The notes beneath the pieces were generated by a model. That model saw only the letters and a list, made by a program, of their open reading frames with translations. It made no database searches and was not told the origin of the DNA. From Escherichia phage vB_EcoP_HC-25922: a stretch of 64,000 nt of DNA. Below, in pieces: positions 1 to 64,000 of the stretch. The translations under genes were made by a program, and so were the position numbers. Positions within the stretch are counted from its first letter, which is position 1. Each line of letters begins with the position of its first letter. Location: the sequence record OQ555404.1; one strand, written 5' to 3'.

Positions 1-32
1 GTCGTCTTGGTAGTAGAAAATAAGGATACTGA

Positions 33-269
33 ATGAATACAAGACAGCAATTCAATAAAGAGCACGCCGCCGCTTTGGCGGCTCTCAATCACAACGGCAT
101 TCTTGACGCAGCATTAGAGGCATTAAAAGAAACCCTCATGAGAGATATTGTATTAACCGAGGCTCATGAGAATAAGAAACGCGAAGAGTGTTATCAAAAG
201 TATAAAATGGTTGGTAGCTTAAAAGAGGTCATAAAAGCTGCTATCAATAATGCAGGAGATATTTCCTAA
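33..269 (+). CDS. hypothetical protein (78 aa)
   Basis: ORF ending 1 nt before the scaffold-like gene; no recognisable motif. Confidence 0.4.
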   Translation: MNTRQQFNKEHAAALAALNHNGILDAALEALKETLMRDIVLTEAHENKKREECYQKYKMVGSLKEVIKAAINNAGDIS

Positions 270-1351
270 TGGCAAATGATTATATTGACCCGAACGATTT
301 TAAATCTTTCCTCCAACTAGACGACTTAAAAGGCTCCTTCAAAGAAGAGCTTAGTCAATTAGAATCAGAACGTGAACCAGAAGTGAACATTGATGATGAA
401 TTCCCAGAACAGTCTGAGACTTTTGATCTTGATGCTTCCGACCTTCTCGGTGATGACGATACGTTAGCGTTCGAAGATGAAGATGGTTGGGAAGATCGTG
501 AAGAGGAAGGCGAAGAAGAAGAGGAAGAGTCTGAGTTCTCTGATGAAGACGATGAAGAAGATGATTCCGGTGAAGCAGATCACGATGAAGCTGCTAACAG
601 TGATGAAGATGGCGAAGAAGGTGAAGTCTTTGACGTAGATTATGAAACTGTTATCACCCTTCCTGATGGTCGTGAGATGACTATTGAAGAGTTGTCTAAT
701 GGCTATTTGACTGGTGCAGAAATGTCCGAACGTGAGACTACTTTGCAGCGTCATGTTGAAGCTTTTGAAGAACGTGTTTCTGGCTTGGGTGATGTATTAG
801 AACTAGCTGCCCTAGAAGCAGACCGAGTAATTGAAGATTACAACGGTTTTGATTGGGACAAACTCGCACAAGAAGATCCTCAAGCTTATGTAGAAAATAA
901 ACGTTTCTTAGAAAAATATACAGCTCGTCGCCAACAGCTTGAACAAGCTCAGCTTAAAATCAAGCAAGAAGCACTAGCAAAAGAACAACAGCTCTTCCAA
1001 GCTAAATGTACTGAGTGTGTAAGCGTACTTAAACGTGAGATTCCTAATTGGGATGACAACTTGTATCAGAACCTGATGCAGTATGCAATCGACTTAGGTG
1101 CTACAGAAGAAGAAGTGCTGAAAGAGAACCGTCCGTCAATCTTCCTAGCTCTACACAAAGCATACCAGTTTGATAAAGGTAAGCAGCAGGTGATGGCTAA
1201 GATTAAACGTCCCGGCTCTCCACGCAAGGTTGTGAAGTCCGATGCTTCTAAGTCTCGTTCTTCCAATACGCCAGACAACGCTAAGGTTGCCAAGGCATTC
1301 TCAGAGGGTCGTATTCGTCACGAAGACGCATTTAAGTATCTCGTAGATTAA
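269..1351 (+). CDS. putative capsid scaffolding protein
   Basis: 360 aa with a long D/E-rich acidic tract and helical C-terminal half; lies immediately upstream of the capsid gene as in T7-like head modules. Confidence 0.5.
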   Translation: MANDYIDPNDFKSFLQLDDLKGSFKEELSQLESEREPEVNIDDEFPEQSETFDLDASDLLGDDDTLAFEDEDGWEDREEEGEEEEEESEFSDEDDEEDDSGEADHDEAANSDEDGEEGEVFDVDYETVITLPDGREMTIEELSNGYLTGAEMSERETTLQRHVEAFEERVSGLGDVLELAALEADRVIEDYNGFDWDKLAQEDPQAYVENKRFLEKYTARRQQLEQAQLKIKQEALAKEQQLFQAKCTECVSVLKREIPNWDDNLYQNLMQYAIDLGATEEEVLKENRPSIFLALHKAYQFDKGKQQVMAKIKRPGSPRKVVKSDASKSRSSNTPDNAKVAKAFSEGRIRHEDAFKYLVD

Positions 1352-1391
1352 TCGACAAATTTATTTTTAATAGTATAGGAGCTAATATAAC

Positions 1392-2450
1392 ATGGCAAAT
1401 CCAACTTTATTTGTATCTTACGACCAGAATGGTAAAAAACTTTCTTTTGCTAACTGGATTTCTGTCCTGTCTCCGCAAGACACTCCGTTTGTGTCTATGA
1501 CTGGTAAAGAGTCTATCAATCAGACTATTTTCAGCTGGCAGACCGATGCTCTGGCGAGCGTAGATGCTAACAACGCCCACGTCGAAGGCTCTCGTGCTGA
1601 AGACGGCGAAATGAAACCGACTGTAATTAAGTCCAACGTTACTCAGATCCTGCGTAAAGTTGTTCGTGTTTCTGATACTGCTAACACCACCGCTAACTAC
1701 GGTCGTGGTCGTGAACTGATGTATCAGCTGGAGAAGAAAGGTAAAGAGATTAAACGTGACCTCGAGAAAATCTTGCTGTCCGGTCAGGCTCGTACCGATA
1801 TTCTGGCAGACCAGTATCTGACCAACTCTGCAACTGATCCTGCTGTTGTAGGTCAGAATGATACCTCAGCTGCTCGTAAGACTGGTGCTTTCCAGTTCCT
1901 GTGTGCACACAATGGTGTTGCTGGTGGTGTTGTTAAGAAAGAAGATGGTCCTGCTGACCCGGATACTGGTGCAGTAACTGTTAAAGTTGCACAGAATGCT
2001 TCTAACCCGACTACTAACATCGGTTTTGATGAAGCTGATATCTTTGATATGACTCTGCAATTGTATACCGCTGGTTCTGAAGCAGACATCATCATGATTA
2101 ACCCTGCTCACGCTAGTATTTTTGCTAAGCTTCAGGAAAACTCTGTTGGTTCTCGTCAGCGTATCTTTGAGAACACCAAACAGTTCATCTATGAAGTTAA
2201 CAGCATCACTGACCCGCTGGGCCAGAGCTATAAAATCATCGTTAACCGTTGGATGCCTGCTGATGCAGTTTACTTCTTCCGCAGCTCTGACTGGACTCAG
2301 ATGGTTCTTCGTGCTCCGAAACGTACTGAACTGGCGAAAGATGGTTCTTACGAGAAATGGATGATCGAAATGGAAGTTGGTCTGCGTCACCGCAACCCGT
2401 ATGCTTCTGGTGTACTGTTCACTGCTGCGGGAAAGGTGGGAGCGGCGTAA
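1392..2450 (+). CDS. major capsid protein (short isoform)
   Basis: 352 aa, AGGAG RBS upstream, follows scaffold gene, carries a -1 frame overlapping extension analogous to T7 gp10A/10B; size matches T7-like capsid proteins. Confidence 0.6.
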   Translation: MANPTLFVSYDQNGKKLSFANWISVLSPQDTPFVSMTGKESINQTIFSWQTDALASVDANNAHVEGSRAEDGEMKPTVIKSNVTQILRKVVRVSDTANTTANYGRGRELMYQLEKKGKEIKRDLEKILLSGQARTDILADQYLTNSATDPAVVGQNDTSAARKTGAFQFLCAHNGVAGGVVKKEDGPADPDTGAVTVKVAQNASNPTTNIGFDEADIFDMTLQLYTAGSEADIIMINPAHASIFAKLQENSVGSRQRIFENTKQFIYEVNSITDPLGQSYKIIVNRWMPADAVYFFRSSDWTQMVLRAPKRTELAKDGSYEKWMIEMEVGLRHRNPYASGVLFTAAGKVGAA

Positions 2451-3229
2451 CAGTAGATTCCGTAACTGTTAGTCCTTCGTCGGTTGCAAGCCTTCCGACG
2501 GGGGCTACTCAGCAGTTTACAGCTACAGCAGAAATGAGCGACGGCTCCACAAGCACAACCGGATTTAATTGGTCCGTTGAGGGCGGTGGGGCTGTTTCTG
2601 TTTCTGGGCTATATACTGCACCGAGTACGTCGCAAGAAACCCCAGCAACTATTACGGCTACTAAAGGTGGTAAGTCAGGTACTGCTACAGTTCTATCTGT
2701 TTTTGAACCTGCTACTATTGAAGCCAAAGCTAACATCTCGGGTAAAGTAGGTGGAAGCACCACAGCTTTTACTACAATGTTTACAGCAACTAACTCTTCA
2801 GCAGAAGATTATTCTTTTGTTGTATCTCCAACGTCAGCAGGAACCGTTAGTGCCGCAGGAGTTTTAACTTTAAGTAATGATGCAACTGGCACAGTTACTG
2901 TTAAAGCAACTCATAAAACTCAGTCAGGTGTTGAAGCCACTATAACCTTTACAGGTGTTGTTGCTAAAGCAGCTATTACTGGAAAAACCGTCACTGGTAA
3001 GGTTGGTAGTGATACTGTTACGTTTGCTGAGTTATTTACAGCAACTAACTCTTCAGCAGAAGATTACAACTTCGTATCAAGTCCTCCTGAAATGACTTCA
3101 TCTATCGATGAGAGCACTGGTCTTGTTACCTTGGCTGCTGGCGCTACAGGTGATATCACAATTACTGCTACTCACAAAACACAAACGTCTGTGACAGCAA
3201 CTGCTACGATTACGGTGGTATCAGAGTAA
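1392..3229 (+). CDS. capsid protein long isoform by programmed -1 frameshift (capsid fused to two Ig-like repeats)
   Basis: zero-frame slippery heptamer G_GGA_AAG at 2429-2435, 16 nt before the stop; the -1 frame (ORF 2357-3229) is open and encodes a duplicated module (FTATNSSAEDY...ATHKTQ...). Confidence 0.5.
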
Positions 3230-3336
3230 CTGTTATTCTACTAGCACTTATTGTCAGTGCAGGTGTGAAAATTACATTTAGAAAGAGTTCTGGTGTTTTC
3301 TGTAATCACTATGTTAAATCTAGTACATAAGAATAA

Positions 3337-3365
3337 AGCTGCCTTCGGGCGGCTTTTCTTGTTTT
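3337..3365 (+). terminator. rho-independent terminator
   Basis: hairpin AGCTGCC-TTCG-GGCGGCT followed by TTTTCTTGTTTT. Confidence 0.6.
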
Positions 3366-3387
3366 AAGACCTATACACGACCGAATG

Positions 3388-3396
3388 TAATGTATA
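3388..3396 (+). promoter_or_regulatory. TAATGTATA promoter-like motif (candidate phage-sigma promoter)
   Basis: exact 9-mer 33 nt upstream of the ATG at 3430; same motif and spacing recur at 20077 and 35772. Confidence 0.45.
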
Positions 3397-3429
3397 TTCT
3401 TTGTCTACATACAACTAGGAGGACAATCT

Positions 3430-4182
3430 ATGGCTATGCCAGACGTTCAGAACCCAATTAATACCTACGGATGGCTTAAGAAGGCTGTGTCCCTCTGGGC
3501 CGACCGTGATGACCCTGAATTTGTTAATCAGATTCCGAACTTTATTAACTTTGCAGAAAAGGAAATCTATCGTAATTTACGTATTCCTCCTTTGGAAAAA
3601 GAAGTATACTTAGATATTAAAGATGGTGTGGCTTTTATTCCACCAGACTATTTAGAAGCTCAGTGGATGATGAGAGCCAAAGATGGCACAATCTTCCAAG
3701 TAACCTCTCCTGAAGAGATTAGCTATCGTAGACAGCATGGAACAATTAACCCATCTCACTGGAATAACCAACCTGTCAACTTTGCTCGTTTCGGTAGTCG
3801 TTTCATTTTCTACCCTAGCATCGAAGCAGATACCCCGTACTACCCTGATGATGGAAGCCCTTTGATTCCAGCAGAAAACTCAGTGATTCTTAGCTATTAT
3901 GCAGACCCACCGGAATTCCATGAAGATACAGATACTAGTACTATTCTTACTATAGCACCGGAACTTCTTCTGTACTTCACCCTACGTCATGCTTGTCTCT
4001 TTGTTCAAGATGATAATGGTGTTCAGAAATGGTCAGCATTAGGAAAAGCTATCCTTGATGAAATGGTAGAACAGAATAAGAAACAAGAGTACTCAGGTTC
4101 ACCTATCGCAATTCCGAATAACATGACTCGACTTCAGAGCAGCTTGCCTGATATTTATGGTATTCGTACTTCTCGTGTATAA
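3430..4182 (+). CDS. virion structural protein (putative adaptor or tail tubular protein)
   Basis: 250 aa ORF with AGGAGG RBS, first gene after the capsid terminator/promoter; function inferred from position only. Confidence 0.35.
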   Translation: MAMPDVQNPINTYGWLKKAVSLWADRDDPEFVNQIPNFINFAEKEIYRNLRIPPLEKEVYLDIKDGVAFIPPDYLEAQWMMRAKDGTIFQVTSPEEISYRRQHGTINPSHWNNQPVNFARFGSRFIFYPSIEADTPYYPDDGSPLIPAENSVILSYYADPPEFHEDTDTSTILTIAPELLLYFTLRHACLFVQDDNGVQKWSALGKAILDEMVEQNKKQEYSGSPIAIPNNMTRLQSSLPDIYGIRTSRV

Positions 4183-4191
4183 GGAGATAAT

Positions 4192-6552
4192 ATGATCGTT
4201 TATAATAACCAAGCACCTGATGCAGTGAATAACGTTGGGCAGTTTGGTGCTACTGAAGGCTCTATTGGAGCTTATAAGCAAGCCGCAGAATATGCAGCTG
4301 ACTCCAAATATTGGGCACTGTTAGCAGAGTCTAAGTTTGGTACAATTGATGACCTGATCGCTGAAGTAGAACGTTTGTATCAGCAAGGTGTTCTGATGAA
4401 GCAGGATATCGAAGATCTTAAGCAGGACTTTAAAGATCAAGATGCTCGTCTGATGAGTTTGATTGCTCAAACTAACGCAGCGGTATCAGATGCGAATAAT
4501 GCTGTAGCTCTAATTAATCAGAAACTTATTGAAGTCCAGAACCAGCTTGACGTTCTGTTAGGAATGTCCGTTGATGTAACCACACTTCCTCCGGGAACTC
4601 CGGCTACTGGTTCTTTTAATCCTAACACTGGTGTAATTTCTTTAGGTATCCCAGAAGGCGAACCCGGAAAGGATGGTTCTGTTAAGGATTTAGACACAGC
4701 TCCTACTGGTGTTCCAGAGCTAGGTGACTTGGGTTTCTATGTTGATAAAGATGACAATACCGTCCATAAAACTACTCTAGAGAATATTGCTAACTTAATC
4801 CCATCTGTTCGTTCTGTTTCTGTTAATGGGGGACCAGCTCTTGATGGAGAGGTTGCTCTAACAATCAACAAAGAGACAGTAGGTTTAGGAAATGTTCTGA
4901 ATGTTGCTCAGTACAGTCGTCAAGAGATTAATGACAAATTTGACAAAACTACCAAGACATACCAATCAAAAGCAGAAGCTGATGCTGACGCTCAGTATCG
5001 TCAAGTTGGTGAGAAAGTCTTAGTCTGGGAAGCTACTAAGTATGAGTTCTACACTGTTGCTGCTAACAAAACATTAACTCCAGTTAAAACTGAAGGTAGA
5101 ATTCTTACCGTTAACTCCCGTTCTCCAGATTCCAGTGGTAACATTGACATTACCATTCCAACAGGAAACCCTTCTCTGTATCTTGGTGAGATGGTGATGT
5201 TCCCTTACGACCCATCTAAGAATATCTCCTACCCAGGAGTTCTTCCTGCTGATGGTCGTCTGGTATCAAAAGAATCTGCTTCAGATTTAGGCCCATCCCT
5301 TGTCAGCGGACAGCTCCCTGTTGTTTCAGAAACTGAATGGCAATCGGGGGCTAAACAGTACTTCTCTTGGGGCAAGTTAGCAGACGGTATTACCGATGCG
5401 GATTCTACTAATTTTATCAACATTCGACTCCCTGATTGGACTGGAGGGGAGGCAATAAGAGCACCAGATTCTGATAAAGACTCTCAGTACAATGGGTCTG
5501 TACAGGCTCAGAAACCTTATGTTGTTACTGTAAATAACCAAGCTCCTGATGAGATTACTGGTAATGTGAACATCTCCAGATCAATTTTAGGTGCTGCTTC
5601 TTCTGGAGCAAACTCTGACATTACATCTTTATCTGGACTCACAACACCGCTATCCATCTCTCAAGGTGGTACTGGAGCTAAAAATGCTGCTAGTGCCCGA
5701 TCTAACTTGGGGTTGGGGAGTGTTTCCACTCTAGATAACGTCCCTATCGCTAGTGGTGGGACAGGGGCTGGAGATGCTGCTGGTGCAAGGTTTAATCTTG
5801 GGTTAGGTAACTCAGCCACAATGAATACCGGAACTAACAGTGATAATGTTCTTAAGGTTGGTGATTTTGGAATTGGAAGACCTGACGGCGCTCTTGTTTT
5901 TGATACTACTTCACAAGACCAACTTCTTGCTGGACTTGACACTTATGGGTTGTGTGTGTTTAGGAATAACCAACAAATAGCAGCACCTTGGGACATATGG
6001 AACTACTCCTCAAACCTTTTCTTTAGGGCGGGTGACACATACAGTATGATAAGTATTCCGTTTGAGTCTGCTGGTAAGATAAAAGTTTTTGGTGGTGCAT
6101 CGGGCAGTGGGTGGAAAACCTCAAGGACGATATACGATACTATAAATACAACTGTTGACGTCAATGGCTTTATTAAAGCAGCGTCACCAATAGTTAAGGT
6201 ATTTCATGACGGAAGTTTTGAAACAAATGAACAATCTGATGGAGTTAGTGTTAAGAAAATCTCCACCGGGGTTTATTTAATTTCAGGGTGTCTTGGTCTT
6301 AATTCTGATGCAGGATGGGGTGGGGTAGATGGAGGTTTTGAAATCCCAATAGACCGAAACAAACAACCTAGAGTCTGGCTGGATTATGAGATTAAAGAAG
6401 ATGGTTCTATTTTAGTTAAAACTTATCACAGAATCCATCCAACCTCTCCGGTTTTTGCTAGAAATGAGATAGAAGGTTTCTCTGACGGCGATCCTATTGA
6501 TATCCCGAGTGATGCTTTTATCTCAGTTCGTGTTGAAATGCCATCCAAATAA
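4192..6552 (+). CDS. tail fiber protein
   Basis: 786 aa; C-terminal part has repeated GGTGA...AR.NLGLG tail-fiber-type repeats. Confidence 0.5.
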   Translation: MIVYNNQAPDAVNNVGQFGATEGSIGAYKQAAEYAADSKYWALLAESKFGTIDDLIAEVERLYQQGVLMKQDIEDLKQDFKDQDARLMSLIAQTNAAVSDANNAVALINQKLIEVQNQLDVLLGMSVDVTTLPPGTPATGSFNPNTGVISLGIPEGEPGKDGSVKDLDTAPTGVPELGDLGFYVDKDDNTVHKTTLENIANLIPSVRSVSVNGGPALDGEVALTINKETVGLGNVLNVAQYSRQEINDKFDKTTKTYQSKAEADADAQYRQVGEKVLVWEATKYEFYTVAANKTLTPVKTEGRILTVNSRSPDSSGNIDITIPTGNPSLYLGEMVMFPYDPSKNISYPGVLPADGRLVSKESASDLGPSLVSGQLPVVSETEWQSGAKQYFSWGKLADGITDADSTNFINIRLPDWTGGEAIRAPDSDKDSQYNGSVQAQKPYVVTVNNQAPDEITGNVNISRSILGAASSGANSDITSLSGLTTPLSISQGGTGAKNAASARSNLGLGSVSTLDNVPIASGGTGAGDAAGARFNLGLGNSATMNTGTNSDNVLKVGDFGIGRPDGALVFDTTSQDQLLAGLDTYGLCVFRNNQQIAAPWDIWNYSSNLFFRAGDTYSMISIPFESAGKIKVFGGASGSGWKTSRTIYDTINTTVDVNGFIKAASPIVKVFHDGSFETNEQSDGVSVKKISTGVYLISGCLGLNSDAGWGGVDGGFEIPIDRNKQPRVWLDYEIKEDGSILVKTYHRIHPTSPVFARNEIEGFSDGDPIDIPSDAFISVRVEMPSK

Positions 6553-6562
6553 ATTTAAGGAT

Positions 6563-6582
6563 GCCCTCTTCGGAGGGCTTTA
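6563..6582 (+). terminator. possible weak terminator
   Basis: hairpin GCCCTC-TTCG-GAGGGC followed by TTTA. Confidence 0.3.
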
Positions 6583-6595
6583 TGGAGGATTATAA

Positions 6596-8791
6596 ATGTC
6601 TAGAGAATTAATGCCCAAATCTGGGATAATGATGCCTCACGTGGTAGTTACTAGAGATGCCGCAGTTGTGGGTGTGTCTACAGTTGATGGCGTGGCAGGT
6701 GCTGTTAATTTAACAGATAAATATCTACAAAAGTCTGATGCTGAAGCAACATATCAAACGAAAGCAGAAGGGGCTACTAAGCAATATGTAACCGATGCTA
6801 TTAACCCTATTATGACAAATGCTCTGTTTAAAGATGACCCTTTTGTCAATAATGATACACCTATCCGCTCTGGTGGTGGTAACGGTGTTGAATCGGTAGA
6901 CATGATTAAAGTCACTCCTGAGAATAATATCAAACTGGGGAGCTATGCTTCTTCTGTTCAGGGGGTTGAGATTCATTCTGCTGGTCGTCTTCAGGTTGTT
7001 GATCAGAACGATTCTGGAGTCGAAACTAAATACCCGATATACTCCAAAAGGTATCGCCCGGAAGTTGAGGATTTACCTTTCGCTTCAATCGGTTCCTACG
7101 TCAAAGATTCCAAAGGACGCACTATTGGTGTAACTCGTACTGGTATCAACTCTGATATCAAACAACTTACCCAGAAGGTAACTTTCACTCAACCCGTTAC
7201 TGTTCCTGATGCAGTTGGTGATTATGATGCGGTTACTTTGAGACAGCTTCGAAACAGCGGTGGTGGTTCTGGTGGTCCTACAATGAGTGGAATTTCTAAC
7301 TTTGGGATTGGGGATTTTCATTTACGTGACAGCCGTGCTTTCATCCCAGCTTTTGAGGTAGTGTCTGATGGGCAGCTTTTGAATCGTGCTGACTACCCAG
7401 ATCTGTGGGCTTATGCACAATTATTGTCGCCTATAGAGGATTCAGAGTGGCTTTCTGACAAGTTTAAGCGTGGTCGGTACAGTACGGGGGATGGTACTAC
7501 AACCTTCCGTGTACCTGACAGAAACGGCATTCAGGCTGGTTCTGTACGCGCTCTATACGGTCGTGGTGATGGTGGGTCCAGTTCTGCTAACGGAGACATA
7601 TTCGAATCCGCCGCACCAAACATCTGGGCGCGGACGGCAAGCTACTCCGGTTCCAGCTATGCACAGGTTTTTGGTGATATAGCGCAGGGTGCCTTCGTAG
7701 CGGATAACACGCTGTTCCCTGCTGCTGCTGGTGATGCTATCCCAGATACAGGCGCAATCGCTATCTCTGGGCGCTATAACACACTGACCTTTGACGCATC
7801 TCGTTCAAGCCCTATTTATGGCGGGTCCGTTGATGAGATTATGGGTCGTAACTTTGTAGGTGTTTGGACTATCCGTGCTCATGGTGGTTTTACTGCTGCT
7901 AACACCTCTTGGTCTGTTATTAACAGTGATGCAAACCGTCCTGCTGGTGGAACTAGGGTAACTAGCGGTTCAGTTGTTTCTGAATATAAAATAGGTTCAG
8001 AAGTAGAAGCCTCTACTACGCTCCAAACTGATGCTTATATCGACGGAGCTTATTATGGGATTATCAATGTTTATAATAAAACCAAAGGAGTTACCAAGCA
8101 ATTAGCTTTTGACGATTCTGGAACCCTGAACTCTGATAGATATGTTGCTCGGTCTAGAACATTGATGTCTTGGAATGAAACAGGAAGTCGCAGAGGGACG
8201 TTTTCTATAGACAACCAAGGGGTTGGTGCTAACTACTCTTTTAACTCTATACTGAGTGCTTCCCAAGCATCCCAAGGTGGATACAAAACTACTACCCATG
8301 TAGGGATGATTCACAATGATGCTGGATCTTTTGCTGATTCCTGTTGGCATGTTTCGGGAGATGAAGACAACAAATATGGTTGTCGTTTAACTCTCCGACC
8401 AAACAGGAACGAGATTTACTACTACACTTGGCAGCCAAGTTCAACCGGAACTTATACTCTTGCTATGAATCCTGTATCTGATGAAAAGTTGAAACATAAC
8501 ATCCAAGATATCTCTCCTGATGAAGCAATTCGTGCGATAAAAGGTTTGGATTTCAAATCGTTTGTGTACAACAATGATAATCAAGGAAGAACTCGTCGTG
8601 GTATCATTGCACAGCAGGCAGAGAAAGTTGAACCTCTTTATGTTAAAACTCGTAAATTCCATGACAACGATGGGGTAGAGCAGGAACAGAAAGAGTTGGA
8701 TGCAACTCCAATGCTTTTAGATACCATACAGGTTGTTCAAGATCTGCTGAAGCGTATTGAAGTTCTAGAAGCGAAGTTAGCAGAGAAGTGA
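6596..8791 (+). CDS. tail fiber/spike with tail-collar motif and C-terminal intramolecular chaperone (peptidase S74-like) domain
   Basis: YPDLWAYA...TFRVPDRNG collar-like motif; C-terminal SDEKLKHNI...GIIAQQ segment with Ser/Lys(+5) dyad typical of autocleaving fiber chaperones. Confidence 0.55.
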   Translation: MSRELMPKSGIMMPHVVVTRDAAVVGVSTVDGVAGAVNLTDKYLQKSDAEATYQTKAEGATKQYVTDAINPIMTNALFKDDPFVNNDTPIRSGGGNGVESVDMIKVTPENNIKLGSYASSVQGVEIHSAGRLQVVDQNDSGVETKYPIYSKRYRPEVEDLPFASIGSYVKDSKGRTIGVTRTGINSDIKQLTQKVTFTQPVTVPDAVGDYDAVTLRQLRNSGGGSGGPTMSGISNFGIGDFHLRDSRAFIPAFEVVSDGQLLNRADYPDLWAYAQLLSPIEDSEWLSDKFKRGRYSTGDGTTTFRVPDRNGIQAGSVRALYGRGDGGSSSANGDIFESAAPNIWARTASYSGSSYAQVFGDIAQGAFVADNTLFPAAAGDAIPDTGAIAISGRYNTLTFDASRSSPIYGGSVDEIMGRNFVGVWTIRAHGGFTAANTSWSVINSDANRPAGGTRVTSGSVVSEYKIGSEVEASTTLQTDAYIDGAYYGIINVYNKTKGVTKQLAFDDSGTLNSDRYVARSRTLMSWNETGSRRGTFSIDNQGVGANYSFNSILSASQASQGGYKTTTHVGMIHNDAGSFADSCWHVSGDEDNKYGCRLTLRPNRNEIYYYTWQPSSTGTYTLAMNPVSDEKLKHNIQDISPDEAIRAIKGLDFKSFVYNNDNQGRTRRGIIAQQAEKVEPLYVKTRKFHDNDGVEQEQKELDATPMLLDTIQVVQDLLKRIEVLEAKLAEK

Positions 8792-8795
8792 GATA

Positions 8796-8817
8796 AGCCC
8801 CTTCGGGGGCTTTTAGG
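8796..8817 (+). terminator. rho-independent terminator
   Basis: AGCCCC-TTCG-GGGGCT followed by TTTTAGG. Confidence 0.5.
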
Positions 8818-8880
8818 AGTGAAACTGGTGAATAAGTAATGAAACTACTATATCCAAAAGGAAAATGAAAGGAGAAGAAA

Positions 8881-9099
8881 ATGAAAATGATGAAACAGGT
8901 AACTTATGGTCTAGCTTGCTTAGGGACAGGTTTTGTGATTTCCACAGCAGTACCTGTAAATGCAGTAGGCTCTCATTCTATTATAGAAGCTCCTGTAGAG
9001 AAGCTTAGTTCTCAATGTAAACAAAGGACCATTCAAAATAATTTGGTTGTTATTTGCCCAGACGCTCAATCTTCAGCTCTGAGAAAAATTCTTCCTTAA
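8881..9099 (+). CDS. small protein with N-terminal hydrophobic segment (secreted protein or holin candidate)
   Basis: 72 aa, hydrophobic stretch YGLACLGTGFVISTAVPV, directly upstream of the lysozyme gene. Confidence 0.35.
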   Translation: MKMMKQVTYGLACLGTGFVISTAVPVNAVGSHSIIEAPVEKLSSQCKQRTIQNNLVVICPDAQSSALRKILP

Positions 9100-9132
9100 T
9101 TGACCTAAAATAACAACAAAAGGAGGTCAAAG

Positions 9133-9624
9133 ATGGACGCTATCGCATTGCCGCCTGTACAGATGAGCCTAAGTCCGGCTGGTATGGAGTTTATTATGAA
9201 ACATGAAGGCATGAGAACTAAAGCCTATAAAGACTCCGCTGGAATCTGGACTATATGTGTAGGGGCTACGCGCGATATGAATGGGTATCCAGTAAGACAA
9301 GGATTAACGTATTCTATAGAGGATTGTCTAGCTCTGCTAGATAGAGACACACAAGACTCTGTTCGTGCTACTCAGAAAAACATAAGAGTTCCTATGCTAG
9401 CTCATGAATTTGATGCTGTCACTTCTTTCAACTTTAATGTTGGTGGTGGTGCTTTGTCAGCTTCAAAACTTAGGAAAGTGATCAACGGAGATGTGAAGGG
9501 TGATGTTTACTCAGAGTTCTTACGTTGGGATAAGATAACTGTTAAAGGTGTAAAGCAGCGGAGTCCGGGACTTCACAATCGCAGGGTTGCAGAAGCAAAT
9601 CTATACACTACAGGAAAATATTAA
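9133..9624 (+). CDS. lysozyme (T4 e-type, GH24)
   Basis: HEGMRTKAYKDSAGIWTICVGAT reproduces the Glu-x8-Asp-x5-Thr catalytic spacing of T4 lysozyme. Confidence 0.8.
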   Translation: MDAIALPPVQMSLSPAGMEFIMKHEGMRTKAYKDSAGIWTICVGATRDMNGYPVRQGLTYSIEDCLALLDRDTQDSVRATQKNIRVPMLAHEFDAVTSFNFNVGGGALSASKLRKVINGDVKGDVYSEFLRWDKITVKGVKQRSPGLHNRRVAEANLYTTGKY

Positions 9625-9636
9625 TGGAGGTGCCTT

Positions 9637-10440
9637 TTGGCTATCGAAACAACTGCGGTAGTTACTACCGATTTAAACCCCCTATACCCACGGGACAGGG
9701 ATTATCTTTATGAAGGGGCTGCCCAGATACGACTGGTCAAACAAGTATTAATTAACACCTTTCCTAACATCACAGAGCCAGTTCAACTTGACTCAGATTC
9801 TTTCAACATCTTAGCAAACAAGGTTTCCTTTACTGGAGATTCTATGGATGTTGGAGGTTTGATGATCAAAAACTTAACTCCGGGAACTGGTGATAAAGAT
9901 GCTGTAACCAAAGGTCAGATGGAAGCTTTCATGTTAAACTGGATGCAGAATAAACTCTATCGTATTGGGGCTTACTATATCACTGAAGAAGATATCAACC
10001 CCGGAGATTCTAGCTCTCTTGGTTTTGGTTCTTGGGCTAAAGTAACTGGTGTTGTTATGGGTACTGGTGTTGTTAACCCTGATGGCTCTGTTCCTAATGC
10101 TCAGCGTGTAGAGTTCCAAGCAGGTGGTACTGGTGGTCGTGTATTTAACACAATTCGTGCTGACAACATGCCTCTGACTACAATCAATGGTTCTAGTTTT
10201 CAAGTTAGTTCTTATTCTCACTCACATAATATCACAATGGGTCGTGGAGATGCTAGTGGTCACAACAGCAGTCCTAATTGGTATAGTCCGGGTGGTGGTT
10301 ATACTCAGGTAACTGACACTAACACCCACTCTCACTCAATTACAGGTTCTGTTAGTTTTGGACGTGATGATGTATCAAGACAACCTATTAACACTTTGCC
10401 GCCTTTCAGAGCAGCGCATATCTGGAGACGTATTAGCTAA
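9637..10440 (+). CDS. virion protein, possible receptor-binding fiber tip
   Basis: 267 aa with Gly-rich and HxH (SHSHNIT, HSHSITG) motifs; assignment by composition and position. Confidence 0.35.
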   Translation: MAIETTAVVTTDLNPLYPRDRDYLYEGAAQIRLVKQVLINTFPNITEPVQLDSDSFNILANKVSFTGDSMDVGGLMIKNLTPGTGDKDAVTKGQMEAFMLNWMQNKLYRIGAYYITEEDINPGDSSSLGFGSWAKVTGVVMGTGVVNPDGSVPNAQRVEFQAGGTGGRVFNTIRADNMPLTTINGSSFQVSSYSHSHNITMGRGDASGHNSSPNWYSPGGGYTQVTDTNTHSHSITGSVSFGRDDVSRQPINTLPPFRAAHIWRRIS

Positions 10441-10449
10441 GGAGGAATT

Positions 10450-13400
10450 ATGGCGCTTTATCCAATAAAATCTTTAGGGGCTGTAGGGGTTATTGCTGAC
10501 CAAGCTCCGACTGATTTAGCACCTAATGCTTTCACTAATGCTATCAATGCCCGCTTTGTAGAGCAAAGAGTTTTTAAGACGGGGGGCAATGCCCCTCTTT
10601 CTTATGTAGAAGAAGATAAAGAGATTACACCACTTTCTTTTATATCAATGCCTTTTGACTACTACAGTGCAGGTAATAGCTTTCTGATTGTTGGTACAGA
10701 CAAAAAGCTATACAAGCTAACAGATGAAAGTTTGACAGATATTAGCCGAAAGGTTGCTACTGTCACAAAAAGAGCTTCCGCTTCTATTAAGATATATCCA
10801 GTTGTTTCTCAGATTGTTCCTAAAGAAACTTCTATTTCAATGAATTTCAATCAAACTAAAACCTTGGAAGTTTCTATTCTTCCTGAAGATGCTAACAACA
10901 CAGCTTTAGTTTGGGAGGTTAGTAATTCTTCTTATGGTAAAGTAGAAGCTGACACCGAGAACCCTAAAACTGCAACCTTGACGTCTTATGAAAAAGAAGG
11001 GAATTTAGTAGTTACTGTATCAACAGCTGATAAATCTATTAGTGCTCAGATTGCAGTAAACATCATAGACGGTGATTCTGGTATCTTCTTAAGTCAGGAT
11101 ACAATAACTGTCCGTAAAGGTGGTAACACAACGCTAACTGCTGTTACTGGAAAAACTCCTGTAACTTGGGTCTCTAGTAATGCTTCTGTTGTGTCTGTAA
11201 CACCTAATGCTAATACACTGACAGCTACTTTGTCTGCTAATGGTGAGGGTACTGTAACAATAACTGCTGATAACGGAACTAAGAGTGCTTCTTGTCAAAT
11301 TACTGTTATATCTCAGATAGACAGTATCACTCTGAGTCAGACAAGCGTTCAAATGAGCAGGGGTACTCAGTATGTTTTAACTGCTACGGTTAATCCTTCA
11401 GATGCTCCCAATAAAAACATAACTTGGACTTCCTCTAATCCTGCCATTGCCACAGTTTCTGGAAATAGTACAGAAGCGGTAATAACAGGGTTACTAGCTG
11501 GGTTTACTGAAATCACAGCTGTTACTCAAGAGGGTGATAGATCAGCAACCTGTACAGTGAGAGTTGATTTAGCTGGGAGAATGATGCGAACTTCTGCAAT
11601 GGCTTTATCAGAACCTGTTGTAGATTCTATACAAGAAGAAGAAACCAATAATACTCCTATCGAATCAGAAGAGGTTTTGTATTTTGTTAATGAGCCATCT
11701 GGAGTTGATACCTCAGGGATGTATGAAGGTAACAACTTCTATGATTACTCAAACGTCAATGATATGGAAGGTTTTGCACGAGCTGCACTTATGTCCAGCG
11801 ATACTCCGTTGCAATCTTTATCACTAGATATCATCGATGCCTCTCTTGATGTTGGGGAAGATATTGTAATTACAGCCAATGCTTTGCCTGAGGGAGAGTA
11901 TTTATATCAGTGGACAGTGGACAAAGCAGGATATGTTTCAACCACATCTACTACCGGGAAATCTCTAAAACTGACAGCTATTCGTAAAGGTGAGATCAAA
12001 GTTACTTGTACTGCTAGTCAAATGACTCAGAAAGATTATGATGCTTTTGACGACTATCCTTGGTATCACACCATAATCTCTAACTGTGCAGTGGCTACCA
12101 CTCACTATGAAACACCACAGGTCAAAGAATTTGAATCTGAGTATTTCGTAGATCTTCCGGGATGGGGTGAGCAAACAGTCGTTGATAATGATGGCAACCC
12201 TTCTGTTAAGAAATTTAACTGGAAGTGTGAGCGTATTCGTGCATTCAACAACAGACTTTTTGCTCTGAATATGAGGGAATCTAATGCATCTGGTGTAACT
12301 ACTCACTACCCTCTAAGACTTCGGTGGTCGAATTTCGCTAACGAAAACAAAGCTCCATCTCTTTGGGATGATTATGCTTATGATCGTTTAACAACTTCAG
12401 ACCTATCAGCAAACATTGTTGGTCAAACTGAGGCTTTGGAAAATGGGTACGCTGGGTATATAGATTTAGCAGATTCTAACGGAAGCTTGATTGATGTACT
12501 TCCTCTGAAAGATTACCTTTTTGTTTACACGGAGTTCGAAACCTACATTGGTTCTCCAACCAATAACACATATCAGCCTCTTATGTTTAAGAAGCTGTTT
12601 AATGACTCTGGCATACTTGCTCCTGAGTGTGCAGTTGAAGTCGAAGGTGGACACTTCGTAGTAACTCAAAATGATGTGATCTTACACAATGGTGCATCTA
12701 AAAAATCTATAGCATCTAACCGAGTCAAGAATCTTCTCATTAATGAGATCTGTCTAGTAAACCCTCTAGCTACTAGAGTTCACCTACACCAAGACAAGAA
12801 AGAGGTTTGGGTTTTATATGTAGGTCCGGGAGAGCCTAAAGAGAGTTTTGCTTGTAATAAAGCCGCTGTTTGGAATTATGAGTTTGACACTTGGTCTTTC
12901 CGTACAATACCATATGCTCAGTGTATTGGGTTAGTCGATCCACCAGTTCTTGAGAGAGGTCCAATCTGGGCAGATTTTCAAGAGATCACTTGGGATAATC
13001 CCTCTATTAACCAATTAGTCTGGAGAAAGGATGCTAATAACTTCCGTCAAAGGATTACAATAGTTGGCTCTTTCCTGAAGGGATTCTATCAAGTGGATGT
13101 TGGTGCTCTGGACTACATCTATGACAGAACCAATGATAGGATTATAGAAAAACCTTTAGAAATGAGGCTAGAAAGAACTGGTATTGATTTTGATAGTGTC
13201 ACTAACGAGTGGAATCAAAAACATATTAATAGATTTAGACCTCAAGTCACTGGTACGGGTACTTATACTTTTGAAGTCGGTGGAAGTCAATTCTCAAACG
13301 AGTATGGACACAATCACTCAACTAAAGAGTTTAGGGTAGGCTCAGATCGTCATGTATCCGTGAGACTGAACCATCCATACCTATTCTATAATGTTATAGA

Positions 13401-13470
13401 TAATGATGTTAACAGTAATGCTTCTATGAATGGTTTAACCATAGAGTTTAGTGTTGGCGGTCGAAGATAA
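10450..13470 (+). CDS. large virion protein with bacterial Ig-like (Big_2-type) domains
   Basis: 1006 aa; several about 80-aa repeats resembling Ig-like group 2 domains (e.g. VTPNANTLTATLSANGEGTVTITADNG). Confidence 0.45.
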   Translation: MALYPIKSLGAVGVIADQAPTDLAPNAFTNAINARFVEQRVFKTGGNAPLSYVEEDKEITPLSFISMPFDYYSAGNSFLIVGTDKKLYKLTDESLTDISRKVATVTKRASASIKIYPVVSQIVPKETSISMNFNQTKTLEVSILPEDANNTALVWEVSNSSYGKVEADTENPKTATLTSYEKEGNLVVTVSTADKSISAQIAVNIIDGDSGIFLSQDTITVRKGGNTTLTAVTGKTPVTWVSSNASVVSVTPNANTLTATLSANGEGTVTITADNGTKSASCQITVISQIDSITLSQTSVQMSRGTQYVLTATVNPSDAPNKNITWTSSNPAIATVSGNSTEAVITGLLAGFTEITAVTQEGDRSATCTVRVDLAGRMMRTSAMALSEPVVDSIQEEETNNTPIESEEVLYFVNEPSGVDTSGMYEGNNFYDYSNVNDMEGFARAALMSSDTPLQSLSLDIIDASLDVGEDIVITANALPEGEYLYQWTVDKAGYVSTTSTTGKSLKLTAIRKGEIKVTCTASQMTQKDYDAFDDYPWYHTIISNCAVATTHYETPQVKEFESEYFVDLPGWGEQTVVDNDGNPSVKKFNWKCERIRAFNNRLFALNMRESNASGVTTHYPLRLRWSNFANENKAPSLWDDYAYDRLTTSDLSANIVGQTEALENGYAGYIDLADSNGSLIDVLPLKDYLFVYTEFETYIGSPTNNTYQPLMFKKLFNDSGILAPECAVEVEGGHFVVTQNDVILHNGASKKSIASNRVKNLLINEICLVNPLATRVHLHQDKKEVWVLYVGPGEPKESFACNKAAVWNYEFDTWSFRTIPYAQCIGLVDPPVLERGPIWADFQEITWDNPSINQLVWRKDANNFRQRITIVGSFLKGFYQVDVGALDYIYDRTNDRIIEKPLEMRLERTGIDFDSVTNEWNQKHINRFRPQVTGTGTYTFEVGGSQFSNEYGHNHSTKEFRVGSDRHVSVRLNHPYLFYNVIDNDVNSNASMNGLTIEFSVGGRR

Positions 13471-13476
13471 CAAATA

Positions 13477-13504
13477 GGGGCTTCGGCCCCTTTTATTGTT
13501 TTTA
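13477..13504 (+). terminator. rho-independent terminator
   Basis: GGGGC-TTCG-GCCCC followed by TTTTATTGTTTTT. Confidence 0.6.
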
Positions 13505-13505
13505 A

Positions 13506-14486
13506 TTGGAGGTACTTATGGGTGCTGGAGGTTTTCGAAAGAATACTGGTAGAAACAACACCACACTTCCGTACAATGTTGGTTTTCTAAACAATGTGCA
13601 GGATACAGAAACTTACAACGTTGCCGTCTATGATGAACTACAAAAAGTTAGTACAGCAACTAATCAGATGTTTCAAGCTATTGATGAAATACATGAAGAA
13701 ATTGATGTTAGGATTAAAGCTCTTAATGCAATGAATCTTCAATTTGATGAACTTGAAAACAGAATTACTACAGAGATCGAAACAGCTATTGCTGATATTC
13801 AAACACAGATGGGCAATCTGTCCACTGAAGATATTTGGGATAATTCAGTACAACCGCCAGTTAAGCTAGAAAGTTCTATGGCAGGGTTTAAAACTTCTAT
13901 AGAAGGTAATGAGGTTAAGATACAATCTGTTGAGGGAATCGTAAACCAGCAGGGAGAGGAAATTGGCTTAGTTCAAACAGAGATCTCCAACATTAACAGC
14001 AGTCTATCTTCTTATATGAAGCTATCTGACTACGAGGCTACGTGGGGGGTTAACTCAAATGTCAACGGTAGGTATGCTGGTGTCAAGTTAACTAACAACG
14101 GAACAAACAGTCAATTCCAAGTAACAGCTAACAAATTTATTGTTGGTGATGGCAGCTCTGGTAACACACCTTTTGTGTTTGAGGGTGGTAGGGCTAGAAT
14201 GGAGTTCGCTGACATAAAGAACGTCAACATCACAACTGCTCAGATTGCCAACGCTAGGATCCAATGGGCACAGATTGATAACGTATCTATCTCCAATGCT
14301 CAGATTCAGAATTTATCAGCGGATAAAATCACTGCTGGTTCTATGTGGGGTTCTAACTGGAGACTTACTGTTGGTGGTGATTTTGTTATGGGTGGTACAG
14401 GTGGTTCTCAGTTGTGGATGAATGGTAATAGAATAGATTTTTATGATGGGAGTGGAACTCTTCGCATAAGAATAGGGAGTTGGTAA
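13506..14486 (+). CDS. virion protein (coiled-coil N-terminus, beta-rich C-terminus)
   Basis: 326 aa ORF within structural module. Confidence 0.4.
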   Translation: MEVLMGAGGFRKNTGRNNTTLPYNVGFLNNVQDTETYNVAVYDELQKVSTATNQMFQAIDEIHEEIDVRIKALNAMNLQFDELENRITTEIETAIADIQTQMGNLSTEDIWDNSVQPPVKLESSMAGFKTSIEGNEVKIQSVEGIVNQQGEEIGLVQTEISNINSSLSSYMKLSDYEATWGVNSNVNGRYAGVKLTNNGTNSQFQVTANKFIVGDGSSGNTPFVFEGGRARMEFADIKNVNITTAQIANARIQWAQIDNVSISNAQIQNLSADKITAGSMWGSNWRLTVGGDFVMGGTGGSQLWMNGNRIDFYDGSGTLRIRIGSW

Positions 14487-14487
14487 C

Positions 14488-15522
14488 ATGGCATATGGAA
14501 TATGGACACGCCCGGTTGGTCCGGGTCCAGCGGCCCCTGCTGATATTTATATTGATAGTGGTAGCACATTCCCTCAACTCAGAAATAGGGTCAGTGGGAA
14601 TTTCTCTTTTAGTGGAAATACCTGTGACTTGCCTATAAGTGGTTGGGATGGTAGTGGTCAGATAGTTATAGTTCCAACAGGGTCTGTTGTTTGGGAGAGA
14701 TACATACCTCCCAATTTAACATCTGATGTATATTGGATAACTGACATATCTGTTATTAATAACTCAACCTTCAGAGTTACTATGGACTATAATGTAAACG
14801 GTTGGATATTTGATATGGCTTTTAATGTGTATCAAATATGGCCTAGAGCTAATAGGAACTATGGAATCACATTCTCCAACTCTGCTGACTATTTCTCAAT
14901 CTCTGATTCTGGAGTTGTTGGTCAATGTATTTGGGCTTGGGAAGGTGACATAAATGGTTCTCTTCAAATACCAGATATTGGTGGTTTTGATATGAGCCGA
15001 GCAACTGTCTACGCAAATTGGAGTAACGGAGGAGCAGGGCTTCTATACAATCCATCCAATAGGGTTGTTTATGTGTACCAGAACAGGTCTCATGATAATG
15101 GTAACACAAACCAAACAGGATCCATTGGCGGTGTTAGAATTGCCGTCTTCTGTGATGGTTCTGGAGTACCGACTCATAATGGAGGTTTAAATATCTTTTC
15201 TCCAAATGGGTCTCAGTGTGTATTTTCTACATATAGAACCCCTTTTAGTGTTGAGGGATTTATGCCTATGAGTGGTGGTAACACATCTCTGGCCTATCCA
15301 ATGATACCACTATCTTACGGAGCCGGAGCAATAAGAGGCAGGACTAGTGGTTGGTATTTTCAACACACAAGATCTCACATGATGAATGGCTCTTCTTTCA
15401 GCACAGGTTTCGGTAGGATGATTTACTCTTGGAGTGACCAATACGATTTAGGAGGAGGTGGTGCTCTCGGATTAAGCATTCCGATATTAGATGCTAGGAA
15501 AATATTCAGGAGTATACAATAA
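14488..15522 (+). CDS. virion protein
   Basis: 344 aa ORF starting 2 nt after the upstream stop. Confidence 0.4.
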   Translation: MAYGIWTRPVGPGPAAPADIYIDSGSTFPQLRNRVSGNFSFSGNTCDLPISGWDGSGQIVIVPTGSVVWERYIPPNLTSDVYWITDISVINNSTFRVTMDYNVNGWIFDMAFNVYQIWPRANRNYGITFSNSADYFSISDSGVVGQCIWAWEGDINGSLQIPDIGGFDMSRATVYANWSNGGAGLLYNPSNRVVYVYQNRSHDNGNTNQTGSIGGVRIAVFCDGSGVPTHNGGLNIFSPNGSQCVFSTYRTPFSVEGFMPMSGGNTSLAYPMIPLSYGAGAIRGRTSGWYFQHTRSHMMNGSSFSTGFGRMIYSWSDQYDLGGGGALGLSIPILDARKIFRSIQ

Positions 15523-15531
15523 GGAGTTATT

Positions 15532-16329
15532 ATGTCAATTAGAATGGGTATTGAAGAACTAGACCCAATGGTTCAACAGGCTTCAAAGAAGTATGGGATT
15601 CCTGCTGCTTTGATTCATGCTGTAATCCAAAGAGAGTCTAGTGGTCGTCCTACAGTGGCTTCTGGAACTGGTCCTGTAGGTTTAATGCAGATTAGTAAAG
15701 GGTTGGCTAAAGATTACGGTTACAAACTTGAAGATAGGTTAGACCCTGCAAAGAATATTGACATGGGTGCTAGATATTTAAGAGATAACCTGAAAGCTTT
15801 TGACGGTGATGTGAGGAAGGCTTTGGTGGGGTATTCAGAAGGGACTGGTGGTGCTAAGCAAATGTTTGCTGGTAAGAAAGGGTTTACACCTCAAGCTTTA
15901 GATTCAATGAATAATAAGCTGTTCCTACCATTCTTTGATAAGAATACAGCAGCGGCACAAGTGGCTAATCCTGTAGGTGCTTTGAAAGCAGTACAGCCTG
16001 TGGACCAGTTTGATTCTAATACGCTGACTAGAGAAGGTGCTGCAAACGCTCCTACTCAAGCAGAGATAGCTGCAAGCAAGGCTGGAGCTTTAGGTGGTCG
16101 TCCTGTAGAGTTTTACTCTGATGAACAATCTACTGGGGAAAATCAAAAACCTCAACAGAACTTTGGAAATGCTGTATTGGCAGCTGCTTCTATGCTTGCA
16201 GGAAAACAGCCTAACTCTCAAACCGTACAGAGAGCACATGCCCCTACTCAAGCAGGTTCTCGATATAGTCCACAAACACAAGCCGTGCTGAGACGTTTGT
16301 CTAGCATAGGTACTGATATTTACAGATAA
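15532..16329 (+). CDS. internal virion protein with lytic transglycosylase (SLT) domain
   Basis: AVIQRESSGRP...SGTGPVGLMQI matches the SLT catalytic ES and GLMQ motifs. Confidence 0.7.
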   Translation: MSIRMGIEELDPMVQQASKKYGIPAALIHAVIQRESSGRPTVASGTGPVGLMQISKGLAKDYGYKLEDRLDPAKNIDMGARYLRDNLKAFDGDVRKALVGYSEGTGGAKQMFAGKKGFTPQALDSMNNKLFLPFFDKNTAAAQVANPVGALKAVQPVDQFDSNTLTREGAANAPTQAEIAASKAGALGGRPVEFYSDEQSTGENQKPQQNFGNAVLAAASMLAGKQPNSQTVQRAHAPTQAGSRYSPQTQAVLRRLSSIGTDIYR

Positions 16330-16338
16330 GGAGGACGT

Positions 16339-17391
16339 ATGTCTCTTTTCGGTTCTGCTCCTAAATCTAAGACTACGGTAGCTCCGTCTTCTCAGGTTGA
16401 TGCTCTTCTGAAACAGATTGTAGCAAATGCTCAGGCTATGAATCAAAACGATCAAGGTTTTATTAATCGTAACATAGCAGGTTTTAATGAAAATCAAACA
16501 GCAGCTCTTTCTAATTTAGCAAATTCTAACACACTCAACCAACTCAGTCAGATGTACACCCCTAGAACTCAACAAGGGTTGGACCAGATGAATGAGTTGG
16601 CTCAGAAATATCAAAACCTAGTTAATAAGGGTGGTATCTCCGCTCAAGATGTTAATAATTTTAGCTCTGGACTGAATAACTCTGCATTAGCTAAATCCAC
16701 AGGTAAAGCTGCTGCTAATGTGTCTCTTGGTAATGGCTCTGATTCAGGTTCTCTGAGACGTGCTGCTGCTCAAGGTGCTGCTCTTTCTTCAGCGAATACA
16801 AATCTTTCTCGTTCTATTCAAGGTAAGAATATGGGTGTTAACACTCTTCTGAATAACAACTCCTATCAGCAAGGTTTGCTCAATGCTCAGTCTGGTTTAG
16901 CAAATCAGAACCTGAATCTAGGAGCTGCTGGGGTACAAGCTGGTCAACAGGCAATACATAATCAGCTCACTGCTGGAAACCTTCAACAGCAGCAAGATCA
17001 ACTCCAAGCTAACAACAATTGGGAGAATGCTATTGGCAGTCAGCAGTATGGTTGGAATCAGCTTAACAATCAGCTTAATGTATTAAACTCAGTAAGTCCA
17101 ATGGCTGGGTACACTATTACTAATAGAGGTGCTGCCCCTAATGCTTCACAACAAATCCTTGGTGCTGGGGTTACTGGTCTTGGTATTGCTGGTCGTCTAG
17201 GTGCTTTTACCCCTAATCAGCAAACTACTAATGCTTGGAACTCATACAATGCTTCTGGAGGTCAAGCTGGGATGGCTGGTCCTATGATTGGCGGCTCAAA
17301 CCTGTCTCAACAGAATGGTCAGAGCAACTGGTTATCTACCGCAGGAAGTAATATCTTAGGTGGTGTTCTAGGAGCCTTTGGAGCAAATTAA
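16339..17391 (+). CDS. Q/N/G/S-rich low-complexity internal virion protein
   Basis: 350 aa; paralogous to the next gene. Confidence 0.45.
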   Translation: MSLFGSAPKSKTTVAPSSQVDALLKQIVANAQAMNQNDQGFINRNIAGFNENQTAALSNLANSNTLNQLSQMYTPRTQQGLDQMNELAQKYQNLVNKGGISAQDVNNFSSGLNNSALAKSTGKAAANVSLGNGSDSGSLRRAAAQGAALSSANTNLSRSIQGKNMGVNTLLNNNSYQQGLLNAQSGLANQNLNLGAAGVQAGQQAIHNQLTAGNLQQQQDQLQANNNWENAIGSQQYGWNQLNNQLNVLNSVSPMAGYTITNRGAAPNASQQILGAGVTGLGIAGRLGAFTPNQQTTNAWNSYNASGGQAGMAGPMIGGSNLSQQNGQSNWLSTAGSNILGGVLGAFGAN

Positions 17392-17400
17392 GGAGGAGCT

Positions 17401-18369
17401 ATGGCTTTATTCGGTGGTGGGAGTAGCAAGACTACTTCTAAAATGACAAGACCTGACTACATTCAGTCCTATATTGATCAGTTGGTCAATCAGGTTAATA
17501 ACACTAGTTCAGGCGATTATGTGTATCGAGAAAATGTTGGACTTAATCAAAACCAGCAAGAAGCTCTGAATAATCTATCACAATCTGGTGCATTAGGTGC
17601 ACTTTCTTCTCAGTATATGGATGCTGCTCAATCTGGCTTAGGTTATCTAGATAATGCATACTCTGGATATAACAACCTGTCTAACTCTGGTCAAATCACT
17701 GGGGAACAGATTGGTGCTCTTGCAGGCCAGCTCTATGACGATGAGGCTGTGCAAGCAGCTATTGCAGCGAATAATGAACAAACCCAACAGAGTTTGGCTA
17801 GGAATGCACTTCCTCAAATCTCTCAGCAGTTTGCTGGTCAGCAAGGTTCTGGTGCACGTATGGCTAAATCTTTTGCTCAGGGTGATGCTCTGAACCAGAT
17901 GCAGAACACAGCAACCAATATTACTAATAGTGCTTATGACTCCGCTCTAACTCAAGCACAGAACATTCTTTCTGGTAATAGACAAACACAAGCATCTGCT
18001 TTAGGTGGTTTATCTAACATTGGCTCCAATCTTGCTAATCTAGGAAACCAAGCTGGTCAGTTATCACAACAGCAAATGATGAATCAGTGGAATGCAGGAC
18101 TGCAACAGCAGCAACAACAGCAGTCTGATTTGAACAATGCTTATGAGAATGCTCAGAATGCCGCTAATTGGGGTTGGCAGGATATTAACAATCAACTAGG
18201 TGCTGCCGGGGTTCTTAATGGAGCTTTAGGGACAACCACAACTACTAAAACATCTGGTGGTAGTGGAGGCTTCCTAGGTGGTGCTGCTAGCGGTGCTGCT
18301 GCTGGTTCAGCTTTTGGCCCTTGGGGTGCTTTAGCTGGCGGTGTTATCGGTGGATTAGCTAGCTCTTAA
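17401..18369 (+). CDS. Q/N/G/S-rich low-complexity internal virion protein (paralog)
   Basis: 322 aa; shares M.LFG...KTT and GLNQNQQEALNNLSQS-type N-terminal motifs with 16339-17391. Confidence 0.45.
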   Translation: MALFGGGSSKTTSKMTRPDYIQSYIDQLVNQVNNTSSGDYVYRENVGLNQNQQEALNNLSQSGALGALSSQYMDAAQSGLGYLDNAYSGYNNLSNSGQITGEQIGALAGQLYDDEAVQAAIAANNEQTQQSLARNALPQISQQFAGQQGSGARMAKSFAQGDALNQMQNTATNITNSAYDSALTQAQNILSGNRQTQASALGGLSNIGSNLANLGNQAGQLSQQQMMNQWNAGLQQQQQQQSDLNNAYENAQNAANWGWQDINNQLGAAGVLNGALGTTTTTKTSGGSGGFLGGAASGAAAGSAFGPWGALAGGVIGGLASS

Positions 18370-18383
18370 TTAGGAGAATAATT

Positions 18384-20051
18384 ATGCAACAAACTTCTTA
18401 TGCGTATCTTCGCAGTCAAGACCCAAGAAATCAGATTTATGGTGTTAAACAAGGGGCCGCTTCGGCCTCTCCATACATGGCAAGACCTGCTTATCCAGCT
18501 GCTGATGTTTCTATGTATAACCGGAGACCTCCTGCTTCTCCTGTAGGTTTGTCTTCTCTTGTTGCCAATGCTCAAGAAGACCAAGAAGCTATGTTAAATC
18601 CGGGATTTAGACAGCGCCTTATGGAAGCAGAGAATCAAGGAACTCCTACAAGCCTTCAGGGTATTGATATTGGTGAACCAGCTCCTGCTATGAATAACCC
18701 AGATCTATCCTCTGATGAGGGTCTACAAGCTGCTGGGTTGATGCCTAGTGACCCACTTCCTGTTACTCCTCCTCGTAAACCTCTGGAAGAAACAGATAAA
18801 GAGTTCTCTCCAGTTCAGGTGGAACAGGCTCAGAATGTTATTAACACTTTAGCTAATAGTAATCCAGCTCCTGAAGGTATGGCTGGTGCAACTCGTGCTA
18901 AAGACCAAGAACGTATTAATAATGATATTATGGAAGTAGCTAAAGCTAAAGACCCAGCACAAGCTTGGAATGAGCTTCAGAAGCAACCGTTCTATCAGAA
19001 GTCTAGTTTCTACACTGGCTTAATGGGTGTTGGTCTTTCTATCATGTCAGGTAAATCCCCTATTGAAGCTTTCCAGATTGGTTCTGGCTTAGCTGCTCAG
19101 GATGAAACTAAACAACAACTAGAAGCCAATCGCGATGCTCTGTTAGAACAAGGCTATTCTCAAGATTCAGTTGCTGCTGCAATTGCTTCGGGAGATCCTT
19201 CCCTTCTCAAAATGCGTCAGATTAGTCCTCAGGAGAAGATGGCTCTTGCTGCTCAGGATGAAGAACGTGCTAATCGTGAGTGGGATAGACGTCAACAGAT
19301 TCAGGATCAATCAGTTCGTGAACGTGCTGCTGAGACTCGTCGTGCTGCTGAAGAACGTGCTGATGCACAATTTGCTAAACAGAAAGAGCTTATTGAATAT
19401 CGTGATAAGGTTAAAGCAGACCGCGCTGAACAAGCTGCTCAGAGCTTCAACTTCAGTACGAAAGAGCTTCGTAACGTTCAGAATACTGCTGAAGGTTCTG
19501 TTGCTAAGCAGTGGGCAGAAAAAGCTGCTCTGTTTAAACAGTCTCATAAGGACTTGGATTTGGCAGATCAGGCTATTAAAGATAAAGACTACCAATCCGC
19601 TCGTACCGCTTACATGCAGGCTATTATGAACTCCGCAAGGGCAGAAATTGGTGCTAACCGCTCTCTCCAAGCTGATGACTTGGCCCACTTTGCAGAAGAT
19701 CCATCAATCTTTGTTAAGGTTGGTAATACTTGGTCACTTAAAGCAGGCTATCGTCCTTCTGATGCTGCTCTGTCATACGCTCGTAAGCAGGCAACTGTTG
19801 GTGCTTCTTCGGCTGACAAAGGTGTTCTGGAGTCTAAGAAATCAACTATTGATGCTTATGTGGGTTCTGGCATGAACAAGAAACGTGCAACAGCTTTGGT
19901 TAACCGTGGTATACCTTCTGGCGGTTTCTATGACCCATACAAGACTTTTGATGCAGAAGCTGAAGAATCTGTTGGTGGAGATGCTACAAATCCTCGATTA
20001 GCAGGTGCTCTTTCTTCTTCAGCGGCAGATACGAGTTGGATGTTCCAGTAA
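18384..20051 (+). CDS. internal virion protein
   Basis: 555 aa ORF with RBS, in structural module. Confidence 0.45.
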   Translation: MQQTSYAYLRSQDPRNQIYGVKQGAASASPYMARPAYPAADVSMYNRRPPASPVGLSSLVANAQEDQEAMLNPGFRQRLMEAENQGTPTSLQGIDIGEPAPAMNNPDLSSDEGLQAAGLMPSDPLPVTPPRKPLEETDKEFSPVQVEQAQNVINTLANSNPAPEGMAGATRAKDQERINNDIMEVAKAKDPAQAWNELQKQPFYQKSSFYTGLMGVGLSIMSGKSPIEAFQIGSGLAAQDETKQQLEANRDALLEQGYSQDSVAAAIASGDPSLLKMRQISPQEKMALAAQDEERANREWDRRQQIQDQSVRERAAETRRAAEERADAQFAKQKELIEYRDKVKADRAEQAAQSFNFSTKELRNVQNTAEGSVAKQWAEKAALFKQSHKDLDLADQAIKDKDYQSARTAYMQAIMNSARAEIGANRSLQADDLAHFAEDPSIFVKVGNTWSLKAGYRPSDAALSYARKQATVGASSADKGVLESKKSTIDAYVGSGMNKKRATALVNRGIPSGGFYDPYKTFDAEAEESVGGDATNPRLAGALSSSAADTSWMFQ

Positions 20052-20076
20052 TCTAAGACCTAAGTCCTATCTCTTA

Positions 20077-20085
20077 TAATGTATA
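20077..20085 (+). promoter_or_regulatory. TAATGTATA promoter-like motif
   Basis: exact 9-mer 36 nt upstream of the ATG at 20122. Confidence 0.45.
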
Positions 20086-20121
20086 TAGGAGGTAGGACAT
20101 TTTTATTTATAAGGAGACGTT

Positions 20122-23100
20122 ATGGCTAATTTAAAATCGTGGGAAGAAGCTTCCAAAGCTCCTGCGTATCTGAACGCCTCTCCAGAGCAACAGGCTCAAA
20201 TGAGAGAACAATACAAGGCAGCAGGGGGCACTATTCCTGAGACTCAACCACAAGAGCAACCACAACAAGAAGAACGAGGTGCTATTGGGGAGTTTGCTCA
20301 AGGTGTGTCTAACGCTCTTCAATCAGGTGGTGCTAACATTGCAGCTAGTGCTGCTAAAGGTTTAGGTGGGCTGGTAGAGATTGGTGAAAACCTAACTGGT
20401 TCGGAAACAAGCTATGGTAAGCGCATTCAAGAGAACTCTAAGCAATTGCTGGAAGAACGCTTATCCAAGATAGAAGATGGTTTTGGTAAAACAGCTGGTC
20501 AGTATGCTGGTGTTGCTGCTGATATCGGTTTGACAGTTGCAAACCCTGCTGTTGCTGCTGCTGTGATTGCAGCTCGTGAAACAGGTCGTGCTTATGCTGA
20601 TCAAACTCCTAAAGAAGATGAAGATAAATCAGTTTTAGATGCCGCTCTTGTTGGTGGCGCTAACTACGCTGCTCAGAAGATCCTTCCGGGCATGACTGGT
20701 ACAGCTTCTACTACTCTTGGTCGTGTAGGACAAAGCGTAGCCTCTAACGCAGTTGCTGGTGCTAAGGGTGGTGCTATTGTAGGTGCTGCTGAAGCTCAGA
20801 ACAAATATGGGGATGATACTACTCTCGCTAACGTCTTAGAAGGGGCTATTGAAGAGGGTGCACTTGGTGCTGCTTATGGTGGGGCGATTGGTGGAGTTCA
20901 TGGGTTAATAAGCCGTCCTAGCCCTCAAGTGTTTGATCGTACTCCTGAGCATGTTAAGACTGACATTGCTGCTGAAGATGAGGCTATTCGTAAAGCTACT
21001 AACGCTGATGAACTTCGTGAAGCCTATGCTAAAGCTGAGAATGCTAATGCTGCCTCTGCTTTAAACCTTCTGGATGAAAATGGTTTCCGAATCACAGATG
21101 CAGTTGCTATGGACTCTCCTGCTGTTCAGCGTATTTTAAATACAGACCAAAGCCGCGCTGAGAAGGCTGCTACGGTTCAGAAAGATAGCTCTAATGTTCC
21201 CGGTCTCAATCCTCTCGCTTCTCCTAAGAAGACTCAAGGTAAAGCTTTTGCTGACAATGAGTACAACCAGAAACAAGCTGTGGCAATGAAAGATGCAATG
21301 GCTGACTACACTAAAGATAACACCAAAGCCCTTACTGATGTTCTAGACAACCTAGACCGAGAGTTAGTAGCTCTGAGAGCAAGTGGTGATTTTACTGGTA
21401 GTGCTATTGACATTAAAAACCGTACTCAAGCTGATCGTGATTTTATTGATGCTTATAAAACTTTTTACAGTGAAGCTAATCGTTTCAAAGCTCGTGATGG
21501 TGAAGACCTAAACAACTTCATTGATAAAGCTACTCAGTTGCAGAAGCTCTCTGAAAATGTTTCTCCAGAAATGAAGAAGGCCATTGGTGGATTAAAGAAA
21601 CTAAAAGGTATGCCTGAAGGTTTTAACCCTATCCAAGATGCTTTCACTCTGAATAATACAGCTAAGTTCATGAGTAACCAAGACCGTGGTTGGACCTCTC
21701 TGACTGATGACGGTTTTCGTGAAGCTCCGGCTCCTGTGTTAGTTAAGAATCCTCTCGGTGCAGCCAAGTATGTACTTAACCGCTTTACTTCCGATCGTGC
21801 TCGTGCTCAACGTGAGAAGCAACAGTCAGCTAATAGTGAAGCTATCCGCTCTTTGGCTAGGGCTGATTTAGAAGTACAACGAGCTAGGACTCAGGCTGAA
21901 GAAGCAAGAGCAAAAATGGAAGAAGAACCAACCACAGAAGACATCAAATTCCGTACTCAAAATGATGCACCTTCCGAACCGGTTCGTGAGGAGCCTTCTG
22001 CTACTACTGTGACGGAAGAAATTCCTTCCTCTCCAGCTCCAACTGAAACACCTCTTACTGCGAGGGATTTGGTTGCTCAAAGACGTGCTCTCCAACAAGC
22101 AGAGCTTAGACGTCAAGAAGCTGAAGCTGCTCAGGCTCAAGAAAGTGCTACACCAGAACCTGAACCACAGCAAGAAGCTCTTACAGCTAGAGAATTAGTA
22201 GCTCAGCGTAGGGCTGTAGCAGAGGCTAAGAAACGTCAAGAGGCAGAAGAAGCAGAACGTGCTAAAGAAGCTCCTAAGGAAGCCGTAGAAGAACCTAAAG
22301 AGAAACCTGAGCCATTACCTGCTCGTGCTCCTAAAGCTCCTGAGAAGGCTCCTGAGCCTGTTAAACCGTCACTTGGTGTAGAGCGTCTAGCTTCTATGTC
22401 AACTGCTGCTCGTCAAGCAACGAAAGACCGTGCTGATCGATTTGCTCGTTCTTTGTATTCGGCTGCTGCTAAAGCTAAAGCCACTGCGGAAAATTTCCTT
22501 TCTTACAAGGGAGATCCTAAAGAGCTTATGCGTCGTATCCGTCAGGAAGACCAAGCAAACAACACACAGCGTCATGAAGAGATGGCTAGAAACCAACTAG
22601 CTTCACAGCAAGGCATTGCTTCTGCTAAATCTCAACATGTTCGTGCTTCTTTTGCTGATTGGGTGAAAGAACGTGGGTTGCCTTCTGATATTGCTACTAA
22701 GGCTTTACGGGCTGAAGAGAAAGGTTTAGGTGGGAACGTCACAAGTCTAGATTCACTGAAGCGAAGAGCTGAGCGTTTATATCAGAAACAAAGAGATGAT
22801 GAGTTTGACCGTCTCTATCGAGAGGCTCTGGAAGAGAATAAAGCTTTTGATAAGAGAGATGCTCCTAAACTGGTAGACCAGAAGAAAGAGCTTCAGGATG
22901 AAATTGGTGCGTTGCTTGATGCTGAACCATTACGTCCTGCTCAGAAAGATGCTATGCGTAGGATTATGGAAGACTTCGTGGAGAGTAAGTTTAAATCTTC
23001 AGAGAGAGCTGGAAGGGTTGAGGCTTTGGAAGTTGGTCAGATGAAGGATGTGTGGGATGGGTTTATTAATACCTATAACCGAGAAGTTAACATGTTCAAC

Positions 23101-24567
23101 AAGGCTAACAAGAATTCTCAATACGAAGCAGCAGCTAAACACTTGCAAGCACGTCAAGAACGTCTTGAGACGCTCCGTAACAGAGCTAAGGCTCGCAGTG
23201 ATGCTAAGGCAGCCATGGAGGCTGAGAAGCAGTCCTTGGAGGCTATAGCGGCTCAGAAATCAGAGATAGAGAAGATGTTCAAAGAATTGCCTGAAAGTGT
23301 CAGAGAGGCTCAGGAAGGGCGTACTTTGAAACAGCTTGCTGCTCACCATGATAAGAACTCTCCAGTACCACCAGAGCGTTTCCGTAGTATCATTGAACGT
23401 ATTCACAACGCTGAGAGTGATTACCTCGATCGCAAACGTCGTTTGACCGAAGCAGAGGAAGATGCTCGTGAAGCTAAGTGGAATAGGATGTATGAACAGG
23501 CTGAGGAAATGAACCGTAAGTTTGATATCGATGCTAGAGTGAAGAGAGATAAGGCTCTGAAGGAAGCTCAAGAACGAGAGAATGACTTAATGGCAGTTCA
23601 ACGTCAGCGTGACGACATTCATAAGCGTTTGGTCAATACTCTGGAAGAGAAGGGAGTTTCTAGAGAAGATGCTGAAGCATATGCTGGGTCTTACATGGAT
23701 AATCGGTATGCTTTGTTAGAGAAACCAATGACTCCAGTGGAACATCAGAATGCTCGTGCTCGTATCGAATCTGACGTAGAGAAGTTTGTTAAGAAATACG
23801 AAACAGCTACTCCAATCGAAAGAGAGATTGCTAAAGCAACTGGTGATGCAGATGGGAAACCTTCTGACTTAGATGCAGAAACATTAAAAGCTATCGAAGA
23901 TGCTCGTAAAGTTGATTCCGATTTTAAGAAACTCTTAGATGAAGAGAAGGAAATGGAGAAGATTCGTTCAGCTCTACCTGAAGATGAAAGATCTCAGGCG
24001 AACTCTGATATTCTGGAAAGTATTAAGAAACAGGAAGATGATTTTGCTAGCAAAGCAGAGAAAGCTTTTATTGAAGGGAAGGACTTGCAGGAGTTAGCGA
24101 GTGTTGCAGAAGTTCTAGATAGGGTTCATGGTGCAGACAAGGCTGGTAACAACCGTCGATTTGTACGTGCTCTACAGACTGCTGCCGAGAACAAGAAACG
24201 TTATGGGGATAATCCAGTGGCTTGGTTTAGTGCTGATGATTATTCTGCTATTGCGAAACTTGGTGCTGCTTCGGCAGGTGGTAACAAATCTCGAGCACTT
24301 GAGAAGATCTTTGGTTCTACAGCAGAACAAGCTAAAGGGAAACTTTTAGGGCGGGATGATGTAGCTAAGATTAGACGTGTGATTGAAGCGAATCCCAATG
24401 TTAAGATTCCTTCTTACAAGACAACTACTCGACAAGAGTACATGCAGTTCTTGGAGAAGTATAATGACGAGGGAGAGTTGAAAGTCAAACGTGGTTCTCT
24501 GTCTGACAAGTTGGAGAGAGGTAAGCGTCAAGCTAAACTCCGTGTTAGAGTTCGAGCTAAGGAGTAA
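20122..24567 (+). CDS. large internal virion/ejection protein (1481 aa)
   Basis: A/E/K/R-rich helical protein with an internal tandem repeat (LTAR[DE]LVAQRRA...); last gene of the plus-strand module. Confidence 0.5.
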   Translation: MANLKSWEEASKAPAYLNASPEQQAQMREQYKAAGGTIPETQPQEQPQQEERGAIGEFAQGVSNALQSGGANIAASAAKGLGGLVEIGENLTGSETSYGKRIQENSKQLLEERLSKIEDGFGKTAGQYAGVAADIGLTVANPAVAAAVIAARETGRAYADQTPKEDEDKSVLDAALVGGANYAAQKILPGMTGTASTTLGRVGQSVASNAVAGAKGGAIVGAAEAQNKYGDDTTLANVLEGAIEEGALGAAYGGAIGGVHGLISRPSPQVFDRTPEHVKTDIAAEDEAIRKATNADELREAYAKAENANAASALNLLDENGFRITDAVAMDSPAVQRILNTDQSRAEKAATVQKDSSNVPGLNPLASPKKTQGKAFADNEYNQKQAVAMKDAMADYTKDNTKALTDVLDNLDRELVALRASGDFTGSAIDIKNRTQADRDFIDAYKTFYSEANRFKARDGEDLNNFIDKATQLQKLSENVSPEMKKAIGGLKKLKGMPEGFNPIQDAFTLNNTAKFMSNQDRGWTSLTDDGFREAPAPVLVKNPLGAAKYVLNRFTSDRARAQREKQQSANSEAIRSLARADLEVQRARTQAEEARAKMEEEPTTEDIKFRTQNDAPSEPVREEPSATTVTEEIPSSPAPTETPLTARDLVAQRRALQQAELRRQEAEAAQAQESATPEPEPQQEALTARELVAQRRAVAEAKKRQEAEEAERAKEAPKEAVEEPKEKPEPLPARAPKAPEKAPEPVKPSLGVERLASMSTAARQATKDRADRFARSLYSAAAKAKATAENFLSYKGDPKELMRRIRQEDQANNTQRHEEMARNQLASQQGIASAKSQHVRASFADWVKERGLPSDIATKALRAEEKGLGGNVTSLDSLKRRAERLYQKQRDDEFDRLYREALEENKAFDKRDAPKLVDQKKELQDEIGALLDAEPLRPAQKDAMRRIMEDFVESKFKSSERAGRVEALEVGQMKDVWDGFINTYNREVNMFNKANKNSQYEAAAKHLQARQERLETLRNRAKARSDAKAAMEAEKQSLEAIAAQKSEIEKMFKELPESVREAQEGRTLKQLAAHHDKNSPVPPERFRSIIERIHNAESDYLDRKRRLTEAEEDAREAKWNRMYEQAEEMNRKFDIDARVKRDKALKEAQERENDLMAVQRQRDDIHKRLVNTLEEKGVSREDAEAYAGSYMDNRYALLEKPMTPVEHQNARARIESDVEKFVKKYETATPIEREIAKATGDADGKPSDLDAETLKAIEDARKVDSDFKKLLDEEKEMEKIRSALPEDERSQANSDILESIKKQEDDFASKAEKAFIEGKDLQELASVAEVLDRVHGADKAGNNRRFVRALQTAAENKKRYGDNPVAWFSADDYSAIAKLGAASAGGNKSRALEKIFGSTAEQAKGKLLGRDDVAKIRRVIEANPNVKIPSYKTTTRQEYMQFLEKYNDEGELKVKRGSLSDKLERGKRQAKLRVRVRAKE

Positions 24568-24574
24568 ACAAGAA

Positions 24575-24615
24575 AAGCCCCCAACCTGTAAAAAGGAAGG
24601 GGGCTTCTTTATTTC
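24575..24615. terminator. terminator hairpin at the convergence point of the two blocks
   Basis: AAGCCCCC...GGGGGCTT stem with T-run after it on plus and A-run before it (T-run for minus). Confidence 0.45.
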
Positions 24616-24684
24616 TAGATGTTAGAATCCATCAAATTCATCATACATCCCAATTTTCTTCTTCAAAGTCAATCATAAAACCTC

Positions 24685-24927
24685 CTAGATTAAATCGTAA
24701 TACTTAATAATATCAGAGAGCTTAAACTCTCTAATGTCATTCTTGTCATTATCCCAAGCAGTCATTATCCAACAAGGTTTGCCCCCATTATGATAAGGGG
24801 AAGAAGCAACTGAGGTTCGTATAGGAATAACGGAGCGGTCTGCAATCTCGCCTCTCCAATTACGATAGCTAAAGCGAAGAATTTGTTTCGTAGATACTTG
24901 ATCATTTGTGCTTTCCTTGTTCATTGA
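24685..24927 (-). CDS. hypothetical protein (about 80 aa)
   Basis: C-terminal part of ORF 24685-25107 taken from the internal ATG after the HNH stop; start uncertain. Confidence 0.3.
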   Translation of the reverse strand, partial: SMNKESTNDQVSTKQILRFSYRNWRGEIADRSVIPIRTSVASSPYHNGGKPCWIMTAWDNDKNDIREFKLSDIIKYYDLI

Positions 24928-24946
24928 TTCAAAGACTTCTTTTTCT

Positions 24947-25351
24947 TCAGGAGTCTCTAGATTTTTTAAATTCACGTCTTGCATCGTTTTCCTCTTTAGT
25001 TTTAATCTTATGGCACGGTTCTTTACATAAGACCTGAAAGCCATCTTTCTCAACCAAAGCTCTCTCAATAATCTCATCCCAAGTAGCTTCACGGTCCACT
25101 GGAACAATAGGCTCGATGTGGTCGACAGCCACCTCTTTCAGAGGAGAGTCATTACCGCACATGGCACACTTGTAGTGCATTGCCAGCTTGCCAGTCTTAG
25201 GATTGATTTTACGTTCTGTCTGAGCTTCTTTGAGAGCATCAAACATAGGCTTCCACTTTCTAGTCAGAGAACGAATCCCTGACTTAATGAAGGAGTTGTA
25301 ACGTGCTTCAGTCCACTGATTTGAACATCTTGTCTTCTCAGCCTTCGCCAT
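24947..25351 (-). CDS. HNH endonuclease
   Basis: CAMCG...VDHIEP...LCKEPCHKIK matches the HNH pattern. Confidence 0.65.
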   Translation of the reverse strand: MAKAEKTRCSNQWTEARYNSFIKSGIRSLTRKWKPMFDALKEAQTERKINPKTGKLAMHYKCAMCGNDSPLKEVAVDHIEPIVPVDREATWDEIIERALVEKDGFQVLCKEPCHKIKTKEENDARREFKKSRDS

Positions 25352-25529
25352 AACCTACATCCATATCAGCGTCTTCCCAAATGCGTTTATTGACTCGGTG
25401 TGATTCTTTATCAGCACGAGGGATACGACCTGTGCGACGATCAAATGCTTGGTGCTTAATCTTTTGATCTTTACGAGATTCACGAGTAGAGAAGTTTTCA
25501 TCATACGAACGATAGTCAAATTTACCCAT
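25338..25529 (-). CDS. hypothetical small protein
   Basis: 63 aa ORF overlapping the HNH start by 14 nt. Confidence 0.25.
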   Translation of the reverse strand: MGKFDYRSYDENFSTRESRKDQKIKHQAFDRRTGRIPRADKESHRVNKRIWEDADMDVGYGEG

Positions 25530-25539
25530 TATAATATCC

Positions 25540-26361
25540 TTATTCCCAAGTTTTATCTAACCATGACCAATCAAAGAGGTCACCTTCAGCTTGTCCAACG
25601 AAGAGCAATCGAGCGTTTTCTAACATCTTATCTTCTGCTTCTTCCTCGAACCTCTTATAGTATTCCATTCGTATAATATGATAAAGAGTCCACTTATCGA
25701 ATACCTTCTCAATAAGTTTGATTGCAGCCTTGCTACCAATGCCTTTACGGCGCATAACCAAGTTGCCACCCCACATCATTTCAACCTTCTCACCACAACC
25801 GGGAATATTATCTGTATTATCCCCAATCAACATTTGGTAGAAGAAATTCTGCCATGCTACTTCTTCTGATACATAATGAGGAGGTACTTCTTTCTGTCTT
25901 TCTCCACAAGCCCAACGATAATGCCATCCGGGAGTGATTAACAAATCTTTATCACGAGTACAGATAATCGTATTCTTATCTCGTCTCTGTCTTTCAGCTA
26001 GGGCATCATCTGCCTCTCTCCCAAAGACTTCTACATACTCGTAATTTTCTTTAATATAATCACTAACGTTCTGCCAGTGGTGGGGTCTTTCTCCCGGTGG
26101 GCGATTAGCTTTGTAGCCTTGCTGTTTAGCAATGTTAAATCGAAAATTACCACCTTCGCTGAAGTAAAAGATTGTTTTCTCGCAACCAGACCTTGCAATG
26201 ATTACATCTATTTTATGCTGAAGTCGTTCAATCAAGAATCCATAATCAACTGGAACACGACCTGTGTCTAGAAAAGGATGCTCTTGTGTAAGAGCACCGA
26301 CTTCATATCGCAGAACATCTGCATCCACAATTGCTACTTCAGGATAGATTACATCAGACAT
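25540..26361 (-). CDS. 5'-3' exonuclease / flap endonuclease
   Basis: GREADDALAE (EADD) and GIG motifs typical of FEN-family nucleases; start set at the ATG overlapping the upstream stop (ATGTCTGA). Confidence 0.6.
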   Translation of the reverse strand: MSDVIYPEVAIVDADVLRYEVGALTQEHPFLDTGRVPVDYGFLIERLQHKIDVIIARSGCEKTIFYFSEGGNFRFNIAKQQGYKANRPPGERPHHWQNVSDYIKENYEYVEVFGREADDALAERQRRDKNTIICTRDKDLLITPGWHYRWACGERQKEVPPHYVSEEVAWQNFFYQMLIGDNTDNIPGCGEKVEMMWGGNLVMRRKGIGSKAAIKLIEKVFDKWTLYHIIRMEYYKRFEEEAEDKMLENARLLFVGQAEGDLFDWSWLDKTWE

Positions 26362-26950
26362 AGAGTTCTCTCCGTGTCCGTACAACAATCCAGTTTAAAT
26401 AATCTACTGCATCTTCTACAGTAGAATTATTCGCTAGGTAGTATGTATTTCTCTGACTGCCTTCAATGTAGGAACGAGAATCTCCTTTAAAATCACAACC
26501 TTCACGAATCACCTGAATTACCTGAACATGGAAATGTTTCTCTAGTTCTTCAACTTCGGCTTTGAACCCACCATCAGAGAAGACGATAACATCATTCTGT
26601 GATGGGATACGTTGTTGAATACTGCTAACAGCAAGTTTACCCATGCAGGTCTCACCAAACATAGGTTTCAGGTAATCCTCACTAGTTGCAATCATCAAGT
26701 CTCGAACTGACTTACCGTCCCATTCAGGACGGCTATGTTCTTTCCACTCACGGTCGTTGTACAGCTCCATGAACTCATAAAGAGGTAGACCTAATGCAGC
26801 AGCAGCCACTCGATATATAGGCTCCTTAAAAGCCTTTACATGCGGCCTAAACTCGGTGTTACCAAGTGTTTTCTCTAACCAAGAATTAGCGATTGTATCT
26901 TTACCACAACCCGGTGGTCCATTCAGAATTACTACTAATGGTTTACTCAT
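26354..26950 (-). CDS. P-loop kinase, dNMP kinase-like
   Basis: GPPGCGKDT P-loop resembling the T4 gp1 SGKDT signature. Confidence 0.45.
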   Translation of the reverse strand: MSKPLVVILNGPPGCGKDTIANSWLEKTLGNTEFRPHVKAFKEPIYRVAAAALGLPLYEFMELYNDREWKEHSRPEWDGKSVRDLMIATSEDYLKPMFGETCMGKLAVSSIQQRIPSQNDVIVFSDGGFKAEVEELEKHFHVQVIQVIREGCDFKGDSRSYIEGSQRNTYYLANNSTVEDAVDYLNWIVVRTRRELYV

Positions 26951-27600
26951 TATTGAATCATCCCTTGAAGATCTTCTTTATCAAAGTGCTTCTCTACTAC
27001 CGCTTCATACAGATCACGATTCTCTGAATAACGACGATAGAAGGTTCCGTGTGAAATTCCCAACTCTTGCTGGATGTGATCATGTGGGATGCCGAGAAAG
27101 AGCATTGAGAACATGCTTGCCATCTTACGGTTTTCCATAATGTCACTCAGGTCTTGGAAGAAGAAAAAGATTCTAGATTCCAAGAACGGGTCTCCAGTAG
27201 AATCATGCTTATCCATCGCAATCTCTAAAGGACTTTCCCATGAATTCATCTCAGGAGGTCTAAACATATCAGCCTCTGGAATAGAGTAGATACGTCGGTC
27301 TCCAACTGTCTGGCGATTAGAACGAATCGACCAGATGATATTCTTGACACGATAAGTCATGTGCTCAATATCTTTTTCATCAGTGAGCAGAAGTTCTTCT
27401 TGCTTTGCAAACACAAAACGCCAAGCGTTCAGTAATACTTCCTGAGCAACATCCTCTGCCTCGTGATAGTCTTTAATGTCATACATAAAATACTTATGCA
27501 CAACTTTCCAGTTCTCTCGATAAAATTCATCGAAGGTTGGATAATATTTAATAGGAATGCCATGAATACGATAGCGTGTGGGTGTTGTCTTCTTCTTCAT
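26950..27600 (-). CDS. ECF-like sigma factor
   Basis: [14 protein letters not shown] resembles sigma region 2; C-terminal [22 protein letters not shown] resembles a region 4 helix-turn-helix. Confidence 0.5.
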
Positions 27601-27624
27601 AAGTCGTCCTTAACTTACTTTATG

Positions 27625-27849
27625 TTAGGCTACACAGAATAGATACATTGCTGTGTCAGGACAAGGAATGGCTGTCTGAATACCACTTACCTTAATCCAC
27701 ATATCTTCTTCAGAGTCATAATAGGCCCAATAGGATTGGTCTCCATCTACAAAGAACTTAAAAGTTCGTCCCCAAACTTGATTGTTGTATTCCCATACTG
27801 CATGAAGTTGAGTAACGCCTTCTGGTATTGTAAGTTCTGCTCTTATCAT
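27625..27849 (-). CDS. hypothetical protein
   Basis: 74 aa ORF. Confidence 0.35.
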   Translation of the reverse strand: MIRAELTIPEGVTQLHAVWEYNNQVWGRTFKFFVDGDQSYWAYYDSEEDMWIKVSGIQTAIPCPDTAMYLFCVA

Positions 27850-28106
27850 TGTATCCCTCTCTCTTTGAGAGCTTTAAGTAAACCATTGTGATTAGCAGCA
27901 CAGGTTGTATAATTATCCTGATACCACTCAAGTGTTGTTGCAAGTGCTACTCCCTGTCCACTCTGAAGTAAAGGGAGGTCTATATCACACTCAGTTTTTA
28001 GGTTTGTTGGTAAGGGCACTAACTGCCTGCTGTTGTCTCTCGTTGAACAAGCTGACATACTCATCGCTAGCACACACATTGTAAAAAACTGGCTTAGTCT
28101 TTTCAT
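27846..28106 (-). CDS. o-spanin (Rz1-like lipoprotein)
   Basis: signal peptide ending in lipobox-like MSAC; starts inside the 3' end of the i-spanin gene in another frame. Confidence 0.5.
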   Translation of the reverse strand: MKRLSQFFTMCVLAMSMSACSTRDNSRQLVPLPTNLKTECDIDLPLLQSGQGVALATTLEWYQDNYTTCAANHNGLLKALKERGIQ

Positions 28107-28338
28107 AATGCATCTCTTTGTAAATAGTTTCTGTGTTCTTCTTCCAGTTTGATAAACTAGTTAGAACTTTCTGAGCCACTTCATCAGCAGCCTTAGCTCT
28201 CTCAATCTCGATCTCTTGTTGTTTCTTCTCTTGGTCAAGAGTGTTACTATCATTTCTATATTGCTCAAACTTCATGCCACCAAAGAAAATAATAGCTGTG
28301 AAAATAAGAAAGCCTATATTGTTTTGAAGCTTTTCCAT
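27991..28338 (-). CDS. i-spanin (Rz-like)
   Basis: N-terminal transmembrane segment IGFLIFTAIIFFGG then coiled coil; start moved to the ATG with a GGAG RBS just after the terminator. Confidence 0.5.
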   Translation of the reverse strand: MEKLQNNIGFLIFTAIIFFGGMKFEQYRNDSNTLDQEKKQQEIEIERAKAADEVAQKVLTSLSNWKKNTETIYKEMHYEKTKPVFYNVCASDEYVSLFNERQQQAVSALTNKPKN

Positions 28339-28350
28339 TTTAACTCCAAC

Positions 28351-28374
28351 GAAAAAAGCCACCCGAAGGTGGCT
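28351..28374 (-). terminator. rho-independent terminator (minus strand)
   Basis: minus-strand AGCCACC-TTCG-GGTGGCT followed by TTTTTT. Confidence 0.6.
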
Positions 28375-28397
28375 AAGCTATTACAAGGAGAGATTCA

Positions 28398-29138
28398 TTA
28401 GAAAGGGCTGTCATCTTCTTCAAAGGTAGACTGCGGCTCTTCGTTAATAGTAGGGATACTTGGAGTAGCATCTTTCTGTTCAGTATCAGAAGCTTTAGTA
28501 ACTTCACGACCAGCCAGAGGGATGTTCTTAGCATCATTAGCTTGGGTCAGAAGATTACGTTGGAATGGGAAGATTGCTTGATAAGCAGCCAAGTTAGCAT
28601 CAGTCTCAGCATACGGTTCGAAGAAGATCAACTCACTACGAGGGGCACCTACAGCATCACGATATTTGGTAGGGATTGGAGTGATACTCTTAATGGAGTT
28701 TTTCTTCTCACCAGCTTTGTTTACATAGGAATTAACCAGAATGTTAACAGGCTGACCTAGCAGCATATCTTTAAACCAACCCAAATCACCTTTCAGTGCT
28801 TGAACACTTGGGTCGATCATTTTGATCAGATTCAGAATACCAGAGTTCTTAGCTCGTGGGTTTACGTCGAAAGTTTTAAACTGGCAAGCAGGACGAGGGT
28901 CCAGAGGTTTGCCTTCATTATCAGTCCCTGTTGCATCCACGCCAATCAGTTCAAAAGCCAAGTCCATACGGAAAGCTGGGTTCTTAGGAGTAACTGCTTT
29001 AGTCTTAGGGTCAATCCAAGGGTCACGATTGTGAACACCTAAACCTACAACACGAACAATACGTGCTTCGTACTCACCATCAGGGATTACATCGTAGTTG
29101 GATTTACGGGATACAGACAGTTCAGGGATCATAGACAT
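28398..29138 (-). CDS. single-stranded DNA-binding protein (T7 gp2.5-like)
   Basis: 246 aa with acidic C-terminal tail ending in Phe (EEDDSPF). Confidence 0.45.
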   Translation of the reverse strand: MSMIPELSVSRKSNYDVIPDGEYEARIVRVVGLGVHNRDPWIDPKTKAVTPKNPAFRMDLAFELIGVDATGTDNEGKPLDPRPACQFKTFDVNPRAKNSGILNLIKMIDPSVQALKGDLGWFKDMLLGQPVNILVNSYVNKAGEKKNSIKSITPIPTKYRDAVGAPRSELIFFEPYAETDANLAAYQAIFPFQRNLLTQANDAKNIPLAGREVTKASDTEQKDATPSIPTINEEPQSTFEEDDSPF

Positions 29139-29556
29139 ATTAATATTTCCTTATATAAATTTAAGATTGTTGCTCTCTTTGAGCGGTTTGTATACTATAT
29201 ACATTACACTTATACAGATAAGGTTCTATTATACTATAACCTTTTTGGTAGTAGATAATAACAAATAGTAATGTATATATATGGTATAGCTAGTAAAGCT
29301 ATTGCAGGCTTGTATATTGGGCAATTCATAGAATCCCTTGCAAGTACCGAAGGGCAGGAGCCACCTGCGAGATAAAAATAGAGAATTAAGGAAATCCTTG
29401 ATTTAGGTTGTAGGGACTCCTAGGGACTTTGATTCTCTATTTAAAAGAATATTAATTACTTACTACCTAAATAATTAACTAACTTACTTAAACCAAACTC
29501 AAGAATAATAGATAAAAAGATTATTCCTAAGAAAGCTAAAAAGTAAAGGATATAAG
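29139..29556. promoter_or_regulatory. 418-bp AT-rich noncoding region with divergent TAATGTATA motifs, palindromes and direct repeats
   Basis: no ORF of 60 aa or more; TAATGTATA on minus at 29198-29206 and on plus at 29269-29277; inverted repeat AAATAGAGAAT/ATTCTCTATTT; direct repeat TAGGGACT x2. Confidence 0.4.
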
Positions 29557-29686
29557 TTACCATTCAAGTAAACCTTTAAAGTTAGTTTGTTCTACTATCC
29601 TCTGATAATGAAGATTAGAATCAGCTTGTTTCTTTAACATCTCATTATATTTATCTCTGATAGAGTCTTTATAAACTACAGGTTCT

Positions 29687-30208
29687 TTAAATAATGAGAT
29701 CTTGTTCTTTTCTTCTTTCATCGAAAACCTTCCTAATCTCTTGCAGAGAAACAGCTTTATAATTAATTTGCTCCATTGATGTACAGAAATATCTCCAATC
29801 ATCAATTACATGATTATGGGTATGAGCATAAATATTAAACTTCCCTCTCATTTCATCAGTGTGAATAGGAATATGAGTTACCCAAAACTCTTTATATTTA
29901 TAATCACCAGAGATTCTACGGAAGACTTTCATCATATCAGGGAGAAGTTCTAACCTGTCATGGTTTCCTAAGACTAGATGCTTCTCTCCTTTTACTTCAG
30001 CGATGATATCAAGGGCATACTTTTCAAACACCCAATCACCGGTAAAGAAAGTTTTATCACGTTTAGTAACATGGTCAAACGCTGCTAAGATAGCGTTGTC
30101 GTGTTCTTCAATACTACTAAACCTCTTCCTAAAGCTACAGATGTTACGATGGCCTAGGTGACCATCACCTGCAAAATAAACTTCAGCCATTCTCGTATGT
30201 GTCCTCAT
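29687..30208 (-). CDS. metallophosphoesterase (calcineurin-like)
   Basis: GDGHLGH, GNHD and HTHNH motifs. Confidence 0.65.
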   Translation of the reverse strand: MRTHTRMAEVYFAGDGHLGHRNICSFRKRFSSIEEHDNAILAAFDHVTKRDKTFFTGDWVFEKYALDIIAEVKGEKHLVLGNHDRLELLPDMMKVFRRISGDYKYKEFWVTHIPIHTDEMRGKFNIYAHTHNHVIDDWRYFCTSMEQINYKAVSLQEIRKVFDERRKEQDLII

Positions 30209-30333
30209 AATATGAGTAGTTGAAGGATTCAGCTTTCGTTTCAGCCTCCTCCATATCGTCTGTTTCCAGAATCACTCTCCAGCCAGAACCGTTAGGATAT
30301 TCAGCTCCCTCATCTAGCCAGACTTTGTATCGT

Positions 30334-30537
30334 TTAGATTGTGCAACCATCGCAGATGTAATCTCCGCTTAGAGACTCTTGCAAGAGCCGGGATTGTTCA
30401 TCTGATACCAACTTGTCAACCTCTTCTTTCAGAGCCATAAGATCAACAAAGGTTAGTAGCTCGTGTCGGTCAGCAATCACTTGGTATTTGTAGTCATTAA
30501 TATGTGGTGCGCTTTGTACGACGTAAATATTAGACAT
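30334..30537 (-). CDS. hypothetical small protein
   Basis: 67 aa ORF. Confidence 0.35.
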   Translation of the reverse strand: MSNIYVVQSAPHINDYKYQVIADRHELLTFVDLMALKEEVDKLVSDEQSRLLQESLSGDYICDGCTI

Positions 30538-30761
30538 TATAAGATCTCCCTTTGTTTAGCGTTAATGACTGACATTGCTGTGATTGGGTTGTTTGTTCCA
30601 AGATATTCCAGAACAGGGACACCCTTAGTCGGTTTATCAGCCTCTGTGTAATTCTTAACCTTGCCACCAAGAACCTCTAGAGAAGCCTGAGCTTCCGCTT
30701 CATCATAGTGAATTCGGTCAACTGTTTTCTTTCCAATCCTATAAGTGTGAACGTAAATCAT
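30537..30761 (-). CDS. hypothetical small protein
   Basis: 74 aa ORF. Confidence 0.35.
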   Translation of the reverse strand: MIYVHTYRIGKKTVDRIHYDEAEAQASLEVLGGKVKNYTEADKPTKGVPVLEYLGTNNPITAMSVINAKQREIL

Positions 30762-30964
30762 TTAACTTCCTCAATATCAACTAATTCAAAACTTCCTATT
30801 TCTTCAAGCTTAATAATCTCTTTAACCTTCTCAACAGCTTTAATAGGGTTTTCTTCTTCTACAACTTTACACCCTGATACTTCAAGACTGCCTGTTCCAC
30901 GAAGGTATAAATTCAACTTATAAACTACTTTGTAGTATTTCATCGTGCTCCCAATTTCTTTCAT
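30758..30964 (-). CDS. hypothetical small protein
   Basis: 68 aa ORF. Confidence 0.35.
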   Translation of the reverse strand: MKEIGSTMKYYKVVYKLNLYLRGTGSLEVSGCKVVEEENPIKAVEKVKEIIKLEEIGSFELVDIEEVK

Positions 30965-31097
30965 AATATCCAGAGTTGTAGTTTAGGGCGCATTTCTCGG
31001 CCTCTTCTATGTCGTCTGTGTTTAGGATATTAACCCAACCACCAACTTCATCAAAACCCTCTTCTACCTCATTGAACCACACGCTGTATTTCTTCAT
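30918..31097 (-). CDS. hypothetical small protein
   Basis: start set at MKKYSVWF, whose ATG overlaps the upstream stop (ATGA). Confidence 0.3.
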   Translation of the reverse strand: MKKYSVWFNEVEEGFDEVGGWVNILNTDDIEEAEKCALNYNSGYYERNWEHDEILQSSL

Positions 31098-31272
31098 CTT
31101 GATAAGACCCTTCCCCAATCCTTGGTGTAACATCGACCATCAACCCACTTGGTCTCTGATTTAAACTCTTGAGAGATTCTTGTTTCACAGTCTTCTTTAC
31201 TGTAATCACCAAGAGCATCCATCACCCAAAGAAACAGAGCAATTACAATAGACCAGATTAGAAACTTCTTCA
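31094..31272 (-). CDS. small signal-peptide/membrane protein (59 aa, below ORF-track cutoff)
   Basis: MKKFLIWSIVIALFLWVMDA...; ATG overlaps the upstream stop and its own stop overlaps the next ATG. Confidence 0.3.
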
Positions 31273-31662
31273 TCGTATCACCAGAGGCTCTTCAGAGTAC
31301 ACAGGAGAGGTTATTTCTACCGGAGGTGCTGCTCTAAGGTCATTAAGTCTTACGCCCTTCAGCATACCATCTAGGTGGTCCATTTTAGGGATACCTACAG
31401 GGAAGTCATCAATCCAAACATCCACAAAGAAACCCAAGCTCTGAGTGACGGAATCCTTCTGAACACCATTGCAAAAGATAACAGGAATATCTAGACTTGC
31501 TGCATCTGCTAGAAGCTCCTCATTTGAATACCCATTAGGTTGAGCAAAACGATAGGTGACAATACGTACATCATGTCCACGAGATTTCATAAGACCTACA
31601 ATGTGGGTCCACATCTCTTTGTCCACTGTAAAAGTATCATCATAATCTAAACCAATATTCAT
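31270..31662 (-). CDS. hypothetical protein, possible HAD-like phosphatase
   Basis: N-terminal IGLDYDDTF resembles HAD motif I; weak. Confidence 0.3.
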   Translation of the reverse strand: MNIGLDYDDTFTVDKEMWTHIVGLMKSRGHDVRIVTYRFAQPNGYSNEELLADAASLDIPVIFCNGVQKDSVTQSLGFFVDVWIDDFPVGIPKMDHLDGMLKGVRLNDLRAAPPVEITSPVYSEEPLVIR

Positions 31663-31679
31663 ATTAGCCTCTTAGACAA

Positions 31680-31701
31680 GAAAAGCCACCCGAAGGTAGC
31701 T
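31680..31701 (-). terminator. rho-independent terminator (minus strand)
   Basis: minus-strand AGCTACC-TTCG-GGTGGCT followed by TTTTCTTGTC. Confidence 0.5.
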
Positions 31702-31946
31702 TATTTATTCTGTGTTTCCAGTTCGCTGATACGAACTTTCAAACCGTTAATCTCAGCCTGAGCAGCTTCTAGTTTAATTAGGGCTTCTTCAGCGTCAGCT
31801 TCTGTTTGAAGAACCGCAGTGGTTAGTTCGTATAAAGCTTGGCGGAGAGAGTCTTTGCCCATAGCATGAATCTGTGCAACAAAGAATTGCTTACCTTCCG
31901 TGGTTTCCAAAGTCTCTTTTAATTCTTTAGATGTTAAAGTCATCAT
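31701..31946 (-). CDS. coiled-coil protein
   Basis: 81 aa helical ORF. Confidence 0.35.
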   Translation of the reverse strand: MMTLTSKELKETLETTEGKQFFVAQIHAMGKDSLRQALYELTTAVLQTEADAEEALIKLEAAQAEINGLKVRISELETQNK

Positions 31947-32110
31947 TACTCCCTTTCATAAATTTTAAGAACTGTACCGCCATCTGCTTCAATCTGAGCA
32001 ACTACTTCATCGCGCTCTTTATCAGAATAAACCAGTTGGTTGTGAAATTTGCCTGTACTGTCTTGGAAATATACATTCCATTTTGGAGCAGGTTTACGAA
32101 TCAAATCCAT
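31944..32110 (-). CDS. small protein (55 aa, below ORF-track cutoff)
   Basis: MMDLIRKPAPKW... with GAGGAG RBS; stop overlaps the next start (TAATG). Confidence 0.3.
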
Positions 32111-32325
32111 CATTGATCTTTCTCCTCTCGTTCAACCCATGTACGGAAAAGCTCCCCATACACTTTGGCATCATCAAAACGTCCTTCTTCCTGTGCGAGT
32201 TTTTGTTGCTTCAAGCACCATTCAGAACTTTTTACTTCTTCCACTTCCTTGTCTCCTTAAAAAGAACTAATCAATAAGACTAGTTCATTTCGTAATACGA
32301 TTCAGCTCTTCCACTGAACTAATCA

Positions 32326-32637
32326 CTACTTCTCCACCACAAAGAGGTTAACTTCAATGAAAGTTTCGTATTGTGTTGACTCCTGCTTACGGGTGTAGTA
32401 GAAATGACGACCTTCTAATGCACCTCCGTACTGAGTGGCACATCTTTTAACCATCTCTTTTATCACATCTACAACTGATTCGCCTTTCCACGGACGTAAC
32501 CCCTGAGTTGGGACTTTTGCTGTACAGGTTACTTGTGTGTAACCTACATCTTGTAGAGATATCTCAAGAATCAGCTTTGCCCAAGCATCAAAATTAAGCT
32601 TGGGGTTATATTTAACTTCAGTTTTGATATCAATCAT
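32326..32637 (-). CDS. hypothetical protein
   Basis: 103 aa ORF directly downstream of the DNA polymerase gene. Confidence 0.4.
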   Translation of the reverse strand: MIDIKTEVKYNPKLNFDAWAKLILEISLQDVGYTQVTCTAKVPTQGLRPWKGESVVDVIKEMVKRCATQYGGALEGRHFYYTRKQESTQYETFIEVNLFVVEK

Positions 32638-34484
32638 TAGTGAGTATGATTCCAGTTTAATCCAATCTTACAATCTGATGCAAGAGGACATTCCATCTTG
32701 AGGTATTCCCCTGCTTTACGAACACATTCTTCAGTGAGGGTACGAAGTTTGTTAACATCATCACGATGTACAGTGAACTGTCCTTCATCATGCATGTCAA
32801 TAACCTTCGCACAACGAACACCATCCCGCTCAATCCATTTATTGAGGAATAGCATTGCATACTTCATAACAATCGCCCCAGCGCTCTGTAAGAGTGTATT
32901 TAAGGCTTTATGGACCATAACCTTTCCAGTTGCATCTCTTCTCATTGTAATACGACGTCCATCCACACCGTAGATATATCCACTTTGCGCTTTCTCTGTC
33001 ATACGTTCAATAAGGATTGCAATACAAGGGTTCTCTGCTAAGAATCTTGCTCTCATGATAGCCCCTTCGTCAGAGCCACCACCTACAATACTTCCTAACT
33101 TAGCGTCACCTGCCCCATAGTTAAAGGCATAGATAAACGTTTTAGCATTATCACGAGTAGGAAGGCCAGCAAGTTTTTGGTTATGTGAGTGAATATCTCC
33201 TTCTAAAAGAATATCTCTATACATAACAGCAGAAGCTAGACCACGTTCAGCTTCTCGTTTCTTAGCCGGGTTGTTTTCTCGCTCTGCTTCAGCGAGCATC
33301 TCACGACATTCTTTAATAAGGTAGTGAGCTAGCATCCTCAGCTCAAGACCAGAGCCATCGTAACCTAAGAAGATTTCACGACCAGCAGGAACATAGAACT
33401 TATAGGCACCTACGGGTTTGTCTTTCTTGCCCGGTTTTCCCACTTCGTAGATAATGTTAGTACCCTTTCGTACGTAACACCCATCAGGGATATGGTTGGT
33501 AATGATGAAAGGATGGTTATGACTATCGTCTGAGGAATAGTCAGATTGAAAAAGACTGCGGCACTCGTGACCAAACAAACCGCGAGAAGGAATATTAACA
33601 ACAATGCGATGTTTAAAACGAAATGTCGGAGTAGCGCAGCTATTAGCTTCGGCGGACAACTTACCATCTTTACGTTCCTTGTCGATAAGCCCGCTAATCA
33701 AACCTAGCCTGTGAGCCGCTACAACGCGTCTCTTAAGCAAACTTCCTACACCCCCTAGCTCACCCCCAAGCCCCTCTTCAAGAGTCTCCTCAAGGTTTGT
33801 AGGGGCTGTGGGCCACTTGTTTGATGTAGCCAAAGCTTTTTTGATTTCATCAAAGGTTACAGGTTTCTTCCTATTCGGATTAAGACCTAAACCACTGACG
33901 TAGGCTTTCATGTAGTTGACAGTGTGATAACGGAAATGTTTATCCAAAAATCTTCGGATATCAGCATCTATCATCTCCGCTGTCTGTTTCTCTTTAGCAT
34001 TACCTCGAATCCAAGCAGAATACCATGCAGAGTATGTACCATACTTCTTCATAGCTCTACGGATTTCAAATGTATTCCAAGGTTTCTTAGAATAATTCCA
34101 CTCTGGAGGTATGAAGCCCTCATCCATCAAGGCTTCTTTAATACGTGCATCTTTCGATGGGTCGAAGTCTACATACTCAACGCAAGTAAACGCCCCACCG
34201 ATATCTTCTCTTTTAAGACCAACCCTATCGCAATAGAGCTGAGGCCACTTCTGTAAAGCACCTGATTTCTTAAAAGGCTTAGCATAAGTTGAACCATCCA
34301 CCCGCATTTTAGGGAGGAGAGGAATCAGTTCTTTATCAATATTGACAATAATCTCTTTGAGAAGGTGAACAAACCACCGAGCGTTTCTTCTGTTGAAGTT
34401 GACTCCATGCTTCGCTTGTTTTGAGATTATATCAGCGACTGTCATCTCCGTTATGAAAGGTAACTTATCAGGGTTATCCATCAC
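32637..34484 (-). CDS. DNA polymerase, family A, polymerase domain only
   Basis: motif A GYDGSGLELR, motif B RDNAKTFIYAFNYG, motif C VIDMHDEG; no 3'-5' exonuclease motifs in this 615-aa ORF. Confidence 0.8.
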   Translation of the reverse strand: MMDNPDKLPFITEMTVADIISKQAKHGVNFNRRNARWFVHLLKEIIVNIDKELIPLLPKMRVDGSTYAKPFKKSGALQKWPQLYCDRVGLKREDIGGAFTCVEYVDFDPSKDARIKEALMDEGFIPPEWNYSKKPWNTFEIRRAMKKYGTYSAWYSAWIRGNAKEKQTAEMIDADIRRFLDKHFRYHTVNYMKAYVSGLGLNPNRKKPVTFDEIKKALATSNKWPTAPTNLEETLEEGLGGELGGVGSLLKRRVVAAHRLGLISGLIDKERKDGKLSAEANSCATPTFRFKHRIVVNIPSRGLFGHECRSLFQSDYSSDDSHNHPFIITNHIPDGCYVRKGTNIIYEVGKPGKKDKPVGAYKFYVPAGREIFLGYDGSGLELRMLAHYLIKECREMLAEAERENNPAKKREAERGLASAVMYRDILLEGDIHSHNQKLAGLPTRDNAKTFIYAFNYGAGDAKLGSIVGGGSDEGAIMRARFLAENPCIAILIERMTEKAQSGYIYGVDGRRITMRRDATGKVMVHKALNTLLQSAGAIVMKYAMLFLNKWIERDGVRCAKVIDMHDEGQFTVHRDDVNKLRTLTEECVRKAGEYLKMECPLASDCKIGLNWNHTH

Positions 34485-34497
34485 CCACTCCTTATAG

Positions 34498-34851
34498 TTA
34501 TTGGTATATTAAGTCTGTGAATGCTTGGTTGTCTTCAACAATATCTAAAGCTTCATATGAATCAGCCAATTCATCCACATAAAAGACTGCTGGAATATCT
34601 TCTGCTCGCTGTCTACGAGATTCCCTTTGTTCATTGATATTTCTTTGAACCTGTGCAAGTTTCATACCCCACACCTGCTCATACAACTCTGGATATTTGT
34701 CACTAACCACTACATAATTTCGAGCTGGTTGGTTTCTATTAATCTTCGCTGTCAACTCAATAAACTGGCGAAACTCTTGAATAGAGAGGTTGTCATGAAT
34801 ATTATCCCATTTGAGAACGCAGTGACGTTCTAGGCGTTGAGGTACTGGCAT
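34498..34851 (-). CDS. hypothetical protein
   Basis: 117 aa ORF. Confidence 0.4.
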   Translation of the reverse strand: MPVPQRLERHCVLKWDNIHDNLSIQEFRQFIELTAKINRNQPARNYVVVSDKYPELYEQVWGMKLAQVQRNINEQRESRRQRAEDIPAVFYVDELADSYEALDIVEDNQAFTDLIYQ

Positions 34852-34854
34852 AAC

Positions 34855-35112
34855 TTACTCCACTGTCGGGAATGGTTTTAGGTTGTTCATGGCTGTACGA
34901 ACATCAGCACAGATTTCAGGATCACGATAAGAGAGGAATTTACCATCCTTACCACGAATCATTACATTAGTCCGTGCTGTTTTATTAGGCAATAAAGAAA
35001 TCCCTCCAATAAGATGGTTGGTAGGGTGTTGTCCTTGATTAACCTTGTAGTCATGAGTCTGAGCGTCACCGTTAAAGAGATGATCACGAATTTGGATTAA
35101 GCTAATCTTCAT
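34855..35112 (-). CDS. small protein, paralog of 35114-35365
   Basis: shares TARTNV..RG.DGKF.S.RD....NLKPFP with its neighbour. Confidence 0.4.
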   Translation of the reverse strand: MKISLIQIRDHLFNGDAQTHDYKVNQGQHPTNHLIGGISLLPNKTARTNVMIRGKDGKFLSYRDPEICADVRTAMNNLKPFPTVE

Positions 35113-35113
35113 A

Positions 35114-35365
35114 TTATGCACCAAAGTTAGGGAAAGGTTTCAGATTTTCAATAGACTTAGCAATACGCTTAGGAACAGCCTTATCACGGAAGGAGATGAA
35201 CTTTCCATCAGGACCACGAAGGGCTACATTAGTACGAGCTGTTGTTTTGTTAAACTGAATCATCTCAACAGAGCTTGTAACATTTTCTACAGGAAAAGTA
35301 TAGCTCTCAGTTGTGTTCAGAGAAGGGAGGAAATCAGTTACAGTGATGTAAGTTACTTTAGACAT
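35114..35365 (-). CDS. small protein, paralog of 34855-35112
   Basis: same motif; start set at MSKV with AAGGT RBS. Confidence 0.4.
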   Translation of the reverse strand: MSKVTYITVTDFLPSLNTTESYTFPVENVTSSVEMIQFNKTTARTNVALRGPDGKFISFRDKAVPKRIAKSIENLKPFPNFGA

Positions 35366-35386
35366 ATTTATTACCTTAGGTTCTAT

Positions 35387-35416
35387 AAAAGAAAAGGCCA
35401 CCCGAAATGGGTAGCC
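35387..35416 (-). terminator. rho-independent terminator (minus strand)
   Basis: minus-strand GGCTACCCA-TTTC-GGGTGGCC followed by TTTTCTTTTAT. Confidence 0.55.
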
Positions 35417-35421
35417 TTATA

Positions 35422-35739
35422 TCAACTTGAGCTTAAAGCTCCTTTGCGACCGCCTGCTGATTTTCCAGCACGATCTCCACTTTTGCCGCCGTTCGAGCGA
35501 TTTCGAGAGACTGATTCAACACGTAAGTTACTTGACGCATTAGAACCTCCCGACTTGATTGATCGTTTGTGTCCAACATCTTTACCTCGGACAGCAGCTT
35601 TTCCATCGCGCTTTTCAACGATGCGACGTGCACGGTGGCGCTGAGCATCTCCGCTCTTGCTACCAACGCCGGTCTCACCCCTTGCGATTGCAGTTCTTCG
35701 TTCTTGTGCATAATCACGTTTCGCCTTATCGTTCATCAT
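35422..35739 (-). CDS. basic Gly/Lys/Arg-rich low-complexity protein (KGG-repeat-like)
   Basis: ATG with AAGGAG RBS 4-5 nt upstream; preferred over the overlapping GTG-initiated frame 35433-35717. Confidence 0.4.
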   Translation of the reverse strand: MMNDKAKRDYAQERRTAIARGETGVGSKSGDAQRHRARRIVEKRDGKAAVRGKDVGHKRSIKSGGSNASSNLRVESVSRNRSNGGKSGDRAGKSAGGRKGALSSS

Positions 35740-35771
35740 AACTCCTTAATATATCAGTGTACACTAAGGAG

Positions 35772-35780
35772 TATACATTA
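35772..35780 (-). promoter_or_regulatory. TAATGTATA promoter-like motif (minus strand)
   Basis: plus TATACATTA; 32 nt upstream of the start codon at 35739. Confidence 0.45.
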
Positions 35781-35783
35781 TGT

Positions 35784-36521
35784 TTATGATTTTTCAGATT
35801 CCATTGCTTTAACAATAGCTTTACAGAAACCTGAACGAACAATATCATCTGATTCGCCATCTACTAGAGCGGCAAATTCAAATAACTGGTGACGGTAGAT
35901 GAAATCAGTAGCCCAATCAAGACCGCTCTCACCACGCATGTCGTGCTGGTTAGTGTCCCCCATGCAGAACATCTGAGAGGTTTCACCAAGACGTGTCATG
36001 ATTGAATATGCTTCATCAGGAGTAGTGTTCTGGAACTCATCAACAATCACGATAGCATCGTTGAACGAGCGACCGCGTAGATATTCCAGAGGTACGAACT
36101 CAATATTACCATTACCTACTTGACATTCGTAGAAACCTTTACCGTAGCGCTGAGTAATAACATCAACGATTGGCATTAGGTATGGTTCAAACTTCTCACG
36201 AAGCCCACCGGGAAGTAATCCAAGACTATTACCCATACCAACAGCAGGTCGGCTTAGGATAATCTTCTCAATCTTCCCACTCTTCAGAGCATCAATCACT
36301 GTAGAAGTGATTACGAAGGTCTTACCACAACCAGCAGGAGCATCTGTGAATACAACCTGTTTGGTTTTAATTGCATCAAGCAGCTCACTCTGGAATTGGT
36401 TCTGAGGTACTACCGGCTTAGCAAGAACTACTTCTTCAAATTCCCGCTTTCCTTTCTTGGTGACGAGAGCTTCACGACGTAATTCTCTCCGTGATGCTTT
36501 CCGAGATTCTCTACGACTCAT
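35784..36521 (-). CDS. phoH: PhoH-like ATPase
   Basis: Walker A DAPAGCGKT and IVIVDEFQN Walker B-like segment in PhoH-like arrangement. Confidence 0.65.
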   Translation of the reverse strand: MSRRESRKASRRELRREALVTKKGKREFEEVVLAKPVVPQNQFQSELLDAIKTKQVVFTDAPAGCGKTFVITSTVIDALKSGKIEKIILSRPAVGMGNSLGLLPGGLREKFEPYLMPIVDVITQRYGKGFYECQVGNGNIEFVPLEYLRGRSFNDAIVIVDEFQNTTPDEAYSIMTRLGETSQMFCMGDTNQHDMRGESGLDWATDFIYRHQLFEFAALVDGESDDIVRSGFCKAIVKAMESEKS

Positions 36522-36699
36522 TTCCTACCTCCGTGTTCTTCATATAAGAAGCTACAGGATTTACACTCTGAGCAATGGATACCTATAACCTTAATTTCGA
36601 CAAACTTCTTATTCTTCCCTTTAGTCGGGGAGCCTTTGGCAAGCTCCCGTATTACTTTCGAGTCCAAATGGAGAAGAGTTGATTCACATTTAAAACATT

Positions 36700-37020
36700 T
36701 CAGATTGATTTGTCCTTATGTAAACGGTATACTTCAGTAGCCATACAAGCTATACGCTCGTCATGTGGGAGATGCATACCAGTAGAGCCGTTCCATCCTT
36801 CGAACTCTGAATCAAAGAATCCAATAGGCTCGGGATACATCTCTTGCAAGGTGGTTAAGTCATCAGCCACTTGTTGCCACTTATCGTCAGACCAGATTGG
36901 GTCATCCAACCAATAATACAAATAGGAGTGGATAAGCATCTGTGTTCTATGTCGTTTAATCACTTCAGCAGGACTGATTTCATTTCCGTTACCAGTCCTA
37001 AATGTATTATTGTTGATCAT
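36700..37020 (-). CDS. hypothetical protein
   Basis: 106 aa ORF. Confidence 0.4.
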   Translation of the reverse strand: MINNNTFRTGNGNEISPAEVIKRHRTQMLIHSYLYYWLDDPIWSDDKWQQVADDLTTLQEMYPEPIGFFDSEFEGWNGSTGMHLPHDERIACMATEVYRLHKDKSI

Positions 37021-37496
37021 TCCAAAACCCTTTCTTCTAAATCATAAAAGATTTGATTTGTCCCATTATTCTCAACAAGCACTGTTCCATTATCTAGCAG
37101 GGTAGCAACTTGGGAATAAGGAATGTTCTTTAACATCAGAGCATTAATGGTCGGCTTGTTTTTGAAGTAAGCGACAGGCTCAACATAGAAGGAAATCCCA
37201 CGACTTCCTTTAATTGGGGTGCTTGAAGATAGAACCCAAATTGTTTCTGGCTTGTCTATTTCCTTTTCAACACCAACCTCAACAAGAGAGTCAGCAGCGA
37301 AACCTACAGGACGCCTAGAAGAACCAAGCAACCGAACATATCCCGGTAATTTTGACATATTAGACCAACTACCAGTGTTTTCATTAAACACAGGTCTTAC
37401 ATCACCATATGCCCAAACCAGATTATCATAGTCACGGGCTATGTATTTAACCCAATCAGGAACATCATACTCCCTTCCTTCAAAAATAGCTTTCAT
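37017..37496 (-). CDS. hypothetical protein
   Basis: 159 aa ORF. Confidence 0.4.
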   Translation of the reverse strand: MKAIFEGREYDVPDWVKYIARDYDNLVWAYGDVRPVFNENTGSWSNMSKLPGYVRLLGSSRRPVGFAADSLVEVGVEKEIDKPETIWVLSSSTPIKGSRGISFYVEPVAYFKNKPTINALMLKNIPYSQVATLLDNGTVLVENNGTNQIFYDLEERVLE

Positions 37497-37805
37497 TTAG
37501 ATAACCTTGTGCTTATAGATGTTAGGGTTGTAGTAATGCAACCAGTTTATGTATTGCTTCTGTTCGAGGTAGTGCCTGCAATCATGACAAAAAGCATGAC
37601 CCAAACCTGTTTCCTCGTTCAGCTTGAAATTGATAAGAAGCTTCTGCTTTCGACAGAAGCTACATGCTTTAGTGGGCTTCACGTAATGCATCCCAAGAGA
37701 TTGGATATATTTTACGAAGCTCTTCATCAATGGTTGATGCGAACACTCGTACTTCGTACTGAGCATGGTCTGACAGTCGCTGACGACACAACTCTGACCA
37801 ACCAT
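37497..37805 (-). CDS. Cys/His-rich small protein (possible zinc-binding); start uncertain
   Basis: CSFCRK...CHDCRH; N-terminus overlaps the ThyX-like gene so the true start is probably internal. Confidence 0.3.
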   Translation of the reverse strand: MVGQSCVVSDCQTMLSTKYECSHQPLMKSFVKYIQSLGMHYVKPTKACSFCRKQKLLINFKLNEETGLGHAFCHDCRHYLEQKQYINWLHYYNPNIYKHKVI

Positions 37806-38319
37806 ATAGAGAACCGGTCCATACCCACTCAGTGATCATACCCTGAGGTAATACGAATCGAGCTTGTTCTGGAGCAATGAACTTAATCAATTCATCATAC
37901 GACTCAAGAGCTGTTTCATATGCTCGGTTAATCAGAACTAGTGCAGAGTTTTGTGCTCCTGTGGTGAGGAGATTCCCTGCACCTGCATGGAGGTCCGAAG
38001 GTCTTTCAAAAATCTCTTTAGGGATGAAGAGTTCAACTGCTCCATCTTTATACCGCCGGGACATTTCGTTCCACGAGAATCCAACTTGATGCTTGCCCAG
38101 CTGTCTCGCAATTGCGATTGGCGCTTTGCATCGGAAGCTAATTGTCGGATGGCGGAATGGTGTGACATGCTTTTCTCTGGCAAGGAACTTGATAAGGCGT
38201 TCATCTCGTTCATTTAACTCTCCTTCACGAGTAACCCCAAAGGAAACTCGAGCTGCATTAACAACAGATTTATCAGAACCCATTGCTTCAATTAGTGTTG
38301 CTTGTAATTGTTCGTTCAT
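37669..38319 (-). CDS. ThyX-family flavin-dependent thymidylate synthase homolog with non-canonical signature motif
   Basis: AARVSF, TPF.H...F..KAPI..ARQ, S.NE.S.RY, ARFVLP and DHAQ blocks align with ThyX; the RHR of the signature is KHQ here. Confidence 0.6.
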   Translation of the reverse strand: MNEQLQATLIEAMGSDKSVVNAARVSFGVTREGELNERDERLIKFLAREKHVTPFRHPTISFRCKAPIAIARQLGKHQVGFSWNEMSRRYKDGAVELFIPKEIFERPSDLHAGAGNLLTTGAQNSALVLINRAYETALESYDELIKFIAPEQARFVLPQGMITEWVWTGSLYGWSELCRQRLSDHAQYEVRVFASTIDEELRKIYPISWDALREAH

Positions 38320-38333
38320 CCTTGAATTCTTCC

Positions 38334-38549
38334 TTAGTAATGAATCTTTTTATAAATCAGGTTGCTTCCACTTTCTGTTTCAATCCCTTTCTGGATTGTA
38401 ATCTTAGAAGCACCGGTATTAGCAATTTTTAAAGCTCGTTTAAAGCGGCGAGCCTCTCTCCGTGTTGTGTATGAGGAGAAGCTAGGGATTGTACTATCAA
38501 AATTAAACCACTTAACTACCCAAAAAGTAATCCAAGGTTTCTTTTCCAT
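38334..38549 (-). CDS. small protein, TRQEAR...YY family paralog 1
   Basis: TRREARRFKR...IYKKIHY shared with 40415-40630 and 40630-40842. Confidence 0.4.
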   Translation of the reverse strand: MEKKPWITFWVVKWFNFDSTIPSFSSYTTRREARRFKRALKIANTGASKITIQKGIETESGSNLIYKKIHY

Positions 38550-38550
38550 A

Positions 38551-38826
38551 TTAAATACCTTTCAGAGCTGTATCTAAAAACGCACGGAGGTTTGATTCAG
38601 TTTGCATACCGGACAAGCTGTAGTGAGCACCACTGTTCATGTTAGGAACCACAAAGGCTGGGATACTGCGAACACCATATTCAATGGCTCGCTCTCGACC
38701 ATCACCTTCAGAGATATTTACTTCTTCAACTTCTACGTTGTAATCAGCTACAACTTTCTTAAACACAGGAGCCATAGCTGCACATGGAGCACAGGAATTA
38801 CTATAAAACTTAATTACTTTACTCAT
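38551..38826 (-). CDS. thioredoxin/glutaredoxin-like protein
   Basis: CAPC active-site motif in thioredoxin-fold context; start set at MSKVIKFY. Confidence 0.55.
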   Translation of the reverse strand: MSKVIKFYSNSCAPCAAMAPVFKKVVADYNVEVEEVNISEGDGRERAIEYGVRSIPAFVVPNMNSGAHYSLSGMQTESNLRAFLDTALKGI

Positions 38827-39016
38827 TTTATTCCTTGTTAATAAACAGATTGATATGACGCTGGGTAGCAGGAACAACAATAAAAGACTTATACTGCCCT
38901 TTTGCTAAATCATGAGCAATCTTCTTTGTCTGACCAAGACCCATCACACAGCCACTAACGATAATGGCATGTGCTTGTAATTCTTCAGGTAGGTTTAGTT
39001 TCACTCTTTGGGTTCC

Positions 39017-39202
39017 TTATAGCATACAAAGAATAATAACAAGAGGTAGTGTTATAGCAAAATGTACCAGAACAACACTACCCAGCTTGATAGCTTTAAC
39101 ATCCTCTTCTGCTGGGTTTTCTTTAATTGCTAAATTTCGAGCTTTATATATAACAGTACCAACTATTAACGACCACACGGCCCACACAATCAGTGAAATC
39201 AT
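39017..39202 (-). CDS. small membrane protein
   Basis: 61 aa with two hydrophobic segments. Confidence 0.3.
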   Translation of the reverse strand: MISLIVWAVWSLIVGTVIYKARNLAIKENPAEEDVKAIKLGSVVLVHFAITLPLVIILCML

Positions 39203-39455
39203 ATCAAACCCTCATGCAGTCAACAGGTGGAGAAGGAAAGGAATGACAACAGAGAAGACTACCAGAGCAATGCTGCCATGTTTAATGGGTTTAGCGTCAT
39301 TCGGGTTCTCTTTAAGCATCTGTTTCTGAGCTACATAAACGATACCGCCAACAAAAAATTGCCCATACAGACCATACGATTGCTGAAAACATACTCATAT
39401 CCTTATAAAGAAGTTCGCCCCACCTCTTGAACAAAGAGACAGGGCGGAGGTTTGA

Positions 39456-40031
39456 TTAGTAAGACACATCACCACTGGAGTGGGACATGTTGCTCTTGAC
39501 GAAGTAACAGAACTTGCCAAGACCTTCATTAATTTCTTGAAGCATACTCTGGTCCACTGGATAGGTGCACAAGTCTGAATCAAACTCATCCATCTTCTCA
39601 ATGATACACATAAGAGTCATGCACATGTCGGAAAGCATACCGTCCATGTCAAGATCAGCGTTACCTTCTCGGAACCAAGCATGACCTAAATAATTACTAG
39701 CAGTAGCATCCACTTTAACACAATGAAAGCGCATACGCTCTGCTATTCGGTCGCCTGCCTCACGAGCATAATCTTCTAGTTCATCGAACATACCATGAAC
39801 ACCTTGGAAACCAGCTCCAGAGACGTTCCAGTGGTAGTTCTTTGCTTTGATGTGTAGAAGTTCAAGGTTAGCTTGCACACCACACAAGATGTGTTCTAAA
39901 CTGTTACCGCTAATCAGTTTATTCATTCCCTCAAGACGAGAGATAGAAGAGTCAGTAGTAGAGAATGGGTTGCTAGAACCCACTCGTGTTAGTTCTGGTA
40001 AGTCGAAGACATTATTATGCATTAGGTGCAT
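39456..40031 (-). CDS. Dps/ferritin-like protein
   Basis: AKNYHWNVSGAGFQGVHGMFDELEDYAREAGDRIAERM parallels the Dps ferroxidase-site helices. Confidence 0.55.
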   Translation of the reverse strand: MHLMHNNVFDLPELTRVGSSNPFSTTDSSISRLEGMNKLISGNSLEHILCGVQANLELLHIKAKNYHWNVSGAGFQGVHGMFDELEDYAREAGDRIAERMRFHCVKVDATASNYLGHAWFREGNADLDMDGMLSDMCMTLMCIIEKMDEFDSDLCTYPVDQSMLQEINEGLGKFCYFVKSNMSHSSGDVSY

Positions 40032-40362
40032 CCCCTTCTAAGTTAGTTGAATTAGCTACATTACGAGCAATGTTATCCATGACCTGCTGTGTAATAACAA
40101 TACAATTCTGAGGGTCTACTGATTTAGAACGCCCCATCTCAGGGTCATAGACTTTGACTCGCTTGGCTGTTGAGCCAGTAACTTGCAACACTTTGAGAAG
40201 ATAGCCTTGGTTTCCAATAGACCATGCAACAACATCACGATTCTTGATATAACGACCAAGCATGTCACGATGATAGAACTGCTGCATAACTTTAGCTTTG
40301 CTAATCTCTTCAGATGGCGGGGCCACTTTACTCAAATCTAACATAACTCTCTCCTGTTTCAT
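40015..40362 (-). CDS. hypothetical protein
   Basis: 115 aa ORF. Confidence 0.4.
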   Translation of the reverse strand: MKQERVMLDLSKVAPPSEEISKAKVMQQFYHRDMLGRYIKNRDVVAWSIGNQGYLLKVLQVTGSTAKRVKVYDPEMGRSKSVDPQNCIVITQQVMDNIARNVANSTNLEGDAPNA

Positions 40363-40414
40363 ACAATATTCTTATACTGTATATACATTTGAGAGTTATC
40401 ATATCTACTACCAA

Positions 40415-40630
40415 CTAGTAATAAACCTTGCTGGATATGAATCCAGCACTGTTATGGATATTTTCAATCCAACGATGAATCTCCACCTTTTCAGCGATTC
40501 CTAAAGCTTTTGTAGCTTTTATAGTTTTCTTAGCAAGACGAGCCTCTTGTCTTGTGTTGAATAATTGAATACAATCACCACCAAGAGCTTTGTTAGCCCA
40601 TTTAGTACGAACTGCCCATAATTTATCCAT
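40415..40630 (-). CDS. small protein, TRQEAR family paralog 2
   Basis: NTRQEARLAKK...FISSKVYY. Confidence 0.4.
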   Translation of the reverse strand: MDKLWAVRTKWANKALGGDCIQLFNTRQEARLAKKTIKATKALGIAEKVEIHRWIENIHNSAGFISSKVYY

Positions 40631-40842
40631 TAGTAATGTACCTTTCCGCTGATATAGAAACGACCTGATTTAAAGTCTTGAGCTTTGTGGATAGTGATCT
40701 TATTAATTGTGCTTTCACAACTTAATAAGAACTTCTTATGAGCGCGAGCTTCTTGACGGGTATTCCTAATACCCATTGACTCTGTACCACTGCTCCAGTG
40801 AATACGAACTACCCAACGTCTTTTCATTGTTCCAAACTCCAT
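40630..40842 (-). CDS. small protein, TRQEAR family paralog 3
   Basis: NTRQEARAHKK...FYISGKVHY. Confidence 0.4.
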   Translation of the reverse strand: MEFGTMKRRWVVRIHWSSGTESMGIRNTRQEARAHKKFLLSCESTINKITIHKAQDFKSGRFYISGKVHY

Positions 40843-41033
40843 TATCTGTCAACCGATTTAGGGACAAACTGCATTACACAGACCTGACTACGAGGGAGAT
40901 TTATTTCACAAGCGGCTCTTCTCGTCTCAATCTTAACGCTAGAATCTGGACCAACGTTAGATATAAATACTCCCATAGCAAATGCCCCAACTACAAAACC
41001 TATAGCTAAGTAAGTAGCTTTTTCTTCTTTCAT
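40842..41033 (-). CDS. small membrane protein
   Basis: 63 aa with hydrophobic N-terminal segment. Confidence 0.3.
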   Translation of the reverse strand: MKEEKATYLAIGFVVGAFAMGVFISNVGPDSSVKIETRRAACEINLPRSQVCVMQFVPKSVDR

Positions 41034-41038
41034 CTTGG

Positions 41039-41572
41039 TTATACACCCTTAGATGCAACTACACCATTACTGCCGTTGTATCGACCCTTCACTGCATAAG
41101 AGTCATCACCAGCGTGAGAGTGTTCGAACATAACCATTTGACCAACACGCATCCCAGCACGAACTCGTAAGCTATGATTATGGGTAACGTTATGAAATTC
41201 AAAGGTTAGTTTACTGCTGTTAAACCCTGCATCAGCCCAACCAGCATGGAGGTGGTTTAAACCACAACGAGCCATTGAGGAGCGAAGTACAAACAGGCTT
41301 GAGATGTTATCTGGAAGGTTAAACTCTTCCATTGAGTGCGCTAAGAAGAATTGCCCCGGAGTGATAACAATACCATCTTCAGGGATTTTTACTTCTTTCC
41401 ACTTGAGGTTTTCTTTAGCATCAATGTCAACAATTCCGTCAGCCTGTTCTTCAACAAGGATAGTATCACCAATACGGATATCCACGCTAGCAGCGTTAAC
41501 ATATTTATGCTCCGCATCTAAAAAGCCATTATCAATAACGCTGTGTAATTCTTGAGAACCTAAAAGACTCAT
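41039..41572 (-). CDS. dcd: dCTP deaminase family protein
   Basis: ASVDIRIG and RSSMARCGL blocks and the C-terminal YNGSNGVVAS region parallel bacterial Dcd. Confidence 0.65.
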   Translation of the reverse strand: MSLLGSQELHSVIDNGFLDAEHKYVNAASVDIRIGDTILVEEQADGIVDIDAKENLKWKEVKIPEDGIVITPGQFFLAHSMEEFNLPDNISSLFVLRSSMARCGLNHLHAGWADAGFNSSKLTFEFHNVTHNHSLRVRAGMRVGQMVMFEHSHAGDDSYAVKGRYNGSNGVVASKGV

Positions 41573-43032
41573 GAGTTTCTGTTTCCTTGTACAGATGATG
41601 CCAAATTATTAATCATGTTACGAGCTGTTTCACGAGATAGTGTAACACCTGCTAAGTTGTTATGAAGCTCACCAGATAGCTCACGAGCAGCAGCTCGAAG
41701 TTCTGTACCAAGTGTAGTATCGGAGTGAGCCAAACCATTACGACGACTATAAGGTCGAGGAGCTTCGTTAGCGTCATTAGCCAATGATGCAAAACCAATA
41801 TGAGCAGCTTCACGAGCCGCTATAGTTGACACTCGATCTTCCGTAGGGGTTGGCAAATCACCAACTTCTACACGTTCTATATCACCAGCACGTAGACCCT
41901 GAACGACTGAGCTTACTGTTTCCCATGAACGACGAGAACGCTGTAAATCACCCATTGACGGAGAAGAAGCAGGTCGAACAGTTACTCCACCTGTATCATG
42001 AGTGACATGCCATGTACGAGTATCCATTCCAGAAGAGCGTGCACTACCAAAACTGCCAGTGAAAGTGTCACGAGGTGCCATTGTAGGAGGAACTGCGAAT
42101 CTTTCCTGTTGCCAAGAATCGCGTCTGTTAGTTCCCGGAGTCCAAGGCTGCGTGATTGCTTCAGCACCTATAGTGGTTAATCCGCTAGACCATTCTGTCT
42201 GTAGGTTAACTTCCTCGTCCAGATAACTACGACCCCTTTCCTGAGGAATGTTTAATATAGTTTCCATCATCTTCAGGGTATAATGACGACGCTGATTCTG
42301 ATATAAATTTACACCAGCCATAGGTCCAACTAAATCACTAATCAGGTGAACTTCTGGCTCACCGAAAGCTCCCATTGCAAGGTGCATATATTCGATAGAA
42401 CTGCTATAAACTGCAACAGTTGCTTCAGGCCACTTTTTGTGAACATACTTCATTTCACGACTAGATACCACAGGAATGTCACGAGTGTATGACATTGCAA
42501 ACAAACCTTCGTTTGACACATACATGTCATCAAGAGACATGAACCCCTGACAGATCATAGGAAAGCGACGGCTTAAAGTATCCATATCCAAAGGTAGATT
42601 AATCATCATCTGGATTTTAACTTGATCAATCTCAATTTCCAGAATCTCTTGGAAAGTGAAAAGTGATTCAGTATAGGTTGTTCCACTGATAGGCTGAACT
42701 AGTCGAGATGTAACTTGAAGCCCCTTACTCTCTGTCCAAGACAAGAAGTTGTCAAGGAATAGTGCAGCATTACTTACGTTAGCAGGGCTGTTTTCCTGAC
42801 GAGTGTTCCAACGGAACCCTCCTTGAACTAGGAAGATATCAACATCATTCGGAGTTCGATTTTGGAAGAACGTATCACGGATAGCACCACCTGCAATGAC
42901 AGGATAGATACCATCAGGGACTACGTTATCTCTGATCAGATTGCGAATCAGATCAAGCCCTACGCTGAGGGCTTCTCCTTCTTGAAGGTTTAATTCAGAC
43001 AATGGAATCTTAATCATTTCTACATTTTCCAA
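41569..43032 (-). CDS. Pol-beta superfamily nucleotidyltransferase, CCA-adding/poly(A) polymerase-like head
   Basis: AGGAIRD-x9-DVD matches the GGxVRD...DxD head motif of class II tRNA nucleotidyltransferases; overlaps the exonuclease gene by 13 nt. Confidence 0.5.
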
Positions 43033-43568
43033 TTTAGAGATGGGGGATTCTTATAATCAAATCCAGCCATTTGACAAAGACACATGTAAACTTTAACTGT
43101 CAAGTTAACGTCTTGCTCACAATAGGTGAACATGTCTTCAGTGAATGCGTCCCATGCCTCCTCCTGTTCTCCATAATCTCCTTTCAGCTCCCCAAGAAAC
43201 TCGCCCCATTGTTTGAGGCCGTGACCACGAGGGCCATGTCTAGGGTCGCCTTTGGGGTATTCTGGACTATCACCAATACGGTCAGGCTTGAGATATCTAC
43301 TCAGGCACAAAGTATCGAAGACGTTAAAGCGAAAAGGTATCACATGAGAATAAAACTTAAACAAAGCAGGAAGGTCAAAATCAATAATATTGTGACCTAT
43401 TACTACATCAGCTTCTTTCAGTTTGTGTAGTGCTTCTTCAATTTGGTGAGGGCGATACCCCCACCGCTCTCCAGATAATACATCAAATATCCAGATACAC
43501 CAGACATTCTGAATACCATCATAGAGATTATCCCCCTCGATATCAAACGCATACAGTTTCTTTACCAC
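43020..43568 (-). CDS. DEDDy 3'-5' exonuclease (DnaQ-like), likely proofreading partner of the polymerase
   Basis: Exo I YAFDIEGD, Exo II HNIIDFD, Exo III YCEQD. Confidence 0.6.
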
Positions 43569-45352
43569 GGACGTGCCTCCCCTTCTTGTGCAAGTAAGGA
43601 AGCTGCATCCTCTCCATTGGTAACGGTAAAAGGATGCTCTTCATCAACTTCATGATCTTCTCGTTCTACAAGACGACCTGTTTCATTGATGTATTTGGTA
43701 TAGCAAACCCCTGTCTGTCCATAGTTACGCTCTTTGAGCAGTCGTATGATTGACAAGTTTTTACCTAACCCATCCGCTTGTTTATTACGTTCAAAACCAA
43801 TAATACACTGACACCAGCGCATCAATGAACGTGAACCAGTAAACTGTACTTCTTTAACCTGACCACCTTCTTCGTGGGGTGCACCACCTGCCGGAGCGTT
43901 CAAGTGAGATAATACAAAAGCAGTGAAGTCTAATTCCTTACACATACCAGCAAGCTCTGAAGCAATCTTGCTGATTTCTGTGTTTACCTCAGATGGGGTT
44001 AAGTGAGATACCAATGCAGTGATGTTATCAAGAATGATAAATTTACACTGATTCTCAACTACCCAAAAGCGAATACACTGCTTAATGTCTTCCCACTCGT
44101 TCTGCCCAAAGTTGTCATACAAGAAAAACTTATCAGCGTATCGAAGTGCTTCATCTCGTAGCTGGCTTTCTTCGTACTCAACATCTGGTCGGTGGAATGG
44201 AATAGATGCAGATTTACCTGCAATGTTCTTAACAGACATGCCTACCTTCTCTTCCAAGAAGAAGCCACCACCATTAAAACCATGCTCAAGGCAAAGCCAT
44301 GCTACTAGTTCGTGTGCGATTAAGGTTTTACCTGAACCAACACCACCGCCGATTGCAACCATCTCTCCCCAACGAATACCAAAGGTCATGTCGTTAAGAG
44401 TTTTCCACGGATAAGGAATACCCCATTCCGCTTTCTTCAGAGCATCTTCGAGGCAATCAAAAACTGTAACAGCTCCAGCAGGGGATTCCCGCTTAGCTGA
44501 ATATTTCAGATTGTTGAAAAGCTCTTGACCTCTCCCTGCAAGTAACATGTCGTTTGCATCTTTGATTTCCTTTTCTTGTCCGTTATAAGTGAACGTACCT
44601 TTTGGAATCCTTGCAAACTTAACATGCGGGTACAGAGAACGACCCTTAGTTAAAGCAATCTCACCTGCATCATCATTGTCCATGCAGAGTACAATCTCCT
44701 CGAAACCATTAATAAAATCACGGTTTCTTGATAATACAGAAGAGATTGAACCTGCACCGAACGGAAGAGAGACGCAAGCAGGTTTGATGTTAGTTGCGTT
44801 TGTAAACGCGGTAAGTACGTGGAACCCAGACATACAAGAGAGAGGATCTTCAAAGATGAAGAGTTTCTTGTTGTATACGTCACCACGTTGTGCTTGAGCC
44901 ATACCAAACAAGTCGGCTTCTTTCACATTACCTACATAATAGAACTTCTTGCTGTCTAGAAGTTTTACTTCATATCCAACAATGTTCCCATCACGTTCAC
45001 GAGGGAAGAAGTAGCTGTCAGGAGTTTGACCATCTGTTTGGCTTAAACCGATACGGCATCCATAACGTTCAGATACAGCTTTAGGGATTAAGCGACGAGT
45101 CAACTCTCCCTGAGGAAGCTCTAAGCAATCGTCTAAGACTTCTCGGAGTTCTTCAGGGGACAGCTCTTTCTTTTCATTAGGAGTGGGCGTCGTTCCTTTC
45201 TCGAAGATTTCATACGCACCACATCTGTTACATGAACCCCACTCCTCACCGGACTCTTCATTTCGGAAGAGAATCATGTGATTGCGGGTCTTATCACGAC
45301 CATGAGAGATACACTCTTTACAGCCCGTGTCTCCCAAAATGATCTTTGACAT
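43562..45352 (-). CDS. primase-helicase (T7 gp4-like)
   Basis: N-terminal Cys4 zinc-binding region (CKEC...CNRC), Walker [10 protein letters not shown] in DnaB-like helicase context. Confidence 0.8.
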
Positions 45353-45387
45353 GCTCTATCCTCCTTGGAATTCCTTGAGCAATCTTC

Positions 45388-45594
45388 TTAGTAAAACGAT
45401 CGTATTTCTTCCCACACATCATCTTGCAAGTTTCTAAAACCCTGCAAGGTTTGCTTTGTTCTGTGAATAAATTCTTCAGAGTGCTTATCAGGTGTGAGCA
45501 TACTGACAAACTTTTCATAGCGATTAATCTTCCACCGCATCTTCAAGTAGTCAGATTCCAGCTTTCTTAACTTCTGCCTGTCAGTTACTGTCAT
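45388..45594 (-). CDS. hypothetical small protein
   Basis: start set at internal Met to reduce overlap with upstream gene. Confidence 0.3.
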   Translation of the reverse strand: MTVTDRQKLRKLESDYLKMRWKINRYEKFVSMLTPDKHSEEFIHRTKQTLQGFRNLQDDVWEEIRSFY

Positions 45595-46012
45595 CCTTCT
45601 CACCTGCCAGATATGCTGTCCAGTCACCAGATTCAACCAGAACATCTTGTTCTTCGTCGATGTGATAAATCCACGCTTCCACAGTTTCACCGCTGTCCAA
45701 TAATACTGGAATCAGTGTACGCTTGTAAAAGGTGTATGGGTTATCATTACCACGATGACCTTCCAGACCGTCATACGGACCTTCCAGACCAGCTTGGGTT
45801 GTTTCAAAGACTTCTACACGAACAGGCTTACCGTTGCTGTCATGCTCCAAAGATACACTTGGGAAGTATGCTGTGCAATACTGATACAGGTTACAGTTGT
45901 TTACTGTCCACCCTTCACCAATAGACACACCACCTGCACGAGCATTGATAGCGTGGTTGTGTTGACCTTTACGAAGAGAACCATACGTTGCAACTAATAC
46001 TTTATCAGACAT
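45581..46012 (-). CDS. gamma-glutamyl cyclotransferase-like (AIG2/GGCT fold) protein
   Basis: N-terminal VATYGSLRKGQHNH resembles the YGSL motif of the GGCT/AIG2 family. Confidence 0.45.
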   Translation of the reverse strand: MSDKVLVATYGSLRKGQHNHAINARAGGVSIGEGWTVNNCNLYQYCTAYFPSVSLEHDSNGKPVRVEVFETTQAGLEGPYDGLEGHRGNDNPYTFYKRTLIPVLLDSGETVEAWIYHIDEEQDVLVESGDWTAYLAGEKDDSN

Positions 46013-46016
46013 TACA

Positions 46017-46214
46017 TTACCTTTTGTTTAAAATTTCTTTTGTACAAGAAGTCCCGTTACACACGAGAACTGTTTGAGTTATAGAATCGACAACTGTTAC
46101 ATGGCTGCCGCATTGAGTTATGATTTGACCTCTCCCTGAATCTTTAGAGATGCATTCATCAGCGGCGATCGCTGACACACTGAATAAGGAGAGGAAAAAT
46201 AGAATCTTTTTCAT
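46017..46214 (-). CDS. small secreted Cys-rich protein
   Basis: signal-peptide-like MKKILFFLSLFSVSAIA followed by 6 Cys. Confidence 0.35.
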   Translation of the reverse strand: MKKILFFLSLFSVSAIAADECISKDSGRGQIITQCGSHVTVVDSITQTVLVCNGTSCTKEILNKR

Positions 46215-46220
46215 GGCTGC

Positions 46221-46637
46221 TTACCAATCATGTTGGAAACCAGAATATCCAGAGAAGATGATTGATCGGATTGGCTTTTCAGGGAATTCTTCAAAACATC
46301 CCTTAATGGCTTTCTTGGTTTCATCAGAAATTGACTCTTTTTCACCAAACCAATATTCTTCAAAAATATCAGAGAAGATATAAGTTCGGTATCTTTCCAA
46401 GTCATAAAAACCTTCCACTGCACTTGTAACAGCTCTACTAATTACACTTGAAGCTACAGGAAATAAGTCACCGTGTTCCAGAAACAAGCACCAACGATCA
46501 AAGAGAGGAATCTCTTCATCTTTCAGAAGACTTTCTAACTCTTCCTTTGCCTCTTTCTTGTGCTTCTCAAAGAGGTTTTTGGAATACTCTACATCTAAGA
46601 TACGACTTTTAAACATATCCAGTTTATTATTAACCAT
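46221..46637 (-). CDS. hypothetical protein
   Basis: 138 aa ORF. Confidence 0.4.
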   Translation of the reverse strand: MVNNKLDMFKSRILDVEYSKNLFEKHKKEAKEELESLLKDEEIPLFDRWCLFLEHGDLFPVASSVISRAVTSAVEGFYDLERYRTYIFSDIFEEYWFGEKESISDETKKAIKGCFEEFPEKPIRSIIFSGYSGFQHDW

Positions 46638-46694
46638 TTTACAACCTCTAGTTAAATTCGAACTAGCCTCCTCTTTCGAAGAGGCTAAAGCAAA

Positions 46695-46880
46695 TTATTC
46701 TACTTCGAAGTGTTTGATCACACCAGTCAGTACATCAGATTGGAATGTACCCACTAGCTCTGTACCTCGGAAGAAGTTAACACTTGTTCCAAGTGCTTCA
46801 AAGCGATCTGCTTGAATGTCCAGAGATTGAATATTTCCTTCTGCTGACATTGTACGAAACATGATTGTGTATTTATTCAC
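46695..46880 (-). CDS. hypothetical small protein
   Basis: 61 aa ORF. Confidence 0.3.
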   Translation of the reverse strand: MNKYTIMFRTMSAEGNIQSLDIQADRFEALGTSVNFFRGTELVGTFQSDVLTGVIKHFEVE

Positions 46881-47119
46881 AGACTTGTTACTCCCTTATC
46901 TGCTTGTGCAATTGCGATGATACGCTCAGCACATTCCATTGAATATTTATCACCTCGTTTGAGGAAGGTGATGATTGCAGAGAACTGATTACCAATCATT
47001 CTCTTATTTGTGATACCGAACTCTTCACAGAGTTGGTTGATAGCTTTACGAGAGCCTACAATCAGAGGCTCTTTTTCTTCGGTCATTCCACGGCTGATCA
47101 AATCTTCGATAGACAACAT
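46877..47119 (-). CDS. hypothetical protein
   Basis: 80 aa ORF. Confidence 0.35.
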   Translation of the reverse strand: MLSIEDLISRGMTEEKEPLIVGSRKAINQLCEEFGITNKRMIGNQFSAIITFLKRGDKYSMECAERIIAIAQADKGVTSL

Positions 47120-47145
47120 TACAAATTCCTTTTTGTTTAATTTAA

Positions 47146-48381
47146 TTACAGAGTTACTGCTACTTCGCTACCTTCAACATTTACAGACTCTAACTTGCGA
47201 GGGTTATGAATCTGGACTGGATTGACCGGAACGTTCCAACCACTGCGGTAGAAGTTACGACCATCACAGAACAGGATGACATTGGCAGACATTGCATTCG
47301 GTTGCAGGTTGTTGTGGACATGACGGATATTTGCAATCCAGTAGCCACGAGACAAAGTGTAGCCAGTAGGTGCATTACGAATAGTTTGAGTATTCATCTG
47401 ACCTTCCAGTTGCATTTCTTCAGGAACCACATCAACTGAATCAATCGGCTGTGCTACTTGTCCTTCCAGTGCAAAGTTTTCATCATCAGCACTTTCAATA
47501 TCATCCACTAACTCACCGTCTCCATCTTCAATCGGAGTCTGGTAAACCACTTTATACTGAGGAGTATAGAGAGGGTTCTGAGCTTTAACAAACTCAAGAA
47601 TGTTATGACGGTAGGTATCCAGAGTTGTACCAGTCAGGCCCGGTGCTGTATTAACTTCCAGTACCCACGCTTCTTGACCTTTGGTGATAATATCAACTGC
47701 ACCGAAATCCAGACCCATTGATTCAACAGCTTTCACTGCATTGATCAGAGAGGCGTCATTCGGAGCATCTGTGAAGGAGCTTGAGTAAACCCAGCCAGTG
47801 TGGTGATTACGAATATCTTCACGATAGTTAGGGTCTTCGCGATAACCATTGCGACGAATCTTCTTCTGAACATAGGTGATTACACCTTTGAACACATGGA
47901 CACGCCACTCACGACGTGGGCCTTGAATGCCTTTAGTGTACAGTTCAGCTCGACCAAGACCATCACCCGGTTCTACAACAACAATGCCCGAACCAGAGTG
48001 ACCAGTCAGCTCATGGCGCTCATACACAATATTACCAGTGTTTGACCACTCTTGAGCAGTCTCTTGAACATCTGTGTATTCCACAGTTTTAACACCTGCT
48101 TGGTCCATCACGCTGAAAGCACGACGTTTGTTCGCTGCCATATGTAAGGCTGCGGTACGGTTAAGGACGGTTGCAGAACCAAAGAATGATTCAGGATAGC
48201 GACGGTTCCCGTAGTTAACAACCACATCACCTTCACGAGAACGCCAGCGGCTATTCTCTGAAAGAAGACCCATCACGTTAGCATTGATGCGTTCATCACG
48301 GATAGTATCACTGATAGCAGATACTAGAGCGTTAACAGAATCAGACGGGCCATACGGAAGAACACGGATACGAGTAGTCAT
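47146..48381 (-). CDS. ATP-grasp ligase (RimK/glutathione synthetase-like)
   Basis: GHSGSGIVVV and FGAVDIITKGQEAWVLEVNTAPG match ATP-grasp nucleotide-binding motifs. Confidence 0.6.
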   Translation of the reverse strand: MTTRIRVLPYGPSDSVNALVSAISDTIRDERINANVMGLLSENSRWRSREGDVVVNYGNRRYPESFFGSATVLNRTAALHMAANKRRAFSVMDQAGVKTVEYTDVQETAQEWSNTGNIVYERHELTGHSGSGIVVVEPGDGLGRAELYTKGIQGPRREWRVHVFKGVITYVQKKIRRNGYREDPNYREDIRNHHTGWVYSSSFTDAPNDASLINAVKAVESMGLDFGAVDIITKGQEAWVLEVNTAPGLTGTTLDTYRHNILEFVKAQNPLYTPQYKVVYQTPIEDGDGELVDDIESADDENFALEGQVAQPIDSVDVVPEEMQLEGQMNTQTIRNAPTGYTLSRGYWIANIRHVHNNLQPNAMSANVILFCDGRNFYRSGWNVPVNPVQIHNPRKLESVNVEGSEVAVTL

Positions 48382-48383
48382 TT

Positions 48384-48614
48384 TTAGATACCTTTTAGTT
48401 TAAGAATTTCGTTACGACAGGATTGAATTTTAGCTTCGATTGCCCAATACTCAGCGAACATTTCGTCTTCTTGGGCATCACTTGGAGAGTCGATTAAGTT
48501 AAAAGCAAACGGATACAGCTTTCGCTGCTCCGTTACCAGTTGTTGAAGTCGGAGTTGTTGATACTCCAGCATTGTCAGGTGAGGCTTAGCTCCCTTGCTT
48601 GACATGAGGCTCAA
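48384..48614 (-). CDS. hypothetical small protein
   Basis: 76 aa ORF between ATP-grasp and GATase genes. Confidence 0.3.
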   Translation of the reverse strand: MSLMSSKGAKPHLTMLEYQQLRLQQLVTEQRKLYPFAFNLIDSPSDAQEDEMFAEYWAIEAKIQSCRNEILKLKGI

Positions 48615-48819
48615 CTTTAATCCCCTTCATTTTAACATAGTCAGCCAACACGTTATTGATAACGGTTGGAAAAGGGATTTCTACTGGAGAGTCAACCAGC
48701 TTCCCAATACCTTCTTGCATCCACTTCTGGATTGCTCGGAGGTTATCACATCCTGTGCTTGTCATCGGAATACGGCGGGTAGTTACCACGTTATCCAACA
48801 TCAGTTTACGAACTTCCAT
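48586..48819 (-). CDS. hypothetical small protein
   Basis: 77 aa ORF overlapping the previous one by 29 nt. Confidence 0.3.
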   Translation of the reverse strand: MEVRKLMLDNVVTTRRIPMTSTGCDNLRAIQKWMQEGIGKLVDSPVEIPFPTVINNVLADYVKMKGIKVEPHVKQGS

Positions 48820-48830
48820 AACTATACCTC

Positions 48831-50864
48831 TTAGTGTTTACCTTTACAGTAATCTGAATTACAGATCACCCTGTTTTCTTTGTTCAGTGAGCAAGTTTCT
48901 GCATCACGCCACGGAATTTGTTTATAACAGACTGCACAAAACCCAATTGAAGTCCAGAGGGCTTTTGTAAACTCAGCTGTTCGTTGTCCATCGTAACTGA
49001 CAACTGTTTTTCGGAGAGAGGTTGACTTTTCTGGAAATGTCTCCGCTTTCTCAGCGGGTACCTCCTTTGGGGCATTCTTTGGACCATAAACAGAGATGGC
49101 ATAAGTATCACCACCACGTTTTTCCAAATACGAATTAGGAACATCTGCAAGTGTGATGTCCCCTGAACGTTTTGCTGAGCTGACCATTACAATCATACGG
49201 CTAAGCATACGTTCATCAACACGAACAGCTACTTCAGGACGACGTGGGTTGGTTGTGTCTACTGCTTTAGTCCAAATATAACCTTCAGATAGAGTAACAT
49301 TCTTTACTTTATCTTTGATTTCTTTGGAGCAGATATAACAAACGTCTTCACCACGAAGTTTACTCATTTCGTTGTCAAACTCGAAATCAGTCTTGACTTC
49401 ACCACAGATAGCACATACACCCAAAGGCACATCTTCTTCCTCTTCAGAGGTTTTAGATAACGCTTCGAAGCATTCTGGATGCCAGTATGCCTGATAAGCA
49501 AACACAGCCTTACGAGCATCTTTCCAGTCAATGTGCTTATCACAACCACCACAGTCACCATGAGAGTGAGATTCCCAGAACTTACGAGTGACTTCTACAC
49601 CATTCTTAGTGATGAAGGAGTCCTCTGCATCAAAAGGGATATCATCATCAAAATCAGCAGTAGTGCTTTGAGGCTCCTTATCTGTAGCATCAACAAACAG
49701 CCCTGAAGTTAGTACGAGGCGAATCATACTGTCCACTTCGGAGATACAAGCAATCGTCCCGCGATATACTACCTTTGGGTTTTCAAGAGCCTTAAGATAT
49801 TCATCTTTGGCTACGTTGTGAACATCCCCTTCGACATACTCTTGAGCTTTATCATCGTAGATGTAACCAACCATCTTACCACGATCTGTGTTGTTATAAG
49901 CATGGAACTCGTGAGGAATAATATCCACACGACCATCACGACGATAAGGAAGACCACGATCGGCAGCCAGTTTGTTCTGGTCTTCAATCGCTTTACGACG
50001 ACGAATGTCTCCGCTTGTCACGCCGGGCTTGTCGTCTTTGTTTCCGTAAATGTCGCTTGTGCTGCTGCTTGATTTGTTTGTCTGTTGGTTCTGATAAAGA
50101 GAGGAGTTCGAGTAATAGCCGCCCCAGCGACTCGTTACCGTAAAAACCGGAAGCGTGTGCTCCACCTCTTGAACCAGAGTCATACGACTGTTAGACACAT
50201 CAAAGATATACTCAGTTCCCACTTTACATTCGAAGTGGTCATTGATACGGTTCTTATGGGACTTAGAACGCTCTAAAATCCACATAAGCATAGCTTCTTC
50301 AGAAGCTCCAAACCAATCCAAACCACAGCGGGCTAGGTGGAAAGGACGCTCATCATTACGGATAATGTGAAGTGTGTTGTCTTTAGCATCATGCCAAATC
50401 AAAGTGAATGCACCATCCAGTTTTTGGATAGTCTCTGCTGCTCCAATGGTGTTAATTGAGTGGCAGATGTTTTCACTATCAACTTCGAAACGCTTACTGT
50501 CAGGAAGGAGATCTTGATCTAACAGGGTTCCATTATGAACCAGAGTAATATCCCCGTGAGTAAATGGGTGAGCATTTCGAGCATTGACAGCCCCACGAGT
50601 GGCATGTCGGCTGTGACCAACAATCCACGAAGGAGGAACTACGTAGTTCGTAAGCCCTTTGGTAATATTTGTATATTCTGTCTGGAGCATAAAAGCATAA
50701 GAAGGAAGAGCTTCTTTATAAGAGAAGACTTGCTTTTCACCTTTACGCTGACCAAACACACCAGTTGAGTGCTGTCCACGGAAAACACCAGCATACAGAA
50801 GTTGGTTGAAAATGTCCAAATCTGCTGAGGTCATGTTGCCGCCAGCTAATACGATACCACAAAT
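48831..50864 (-). CDS. class II (Ntn) glutamine amidotransferase domain protein with C-terminal Cys-rich region; probable AUU start
   Basis: NAHPF...HNG GATase II motif; extending in frame to ATT at 50862-50864 gives MCGIVLAGG with AGGTGG SD 8 nt upstream; multiple CxxC pairs in the C-terminal third. Confidence 0.55.
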   Translation of the reverse strand: MCGIVLAGGNMTSADLDIFNQLLYAGVFRGQHSTGVFGQRKGEKQVFSYKEALPSYAFMLQTEYTNITKGLTNYVVPPSWIVGHSRHATRGAVNARNAHPFTHGDITLVHNGTLLDQDLLPDSKRFEVDSENICHSINTIGAAETIQKLDGAFTLIWHDAKDNTLHIIRNDERPFHLARCGLDWFGASEEAMLMWILERSKSHKNRINDHFECKVGTEYIFDVSNSRMTLVQEVEHTLPVFTVTSRWGGYYSNSSLYQNQQTNKSSSSTSDIYGNKDDKPGVTSGDIRRRKAIEDQNKLAADRGLPYRRDGRVDIIPHEFHAYNNTDRGKMVGYIYDDKAQEYVEGDVHNVAKDEYLKALENPKVVYRGTIACISEVDSMIRLVLTSGLFVDATDKEPQSTTADFDDDIPFDAEDSFITKNGVEVTRKFWESHSHGDCGGCDKHIDWKDARKAVFAYQAYWHPECFEALSKTSEEEEDVPLGVCAICGEVKTDFEFDNEMSKLRGEDVCYICSKEIKDKVKNVTLSEGYIWTKAVDTTNPRRPEVAVRVDERMLSRMIVMVSSAKRSGDITLADVPNSYLEKRGGDTYAISVYGPKNAPKEVPAEKAETFPEKSTSLRKTVVSYDGQRTAEFTKALWTSIGFCAVCYKQIPWRDAETCSLNKENRVICNSDYCKGKH

Positions 50865-50941
50865 TTTCTAATCCACCTGAAGGGTAAACCCTTTCATCTA
50901 ATTAACCTTTAAATGCGCCCTGTATAAGAGCGCCCGTTGTG

Positions 50942-52042
50942 TTACAGCAGTCGTTCTAATTGCATTTCCAGATGGTCTGGAATATAACCAGTGACGTTAT
51001 CATCACTGCTACCTGATTCACGCATCAATGCAAACATGTGACGAATTTCACGAACCGTTGCGATTCGAGTGCTTTCAATCTGAGGGGTGTAGTAGGTCAT
51101 GATCTCTTCGTAGACACTGTTGGCATTACCGCGCACATATCCCAAGAAACCATAGAAGTCATTCATATCACGTAAGTTGATAAGGACTTCACCATCAGGG
51201 CCAGTCTGTTGCACACGAACACGACCAACCAAAGTTACAGATTGCTCACGACAGAAGAGAATATCACGAGCAAGACGATACCCTTCAGTGAGATCACTGT
51301 CTCTTGGAGTATAGTCTAGGGGTAGATGTTGAATCATAGGAGCGAAGCGCAGCTCATTCAACTTCTCAACATAAGCTTCATTGTCTAAATCTGCATATTC
51401 AACAGCCAGTTTCTTGAGAACCAAGAAGCGGTTGACCAGATTCAGAAGTTGGCTCTTTTTCCACTTCGGCTCTGAGATACGGAACTCAACAGAACCAAAT
51501 TGAGATAGAGGCAAAAGATTAAGGGAGGTATATTTATCCCAGCTATTAACAAGAGAGTGGAAGAAAGCTTCCCCGTCTCGGTTGAACGCTGACGAAGCAT
51601 TCATAACTTGTGCTTGAACGACAGCAAAAGCTGGACAGAAGTTGCTACGATAGCGATGGTATCCAGAACATTTGAACATCATCTTTTCATAGAACGTCCA
51701 TCCAAGAATAACTTTCTTAAGGATATTACTATCAGCGTCACGCATATCCATATGAACGTGAGTGGAGCAGCGCCAAGTTCCCTCGGCTCCAGAATCCTGT
51801 ACTGCTTCACTCAGATTGTTAATAGCACGAAGTAATTCTTCACCGTTGTAAGGTCGTGCACATACTAATTCACAACCATCACGAAGAGAGCCATCTTCAG
51901 TACAAACCCACATATCAGCGTCAATGTCAGTTGTACCTTCGACTTCTAACTCAATACCAACACCACACTGAAAAGCAATACTTGGATGCGGTTCAGATAA
52001 GCGAGGGTTACGGTATCCAAAAACTTGTGCTACGGTTGTCAT
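50942..52042 (-). CDS. amidoligase-family protein
   Basis: GVGIELEVEG and STHVHMDM motifs resemble the phage amidoligase family. Confidence 0.5.
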   Translation of the reverse strand: MTTVAQVFGYRNPRLSEPHPSIAFQCGVGIELEVEGTTDIDADMWVCTEDGSLRDGCELVCARPYNGEELLRAINNLSEAVQDSGAEGTWRCSTHVHMDMRDADSNILKKVILGWTFYEKMMFKCSGYHRYRSNFCPAFAVVQAQVMNASSAFNRDGEAFFHSLVNSWDKYTSLNLLPLSQFGSVEFRISEPKWKKSQLLNLVNRFLVLKKLAVEYADLDNEAYVEKLNELRFAPMIQHLPLDYTPRDSDLTEGYRLARDILFCREQSVTLVGRVRVQQTGPDGEVLINLRDMNDFYGFLGYVRGNANSVYEEIMTYYTPQIESTRIATVREIRHMFALMRESGSSDDNVTGYIPDHLEMQLERLL

Positions 52043-52665
52043 AATGATTCCACCAACTCTACATTATATGATGACAGGTCTGAAGAAATATGCTTGAACT
52101 TCTCCAGAAGGTTTAAAGATTGACGACCATTGTCGCCATAACCAGCTTCAAGAAGCACGTTTCCAACGTAAGCCCCTTTGTAATAAACTTTTCCATCGAC
52201 AGGATTGATATAGATGAAACGAGTAACCAACCCTTCAAACTCTGGATTAAACAGGTTGTACACCAAATCACCCGGAATCGAACGTCCGAGAGAAGGTGGA
52301 GTACCACGAAGTTTATTCCCCATCAAGCCTTTAGCTCGCTGACGAACAGGGTTGATATGGGTCCAGCTCACCATGTTATTGCCATGCTGAAGGTATCCTA
52401 CATCTGGAGACTCCAGAATGAGGCTGTGATCAAACACTGGGATATTACTAACAATCTGACGTTCAAACTGACCTTCGGAGTTTTTAGTCCAGCGCTCCGC
52501 CTCAAACACTAAAGACATTTCAGCGTCGTGTGAGTAGTCGTCGATATCAAAGTTACCTTGCTGACGAACATCAAGCACATATAGAGGGAGGTTTTTACCA
52601 TCAGGTGATCGCTGAGCAATCCATGTTCCACAATAATAGTGTTGAAAATCTCTTAACAAGCTCAC
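52039..52665 (-). CDS. hypothetical protein
   Basis: 208 aa ORF overlapping the amidoligase start by 4 nt. Confidence 0.4.
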   Translation of the reverse strand: MSLLRDFQHYYCGTWIAQRSPDGKNLPLYVLDVRQQGNFDIDDYSHDAEMSLVFEAERWTKNSEGQFERQIVSNIPVFDHSLILESPDVGYLQHGNNMVSWTHINPVRQRAKGLMGNKLRGTPPSLGRSIPGDLVYNLFNPEFEGLVTRFIYINPVDGKVYYKGAYVGNVLLEAGYGDNGRQSLNLLEKFKHISSDLSSYNVELVESL

Positions 52666-52674
52666 AATATCACC

Positions 52675-53481
52675 TTATACAATCTGGAGTTTAGAGGAGA
52701 ATTTATCCGCTTCTTTAACATCGTTACTGTTGATGATGTTGTGAAGCTTTTCAATTGGAAGGCGAGAGTGAAGTGACATCAATACTTCCATATCACAGCC
52801 TTGAACAACCTTATCAACTTGCTCATAAACAAACTTGCGGGTTGACTTCTCGCCAATCCAGAAGTTAGAAAGAGAACGATATTCAATACCGTAATCTTTG
52901 TAGCGAATGGCAGAAGCCTTTCCGTATAACTCTTTACGACGAGTATCTTTATCCATGATCACAGCTGGCAAGGACAGGAAGTAATCACACAACACACCCA
53001 ACATCATTTGAGTCTGACGACTAATTTCCAGCGTACCAGTGACGCCAAGGTGAACATGACCACCAGCAGTACGCAGACCTTTGTCTGTCGCTACTGGAGA
53101 TGGGTTTTTCTGACCAGTGAAGGCGTTGAAATCAGGAGTACAACCAAATACAAAGGCTGACGGATGGAAAGATTCCATCTCTTCTGAAGTGAACACATGA
53201 GAGCTAATCCCAAGTGCTGCCTCCATGCCACGTTCATTGAGAACTTTGTTAGTCAGATCAATACCACGCTGAATGTTATCATTAAACGCTTCAAACCCTT
53301 TCTGTGGGTTAATATCGAACTCGGCCAGAACGTTGTCTTCTTGAAGACGAACATCAGGGGCCAGATCAATTTTGTTGTCTTTAGAGCAGCCCAGCTTACC
53401 AGCCACAGAGGTGATAATACCAGAAGCAGTACGAACAAACATTTCAGGGTCAGAACCAATAAGGAAAGCACGCTTAGTCAT
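52675..53481 (-). CDS. second amidoligase-like protein
   Basis: FLIGSDPEMFV and GGHVHLG parallel the motifs of 50942-52042; start set at MTKRAF. Confidence 0.35.
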   Translation of the reverse strand: MTKRAFLIGSDPEMFVRTASGIITSVAGKLGCSKDNKIDLAPDVRLQEDNVLAEFDINPQKGFEAFNDNIQRGIDLTNKVLNERGMEAALGISSHVFTSEEMESFHPSAFVFGCTPDFNAFTGQKNPSPVATDKGLRTAGGHVHLGVTGTLEISRQTQMMLGVLCDYFLSLPAVIMDKDTRRKELYGKASAIRYKDYGIEYRSLSNFWIGEKSTRKFVYEQVDKVVQGCDMEVLMSLHSRLPIEKLHNIINSNDVKEADKFSSKLQIV

Positions 53482-54424
53482 TGTAATACTCCACGAGTTC
53501 ATCAAAAAGGGAAACAACACGAGCACCAGCTTCTTCTGGTGTCATTGAGGAAGGTACTGCTTGCATCAGACGTTCGATAAAACTTCGAACAGTAATTCTG
53601 TCCATACGCTGATCTAATACTTCTCGCTTGTGACCTGCACAAGTTGACCAGAGACGTAACCACTCACTCATACTCTCATAATGGTCAGGGTCTTGGTCAC
53701 GACGACGTGCCATACGACGGAGAACTCCATCATTATGGTTTCGTACATAACCATCTCGGTTGTCATCAACACCGAATACATTCTGAACCCATACGTTTTC
53801 AGAAAATTCATCAGTGGTGCAAATTAATGGCAGAAATGCAATTGCACTCATGTCGCCATCAAAATAAGTCGCTGCTGACTCATCGGTTGAGCCTACGTCA
53901 TTACTATAACACCAGCGACCAAAGAAGTTACGACTTAAACCAGCTAAGCGTAGAGCTAAACCGATTCGTTGTCGCTTAAGCAACTCTTCCTTGTCTTGTA
54001 CGCCTTCCTGAAGGAACTCCATTCCATTAAAATCACCATCCAAATAGCTACGGATGGTCATTAGTCCAGTAAACACCTTGTCTGCTGGATGGTTTCGAAG
54101 GTTCACGGCAATGGAGTTCACCGAAGTGACAGAGAACATATCTTTATAGCAAGACATTGAGTTAAAAATATCTGTTGCTTCAACTAAAGCTCTTTCGATA
54201 TCTTTAGCTGGCACGCCATAAAAATTGTGAGGCCAGAAGTTAATAACTTCAATTTCTGAAGTTCTATCACGAAGGCTTGTTCGGTTACGACTTTCACCGT
54301 TAATGTCTGTAACAGAATACATGTGCATACAGTTAAAAGTACCAAAGCAAGCTCTTCCTTTGAACACTGACTCACCGAAATCCTCTGCCGATGTTACCGG
54401 AGCAATCGATGCGGAGATTGACAT
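53474..54424 (-). CDS. hypothetical protein
   Basis: 316 aa ORF in the amidoligase cluster. Confidence 0.4.
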   Translation of the reverse strand: MSISASIAPVTSAEDFGESVFKGRACFGTFNCMHMYSVTDINGESRNRTSLRDRTSEIEVINFWPHNFYGVPAKDIERALVEATDIFNSMSCYKDMFSVTSVNSIAVNLRNHPADKVFTGLMTIRSYLDGDFNGMEFLQEGVQDKEELLKRQRIGLALRLAGLSRNFFGRWCYSNDVGSTDESAATYFDGDMSAIAFLPLICTTDEFSENVWVQNVFGVDDNRDGYVRNHNDGVLRRMARRRDQDPDHYESMSEWLRLWSTCAGHKREVLDQRMDRITVRSFIERLMQAVPSSMTPEEAGARVVSLFDELVEYYND

Positions 54425-54432
54425 ATTCGCCT

Positions 54433-55650
54433 CTATTTATTAAAGAATAGTTTTTCCATAATGGTTTCCCACTCTTCTGAGGGGAGGGTTGAGAACCCGT
54501 TTCCGTGAAGCCTGTTTGTCATGCAACTAATAATATTGTACATGTTGTAGCTTCGGGTGGATTCTGTTCCATTGTTCCAGTTATAACCGAAAACAATTTT
54601 ATCGAAGGAGGTTTTATCCGTAGTTACTTCTCGGATAAACTCAACCAAGAGCGATTTCTCTGTGATGACCGCACGTTCACCATCTGGCAGATTGCAATAC
54701 TGAGGAAGAAGGATTGGTAAGAACATCGAATTGTTCACTCGACAATCACGAACACCTTCACTGCGATAGATTAGGCTTGAGAAGTCTTCATCACGCAGGT
54801 GTCCTTCACCTTCAGTGTATTCACACTGTCGCCACTTGGTCTGGCGAGGCTCAATCATTGTACTACCAACGCCTACTGTATACAGAGACGCTTGGAAAAT
54901 ACATGAATCGTAATCATTCCCTGTTAAAGCAACTTGCTCGTTGCCGAACACATCCACTGAAGAGTTAATCAGTCGGCTGAATGCAAGAGAGGCTAAAGGG
55001 GACCAGCCTTTCTTATACATCTTGTTCAGCATTTCATACACAGCAGATTTTTCATCATCTGTATAGAATGTACGATTCAGCATCAGATAGAACAGAGCGC
55101 GATCAGCAGGACAACCATCAGTACAAACACCCATGAATCCTACTTCATGCCATACCAGACATGAGTCAGAATCTTTATCCATGAATGCTTCAAAGGCTTC
55201 CATTACAGCCCTGTCAGTAACATCAGGACGGTTGTTTTCTTCTGCCCATGTTTCTACATGAGAAGGAGGACGAGGGTCTCCATTCTCCACCCCTTCGCGG
55301 AAATATTGAGTGGTAATAGGCTTTTTATCACCATAACGTTTTACACCATAAGCGGGAAGGTGTGTACCAGAGTTCCAGATGTACTTAATTTCGGACATAG
55401 GCATCATGTTTTCGAGAACGTTCTCTTCAGCAGTGCCTTGACGAACCATCATATTTTCACTCCACACCTTAATGCGGATATTCCAGCCGTAGTTGCTGTC
55501 ATACGTGTTATAATAATCAGGATCACCATCTTCATCTTCATCATAATCACCACCCTGATAGTAACCTGCTTTCAGGAAACCATAACAAGGAGGCCAAACA
55601 GTTACAACGTCTTCTGATTCTTTCCAGCTTTGAAGTGTTACAGGGAACAT
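54433..55650 (-). CDS. hypothetical protein
   Basis: start set at MFPVTLQ with AAAGAGG RBS, just after the upstream stop. Confidence 0.4.
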   Translation of the reverse strand: MFPVTLQSWKESEDVVTVWPPCYGFLKAGYYQGGDYDEDEDGDPDYYNTYDSNYGWNIRIKVWSENMMVRQGTAEENVLENMMPMSEIKYIWNSGTHLPAYGVKRYGDKKPITTQYFREGVENGDPRPPSHVETWAEENNRPDVTDRAVMEAFEAFMDKDSDSCLVWHEVGFMGVCTDGCPADRALFYLMLNRTFYTDDEKSAVYEMLNKMYKKGWSPLASLAFSRLINSSVDVFGNEQVALTGNDYDSCIFQASLYTVGVGSTMIEPRQTKWRQCEYTEGEGHLRDEDFSSLIYRSEGVRDCRVNNSMFLPILLPQYCNLPDGERAVITEKSLLVEFIREVTTDKTSFDKIVFGYNWNNGTESTRSYNMYNIISCMTNRLHGNGFSTLPSEEWETIMEKLFFNK

Positions 55651-55660
55651 TTTTACCTCT

Positions 55661-56023
55661 TTACTCTGATACCAGAAGGCCCAGAGATTTGCGAATGTAG
55701 TCAATACTACGGAAGTTTCGATAGTTCTCTTGGAAGCGCATCTTTTCAAATTCAGCTTCCTGAAGTTCTAACTCTGCCGCTTTATATCCCGATAAAGCTA
55801 AACTCACCACATCCTGAGGCAAGACATTACGACGGCGAATAAGATATTTATTCGCTTTTAGTTTACCTTGTGCACGAGCCATTTTGGCCTTTGCCGCCTT
55901 GATACCATGAGAAATCCAAAGCAGTTGCTGTTTCAGATCTTCCTCATCCATACCACCTAAGTCATTTGCTACTTTATGAAGCGTAGACAGGTTCACATGG
56001 CCTTTAATGGGGCGTAGGTTCAT
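55661..56023 (-). CDS. hypothetical protein (helical, basic)
   Basis: 120 aa ORF; its ATG overlaps the stop of the small gene 56020-56187. Confidence 0.4.
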   Translation of the reverse strand: MNLRPIKGHVNLSTLHKVANDLGGMDEEDLKQQLLWISHGIKAAKAKMARAQGKLKANKYLIRRRNVLPQDVVSLALSGYKAAELELQEAEFEKMRFQENYRNFRSIDYIRKSLGLLVSE

Positions 56024-56187
56024 AACTTCTCCTGTTTGTCACATTGATTGGTTAGCCAGTTGTAAGACCCTCTGTTATTCTTGCTTAACTCGCAAGATGC
56101 AAAAGAGTACATCCTGACAAACCCCACAGTGGCTAAGCAAATAAAGATTGCTGCCAATAAGAACTTAACTTTCAACTTATTATCCAT
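56020..56187 (-). CDS. small membrane protein (55 aa, below ORF-track cutoff)
   Basis: MDNKLKVKFLLAAIFICLATVGFV...; AAGAAGAGG RBS 5 nt upstream. Confidence 0.3.
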   Translation of the reverse strand: MDNKLKVKFLLAAIFICLATVGFVRMYSFASCELSKNNRGSYNWLTNQCDKQEKL

Positions 56188-56296
56188 ACAACCTCTTCTT
56201 TGAACTTAAAAAAGGACTCTCCTAAGAGAGCCAAGCTTTAAGGCCAATTAAATAGATATCACCCAATATCTGTGGATAACCTGCTCTTAAAATATT

Positions 56297-56433
56297 CTAT
56301 CCGACGGATGTTCGAGGATTATTCCTCTCCCTAGCATCGGCCCCATACGGGAAAGATTAAATTAAGTTTAGGTTAGTTGAGCCAGAATAGCTCACATAGC
56401 CCTCTGATACTCACAAGGGCTATAGATGTTACT
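56297..56433 (-). repeat. conserved noncoding element, copy A
   Basis: shares ordered blocks (ctatc, gatgtt, tctctccctagc, tcacatagccctctgata, gatgttact) and a hairpin with copy B. Confidence 0.5.
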
Positions 56434-56677
56434 CTGCGGCTCCGTCGAATCGGAGGATTGCTGCTGGAACAGGGTATACTTCCAGATCTTCATCCAGTCG
56501 GTACAGGTGCCCTGTGCTTAAATTTACAGCTGTTACTGGCTTAGAATGACCTCCAGCCTGTATGGAAGGGACTCTGATAAAGAACTCTTCCGGATATTCA
56601 ACAGAGTGGAACACACTCCCTGAATAGAGATTCTTTATTTTGGAAGTTTGTTTAGGAGTTTTATCGGCAATTTGCAT
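56429..56677 (-). CDS. small protein, GD.F-family paralog
   Basis: 82 aa; one of six small proteins sharing an L..L.PGD[VF]F-type N-terminal motif. Confidence 0.4.
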   Translation of the reverse strand: MQIADKTPKQTSKIKNLYSGSVFHSVEYPEEFFIRVPSIQAGGHSKPVTAVNLSTGHLYRLDEDLEVYPVPAAILRFDGAAE

Positions 56678-56910
56678 TACAGACCTTTCTTAGCACGATC
56701 TTTGGCAGTTTTGCCAGTGCGGATACGATGGGAAACATTAACCAGCTCGCCACCTTCGACGATGGTCACGCTTTTGTTTTTCGCAATATCAAACACAGTT
56801 TTCTCTGTACCGCCCAGACGAATCTGTTTAGGCTCGCTGTGGGTCTGAGTTGATTTAGACTGGAACTGGAACGGCTGACGGATGGCATCAATTGCACTAG
56901 CTTTAGACAT
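56677..56910 (-). CDS. hypothetical small protein
   Basis: 77 aa ORF. Confidence 0.35.
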   Translation of the reverse strand: MSKASAIDAIRQPFQFQSKSTQTHSEPKQIRLGGTEKTVFDIAKNKSVTIVEGGELVNVSHRIRTGKTAKDRAKKGL

Positions 56911-56937
56911 ATTTTATTACCTTAAATTAAAGAGATA

Positions 56938-57351
56938 TTAAACAACGAATTGGAACGCTTCGTATCCAAACTTGTATAAGAAATCGTGTTTGAACTTTAC
57001 TACACGACCACGATCGCGGAAAGCTTTCAGGCGACTGCTGAACCCAACCATTGGCTCAGGGTCAATAGGGCTACGAATCTTCATAGCTATAGAGTGCAGC
57101 TTGAAGCGTTTACCAGTGCTACAGGCCATCATCACATACTCCATACGAGTAGTCCAGATGTTGAGCACCATGCTTGTTTTCTCCGCTGACCAACCAGTCT
57201 TGCGGGCGATTTCTTTATGGACATTAAGCTCCAAAGGAAGAGGGAATTGCTTGTTGAATGAAGCCGGATATAGCTTGACCAGAAGGTCAATGTTTTCTTT
57301 ATACGTTAAGTAAGCCAATTTCTTGCTTACGTTAGGGAATTTCCCAGACAT
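56938..57351 (-). CDS. hypothetical protein
   Basis: 137 aa ORF. Confidence 0.4.
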   Translation of the reverse strand: MSGKFPNVSKKLAYLTYKENIDLLVKLYPASFNKQFPLPLELNVHKEIARKTGWSAEKTSMVLNIWTTRMEYVMMACSTGKRFKLHSIAMKIRSPIDPEPMVGFSSRLKAFRDRGRVVKFKHDFLYKFGYEAFQFVV

Positions 57352-57549
57352 TTTTGAAGCTCCAAAACAGCGCCGAAAAGAGAGGCGTCATAGTAGCTAA
57401 AAGGAGGAGAGAAGAGGGCTTATTTACTTGCTTTTTTCTGTCCGTTAATGTACCAGATAACTGAACCGTCAGGCTGTCGTTGACCGAAGCCTTTCAAGTT
57501 AACCATTTCTTCTTCAGAGTAGGCACGTTTTCTCACTGATTTTCTCCTG

Positions 57550-57807
57550 TCAGTAGAAGGTGTGTGTAGAGTCGTCGTTCATAGATAACCAAACGAAGAA
57601 GACAATCACACAGAAAGCAATAATACCGAGAGTTGCAAGGATTATAGTGTTAGCTAATGTGATATCTAACACGCTTTGCAGATACATAAAGAACTGTACG
57701 ACACCACATACCATCAGCACAACCCCAACGACAATGAGGAGCCAATATGTGCAGAGAAGGACTGCATCTAATAGTGATACATACTTTGGATGATCTTTAT
57801 GTCTCAC
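57550..57807 (-). CDS. small membrane protein (2-3 predicted transmembrane segments)
   Basis: 85 aa, strongly hydrophobic. Confidence 0.35.
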   Translation of the reverse strand: MRHKDHPKYVSLLDAVLLCTYWLLIVVGVVLMVCGVVQFFMYLQSVLDITLANTIILATLGIIAFCVIVFFVWLSMNDDSTHTFY

Positions 57808-58063
57808 TGATCTTTTCCACTAAATCCAGAGTTGCTGATTCAAATACAACACCAACTACCATATTAGGTGCCATATTACGAACGTATCCGCTCTGCATAG
57901 ACACGGCCCGAGAGTATTCAGAACCGTTAGAACTTTTGTTTACCTTCATGTAAAGGGTTTGCTCTTTATCTTCTTTCAGAGTAAAGAAAGAGCCGGGAAG
58001 AAGCCTCTGAACAGTCAGAGGGATATCTGCAACATGAGTCTTATTGATAGTAAGAACTGTCAT
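57797..58063 (-). CDS. small protein, GD.F-family paralog
   Basis: QRLLPGSFFTL...TLYMKVN. Confidence 0.35.
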   Translation of the reverse strand: MTVLTINKTHVADIPLTVQRLLPGSFFTLKEDKEQTLYMKVNKSSNGSEYSRAVSMQSGYVRNMAPNMVVGVVFESATLDLVEKISET

Positions 58064-58066
58064 TGC

Positions 58067-58321
58067 TTATTCCTTAATAGTTGCTTCAGCTTTAATAGGA
58101 ATAACAGCAACATCTTTACGAGGTGCTGTCGCTCGACCTGTGTTAAGGCAGGCTACAAGTCTATGCTCGTCCGCACCCTTGATGCAGAGTCGAGTTGAGA
58201 ACTCAGTAGACAGCAAGATGTACAAATCATCATCTTCACTGTTAGGGTACATGAAGCAATCCCCAAGTCGTAAAGCACTGAGAGGTATTGCACTCTTACC
58301 TGCTGGTTTATTAACTTTCAT
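58067..58321 (-). CDS. small protein, GD.F-family paralog
   Basis: LSALRLGDCFMY...DLYILLS; start set at internal MKVNKP. Confidence 0.35.
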   Translation of the reverse strand: MKVNKPAGKSAIPLSALRLGDCFMYPNSEDDDLYILLSTEFSTRLCIKGADEHRLVACLNTGRATAPRKDVAVIPIKAEATIKE

Positions 58322-58661
58322 TTTACCACCTTTAATTATGGACCAAATAAAAACTATCGGGGAGTGCACTAGCTCTGGGCCACGTTGTGAACATCGGCCT
58401 ACCTTTCACAACTAATTAGCTAATACACTCTCCGATAGTTTATAAATAGGGGGAGGGGACGAATCCTCCCATATCCTATTAATTAATATTGCATGTAAGA
58501 CCTAACAATCCGATGCTGTAGTGGATAGCGTAAAACGCTTACCGGCATTAAACCCAGCCCATGAGGGGCTTATGTGATTAAAATGCTCAACATTGAGCGG
58601 TTAGTTGATAGGAGATCTGAAGTCCTATCTCAAAGGACTCTCGTAAGAATCCTTCACGATA

Positions 58662-58928
58662 TTACTTAGTAATAAAGACTGTCATCTTATTCATTACCCA
58701 GCCTATTAACATAAGTAGAGGTAAGAGGAAGATAAAGATCAGCATAAAAGGCCAAAAGAATATTACCGTCCAAATAGAATATTCATCAGGCTTACCACTC
58801 CATGAGGAATGGAAGAAGTTGTAGAGTGTATTGGTTTTGAAGCACCACTTAACTACAATGGCAGCTAACCACCAACCAATAACATAAATCAGGAGGACAT
58901 ACGCTGCTGTAACCATTGACCGTTCCAT
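58662..58928 (-). CDS. small membrane protein
   Basis: 88 aa with 3 hydrophobic segments. Confidence 0.35.
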   Translation of the reverse strand: MERSMVTAAYVLLIYVIGWWLAAIVVKWCFKTNTLYNFFHSSWSGKPDEYSIWTVIFFWPFMLIFIFLLPLLMLIGWVMNKMTVFITK

Positions 58929-59143
58929 TGATAGTTGCGAGTGACCACGTTTCCGTGGATAAGGAAGTGCTGGCGGCGAAGGATATCTTTAACGTTGTAA
59001 TAGGCAGCGTTTCCTAGATGACCTTCTTTAATAAGCCAACGAAGATTACGGATATCAACCAACAGCATTTTTACTTGCTGTTGGCATGAAGTTTGAGCCG
59101 CTGTTTCAAGTAGAGCTTTCGTATCAGAATAATGACCAGACAT
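58889..59143 (-). CDS. hypothetical small protein
   Basis: 84 aa ORF. Confidence 0.3.
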   Translation of the reverse strand: MSGHYSDTKALLETAAQTSCQQQVKMLLVDIRNLRWLIKEGHLGNAAYYNVKDILRRQHFLIHGNVVTRNYQWNGQWLQQRMSS

Positions 59144-59144
59144 A

Positions 59145-59471
59145 TCACCACTCCTTACCTGTTGTTGTCACAGAACCACCACACAGCTCACCACGGGAGA
59201 TGAAGTCATAACGTGACCAATCACCTTGGGTAGCCATATCACGATCTGCATAAGCTTTCTCGTCAACAGCACCGCCATTGGAACAAGAAGCACCAGCATA
59301 ACGCATATCAATTTCACCACTAGGAATCTTCTCCCCGCTATGCCAACGGGAAACGCATACACCCTCTACAGCTACTGCACACCACCCATCAGGACGATGC
59401 TGTACACAGCCTGTAAGAGCTACACAGGCGATAAAGATACAGGTTAAGGTAATTACACCACCCCAGCTCAT
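59145..59471 (-). CDS. putative lipoprotein, Cys-rich
   Basis: signal peptide with lipobox LTGC, then a Cys-rich soluble part. Confidence 0.4.
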   Translation of the reverse strand: MSWGGVITLTCIFIACVALTGCVQHRPDGWCAVAVEGVCVSRWHSGEKIPSGEIDMRYAGASCSNGGAVDEKAYADRDMATQGDWSRYDFISRGELCGGSVTTTGKEW

Positions 59472-59626
59472 GATCCCTCCTGAAGCGCCTTACGGCGGCT
59501 ATCTCGCCAAGCCATCCATAGGTAGGTTTTAAGTTCTTCTCTTTCTTCTTCGCTGAACAAAGGAGAAGTAAAGATATCATCGAACCACTCATTAAACTCA
59601 GGGGTCATAAACCCTCCTATTTGATT

Positions 59627-59653
59627 TGGTGGACTATCTGGAATCGAACCAGA
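59627..59653 (-). other. tRNA 3'-half-like fragment (T-arm plus acceptor 3' strand)
   Basis: minus-strand TCTGG-TTCGATT-CCAGA T-arm followed by TAGTCCACCA; no complementary 5' acceptor strand found. Confidence 0.3.
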
Positions 59654-59752
59654 AGCTCACTAAGAAAGCAATTCCCACTGTTATAAAAGCACTTGCCTCA
59701 ACAGGGATACACTAACTCTGGTGCCGTACCCATACTAGCCCTTGTTTAAAAT

Positions 59753-59780
59753 TGGTCGGGACGGAAGGATTCGAACCCTC
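59753..59780 (-). other. tRNA 3'-half-like fragment ending in CCA
   Basis: minus-strand GAGGG-TTCGAAT-CCTTC T-arm followed by CGTCCCG-A-CCA; no room for a full tRNA. Confidence 0.3.
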
Positions 59781-59804
59781 CTACGTTGATTTAAAAGCTC
59801 TTAG

Positions 59805-59883
<79 letters not shown>

Positions 59884-59906
59884 ATTAAGAGCTTTCAATA
59901 TTTTGT

Positions 59907-60116
59907 TTAACTGAAAATACGCAAGGCCACATCATGACCGATATGACCGGGAACTTTGTGCTGCTCTATTTTCAAACAGAGTTTACAAACACGAGACACA
60001 CGAGACTCTTTCGCTTCGACTGGAGTGTCTTTAGCGTGAGTGATGTGTAGGTTTTCAGTGATCACCCACTCGTGTTTACATCCAGAATCTTCGGGCTTTT
60101 TCTTACGAAAGAACAT
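59907..60116 (-). CDS. small Cys/His protein, tandem paralog 1
   Basis: CKHEW...RVCKLC; start set at internal MFFRKKK. Confidence 0.35.
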   Translation of the reverse strand: MFFRKKKPEDSGCKHEWVITENLHITHAKDTPVEAKESRVSRVCKLCLKIEQHKVPGHIGHDVALRIFS

Positions 60117-60124
60117 AACACCTC

Positions 60125-60289
60125 TTAGATCAGATCTGTTTTCTTGTGCAGACCACACACTTTACAGCGAGAGTAGATACGCAACCCTTGTCGCTCTCTG
60201 TCAGTAAGTTTATTTGTGATCGTCAGTTCATAAGTATGAAGATCTTCCCACTCATGGAAATGAAAGAAACGTTTGAACCATTTAATCAT
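60125..60289 (-). CDS. small Cys/His protein, tandem paralog 2 (54 aa, below ORF-track cutoff)
   Basis: MIKWFKRFFHFHEWEDL...RCKVCGLHKKTDLI read from the minus strand. Confidence 0.35.
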   Translation of the reverse strand: MIKWFKRFFHFHEWEDLHTYELTITNKLTDRERQGLRIYSRCKVCGLHKKTDLI

Positions 60290-60298
60290 AATGATTCC

Positions 60299-60460
60299 TT
60301 AGATTACATCACGATGACTAACATCACCACACACCTTACACTGAATAACGTAACGTGTGCCCTTGTCATTGTTCCCATCTGAATCTGTATAGACCAGAGG
60401 ACGGGTGTTAATAATCTTCCAATCATGACAATGGAAGACACGCTTTAGCCATTTAATCAT
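60299..60460 (-). CDS. small Cys/His protein, tandem paralog 3
   Basis: MIKWLKRVFHCHDWKII...QCKVCGDVSHRDVI; start set at internal MIKW. Confidence 0.35.
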   Translation of the reverse strand: MIKWLKRVFHCHDWKIINTRPLVYTDSDGNNDKGTRYVIQCKVCGDVSHRDVI

Positions 60461-60461
60461 A

Positions 60462-60719
60462 CTAAGCACACGCCGGTAATTCAATTAACTGAGGAGTACG
60501 ACAAGGGCCATCCTCATACACACCTACTAGTGTTGGCATGTAAGGCCCAGCGCACTGGTATTCATCGAACAGTTCATTGTAAGTAGGCTTCCACTTCCAA
60601 GCCCACACATAACCCATTCGATCAATGGCAATGTAACGAGTGTTCAGAGGAACCTGCATCATCACATCACCAACTGCTATTACTTTCGTAATAACTACTG
60701 CTCGGAAGTTTGTCTTCAT
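60462..60719 (-). CDS. hypothetical small protein
   Basis: 85 aa ORF. Confidence 0.35.
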   Translation of the reverse strand: MKTNFRAVVITKVIAVGDVMMQVPLNTRYIAIDRMGYVWAWKWKPTYNELFDEYQCAGPYMPTLVGVYEDGPCRTPQLIELPACA

Positions 60720-61024
60720 GACTTTGCAGCCTCCATCATTTTATTCATTTTAGCCACACCTTTACGGATAAGAGGCATAAATTCATCAGCCAGTTCAGTG
60801 GATAAAAGTTTAAGCCCGCCTGATTTAATACCGTTCACCGCCTTCTCAACTTCATCCGACAGCAATGTCATTGTTAACCACGGGGATTTTATTACCACAG
60901 TAAAGCCCGGTTCATACCGCGAGTGACTGTAGGTGAACTCTAAATGAGTAACACCGGGCATCTTAGACATTTGAGCACGGATATCTACATTAGGGTTGCA
61001 GCGAGTTGAAGATGAAATTGTCAT
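60716..61024 (-). CDS. hypothetical protein
   Basis: 102 aa ORF. Confidence 0.4.
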   Translation of the reverse strand: MTISSSTRCNPNVDIRAQMSKMPGVTHLEFTYSHSRYEPGFTVVIKSPWLTMTLLSDEVEKAVNGIKSGGLKLLSTELADEFMPLIRKGVAKMNKMMEAAKS

Positions 61025-61272
61025 GGCGCTTTAATCTCAATCTGAACGTTGACGACGAATACAGTATGGTTTGCACTGTACACTGAAGTGCCTATGATTG
61101 GCTTATCATCACTGAGGATTTCAACAGCGTGCTCAAGGTTAATCTTCAGATGAAGACGCCCTGATTCCATGAAGAAATCACCAGCACGTATCTCACCGAA
61201 CTTAGCTGGCACACCGATAGAGGGTATCAGTATGTCAGTGCGACCTTTACGGTCAAATAAACGATTGAACAT
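61021..61272 (-). CDS. small protein, GD.F-family paralog
   Basis: FGEIRAGDFFME...RLHLKIN. Confidence 0.35.
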   Translation of the reverse strand: MFNRLFDRKGRTDILIPSIGVPAKFGEIRAGDFFMESGRLHLKINLEHAVEILSDDKPIIGTSVYSANHTVFVVNVQIEIKAP

Positions 61273-61281
61273 ATCAACCCC

Positions 61282-61491
61282 TTATGTAATATCAACCTCA
61301 AACCAACAGGTAAGAGCTTTTTCATTGTTGCGTTTTGGCTCAAAGGATTTAACAACCGATAATACTCGGCGCTGTTCTCCATCAAACCAGATAGTTTCAT
61401 CTTTTTCAGGGAGTAGGTTGTGTGCAGCACAAACGATTTCACCTAGCACAACCTGTCTGCCATCTTGCTTACGAACTAAACGAATGTTCAT
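61282..61491 (-). CDS. hypothetical small protein
   Basis: start set at MNIRLVRK with AGAGAGG RBS after the terminator. Confidence 0.35.
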   Translation of the reverse strand: MNIRLVRKQDGRQVVLGEIVCAAHNLLPEKDETIWFDGEQRRVLSVVKSFEPKRNNEKALTCWFEVDIT

Positions 61492-61534
61492 AACAACCTC
61501 TCTTGTTAGTTTAAGTAAGAGTTGTCCCTTAATT

Positions 61535-61567
61535 AAAACAACAAAGGCCACCCCTAAGGGCAGCCTC
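61535..61567 (-). terminator. rho-independent terminator (minus strand)
   Basis: minus-strand GGCTGCCC-TTAG-GGGTGGCC followed by TTTGTTGTTTT. Confidence 0.5.
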
Positions 61568-61571
61568 TTAT

Positions 61572-61775
61572 TTAAGCGCAAGCACTACGCAGTTTGTTAT
61601 TCAAGAAGCGATCTTCTGCATTATACAGGAATGCATAGAACAACTCTTTTGCTACATCCCGATCGCAATTGAGACATTTAGAGATCTGTAACAACAAACC
61701 ATCACGACTATTAGGATGGTCAATTATCGCAAGACGAATAATCTCACGAATACCAATGTCATGCTCAGCCGCCAT
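61572..61775 (-). CDS. hypothetical small protein
   Basis: ORF 61572-61787 taken from its internal ATG (MAAEHD). Confidence 0.3.
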   Translation of the reverse strand: MAAEHDIGIREIIRLAIIDHPNSRDGLLLQISKCLNCDRDVAKELFYAFLYNAEDRFLNNKLRSACA

Positions 61776-61905
61776 AGAACCAATCACCCTGACGTTTACG
61801 AATGTTAGTTGTCAGACGAAGCATGGCAGACTCAATCTTCAGAGCACCATTTGCTACTGCATCCATACGTTCAGGACGGTTCATACGTTTGGTTGTCTTT
61901 TTCAT
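61765..61905 (-). CDS. small basic protein (46 aa, below ORF-track cutoff)
   Basis: MKKTTKRMNRPERMDAVANGALKIESAMLRLTTNIRKRQGDWFYGG. Confidence 0.3.
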   Translation of the reverse strand: MKKTTKRMNRPERMDAVANGALKIESAMLRLTTNIRKRQGDWFYGG

Positions 61906-62085
61906 AATGTTCTCTCTTTATTGATGGAGGCAGGATTGCCAGTTAATATAAAGGGAAGCCCTACACGTCAAGGCTTCCGCTTGTACAAACTGTCGAGAAC
62001 TCTCTACCCCTAGATTGTTCTCTATCCCAAACCGATACATACCCCTACATATCGGAATGCCATTCGAAAATTAACAGGTTTTAGT

Positions 62086-62212
62086 CTATCACCGGATGTT
62101 TGAGACAAGTCTCTCCCTAGCGGTGAGCCATATGGCGTTGAGATTATAGTTAATTGAGGAACATCCTCACATAGCCCTCTGATAAACACAAGAGCTATAA
62201 GTCGATGTTACT
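62086..62212 (-). repeat. conserved noncoding element, copy B
   Basis: second copy of the element at 56297-56433, same orientation, again abutting the stop of a GD.F-family gene. Confidence 0.5.
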
Positions 62213-62432
62213 TGTTGGTTAGTCGTGCGTTAGGTACAGGTCTGACTACAGTCGATTTACACTCAGAATCACGCTTACCTGTATAAAGGTTAACAAAATA
62301 ACTTTTGTTTTCACCATAACACGCAGTACGCATGTAGTATTGAGTTTCATTGTAGTTAAACTGGAAGACTTCACCCGGATTTAGGTCTCCGAGAGTTACA
62401 ACCTCTGGCGTACTATCAATGTCAATCTTCAT
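62208..62432 (-). CDS. small protein, GD.F-family paralog
   Basis: VTLGDLNPGEVFQF...QYYMRTA. Confidence 0.4.
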   Translation of the reverse strand: MKIDIDSTPEVVTLGDLNPGEVFQFNYNETQYYMRTACYGENKSYFVNLYTGKRDSECKSTVVRPVPNARLTNK

Positions 62433-62663
62433 TTAACCACCAATATTAGTCACTTGAACATCAAATACAGGGATAACTTCATGATGTTCCTGTAACTGGA
62501 ATAGTGTTCCCTGACGAAGACCAACCACACGATGCATATCATTCAGGCAGGTGTCTGTCTTTAGATAGAGGTGTTCAGAGTTAGTTGGTAGACGGAATAC
62601 GTCACCCGGACGTAGATCGCTGAGCTTTTTAGTAACAACTAAAGATGGGAGATTAATTTTCAT
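62433..62663 (-). CDS. small protein, GD.F-family paralog
   Basis: KLSDLRPGDVFRL...HLYLKTD. Confidence 0.4.
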   Translation of the reverse strand: MKINLPSLVVTKKLSDLRPGDVFRLPTNSEHLYLKTDTCLNDMHRVVGLRQGTLFQLQEHHEVIPVFDVQVTNIGG

Positions 62664-62854
62664 TTGATTAACACCAAATCAGTACGACGTTCGAAGGAAG
62701 GGGAGGATTCACCATTCCACTGAACAAGATAACAGAGAACACCATCAATCGTTGTTCTCCGACGAATAACACCTGTAACAGTTCCACCAACAAGGCGAAC
62801 GGTGTCGCCAACGGTAAATTTAACCTTTGAGCGCATCTCCCGTTTCCTCATTCT
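62660..62854 (-). CDS. hypothetical small protein
   Basis: C-terminal part of ORF 62660-62989 from an internal Met (KFTVGDTVRLVGG...). Confidence 0.3.
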   Translation of the reverse strand, partial: RMRKREMRSKVKFTVGDTVRLVGGTVTGVIRRRTTIDGVLCYLVQWNGESSPSFERRTDLVLIK

Positions 62855-63125
62855 GGCGTTTAATTTCTTCAGTGAGTTGCTTATTAAGATCTTGAATACG
62901 TTTAATCTCCCAACCCAAAGAAGCCAAACGATCGTTACGTGCTTCGATTTGTTCCTGCATTTTAAGTAATTTGGAACGAACATCAGCATTAAAAACTTCT
63001 TCTTGCTTAAGAAGGAACTCGTAACGACGCTTCCAGCTTGCTGATTTGTTTCTTAAAATAATAAATCCTAGAGTAGAAACAGTTACAGTGAGTACGAAAA
63101 GGAACTTATAAACCTCTAAAGACAT
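62820..63125 (-). CDS. membrane-anchored coiled-coil protein
   Basis: N-terminal transmembrane segment FLFVLTVTVSTLGFIIL then helical region. Confidence 0.4.
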   Translation of the reverse strand: MSLEVYKFLFVLTVTVSTLGFIILRNKSASWKRRYEFLLKQEEVFNADVRSKLLKMQEQIEARNDRLASLGWEIKRIQDLNKQLTEEIKRQNEETGDALKG

Positions 63126-63326
63126 ATCTTTATCCTCTTAAAGTAAGATATTATAAGAAATATTATTTAGAATTTATTATTTCTAAACTTAATTCCTATC
63201 AATAATTTTCAGAGGTCTATATACAGTCATTACCTCTGGTCCCAAATCACTTCCACTTTTTACAGAGAAAATCATAAGTGTGTGATTTATAAGGAAATTT
63301 AGTTTGTCAATATTGGCACTTATGAA

Positions 63327-63713
63327 TCAGTCACGGGAGCTATTATTGAACACTAAATCACCACAATACATCGGATTGGTATACCACTTTGGCACCCCTT
63401 CGCTCTTACTCTGAAAGTATGTACCGCTGTACAAAGGCACATAACCTTTCTTCAGTGCACGCCTTGCAAGCCGCTCGCTCTCTCTGATTGATTTCTTTAT
63501 CAGAGGGTTATCATCACGAATTAGCTTTACATAACGCTTAAAAGGTTTCTCCTTCTTTAATAGGACGGGTATCCACTCGAACTGGTTTCGTTGATTTATA
63601 ACCTGCTCGGCAGTCAGTTTTCGTTGTGACATTCTGTTTATTACGGTATCCGCTACTAATGCTTTGCAAGCGGTTGGCTGATTCCCTGCCTCATAATAAA
63701 TAGTCAATGTCAA
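63327..63713 (-). CDS. SleB-like cell wall hydrolase domain protein
   Basis: IYYEAG.QP..CKALVADTVINR...QFEW and C-terminal YF....P.WYTNP...GDLVF parallel SleB-type hydrolase motifs; start is non-ATG (TTG) and uncertain. Confidence 0.45.
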   Translation of the reverse strand: MTLTIYYEAGNQPTACKALVADTVINRMSQRKLTAEQVINQRNQFEWIPVLLKKEKPFKRYVKLIRDDNPLIKKSIRESERLARRALKKGYVPLYSGTYFQSKSEGVPKWYTNPMYCGDLVFNNSSRD

Positions 63714-63763
63714 AAGTAGCTGGGCTGTCGTTATCAGAACTTACTACCCCCTTGTTTTACGGG

Positions 63764-63791
63764 CATAAAAAAGCCCCATCCGAAGACGGGG
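63764..63791 (-). terminator. rho-independent terminator (minus strand)
   Basis: minus-strand CCCCGTC-TTCG-GATGGGG followed by CTTTTTTAT. Confidence 0.6.
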
Positions 63792-63845
63792 CGGCCTGAA
63801 AAGTGAACATGACTTCACTCATTTAAGAATCCTCGTAAAGACTCT

Positions 63846-63870
63846 TAAAAAAGAGGCCTCGTTAAAGGCC
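63846..63870 (-). terminator. rho-independent terminator (minus strand)
   Basis: minus-strand GGCCT-TTAACG-AGGCC followed by TCTTTTTT. Confidence 0.5.
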
Positions 63871-63950
63871 CGGTCAAATGACCATCCAATAGGGATTGAA
63901 CCATGCCAATGATTCACAAAGGGAGTTCCCTTTAGGCATCACTAGCTACG

Positions 63951-63972
63951 AAAAAAGCCGCACAAAGGCGGC
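63951..63972 (-). terminator. rho-independent terminator (minus strand)
   Basis: minus-strand GCCGC-CTTTGT-GCGGC followed by TTTTTT. Confidence 0.55.
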
Positions 63973-64000
63973 AGACAAAGACGCTCAAGAAGAGCGTCAT

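Follow-up and report, generated by a model that had tools for sequence, protein, structure and literature searches.

The window, i.e. the whole 64,000-nt stretch analysed here, belongs to a phiEco32-like coliphage showing about 99% identity to vB_EcoP_SU7 and MLP3. Between positions 29139 and 29556, in a neighbourhood in which all the genes lie on the minus strand, an earlier note had recognised the longest ORF-free stretch of the window. This holds for ORFs of at least 60 aa, for which the region is the longest gap (418 nt), but not for shorter ones: a 35-aa ORF on the minus strand (29456-29563) encodes the hydrophobic protein gp41, a homologue of the annotated gene phi32_41 and, therefore, the truly noncoding part is restricted to positions 29139-29455. 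Similarly, the region is AT-rich as a whole (29.4% GC, compared to 42.2% in the window) but not uniformly so, as the segment 29284-29447 reaches 40% GC while its flanks stay at 21-26%. None of the six frames of the core is open, and no conserved ORF was found on either strand; in addition, the core sequences of the relatives are distinguished by indels of 1-2 nt. A 65-aa CDS annotated at this locus in phage 4E8 was rejected as coding, since it is not conserved.

On its left side, the region is bordered by the gene 40 homologue (28398-29138, minus strand), which encodes a 246-aa, SSB-like protein. The AF2 prediction, repeated with an alignment after the single-sequence model had given a pLDDT of 36, depicts an OB-fold single-stranded DNA binder, not a known initiator; a Pfam search gave no match for gene 40.

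The motifs, repeats, palindromes and hairpin described in the earlier note were all recovered where that note had placed them. Specifically, the inverted repeat AAATAGAGAAT / ATTCTCTATTT maps to positions 29376-29386 and 29432-29442, and reaches 14 nt at 93% complementarity when extended. Two copies of TAGGGACT, spaced 10 nt, lie at 29411-29418 and 29421-29428, although this sequence is not enriched in the window (2 copies versus 1.9 expected). The palindromes CTTGCAAG and CCTAGG map to 29337-29344 and 29419-29424, respectively, and the GCAGG-AGCCA-CCTGC hairpin to 29354-29368.

Divergent gp36-type promoter elements

The most informative of these motifs is TAATGTATA, two copies of which point apart from each other within the perfect 12-nt inverted repeat GTAATGTATATA. 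This sequence is the experimentally derived consensus of the phiEco32 gp36-dependent promoters, at which transcription starts 6-8 nt downstream of the element (PMC8948821, PMC4331800). The description of the pair as divergent promoter-like motifs was thus borne out, with the minus-strand copy corresponding to P40. Five exact copies of TAATGTATA are present in the window, against 0.61 expected, and none of 100 shuffles reached five. The plus-strand copy is followed by no ORF, as the earlier note had claimed and our ORF check confirmed, while the remaining four copies precede genes, at the places of known promoters.

The P40 element (29198-29206, minus strand) exactly matches the published gp36-dependent middle promoter, which is listed with identical sequence for six phages (Table S3, PMC8948821), and it is retained in 20/20 aligned phages. 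It serves gene 40 through a 5' untranslated leader with a ribosome-binding site (29139-29190, minus strand), located downstream of the predicted P40 start; the extent of this leader follows from the published rule that places the start 6-8 nt past the promoter element (PMC8948821). Positions 29150-29194 have a mean pairwise identity of about 0.93. On the other side of the P40 element, an AT-rich spacer (29207-29245) separates the two promoters and includes the P40 -35 region (approximately 29218-29229). No other part of the region is as poorly conserved as this spacer (0.70-0.75 identity), which in myPSH1131 hosts an insertion of about 145 nt; the GC content across 29207-29268 is 26%.

The plus-strand element (29269-29277) is also an exact match to TAATGTATA, placing AATGTA at positions -14 to -9. 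It is retained in 20/20 aligned phages and, overall, in all but one of the related sequences examined. A divergent clade carries TAATGAATA as the -10-type element, with a spacer of 10 nt instead of 11, and one metagenomic contig carries the altered form TAATATATA. This promoter is absent from the published lists that we compared, which report only P6, P13, P26, P40, P58 and P68 (Pavlova et al. 2012 and Savalia et al. 2008 were outside this comparison). Unlike the rule for its class, it has no co-oriented middle or late gene behind it, and we refer to it as the orphan promoter.

Upstream of this element, the 12-mer TGGTAGTAGATA (29246-29257, plus strand) occupies positions -38 to -27 as a -35-type element. 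The only other exact copy in the window is found with identical spacing, 11 nt upstream of the P68-like promoter (40402-40413, minus strand). At the orphan promoter, TGGTAGTAGATA places a G at -37 and an A at -34. These are the bases contacted by the C-terminal domain of gp36 in the cryo-EM structure of P68, whose activity requires the gp36 contact with -37G and -34A (PMC12276001). Among the IMG/VR genomes, the TGGTAGTAGATA arrangement is present at the P68 locus in 5/5 and at the orphan locus in 4/5 (phiEco32, NJ01, ECBP2 and KBNP1711). Across the 20-phage alignment the 12-mer is conserved, with two mismatches in myPSH1131, and the next 11 nt vary; both elements of the orphan promoter are thus conserved, while the intervening spacer and the upstream DNA are variable. 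Sigma-70 promoter-like sites were not commoner than in shuffles.

Conservation and predicted folding of the segment behind the orphan promoter

Comparison across related phages, which the earlier note had suggested as a check, showed that the promoter elements and the 3' domain are conserved and that two of the predicted helices, P1 and P2, covary. From AATGTA at -14 to -9, the predicted +1 position is 29284 (PMC12276001), and this position opens helix P1, a putative 5'-terminal hairpin (29284-29305, plus strand; core stem 29286-29291 / 29297-29302). In P1, four pairs are changed on both sides and GC alternates with GU. The divergent clade carries a different P1 sequence (ACAUC/GAUGU), which again starts exactly 6 nt past the promoter element. 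Helix P2 (29308-29345, plus strand) forms an exchangeable central domain, present here as version A, and shows four pairs changed on both sides in the model-fitted alignment. Among the relatives, the P2 region is swapped for unrelated sequences of different length, namely version B in MN05, myPSH1131 and ECBP2, and versions C and D in L047, L053, L054 and L052.

The following 100 nt or so (29346-29447, plus strand) constitute a near-invariant 3' domain made of a linker, helix P3, a second linker and helix P4. P3 (GCAGG-AGCCA-CCUGC, 29354-29368, plus strand) has a stem that is invariant in 25 distinct sequences, the sole change being a C to A in the loop; an alternative to this helix is a long-range pairing of UUGCA(GG) with (CC)UGCRA. 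P4 (29376-29442, plus strand) is a long 3' hairpin with a lower stem of 15-16 bp and two inner helices, which encloses both copies of TAGGGACT and the CCTAGG palindrome. Its predicted fold has an energy of -22.1 kcal/mol (z -3.2) on the plus strand, compared to -14.2 kcal/mol (z -2.2) on the minus strand. The variation found in P4 is nearly all unpaired or pairing-preserving, as in the loop and bulge deletions of the TH34 type, the AU-to-GU change of XT32 and a UCC-to-UCCC insertion that pairs with a bulged G. Two exceptions break a pair: an uncompensated A-to-U change in the lower stem in the divergent clade, and one U-to-C change in a single metagenomic sequence, mgL032.

The covariation analysis, carried out on 25 distinct sequences, detected eight pairs in P1 and P2 changed on both sides (27 cells), a level reached in 0/500 shuffles, while slid controls gave at most two pairs. 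The alignment was fitted to the RNA model and is accordingly biased towards the structure; an independent MAFFT alignment likewise supports the P1 covariation. Being invariant, P3 and P4 carry no information on covariation, and their pairing rests on the energy and on the positions of the few changes. The fold of the whole RNA is modestly better than that of shuffles (z -2.2).

As for the strand, the consensus fold reaches -40.6 kcal/mol on the plus strand and -29.4 kcal/mol on the minus strand. On the plus strand, the 27 variable columns comprise 20 unpaired, six pairing-preserving and one pair-breaking column. Non-canonical cells amount to 2/585 in the plus-strand structure versus 72/585 when it is mirrored onto the minus strand, and the G·U pairs, which work on the plus strand alone, favour that strand.

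The conservation of the 3' domain exceeds that of the adjacent gene. By BLAST against 98 phage records, its identity is at least 99% in 56 and at least 90% in all, whereas gene 40 reaches at least 99% in only five of the same records and lies between 60 and 90% in 82, mostly at 80-90%. In the divergent clade, in which gene 40 is at 72-74% identity, the 3' domain is again nearly unchanged. Directly after position 29447, at the base of P4, conservation drops from about 0.92 to 0.49. Among the phages, P1 type, central module and P4 variant occur in mosaic combinations, and frequent recombination at this site, rather than constraint on each base, could account for part of the extreme conservation.

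The distribution of the element is narrow. It is absent at the same position in L049 and L050 (gene 40 at 61-65% identity), 7-11, Privateer, LAh_8 and Vp_R1; likewise, a covariance model detected one copy in the window and none in these loci. Rfam, searched at E values up to 10, returned no match inside 29139-29556, and neither a tRNA nor a tmRNA was detected in the window by ARAGORN. BLAST of the RNA gave nothing against all complete E. coli genomes and chance-level matches only against plasmids. Scans of IMG/VR and metagenomes with a core pattern of 20-23 nt recovered close relatives only, plus two unrelated chance matches. A literature search with the core sequences returned no relevant paper, and the element goes unmentioned in the genome papers on SU10, SU7, Kuravirus and Privateer. 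The search for targets was negative: complementarity to phage mRNAs amounts to eight exact 10-mers, with 11.8 expected, and the duplex energies of the RNA with 120 translation start regions are within the range of shuffles. A CsrA-sponge function was considered and dropped, as the four GGA motifs in the 3' domain, compared to roughly 1.6 expected (a hand count and estimate), are not significant.

Behind the 3' domain lies an AT-rich tract (29448-29556) with 21% GC, poor in G on the plus strand (11 C versus 3 G in its first 78 nt). This tract is deleted in 5/19 relatives (TH34, Bas87, XT32, Paul and ECBP2), and gp41 is missing from several phages that retain the RNA element. A terminator scan of positions 28500-30200 found no canonical intrinsic terminator on either strand. 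Past the P4 stem, the sequence continues with UAUUU on the plus strand and with UUUUUAU on the minus strand.

A candidate noncoding RNA and its alternatives

Among the options raised in the earlier note, the evidence favours a structured noncoding RNA, namely the promoter elements, the hairpin at the predicted +1, the covariation in two helices, the plus-strand G·U pairs and the sharp 3' boundary. A regulatory hub, another of these options, is too loosely defined to be weighed against it. On the strength of these sequence features, we consider it rather probable that an orphan gp36 promoter makes a structured noncoding RNA of about 160 nt. According to this model, the known promoter P40 drives gp36-dependent transcription of the SSB-like gene 40 leftward, while rightward a geneless, P68-type gp36-dependent promoter would be formed by TGGTAGTAGATA, an 11-nt spacer and TAATGTATA. 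Once gp36 is present, E. coli RNA polymerase with gp36 should initiate at about 29284; P68, with the same elements, belongs to the middle promoters. Without coding capacity and opposite in direction to the genes around it, the transcript would fold into the 5'-terminal hairpin P1, the exchangeable P2 and the almost invariant P3 and long hairpin P4, with an end near 29442-29447. This 3' end may be formed at P4, either through weak termination at the short U-run past the stem or by Rho, which would stop transcription within the G-poor tract before the RNA is trimmed as far as the hairpin; a stable product of about 160 nt would result. Such an RNA would most likely work via its invariant 3' domain, which would offer a protein or a second RNA a binding platform. 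In addition, being complementary to read-through from the upstream minus-strand genes, it would oppose read-through into gene 40.

The earlier note had also proposed a replication origin with iteron-like repeats, which is not supported in that form. Iteron origins are typically built from several direct repeats of about 17-22 bp, as a rule at least three, to which an initiator encoded close by binds; the putative iterons of this region are two 8-nt copies of TAGGGACT, at chance level, found nowhere else in the window and lying inside a predicted RNA hairpin, and no other repeat family was significant. A transcription-primed origin would instead use the orphan promoter to make a primer or R-loop RNA, by analogy with T7 phiOL/phiOR, the T7 primary origin, T4 oriF/oriG and ColE1 RNA II: divergent transcription would unwind the AT-rich DNA, and the phage replication machinery would start from the 3' end of the RNA. 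In line with this scenario, the promoter is phage-specific and geneless and lies directly upstream of an SSB-like gene, within the replication gene region, and AT-rich DNA (21-26% GC) flanks the element on both sides; orphan phage promoters are established at origins in T7 and T4, and a structured primer RNA would account for the conserved folding, as for ColE1 RNA II. Gene 40 also shows a weak match to the NCBIfam entry "phage replication initiation protein, NGO0469 family" but the score (24.9 bits) is far under the 75-bit cut-off, and the predicted fold is that of a single-stranded DNA binder. The AT-rich tract, which starts 165 nt downstream of the promoter, is poorly conserved and is deleted in 5/19 relatives, while the whole element is missing in the more distant relatives named above (L049, L050, 7-11, Privateer, LAh_8 and Vp_R1), despite the same gene order. 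Moreover, the turn of the GC skew lies at about 24-25 kb, together with the switch in gene orientation, and not at the element. Taken together, we judge an origin of this kind unlikely.

A further possibility, to which we assign a low probability, is that the element acts on the minus strand or as DNA, with the plus-strand promoter being incidental or serving transcriptional interference only. The inverted repeat followed by UUUUUAU would then be a terminator or insulator closing the upstream operon just past gp41, so that gene 40 would depend on P40, or the TAGGGACT pair at 10-bp spacing and the inverted repeat would be protein-binding sites. Indeed, the minus-strand hairpin begins about 10 nt past the stop codon of gp41 and has five consecutive U behind it, and in phages lacking gp41 it again lies directly after the preceding gene; direct repeats one helical turn apart are typical of protein-binding sites, and invariant sequence is what DNA-binding sites would show. 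However, the terminator scan was negative here, and the clear terminators that this phage has elsewhere, including those on the minus strand, are short, GC-rich UUCG hairpins, whereas P4 has an AU-rich stem and a large structured loop of 43 nt. The minus-strand fold is also much weaker, the G·U pairs turn into A·C mismatches, and the C-to-U changes tolerated in P1 would disrupt a minus-strand hairpin. In the TH34 type the TAGGGACT repeats are spaced 9 rather than 10 bp, and a minus-strand function leaves unexplained the conservation of the plus-strand -35 and -10 elements and the hairpin fixed at +1. Finally, nothing functional might exist beyond P40, the plus-strand motif having arisen by chance or persisting as a relic, and the conserved block being carried along by recombination between phages. 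The mosaic exchange of modules between phages, the metagenomic contig with the mutated -10 element and the dispensability of the element in the wider family are compatible with this view, which we nevertheless regard as highly improbable. An exact 9-mer and an exact 12-mer at the right spacing are very unlikely to arise by chance; in 64 kb, the 12-mer occurs exactly only twice. In addition, conserved promoter elements stand among variable flanks, compensatory changes are seen in P1 and P2, and across 98 genomes the adjacent gene is less conserved than the core.

Going back to the noncoding RNA, our confidence is evenly divided on a more specific proposal, namely that a seventh, geneless gp36 promoter gives rise to a new structured-RNA family confined to the E. 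coli/Shigella Gordonclarkvirinae, whose 3' domain would be a specific binding platform, acting as a decoy or scaffold for host or phage proteins or as a replication primer RNA.

Comparison with known systems and implications

The orphan promoter resembles P68 and the gp36 class in combining the -10-type element (T/A)AATGTATA with the 12-mer at -38 to -27, including -37G and -34A, and the spacing is equal in the window, phiEco32, NJ01, ECBP2 and KBNP1711. In contrast to the published members, which precede and point with a protein gene, it opposes the surrounding genes and has no ORF. The predicted product recalls lambda OOP and other phage and plasmid antisense RNAs, in that it would be a short noncoding RNA with its own promoter, opposite to a major operon, bounded by stem-loops and complementary to operon read-through transcripts. 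However, OOP reaches into the 3' end of the cII gene and finishes at a canonical terminator, while the conserved RNA described here stops 9-14 nt before the gp41 stop codon (29456-29458) and lacks such a terminator. It is also larger than OOP, and its invariant multi-helix 3' domain is not needed for simple antisense action. With T7 phiOL/phiOR and T4 oriF/oriG the locus has in common a geneless, phage-specific promoter, adjoining AT-rich DNA and an SSB-like replication gene, but those origins have no need of a conserved structured RNA of about 160 nt, and the AT-rich tract is unconserved here. Similarly to ColE1 RNA II, the predicted RNA would be untranslated and highly structured, with conserved folding and stem-loops at its start; RNA II, however, is about 550 nt long and is paired with the antisense RNA I, and it shows no sequence or Rfam similarity to the element.

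For annotation and phage engineering, these data indicate that the apparently empty gap should not serve as a neutral insertion site. The RNA region is among the most conserved local stretches in about a hundred therapeutic-candidate coliphages and matched no known RNA family; therefore, it represents a concrete and cheap target in the search for a phage regulatory RNA or for the still unmapped replication origin of the group. In addition, the P68-type -35 element of the orphan promoter would help to define gp36 recognition upstream of the -10 element. phiEco32 is a model for the takeover of E. coli RNA polymerase by the phage sigma factor gp36 and its partner gp79, and its transcription map comprises six gp36 promoters, all for protein genes. 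A seventh, geneless one would add a noncoding product to this map.

gp36-type promoters and the orphan copy

gp36-dependent promoters are transcribed by E. coli RNA polymerase together with the phage sigma factor gp36, and start 6-8 nt downstream of the -10-type consensus element TAATGTATA (PMC8948821, PMC4331800, PMC4281155). Six have been published, namely P6, P13, P26, P40, P58 and P68 (PMC8948821 and its Table S3, PMC4331800, PMC4281155). The window holds five copies of TAATGTATA against 0.61 expected, and five were reached by no shuffle. One is the published P40 (29198-29206, minus strand). The remaining exact copies with genes (3388-3396 and 20077-20085, plus strand; 35772-35780, minus strand), together with a one-mismatch copy, the P68-like promoter (40382-40390, minus strand), lie upstream of genes, where P13 or P26, P58 and P68 are expected. 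The sole copy in the window with no gene behind it, here called the orphan promoter, maps to 29269-29277 on the plus strand, and it is missing from the gp36 promoter lists of PMC8948821, PMC4331800 and PMC4281155.

Three observations argue, at the sequence level, that this plus-strand copy is a real promoter. Specifically, its -10-type element is kept in 20/20 aligned phages, while the preceding 11 nt and the DNA farther upstream are variable. In addition, the element is preceded, at a distance of exactly 11 nt, by TGGTAGTAGATA, whose only other exact occurrence in the window precedes the P68-like promoter at the identical distance; of five IMG/VR genomes, all show this arrangement at the P68 locus and four (phiEco32, NJ01, ECBP2 and KBNP1711) at the orphan locus. 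Finally, with AATGTA placed at -14 to -9, the TGGTAGTAGATA 12-mer spans -38 to -27, so that -37 is a G and -34 an A. Cryo-EM of the P68 gp36/gp79 open complex shows the gp36 C-terminal domain touching -37G and the T opposite -34A, and mutation of the -37G and -34A contact bases abolished transcription (PMC12276001). Therefore, both elements by which a verified promoter is recognized are present in the orphan promoter.

A comparison of six promoters, each with its 25 upstream nt, sorted their -38 to -27 regions into classes: TAAGACCTA is common to both late-strand promoters, with the similar ATAGAACCT in P40, the P58-like promoter shows TGGAATCT, and the P68-like and orphan promoters show TGGTAGTAGATA. 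The -37G and -34A are present only in the P58-like, P68-like and orphan promoters. These classes might underlie middle-versus-late timing. As for variants, an insertion of ~145 nt separates the two divergent promoters in phages of the myPSH1131 type (~560-700 of locus L020), whose plus-strand promoter reads TATAATGTATA, with a perfect sigma-70 -10 hexamer also within; one metagenomic relative (contig L030) has TAATATATA in place of TAATGTATA.

Predicted RNA behind the orphan promoter

No ORF lies behind the orphan promoter, as the earlier note had observed: all six frames of the core (the 3' domain, 29346-29447) are closed. Among relatives the element varies by 1-2-nt indels, and in some phages its central part is replaced by unrelated sequence. 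The predicted plus-strand fold comprises four helices, P1 (29284-29305), P2 (29308-29345), P3 (29354-29368) and P4 (29376-29442), with the start of P1 coinciding with the predicted +1. P1 pairing is kept despite sequence change between phages (AUAGCU/AGCUAU, AUAGA/UCUAU, AGAGUUA/UAACUCU, AUAGUU/AACUAU), and many phages have a G·U in place of a G-C pair. Through gene 40 homologues we reached more divergent phages, and the element is present where gene 40 is 72-74% identical (model scores of 99-118 bits). In this divergent clade P1 reads ACAUC/GAUGU, starting again exactly 6 nt past the promoter element, the central domain takes novel versions, and the 3' domain is nearly unaltered.

The conservation and covariation analysis across related phages proposed in the earlier note found the core conserved and, across 25 distinct sequences in a model-fitted alignment biased towards structure, changes on both sides in 8 pairs (4 in P1, 4 in P2). 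None of 500 shuffles matched this, and shifted-partner controls gave at most two pairs; the P1 covariation was also upheld by an independent MAFFT alignment. P3 and P4 are invariant and, since they never vary, covariation is neutral on them, neither for nor against.

The fold is strand-asymmetric. The consensus reaches -40.6 kcal/mol on the plus strand versus -29.4 on the minus strand, and P4 alone -22.1 (z -3.2) versus -14.2 (z -2.2). Non-canonical cells number 2/585 in the plus-strand structure and 72/585 when it is mirrored to the minus strand, where A·C mismatches arise from G·U pairs. Single changes also suit the plus strand, such as A-U to G·U in XT32 and the G-C/G·U alternation in P1. 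The 27 variable columns comprise 20 unpaired ones, 6 in which pairing is retained and a single one in which it is lost. In the TH34-type 'tandem repeat' variant the loop is two bases shorter and a bulged G is missing; the divergent clade instead has an extra C able to pair with that G.

All 98 phage records match the core (102 nt) at 90% identity or better, and 56 of them at 99% or better; the adjoining gene 40 reaches at least 99% in only five records and lies at 60-90% in 82. In a sliding window, conservation is highest over the core (0.92-0.98) and falls to 0.49 directly past the P4 base, a drop that we take as the 3' boundary of the putative functional unit. A terminator scan found no canonical terminator on either strand at the locus. 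The obvious minus-strand terminators of the phage are unlike P4, being short hairpins with GC-rich stems and UUCG loops, at 28374-28357 (directly after gene 40), 31702-31683 and 35418-35394; the three are near-identical, of the GCCACC-UUCG-GGUGGC type. P40, gene 40 and the terminator directly after it thus appear to be a single-gene unit. Past P4 the plus strand reads UAUUUAAAA (UUUUAAAA in the divergent clade), and the next plus-strand tract is G-poor (11 C versus 3 G over 78 nt). Weak intrinsic termination, or alternatively Rho-dependent termination followed by trimming to the hairpin, would yield an RNA of ~160 nt.

Locus setting and distribution

The 2-kb stretch around the locus shares 99% identity with Escherichia phage vB_EcoP_SU7 and 98% with MLP3, and matches 98 phage records, all phiEco32-like podoviruses of E. 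coli or Shigella belonging to Gordonclarkvirinae (Kuravirus, Suseptimavirus, Nieuwekanaalvirus). In phiEco32 the equivalent spacer lies between phi32_40 and phi32_41, and every neighbouring gene is encoded by the minus strand. The motifs and repeats that the earlier note had listed for its AT-rich island (29139-29556) are all in place. Its description as the longest ORF-free stretch holds for ORFs of at least 60 aa (418 nt), but the right end codes a 35-aa gene 41 homologue; likewise, GC content is 29% overall versus 42% in the window, but the low GC is confined to the flanks (21-26%), with 40% over 29284-29447. By the 60-aa criterion, further long ORF-free gaps lie in the early-gene region (56024-56428, 59593-59906, 58416-58661 and 63126-63326). 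The gp41 product (29456-29563, minus strand) is very hydrophobic (MVTYILYFLAFLGIIFLSIILEFGLSKLVNYLGSK; PHROG 24970), and is dispensable, being deleted in TH34, Bas87, XT32, Paul and ECBP2.

Gene 40 (28398-29138, minus strand), served by P40, is annotated 'hypothetical' in nearly all records. Its product has a predicted OB-fold, its family an invariant C-terminus (...DDDxPF) resembling the E. coli SSB tip, and it weakly matches the NCBIfam 'replication initiation protein NGO0469' (24.9 bits, cut-off 75). Gene 40 is probably a phage SSB, whose product could vie with host SSB for binding partners; the element therefore heads a replication gene. Across phages, the 5' leader of gene 40 (29150-29194, minus strand; …CCGCUCAAAGAGAGCAACAAUCUU…) is ~93% conserved, which is high for a leader that is not translated, and translation of this SSB-like gene may be controlled there.

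The element occurs once in the window, and no similarity to it was found in E. coli genomes or plasmids. It is absent from two relatives with gene 40 61-65% identical (L049 and L050; 145-nt spacers) and from 7-11, Privateer, LAh_8 and Vp_R1, where spacers upstream of the gene 40 homologue measure ~55 to 243 nt. Its absence from distant relatives marks it as a lineage-specific addition rather than part of the wider family's core. At least four versions of the central domain (29308-29345, and likewise in L016, L020, L023, L047, L052 and L053) occur, unrelated and differing in length; they mix mosaically with differing P1 sequences and P4 variants, pointing to repeated recombination inside the element. 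Three Logan contigs with gene 40 homologues (L051, L055 and L056) end 30-200 nt upstream of the gene; in L051 and L055 the upstream sequence is unrelated and the element absent. Break-points, whether of assembly or of recombination, seem frequent in the spacer upstream of gene 40.

Possible roles of the element

Production of a structured noncoding RNA from the orphan promoter is, in our view, a reasonably probable explanation, as it covers more of the features than the others do: both promoter elements, the hairpin fixed at +1, the covarying pairs, the strand preference, the boundaries and the absence of any ORF. A transcription-primed replication origin has good precedents and would fit the location, but the AT-rich tract is poorly conserved and some relatives do without the element, and we regard such an origin as unlikely. 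The U-run and the position just past the preceding gene could be accounted for by a minus-strand terminator or a DNA-binding function, a rather improbable reading contradicted by the strand asymmetry and the conserved plus-strand promoter. That the orphan promoter is a chance or relic copy is very improbable.

For the predicted noncoding RNA, the unchanging loops and linkers suggest that it would have a specific partner, protein or RNA, and not act merely as antisense; a complementarity search found no target. Both small RNAs encoded by phages and phage promoters without a gene have precedents. P40 was already known, and the literature searched, other than the primary transcription paper (Pavlova et al. 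2012), has no description of the orphan promoter or of the RNA, which matches no Rfam family. In conclusion, the orphan promoter and its predicted RNA represent a lead of moderate interest that is very open to testing, in a phage sigma factor model system.

Follow-up and report, generated by a model that had tools for sequence, protein, structure and literature searches.

Organization of the replication gene region

The window analysed here, a stretch of 64,000 nt from Escherichia phage vB_EcoP_HC-25922 (sequence record OQ555404.1), belongs to a phiEco32-like coliphage of the Suseptimavirus that is approximately 98.8% identical to vB_EcoP-101114UKE3, and it falls within the Kuravirus-like group (Gordonclarkvirinae). 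The two open reading frames named in a preliminary description of this DNA, one for a polymerase (32637-34484) and one for an exonuclease (43020-43568), were both confirmed at these coordinates on the minus strand. In the order of transcription, the region contains the following genes.

43562..45352, minus strand: T7 gp4-like primase/helicase (phrog_239, E 6e-175; Pfam matches to DnaB_C and Toprim)
43020..43568, minus strand: standalone 3'-5' exonuclease of the DEDDy type, 182 aa, starting with GTG, and GGAGG 7 nt before it
34482..43019, minus strand: intervening block of 22 genes (annotated in RefSeq for the relative with 98.8% identity; Pfam scans)
38551..38826, minus strand, within this block: phage thioredoxin, 91 aa (PF00085, E 4e-12; CAPC read from the sequence)
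32637..34481, minus strand: exonuclease-less family A (T7 gp5-like) DNA polymerase, 614 aa, read from an ATG

As read directly from the sequence, the last 7 nt of the primase/helicase gene, with its stop, are shared with the start of the exonuclease gene. The polymerase gene follows roughly 8.5 kb downstream of the exonuclease gene; the distance had been put at about 9 kb, and the gap as measured is 8,538 nt, with all 22 intervening genes on one strand. They include genes for a nucleotidyltransferase, a dCTP deaminase, a Dps/ferritin-like protein, the thioredoxin and ThyX, as well as a protein with an NAD-ligase Ia domain, PhoH and small unknown proteins. The exonuclease and polymerase genes keep the N-to-C order of the corresponding parts of T7 gp5 on the same strand, and the window holds one of each, with no second copy of either domain.

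A family A polymerase without an exonuclease domain

The polymerase gene is 100% identical on the DNA level to a RefSeq gene named 'DNA-directed DNA polymerase', and the same gene is present in about 85 phage records. While the location of the reading frame stands as first described, its length needs a small correction. Counted from GTG the frame comprises 615 codons, the size given earlier, but the ATG at 34481, one codon inside the GTG, is the better start, because AAGGAG lies 6 nt upstream of it and the identical RefSeq gene begins there. The three polymerase motifs lie on the gene as follows.

33336..33359, minus strand: motif A DGSGLELR, residues 375-382, with the catalytic aspartate D375; aligns with T7 D475 in 'DASGLELR'
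33114..33155, minus strand: motif B RDNAKTFIYAFNYG, residues 443-456, with R443, K447, Y451 and Y455; aligns with T7 'RDNAKTFIYGFLYG'
32784..32792, minus strand: motif C HDE, residues 564-566 (H564, D565 and E566); aligns with T7 'VHDE'

Motifs A, B and C of the T7 gp5 subgroup of family A are thus all present with their catalytic residues. Among 54 polymerase homologues, D375, L379, E380 and R382 of motif A are invariant, as are R443, K447, Y451 and Y455 of motif B and H564 of motif C, while D565 and E566 are conserved in at least 90%. Y451 is the counterpart of T7 Y526. The assignment is further supported by profile and fold matches to the palm, fingers and thumb polymerase domain. PF00476 matched with E 4.5e-24 and 85.5 bits (cutoff 34.3), the protein covers positions 837-1233 of phrog_17, and it aligns end to end with residues 206-704 of T7 gp5 (hhalign, probability 100%, E 2e-56). 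An AF2 model of the polymerase reached a pLDDT of 91.2, and its top 27 PDB matches were all T7 gp5 (Foldseek, E 3e-26).

The N-terminal 3'-5' exonuclease domain of the T7 gp5 subgroup is absent from this chain, whose alignment begins at T7 residue 206. Since the whole protein is taken up by the alignment to T7 gp5 206-704, there is no room for such a domain. An exonuclease domain hidden in the polymerase reading frame, whose discovery the preliminary description had named as a refutation, was sought and not found by any approach used. Pfam gave no match to PF01612 or RNase_H even at E<=1, a comparison of the 54-homologue polymerase profile with a 26-homologue exonuclease profile gave a probability of 0.1%, and the T7 alignment and the fold model agree; a hidden domain is therefore rejected. 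The best 106 homologues of the polymerase are likewise without an exonuclease domain. The earlier statement that this is a family A polymerase lacking an exonuclease accordingly holds by sequence, profile and fold.

A standalone exonuclease next to the primase/helicase gene

The 182-aa protein encoded next to the primase/helicase gene carries the Exo I-III motifs, as had been described, and aligns with residues 2-199 of T7 gp5 (hhalign, E 1.3e-22). The positions marked as invariant below were scored over 26 standalone homologues.

43536..43544, minus strand: Exo I, D9-I-E11; aligns with T7 D5 and E7; D9, I10 and E11 invariant
43374..43391, minus strand: Exo II, N60-IIDF-D65; D65 aligns with T7 D65; H59, N60 and D65 invariant
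43110..43124, minus strand: Exo III, Y149-CEQ-D153; D153 aligns with T7 D174; Y149, C150 and D153 invariant
43023..43061, minus strand: conserved C-terminal tail, homologous to the T7 linker between the exonuclease and polymerase domains

The complete DEDDy set (D9, E11, D65, Y149 and D153) is retained in 26/26 of these homologues. All homologues that were found (36/36, 105-208 aa) are standalone proteins. The match to PF01612 is barely above the cutoff (E 3e-5, 24.2 bits versus 23.6), a point against the assignment, but all other searches gave decisive results. Phrog_403 (E 3e-37) and phrog_38876 (E 3e-67), both named 'DNA polymerase exonuclease subunit', also matched the protein, and in the fused-polymerase profile phrog_17 it covers positions 670-826, directly ahead of the part covered by the polymerase. 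The protein is the N-terminal domain of a T7-type polymerase in detached form. An AF2 model (pLDDT 90.8) shows an RNase H-like alpha/beta fold that matches the exonuclease domain of polymerases, and its top 27 PDB matches were again all T7 gp5 (E 6e-10 to 3e-7). The tail deserves separate mention. F170, P175 and P176 are conserved in at least 90% of the standalone homologues though they lie outside the catalytic core, and 'NPPSLNWK' in the tail pairs with 'FPPEIDFT' at T7 192-199 (hhalign). We infer that the tail is a candidate docking element.

An exonuclease of this kind might also be a free-standing enzyme that forms no stable complex with the polymerase, for example one engaged in intermolecular editing after the polymerase has dissociated, in end processing during recombination or repair, or in the breakdown of host DNA; coupled proofreading would then in effect be missing from the polymerase. 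Such a role would be in line with the 8.5 kb between the two genes, which are not translationally coupled to each other, and with the fact that DEDD exonucleases elsewhere act alone, RNase T, TREX-like and Rrp6 folds being among the weaker structural matches. Moreover, we found no report of an interaction between the two proteins in the searchable literature. However, the protein is closest, by sequence, profile and fold, to the polymerase-attached exonuclease domains of T7-like phages, whose E-values surpass those of any free exonuclease by 4-5 orders of magnitude; the PDB matches that follow T7 gp5 have E>1e-4. The linker-like tail, moreover, is conserved without being required for catalysis. 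We consider a free exonuclease unlikely.

Two halves of a T7-type polymerase

Together, the exonuclease (T7 2-199) and the polymerase (T7 206-704) cover T7 gp5, which is the best match among solved structures for both halves, by sequence as well as by fold. The break falls after T7 residue 199 and before residue 206, in the 6-residue interdomain linker. In both halves the catalytic residues are strongly conserved across homologues and the active sites are intact. The split arrangement is real, and the matches on which it is based are far beyond chance.

The T7 system is similar in its motifs A, B and C (the tyrosine of motif B among them), in the DEDDy site, and in a gp4-type primase/helicase gene upstream. 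In contrast, T7 gp5 is a single chain of 704 aa, while here the chain is broken and 8.5 kb are inserted at the break. Compared with T7, the polymerase described here also contains additional segments, around residues 138-215, 320-368 and 390-420. The difference from single-chain T7-type polymerases, to which attention had been drawn before, is therefore genuine, but it has already been published and annotated.

A split gene could in principle be mimicked by an error of assembly, by a frameshift in the polymerase or by a pseudogene. We found no point in support of such an artefact or of decay. Against it stand the roughly 85 records that share the polymerase gene, the full length and conservation of both halves with their intact active sites, the 8.5 kb of well-formed genes between them, and the recurrence of the split in distant lineages. 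We therefore reject this explanation, to which we assign virtually no probability.

Distribution of the split arrangement

The phiEco32/Kuravirus-like group shows the same split, with a separate polymerase and a separate 3'-5' exonuclease (Swiss-Prot DPOL_BPE32 and EXO74_BPE32), and no difference of substance to the phage studied here. In its relatives SU7, ECBP2 and PAS59, an HNH-containing insertion interrupts motif C of the polymerase gene, which is not the case in this phage. The split has been published for all Kuravirus-like phages as well as for phiEco32 and the LUZ24 group, and its first report is credited to the 2008 phiEco32 genome paper (PMC3517423). The name given to the small protein in PHROGs and RefSeq is 'DNA polymerase exonuclease subunit'. 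The arrangement is thus ordinary and already known rather than new.

In the LUZ24 group (Bruynoghevirus) the genes are named 'DNA polymerase part I / II / III'. LUZ24 resembles the phage described here in having a primase/helicase, a standalone exonuclease ('part I'), small genes and an exonuclease-less polymerase, the LUZ24-group proteins being 41-44% (polymerase) and 32% (exonuclease) identical to those of this phage. It differs in a shorter gap (2.3 kb, 8 genes) and in a polymerase that is ~70 aa shorter and is also interrupted elsewhere by an intron that contains an endonuclease. The order of primase/helicase, exonuclease, gap and polymerase recurs in LUZ24, in Proteus phage Privateer (gap of 5.6 kb) and in a 92-kb metagenomic contig (5.5 kb), and the gap exceeds 10 kb in one metagenomic contig. 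In every lineage examined the exonuclease is accompanied by an exonuclease-less polymerase, which speaks further against an exonuclease that acts on its own. As to a single or repeated fission, two trees gave different pictures: in a BLOSUM62 neighbour-joining tree the eight fused relatives were nested inside the exonuclease-less set; in a tree from a gap-trimmed alignment the exonuclease-less set was monophyletic, with a bootstrap support of 9%.

LUZ24, where the two genes overlap by 17 nt, keeps the adjacency of helicase and exonuclease genes, as do Privateer and contig L007. Together with the 7-nt overlap seen here, this might indicate that the primase/helicase is the main carrier of the exonuclease into the replisome, in place of a T7-like docking on the polymerase. 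Ancestry explains the adjacency equally well, however, as in T7 gene 4 is followed by gene 5 with the exonuclease encoded in its 5' part, and no helicase-binding element is evident in the sequence. Recruitment by the helicase therefore seems very improbable.

T7 uses the thioredoxin of its host, while this phage has a thioredoxin gene of its own, and by analogy to T7 its product is a possible candidate for the processivity partner of the polymerase. In Privateer and in contig L007, too, the gap that separates the exonuclease gene from the polymerase gene contains a thioredoxin gene, and the hypothesis of thioredoxin as processivity partner has already been published for Privateer (PMC7881722).

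Probable proofreading in trans

We propose that a T7 gp5-type gene was broken in the linker that joins the 3'-5' exonuclease domain to the polymerase domain. The exonuclease half would have stayed directly behind the primase/helicase gene, to which it is probably translationally coupled, and small genes and genes of nucleotide metabolism, ~8.5 kb in all, now separate it from the polymerase half. The 182-aa exonuclease would dock on the polymerase at the position of the T7 exonuclease domain via its linker-like C-terminal tail and, once docked, may edit mismatched primer ends as a non-covalent subunit, in a replisome that would also include the gp4-like primase/helicase and perhaps the thioredoxin of the phage. 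Supply of proofreading in trans, as the preliminary description had suggested, appears to be the most likely function, because the DEDDy site is intact and invariant, the linker motif has been retained, and co-occurrence and gene order are conserved. For the account as a whole, that is a split T7 gp5-type gene whose exonuclease docks as a non-covalent proofreading subunit, we estimate a probability of about 0.75. In the searchable literature, we found no biochemical studies of family A polymerases that are split.

A functional analogy is offered by E. coli DNA polymerase III, in which the DEDD exonuclease DnaQ (epsilon) is separate and binds DnaE (alpha) non-covalently. The analogy does not extend beyond function, since DnaE belongs to family C and the polymerase described here to family A, and the split has an independent origin in each.

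A point against the docking account is that the exonuclease gene would be coupled to the helicase and not to the polymerase gene, so that the two halves may be made in unequal amounts. One could go further and speculate that the exonuclease is truly dissociable and its amount set by the coupling to the primase/helicase, which would allow adjustable or conditional editing, or that it is tethered through the helicase, and that the break point has served as a long-lived landing site for nucleotide-metabolism genes. The gap sizes compared with this landing site in mind are 2.3 kb in LUZ24, 5.5 kb in Privateer-like phages, 8.5 kb here and >10 kb in one metagenomic relative. We regard this extension as distinctly improbable.

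For genome annotation there is nothing new to be gained, as the split has been described since 2008 and is captured in PHROGs and RefSeq names. Biochemical characterisation could yield a naturally exonuclease-free T7-like polymerase with an add-on editor, and this polymerase carries a tyrosine at the T7 position that governs the acceptance of dideoxynucleotides. It could also show how an exonuclease site and a polymerase site communicate when they are not covalently joined. In this arrangement, nature would have turned the proofreading domain of a family A replicase into a subunit of its own.

Exonuclease-less polymerase

The preliminary description gave a family A polymerase with motifs A, B and C and without an exonuclease domain, and this was borne out by Pfam, by alignment to T7 gp5 and by profile comparison.

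32637-34484, minus strand: polymerase ORF, present in the window sequence
D375-GSGLELR: polymerase motif A, conserved in homologues
R443-DNAK-TFIY451-AFNY455-G: polymerase motif B, conserved in homologues
H564-D-E: polymerase motif C, conserved in homologues

The ORF described as 615 aa is present, but the ATG at 34481, with AAGGAG 6 nt upstream, is a likelier start than the GTG at 34484 and gives 614 aa. PF00476 was the sole Pfam family detected (residues 363-612, E 4.5e-24), and no exonuclease family was matched by the polymerase even at E<=1. A profile of 54 homologues matched T7 gp5 residues 206-704 end to end (hhalign probability 100%, E 2e-56), the best 27 PDB matches of a confident AlphaFold2 model (pLDDT 91.2) were T7 gp5 without exception, and the polymerase profile did not match the exonuclease profile (probability 0.1%). 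None of these four comparisons revealed a cryptic exonuclease domain in the polymerase, the finding that would have refuted the preliminary description. Compared to T7 gp5 the polymerase carries three inserted segments at residues about 138-215, 320-368 and 390-420, which account for its extra length; a degenerate exonuclease domain was rejected as the source. High-confidence modelling makes the first insert helical, the second beta-rich and the third helical; homologues of the LUZ24 type, which are shorter (about 545 aa), presumably lack part of them.

A separate observation concerns close relatives: the polymerase genes of SU7, ECBP2 and PAS59 contain an insertion of 607 bp that carries an HNH endonuclease ORF and falls precisely at the junction of the H564 and D565 codons in motif C.

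465-1049 of Escherichia phage SU7 (locus L005, NC_070980): region of the HNH-ORF insertion; window equivalent between 32789 and 32790

A sub-threshold match to the Rfam group I intron RF00028 (26.3 bits, E 6e-4) adjoins the HNH ORF. The gene is uninterrupted in the window. LUZ24 carries an intron elsewhere in this gene.

Standalone exonuclease

43020-43568, minus strand: exonuclease ORF, 182 aa; GTG start with GGAGG 7 nt upstream

The separate 182-aa ORF with Exo residues, reported next to the primase-helicase gene, was recovered by PHROG and T7 alignment, and it shares the final 7 nt of the primase/helicase gene (43562-45352). Tethering of the exonuclease through the helicase is nevertheless quite improbable. 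PF01612 was matched weakly (E 3e-5) and the PHROG families "DNA polymerase exonuclease subunit" strongly (phrog_403, E 3e-37; phrog_38876, E 3e-67). On the fused-polymerase profile phrog_17 the exonuclease aligned at 670-826 and the polymerase directly after, at 837-1233. The exonuclease profile aligned to T7 gp5 residues 2-199 (E 1.3e-22), placing D9, E11, D65 and D153 on T7 D5, E7, D65 and D174; these four, together with N60 and Y149, do not vary in 26 standalone homologues. T7 gp5 also provided the best 27 PDB matches of the AlphaFold2 model (pLDDT 90.8), ahead of every other exonuclease by 4-5 orders of magnitude. Each domain occurs in a single copy within the window, and that the split is an artefact or a pseudogene has next to no probability.

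Break point and intervening genes

Between them the two proteins span T7 gp5 from residue 2 to 199 and from 206 to 704, which places the break inside the short interdomain linker. The C-terminal tail of the exonuclease, outside the catalytic core, aligns with T7 "FPPEIDFT" and contains F170, P175 and P176, each at least 90% conserved. We infer that the tail is a candidate docking element. An exonuclease acting freely, without a stable complex with the polymerase, is an unlikely alternative to a two-subunit enzyme, though a likelier one than a helicase tether.

Read in the direction of transcription, the primase/helicase gene is followed by the exonuclease gene, then by 8,538 nt holding 22 annotated genes, and then by the polymerase gene. 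This is the order of T7, in which gene 4 precedes gene 5, except that a large block has been inserted where gene 5 passes from one domain-coding part to the other. The block encodes a nucleotidyltransferase, dCTP deaminase, a Dps/ferritin-like protein, thioredoxin, ThyX, PhoH, a standalone NAD-ligase Ia domain and small unknown genes. Four genes of the block are listed here.

41569-43032, minus strand: nucleotidyltransferase, 487 aa, phrog_12715, directly after the exonuclease gene
39456-40031, minus strand: Dps/ferritin-like protein
38551-38826, minus strand: thioredoxin, 91 aa, CAPC motif, between the exonuclease and polymerase genes
36700-37020, minus strand: NAD-ligase Ia domain protein, 106 aa, annotated hypothetical

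The nucleotidyltransferase had no Pfam match and has a long, low-complexity C-terminal half with abundant Ser, Arg, Thr and Gly; a gene at its position is absent from Proteus phage Privateer and the 92-kb metagenomic contig L007. Both of these hold a thioredoxin in the same relative place as the window, and for that of Privateer a role as T7-like polymerase processivity factor was proposed as a hypothesis only (PMC7881722). The RefSeq "integrase" gp069 of NC_070982 at 39456-40031 matches only Ferritin/Dps (PF00210, E 7e-8), and its label looks like a misannotation; a Dps/ferritin gene lies at the same relative position in Privateer and two metagenomic relatives. The 106-aa protein is a standalone Ia (NAD-binding) domain of NAD+-dependent DNA ligase (PF22745, E 8e-34), to which no ligase catalytic domain is joined.

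Relatives and closest record

All 36 exonuclease homologues found were standalone (105-208 aa), and none of the 106 best polymerase homologues, mostly 490-618 aa, had an exonuclease domain; a few of about 440-460 aa look like fragments. The comparison with related phages that had been proposed showed the same order as in the window in LUZ24 (primase/helicase gp24, exonuclease gp25 "part I", 2.3 kb, polymerase gp34 "part II"), in Privateer (5.6-kb gap) and in the 92-kb contig (5.5-kb gap); a further metagenomic relative has its exonuclease >10 kb upstream of the polymerase. Among fused proteins, the nearest (P0107-P0118, about 600-637 aa) showed 38-44% identity, confined to the C-terminal 60-71% of the query polymerase. 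Of the neighbour-joining trees, the one from the trimmed alignment made the exonuclease-less forms monophyletic, as a single fission event would predict, but with only 9% bootstrap support.

At the DNA level the polymerase gene shows 100% identity to its counterpart in the phiEco32-like podovirus Escherichia phage vB_EcoP-101114UKE3 (NC_070982; Gordonclarkvirinae, Suseptimavirus). Over 17-28 kb around both genes the identity is 98.2-98.8% with indels, and the window is therefore a close relative with a different sequence; no identical record was present in the phage collection searched. Specifically, window 19637-47485 showed 98.2% identity over 27.8 kb (451 mismatches, 36 gap openings), which, set against the identical polymerase gene, points to mosaic or recombinant relationships among members of the genus. 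RefSeq names the polymerase of NC_070982 "DNA-directed DNA polymerase" (gp053) and the exonuclease "DNA polymerase" (gp076), and the exonuclease of Privateer is entered in its record as "DNA polymerase exonuclease subunit", with reference to Swiss-Prot EXO74_BPE32.

Probable two-subunit replicase

The split was rightly observed, with matches far beyond what chance would give, and it is a known arrangement that public annotation already records. Separate exonuclease and polymerase genes have been published for phiEco32, for the LUZ24 group and for all Kuravirus-like phages, and PMC3517423 attributes the first description to the phiEco32 genome paper of 2008. We found no biochemical characterisation of the exonuclease-polymerase pair in the literature. 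The best-supported reading, to which we assign a probability of roughly three in four, is a two-subunit T7-type replicase. It draws on both halves being homologous to T7 gp5, on intact and conserved active sites, on the conserved linker-like tail, and on co-occurrence and gene order kept across lineages. The exonuclease subunit would dock non-covalently at the position of the T7 exonuclease domain and edit mismatched primer ends, and the replisome would be completed by the gp4-like primase/helicase, possibly with the phage thioredoxin. Both the physical association and the editing in trans are predicted, and the original interpretation of proofreading in trans is reasonable, if unproven. As a split polymerase, the pair is typical of the phiEco32/LUZ24 type.

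What the first reader, a model, noticed from the sequence alone, without database searches (positions are those of the whole stretch)
39456..40031. Phage-encoded Dps/ferritin-like protein
Seen in sequence: HWNVSGAGFQGVHGMFDELEDYAREAGDRIAERM parallels the di-iron site helices of Dps. Established knowledge: Dps proteins sequester iron and coat DNA under oxidative stress. Inference: the phage may protect replicating DNA or manipulate host iron/redox state; the adjacent thioredoxin gene fits that theme.
Basis: partly seen in the sequence, partly recalled or inferred. Interest (0 to 1): 0.45.

Follow-up and report, generated by a model that had tools for sequence, protein, structure and literature searches.

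The report
Known phage Dps mini-ferritin gene
The gene is a real Dps-type iron-detoxifying "mini-ferritin" carried by a well-known group of long-headed E. coli phages; it is already annotated and mentioned in papers, so the finding is correct but ordinary, and what the protein does for the phage has never been tested.

Summary
The ORF at 39456..40031 lies on the minus strand; the likely true start is the ATG at 40022, giving 188 aa. It encodes a Dps-family protein:
- Pfam Ferritin matches above its cut-off.
- A profile of the phage family matches solved Dps full length (E=2.5e-27).
- The AlphaFold core has pLDDT above 90, and the 50 best Foldseek PDB matches listed are Dps or Dps-like.

All five ligands of the inter-subunit ferroxidase centre sit at exact Dps spacing (H64, H76, D80 | D91, E95). 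Four are invariant in the 24-sequence family alignment; D80 is near-invariant.

The window is a phiEco32/Kuravirus-like (Gordonclarkvirinae) E. coli phage. Identical proteins are deposited (Bas86/Bas87, "DNA binding protein"). The Dps domain was published for SU10 CDS67 in 2014 and for Privateer in 2021, and its function has not been tested.

The protein is very acidic (net -14) and has no Lys-rich tail, so DNA coating is not supported. The most likely role is removal of Fe2+ and H2O2 during replication.

The thioredoxin gene is nearby but not adjacent.

New details:
- a clade-specific N-terminal extension and a C-terminal tail ending in Tyr;
- a conserved, translationally coupled basic partner gene (PHROG 10984);
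- constant placement among dNTP-synthesis genes.

Low interest; already known.

The parts
39456..40022 (-). Dps-family mini-ferritin CDS (188 aa plus stop). An alternative in-frame ATG at 40031 would give the 191-aa ORF of the finding.
   Evidence: ORF list. Pfam Ferritin 32.9 bits against a cut-off of 24.5. PHROG 3636, E=1e-52. Family profile against PDB Dps, E=2.5e-27, full length. AF2 core pLDDT above 90. The 50 best Foldseek matches listed are Dps or Dps-like. All homologs start MHNN. RefSeq annotates a 567-bp CDS.
40032..40038 (-). Shine-Dalgarno-like GAAGGGG, 9 nt upstream of the ATG at 40022 and directly abutting the ATG at 40031.
   Evidence: Sequence read directly.
39888..40022 (-). 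Clade-specific N-terminal extension (residues 1-45: MHNNVFDLP...S-x-x-R-L-E/D-x-M). It is absent from the short forms of Privateer/SE131-type phages and from cellular Dps. It is net negative.
   Evidence: Alignment A1. Charge. AF2 pLDDT 40-57 with one weak helix at 26-38. dN/dS 0.15 against SU10.
39738..39833 (-). Ferroxidase-centre segment on helices A and B. Codons: H64 (39831-39833), W65, H76 (39795-39797), D80 (39783-39785), D91 (39750-39752), E95 (39738-39740).
   Evidence: H64, W65, H76, D91 and E95 are invariant columns in 24 family members; D80 is near-invariant. They align to H51/H63/D67/D78/E82 of E. coli Dps and to the same columns of solved Dps. Codons checked.
39459..39497 (-). 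Clade-specific C-terminal tail (residues 176-188, SNMSHSSGDVSY) ending in a conserved Tyr.
   Evidence: Alignment A1: 13 of the 15 long-form sequences end in Tyr; the short forms lack the tail. The 13 residues are identical in SU10 although synonymous sites across the gene are saturated. pLDDT below 50.
40015..40344 (-). Upstream partner gene X (109 aa from M7; the ORF extends to 40362). Function unknown. It is basic and its stop overlaps the Dps start by 8 nt, which suggests translational coupling.
   Evidence: PHROG 10984, E=2e-62, no Pfam hit. Homologs lie directly upstream of Dps in Privateer (38% identity, E=6e-16) and Aeromonas LAh_8 (36%, E=5e-18), and 1.3 kb away in SE131. pI 9.1-9.3.
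39416..39446 (-). GC-rich hairpin (13 bp stem, -17.8 kcal/mol) starting 10 nt after the Dps stop codon. It may be a terminator or a 3' mRNA stabiliser. The T-tract is weak.
   Evidence: Terminator scan. Fold z=-2.0. The stem is conserved in Bas87 and SU10 with a different loop.
38551..38826 (-). Thioredoxin gene of the same middle-gene module. It is near but not adjacent.
   Evidence: PF00085, E=4e-12. Annotated 'thioredoxin domain' in Bas87/UKE3. Conserved with Dps in all five C3 phages compared in PMC4281155.

Best explanation
The gene encodes a Dps-family mini-ferritin made with the phage's middle (replication and nucleotide-metabolism) genes.

Shown here:
- It has the Dps four-helix bundle with the short BC helix.
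- It keeps all five ligands of the Dps ferroxidase centre, plus the adjacent Trp. That centre is built between two subunits of a two-fold dimer.
- It is under strong purifying selection.
- It is conserved across the prolate-headed (C3) podophages.

Inferred from what is established for Dps:
- Subunits assemble into a hollow 12-mer.
- Each dimer interface binds two Fe2+, oxidises them (preferentially with H2O2) and stores Fe3+ inside the shell.
- This removes both Fenton reactants while phage DNA is replicated.
- The phage brings its own copy because a virulent phage that takes over host transcription cannot rely on host induction of dps. This last step is the weakest inference.

The protein is strongly acidic and lacks the Lys/Arg-rich tail that DNA-binding Dps proteins use. 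Protection is therefore most likely chemical (iron and peroxide removal), not physical coating of DNA.
For: Family and fold:
- Pfam above cut-off; PHROG 3636.
- Family profile against solved Dps, full length, E=2.5e-27.
- AF2 core pLDDT above 90 with helices 42-66, 72-99, 108-113 (BC), 126-146 and 155-177.
- The 50 best Foldseek PDB matches listed are Dps or Dps-like; rmsd 1.2-1.4 A for the MsDps2 chains.

Ligands:
- H64, W65, H76, D91 and E95 are invariant and D80 is near-invariant in 24 sequences.
- They align to H51/H63/D67/D78/E82 of E. coli Dps.
- The two half-sites come from different subunits (established knowledge), so their joint conservation implies that the dimer interface is kept.

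Selection: dN/dS about 0.05 against SU10, with synonymous sites saturated.

Conservation: tblastn finds the protein in 133 phage records, including 97 at 80% identity or more among the Gordonclarkvirinae. It is conserved in all five C3 phages compared in PMC4281155.

Expression: classed as a middle gene and detected by mass spectrometry with 35.8% coverage in SU10.

Context: it sits among dCTP deaminase, ThyX, thioredoxin, polymerase and primase-helicase genes in four genera.

No basic tail: pI 4.8, net -14, N-extension with 1 K and 2 R.

The same antioxidant rationale has been proposed for other phage Dps (PMC8008677). Host dps is among the most strongly induced genes during infection by another lytic phage (PMC7354516).
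Against: - No biochemical or genetic test exists for any phage Dps.
- Oligomerisation could not be modelled with these tools.
- A single-sequence Pfam match covers only residues 59-102. The C-terminal half is divergent and needs the family profile to align.
- The protein is far below the NCBIfam equivalog cut-offs, so it is not an ortholog of host Dps.
- The clade-specific N- and C-terminal peptides and the coupled partner gene X are not explained by a plain antioxidant role.
- Detection in CsCl-purified Privateer virions hints at something beyond a cytoplasmic enzyme.
Confidence: 0.6

Rival explanations
1. Iron buffer or donor for nucleotide synthesis. The Dps shell manages iron (and protects oxygen- or peroxide-sensitive cofactors) for the enzymes that make dNTPs during the replication burst. 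It would not be there to protect DNA as such.
For: The gene always sits in the dNTP-synthesis block:
- window: dCTP deaminase ... X-Dps ... thioredoxin, ThyX;
- Privateer: dCTP deaminase, thioredoxin, X, Dps, then a small protein annotated 'ribonucleotide reductase' for its similarity to NrdD;
- SE131: ThyX, Dps, then a small protein matching the first ~96 positions of the NrdD profile, where NrdD carries its ATP-cone;
- Aeromonas LAh_8: NrdD, PhoH, NrdG (an Fe-S radical-SAM activase), X, Dps, then an NrdR-like ATP-cone protein.
Against: This window's phage has no annotated ribonucleotide reductase or other obvious iron enzyme. Synteny with replication genes is equally expected for a DNA-protecting role. 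Release of iron from Dps to client enzymes is not an established general function.
Confidence: 0.15
2. DNA-binding or DNA-compacting protein, as most database records name it. The 12-mer would bind phage or host DNA directly, or through the basic partner protein X, to shield it or organise it.
For: PHROG 3636 and many GenBank records carry the name 'DNA binding protein'. Some cellular Dps proteins do bind DNA. A conserved basic small protein (pI about 9.2) is translationally coupled to Dps in three genera and could supply the missing positive charge.
Against: The name is inherited from the family and was not tested. The protein has net charge -14 per subunit, and its termini are acidic or neutral with no Lys/Arg cluster. 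Dps proteins without mobile basic tails or a basic surface generally do not bind DNA (established knowledge). X has no recognisable DNA-binding domain, and its AF2 model failed with pLDDT 45.
Confidence: 0.12
3. Virion-associated cargo. Dps would be packed into, or bound to, the prolate head (comparable to ferritin-like cargo in encapsulins), with the clade-specific terminal peptides as targeting signals.
For: The homolog was detected by mass spectrometry in CsCl-equilibrium-purified Privateer virions and in SU10 preparations with 6 peptides. BFVD holds uncultured-phage proteins in which a Dps fold is part of proteins named 'prohead protease'.
Against: The gene lies in the middle replication module, not the late structural module. 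The SU10 preparation also contained DNA polymerase, thioredoxin, PhoH and a sigma factor, which indicates carry-over. The SU10 cryo-EM study names gp20-24 as the head-internal ejection proteins and does not mention Dps; it analysed only the major gel bands. Co-purification of a large multimer, denser still if iron-loaded, with phage in CsCl is my own suggestion for the Privateer result. No peptide similar to the N- or C-terminal extensions occurs in other proteins of the window.
Confidence: 0.08

Closest known systems
Dps-domain proteins of C3-morphotype podophages: SU10 CDS67 (AIF71819, 'DNA-binding protein, DPS domain'), Bas86/Bas87 'DNA binding protein', Privateer QIN94861
   Same: Same gene. 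It is 100% identical to the Bas86/Bas87 proteins, 82-84% identical to the SU10 group and about 41% identical to Privateer. It has the same genomic position and the same upstream partner gene. The Dps domain, conservation in all five C3 phages compared and mass-spectrometry detection are already published.
   Different: Nothing material. The RefSeq record of the closest genome (NC_070982) and several GenBank records mislabel it 'integrase'.
Cellular Dps 12-mers: M. smegmatis Dps2 (2z90/4m35), B. anthracis Dlp-2 (1jig), B. subtilis MrgA (2chp), L. innocua Dps (1qgh), E. coli Dps (1dps)
   Same: Four-helix bundle plus BC helix. HW...H...D | D...E ferroxidase ligands with identical spacing. AER motif. 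Full-length profile alignment.
   Different: Only about 23-26% identity. It is far below the NCBIfam equivalog cut-off for E. coli Dps (34.7 bits against 114), so it is not a recent capture from the host. It has an extra 45-residue acidic N-terminal extension and a 13-residue C-terminal tail ending in Tyr, and no Lys-rich DNA-binding tail. It has 6 Cys per subunit, and up to 10 in close homologs.
Dps-like genes reported in other phages (Lactobacillus myophages; gut 'Gratiaviridae' and 36 other gut phage genomes; Bacillus phage G gp346)
   Same: Phage-borne Dps fold, proposed to limit oxidative or iron damage during infection.
   Different: These are different lineages, seen here only through fold similarity at 13-22% identity. 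The C3-podophage clade is a small separate sequence group: only 2 representative clusters at E<=1e-30 and 12 at E<=1e-10.
Classical ferritin / bacterioferritin (24-mers)
   Same: Ferritin-like four-helix bundle; same Pfam family PF00210.
   Different: There is no conserved intra-subunit ExxH di-iron motif. The one ExxH (ELLH) is ELLY in most homologs. The ligands follow the inter-subunit Dps pattern, a BC helix is predicted, and all the best structural matches listed are Dps or Dps-like.

Membership tests
Dps (mini-ferritin) family | Ferritin-like four-helix bundle with an extra short BC helix | tested here: met
   AF2 model: helices 42-66, 72-99, 108-113 (BC), 126-146 and 155-177; core pLDDT above 90. 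Foldseek PDB: the 50 best matches listed are Dps or Dps-like; for the closest (MsDps2) target TM 0.78-0.90 and rmsd 1.2-1.4 A.
Dps (mini-ferritin) family | Significant sequence match to the family model or to solved members | tested here: met
   Pfam PF00210, 32.9 bits against a cut-off of 24.5, covering residues 59-102 only. Family profile against Dlp-2, E=2.5e-27, over 3-142 of 146 residues.
Dps (mini-ferritin) family | Inter-subunit ferroxidase ligands: His, His, Asp/Glu on one subunit and Asp, Glu on the other, with a neighbouring Trp | tested here: met
   H64, W65, H76, D91 and E95 are invariant in 24 family members; D80 is Asp in 23 of 24. They align with H51/W52/H63/D67/D78/E82 of E. 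coli Dps (E. coli sequence and ligand numbering from my own knowledge).
Dps (mini-ferritin) family | Assembly into a hollow dodecamer with 23 symmetry | not testable with these tools
   No multimer prediction was available. There is only indirect support: conservation of both half-sites of an inter-subunit metal centre.
Dps (mini-ferritin) family | Fe2+ oxidation by H2O2/O2 and iron mineral storage | not testable with these tools
   This needs biochemistry. No published test was found.
DNA-binding subset of Dps (E. coli Dps type) | Mobile Lys/Arg-rich N- or C-terminal tail, or a basic surface | tested here: not met
   pI 4.8, net -14. The N-extension has 1 K and 2 R against 5 D/E. The C-tail has 1 K. 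All homologs have pI 4.5-5.8.
Ortholog (equivalog) of host E. coli Dps, NCBIfam NF006975 | Score above the curated equivalog cut-off | tested here: not met
   34.7 bits against a cut-off of 114.
Classical ferritin / bacterioferritin | Intra-subunit di-iron site with conserved ExxH motifs | tested here: not met
   No conserved ExxH in the family alignment.
Integrase (as labelled in RefSeq NC_070982 and several GenBank records) | Any tyrosine- or serine-recombinase domain | tested here: not met
   Ferritin is the only Pfam hit above its cut-off. The fold is Dps. The label is an annotation error.

The most novel reading that the evidence does not exclude
The Gordonclarkvirinae-type Dps may not be a free cytoplasmic antioxidant. 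It may be one half of a phage-specific two-protein device. The acidic 12-mer would be tethered to replicating phage DNA or the replisome, or carried into the virion. The tether would be its clade-specific terminal peptides (N-terminal MHNNVFDLP...SxxRLExM; C-terminal tail ending in an almost invariant Tyr) and the conserved, translationally coupled basic partner X (PHROG 10984). The C-terminal tail recalls the aromatic-ended tails by which T7 gp2.5 and gp4 dock on the polymerase; that comparison rests on my own knowledge and was not verified.
Probability: 0.12. Interest if true: 0.55.

Novelty: already known. Interest (0 to 1): 0.2.

Why it matters
As found, it matters little. The gene is a correctly recognised member of a well-known protein family. 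It sits in a phage group whose genomes are public, and the Dps domain was noted in print in 2014 and 2021.

Its modest value lies in three things:
- It shows that the ferroxidase site is intact while the usual DNA-binding tail is missing. The widespread label "DNA binding protein", and the wrong label "integrase", should therefore read "Dps-family ferroxidase".
- It points out a conserved partner gene and a constant placement among dNTP-synthesis genes.
- Nobody has tested why virulent phages carry a mini-ferritin. The BASEL phages Bas86 and Bas87 encode the identical protein and grow on engineered E. coli K-12, so the question can be answered by experiment.

Tried and rejected
- **Classical ferritin or bacterioferritin.** Rejected: the ligands follow the Dps pattern, a BC helix is predicted and there is no conserved ExxH.
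- **Recent capture of host dps.** Rejected: 34.7 bits against the 114-bit equivalog cut-off. The closest solved relatives are actinobacterial and Firmicute Dps.
- **"Integrase" annotation.** Rejected.
- **Structure of partner protein X.** A PDB profile search for X gave only spurious additive hits to a designed WD40 repeat protein. Pfam gave nothing.
- **A shared targeting peptide.** tblastn and motif scans of the Dps N-extension and C-tail against all six frames of the window found nothing significant. The best hits had E>1, apart from the self-matches.
- **Literature.** Kuravirus + ferritin gave 0 papers. Dps + prohead protease gave irrelevant papers. T7 gp2.5 C-terminal Phe + thioredoxin-binding domain gave 0 papers, so that analogy rests on my own knowledge. 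The BASEL paper does not mention Dps. The SU10 cryo-EM paper does not mention Dps.
- **dN/dS.** Only the window against SU10 was computed, because the other loci were not found under separate files at that time. dS is saturated, so the ratio is approximate.
- **Promoters.** The promoter scan found no more sites than in shuffled sequence, so it is uninformative.

Full report
**What is there**

The finding's coordinates match an ORF on the minus strand, 39456..40031, 191 aa. The quoted peptide is residues 67-100.

Two in-frame ATGs open the ORF. The second one (40022) is the better start for three reasons:
- It has an AAGGGG Shine-Dalgarno 9 nt upstream, whereas the first ATG abuts that motif.
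- All 38 database homologs start MHNN or close variants.
- RefSeq annotates a 567-bp CDS overlapping the upstream gene by 8 nt.

I use the 188-aa numbering below.

**Where the window comes from**

A 6-kb stretch around the gene is 98.7% identical to Escherichia phage vB_EcoP-101114UKE3 (Suseptimavirus, Gordonclarkvirinae) and 92-97% identical to many phiEco32/Kuravirus-like phages. These are prolate-headed (C3) podoviruses of E. coli.

By tblastn the protein is 100% identical in Bas86 and Bas87 and 82-84% identical in the SU10 group. It is found in 133 phage records in all. These include more distant C3-type phages of Proteus, Salmonella, Cronobacter and Aeromonas at 30-43% identity.

**Is it a Dps?**

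Yes, on every test I could run:
- Pfam Ferritin (PF00210) is above its gathering cut-off (32.9 bits against 24.5), although it covers only residues 59-102.
- PHROG 3636 matches at 1e-52.
- phmmer against PDB finds dozens of Dps chains, best 7e-10.
- A profile built from 24 family members (A1) aligns end to end with solved Dps: B. anthracis Dlp-2, E=2.5e-27, residues 3-142 of 146.
- An AlphaFold2 model has pLDDT above 90 for residues 41-180. It shows the four long helices plus the short BC helix typical of Dps.
- Foldseek against the PDB lists Dps or Dps-like proteins for all 50 best matches. For the closest, M. smegmatis Dps2, the rmsd is 1.2-1.4 A over about 137 residues and the target-normalised TM-score is 0.78-0.90.

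**Metal ligands**

- H64, W65, H76, D91 and E95 are invariant in the 24-sequence alignment.
- D80 is Asp in 23 of 24.
- They align column for column with H51, W52, H63, D67, D78 and E82 of E. coli Dps. The E. coli sequence and ligand numbers come from my own knowledge. The same region aligns.

In Dps the two half-sites (His, His, Asp and Asp, Glu) belong to different subunits of a two-fold dimer. This is established knowledge. Conservation of both halves therefore argues that the dimer interface, and with it the assembly, is kept. The 12-mer itself could not be modelled here.

**Selection and distribution**

Against the SU10 ortholog, synonymous sites are saturated (dS above 2) while dN is 0.12, so dN/dS is about 0.05. 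The N-terminal extension is looser (0.15). The 13-residue C-terminal tail is identical.

An exhaustive search of 1.84 billion cluster representatives finds only 2 clusters at E<=1e-30 and 12 at E<=1e-10, then 554 ordinary Dps at E<=1e-3. This is a small, divergent phage clade inside the Dps family.

It is not a recent copy of the host gene. It scores 34.7 bits against the 114-bit equivalog cut-off for E. coli Dps.

**What differs from textbook Dps**

- The long form found in Gordonclarkvirinae and their metagenomic relatives has two additions. One is a 45-residue N-terminal extension with the conserved pieces MHNNVFDLP and S-x-x-R-L-(E/D)-x-M. The other is a C-terminal tail that ends in Tyr in 13 of the 15 long-form sequences. 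Both are missing from the short forms of Privateer/SE131-type phages, and both are modelled with low confidence.
- The protein is very acidic: pI 4.8, net -14 per subunit. The extension is net negative with one Lys and two Arg. Cellular Dps proteins that bind DNA do so through mobile basic tails or a basic surface (established knowledge). The label "DNA binding protein" carried by PHROG 3636 and most records is therefore inherited, not supported. The label "integrase" in RefSeq NC_070982 and several GenBank records is simply wrong.
- There are six Cys per subunit, and up to ten in close homologs. I have no explanation for this.

**Neighbourhood**

The gene lies in the middle-gene block that also holds primase-helicase, the polymerase exonuclease subunit, a nucleotidyltransferase, dCTP deaminase, thioredoxin, ThyX, a ligase-like gene and PhoH.

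Thioredoxin (38551..38826) is about 630 bp downstream, behind three small ORFs. It is near, not adjacent.

The placement is stable in four genera:
- SU10 has the same order.
- Privateer has dCTP deaminase, thioredoxin, X, Dps, then a small protein annotated 'ribonucleotide reductase' for its similarity to NrdD.
- SE131 has thioredoxin, X ... ThyX, Dps, then a small protein matching the first ~96 positions of the NrdD profile, where NrdD carries its ATP-cone.
- Aeromonas LAh_8 has NrdD, PhoH, NrdG, X, Dps, then an NrdR-like ATP-cone protein.

**The partner gene X**

"X" is the gene just upstream in the window (40015..40344/40362). It belongs to PHROG 10984 and its function is unknown. It is basic (pI about 9.2). 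Its stop codon overlaps the Dps start by 8 nt.

Homologs at 36-38% identity sit in the same position in Privateer and LAh_8. X has no Pfam match and no real PDB match. Its AlphaFold model failed with pLDDT 45.

**The hairpin**

A conserved 13-bp GC-rich hairpin follows the Dps stop codon by 10 nt.

**What is already known**

[quoted passage not shown] It is one of the few middle genes conserved in all five C3 phages then sequenced, together with thioredoxin (CDS65) and CDS68 (= X). [quoted passage not shown]
- The Privateer paper reports the Dps homolog in CsCl-purified virions and states that its function has not been verified (PMC7881722).
- A gut-virome study proposes that phage Dps and Mn-catalase raise tolerance to oxidative damage during infection (PMC8008677).
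- The SU10 cryo-EM study names gp20-24 as the head-internal ejection proteins and does not mention Dps (PMC9509320).
- The BASEL paper does not discuss Dps.
- BFVD shows that Dps folds are scattered through many phages, including Bacillus phage G and Lactobacillus phages.

**Most likely mechanism**

*Shown:* a Dps fold with an intact ferroxidase centre, strong purifying selection, middle-gene context and no basic tail.

*Inferred:*
- The protein forms a 12-mer.
- It oxidises Fe2+ with H2O2 at the dimer interfaces and stores the iron.
- This lowers Fenton chemistry while phage DNA and dNTP pools are at their peak.
- The phage carries its own copy because a virulent phage that redirects transcription cannot count on host induction of dps.

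I put about 0.95 on family membership and about 0.6 on this functional statement.

**Rivals**

1. An iron buffer or protector for dNTP-synthesis enzymes (0.15). The constant synteny with NrdD/NrdG/ATP-cone/ThyX genes supports it. The absence of any annotated RNR in this phage weakens it.
2. A true DNA-binding role, possibly through basic X (0.12).
3. Virion cargo (0.08). Two mass-spectrometry detections and the Dps-"prohead protease" fusions in BFVD support it. Against it stand the gene's module, the obvious carry-over proteins in the SU10 preparation, and the cryo-EM study. Co-purification of a large multimer with phage in CsCl is my own alternative explanation for the Privateer result.

**Verdict**

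The functional guess is reasonable but untested, and its DNA-coating part is not supported. The feature is already known, because identical proteins are deposited and the Dps domain is published.

The only points that go slightly beyond the record are:
- the explicit demonstration of intact ligands together with a missing basic tail;
- the clade-specific terminal peptides;
- the conserved X-Dps gene pair;
- the persistent dNTP-module context.

Interest is low (0.2).

Noticed in passing
window 39212..39392 (-): The small membrane-protein gene just downstream of Dps is the ortholog of Bas87_0062 / UKE3 gp068 (59 aa). It is frameshifted in the window by one extra T in a T-run (GGGCAATTTTTTGTTGG against GGGCAA-TCCTTGTTGG in Bas87). 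This is either a sequencing error or a real pseudogene. It is a tandem paralog of the next ORF, 39017..39202.
   Followed up: partly
window 39416..39446 (-): A 13-bp GC-rich hairpin lies 10 nt after the Dps stop codon (-17.8 kcal/mol, z=-2.0). The stem is conserved in Bas87 and SU10 while the loop differs. The T-tract is weak, so it may be a terminator or an mRNA 3' stabiliser.
   Followed up: partly
window 40015..40362 (-); L003 4639..4923; L007 3609..3962; L004 3358..3636: A conserved small basic protein of unknown function (PHROG 10984) is translationally coupled to Dps in three genera and sits next to thioredoxin in a fourth. It has no Pfam or PDB match, and its AF2 model failed.
   Followed up: partly
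window 38334..38549, 40415..40630, 40630..40842 (all -): Three paralogous ~70-aa proteins of PHROG 4939 (unknown function) are scattered through the same module. Each has an R/K-rich 'TRQEAR' stretch and a C-terminal HY or YY.
   Followed up: no
RefSeq NC_070982.1 PQC43_gp069 and GenBank MZ234017, MZ398243, OK148440, OP293233 and others: The Dps gene is annotated 'integrase' in these records. This is an annotation error that has propagated.
   Followed up: yes
L003 5398..5694 (Privateer gp067), L004 5408..5707 (SE131 gp089), L007 4429..4701 (LAh8_123): In the distant relatives the gene right after Dps encodes a small stand-alone NrdD-like or NrdR-like protein. SE131 gp089 matches the first ~96 positions of the NrdD profile, where NrdD carries its ATP-cone, and LAh8_123 is annotated as ATP-cone family. 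That would be a nucleotide-sensing module. No counterpart follows Dps in this window.
   Followed up: partly
BFVD entries A0A6J7XDU5, A0A6J7WPK9, A0A6J7WIS1 (not in the window): Uncultured-phage proteins of 333-763 aa named 'prohead protease' contain a Dps-like fold. Other 'Dps' entries are 498-679 aa. This suggests capsid-linked Dps fusions in some phages.
   Followed up: no
window 47146..55749 (-): A block of large early or middle genes is annotated in the closest genome as aminotransferase, 'COOH.NH2 ligase' and several hypothetical proteins, with a gamma-glutamyl cyclotransferase nearby. It may be a small-molecule or modification pathway.
   Followed up: no
window 39456..40022 (-): The Dps is unusually Cys-rich: 6 Cys in 188 aa, up to 10 in close homologs and 0-3 in the short forms. 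Conserved positions lie in DMCMTLxC and GKxCYF. Unexplained.
   Followed up: no
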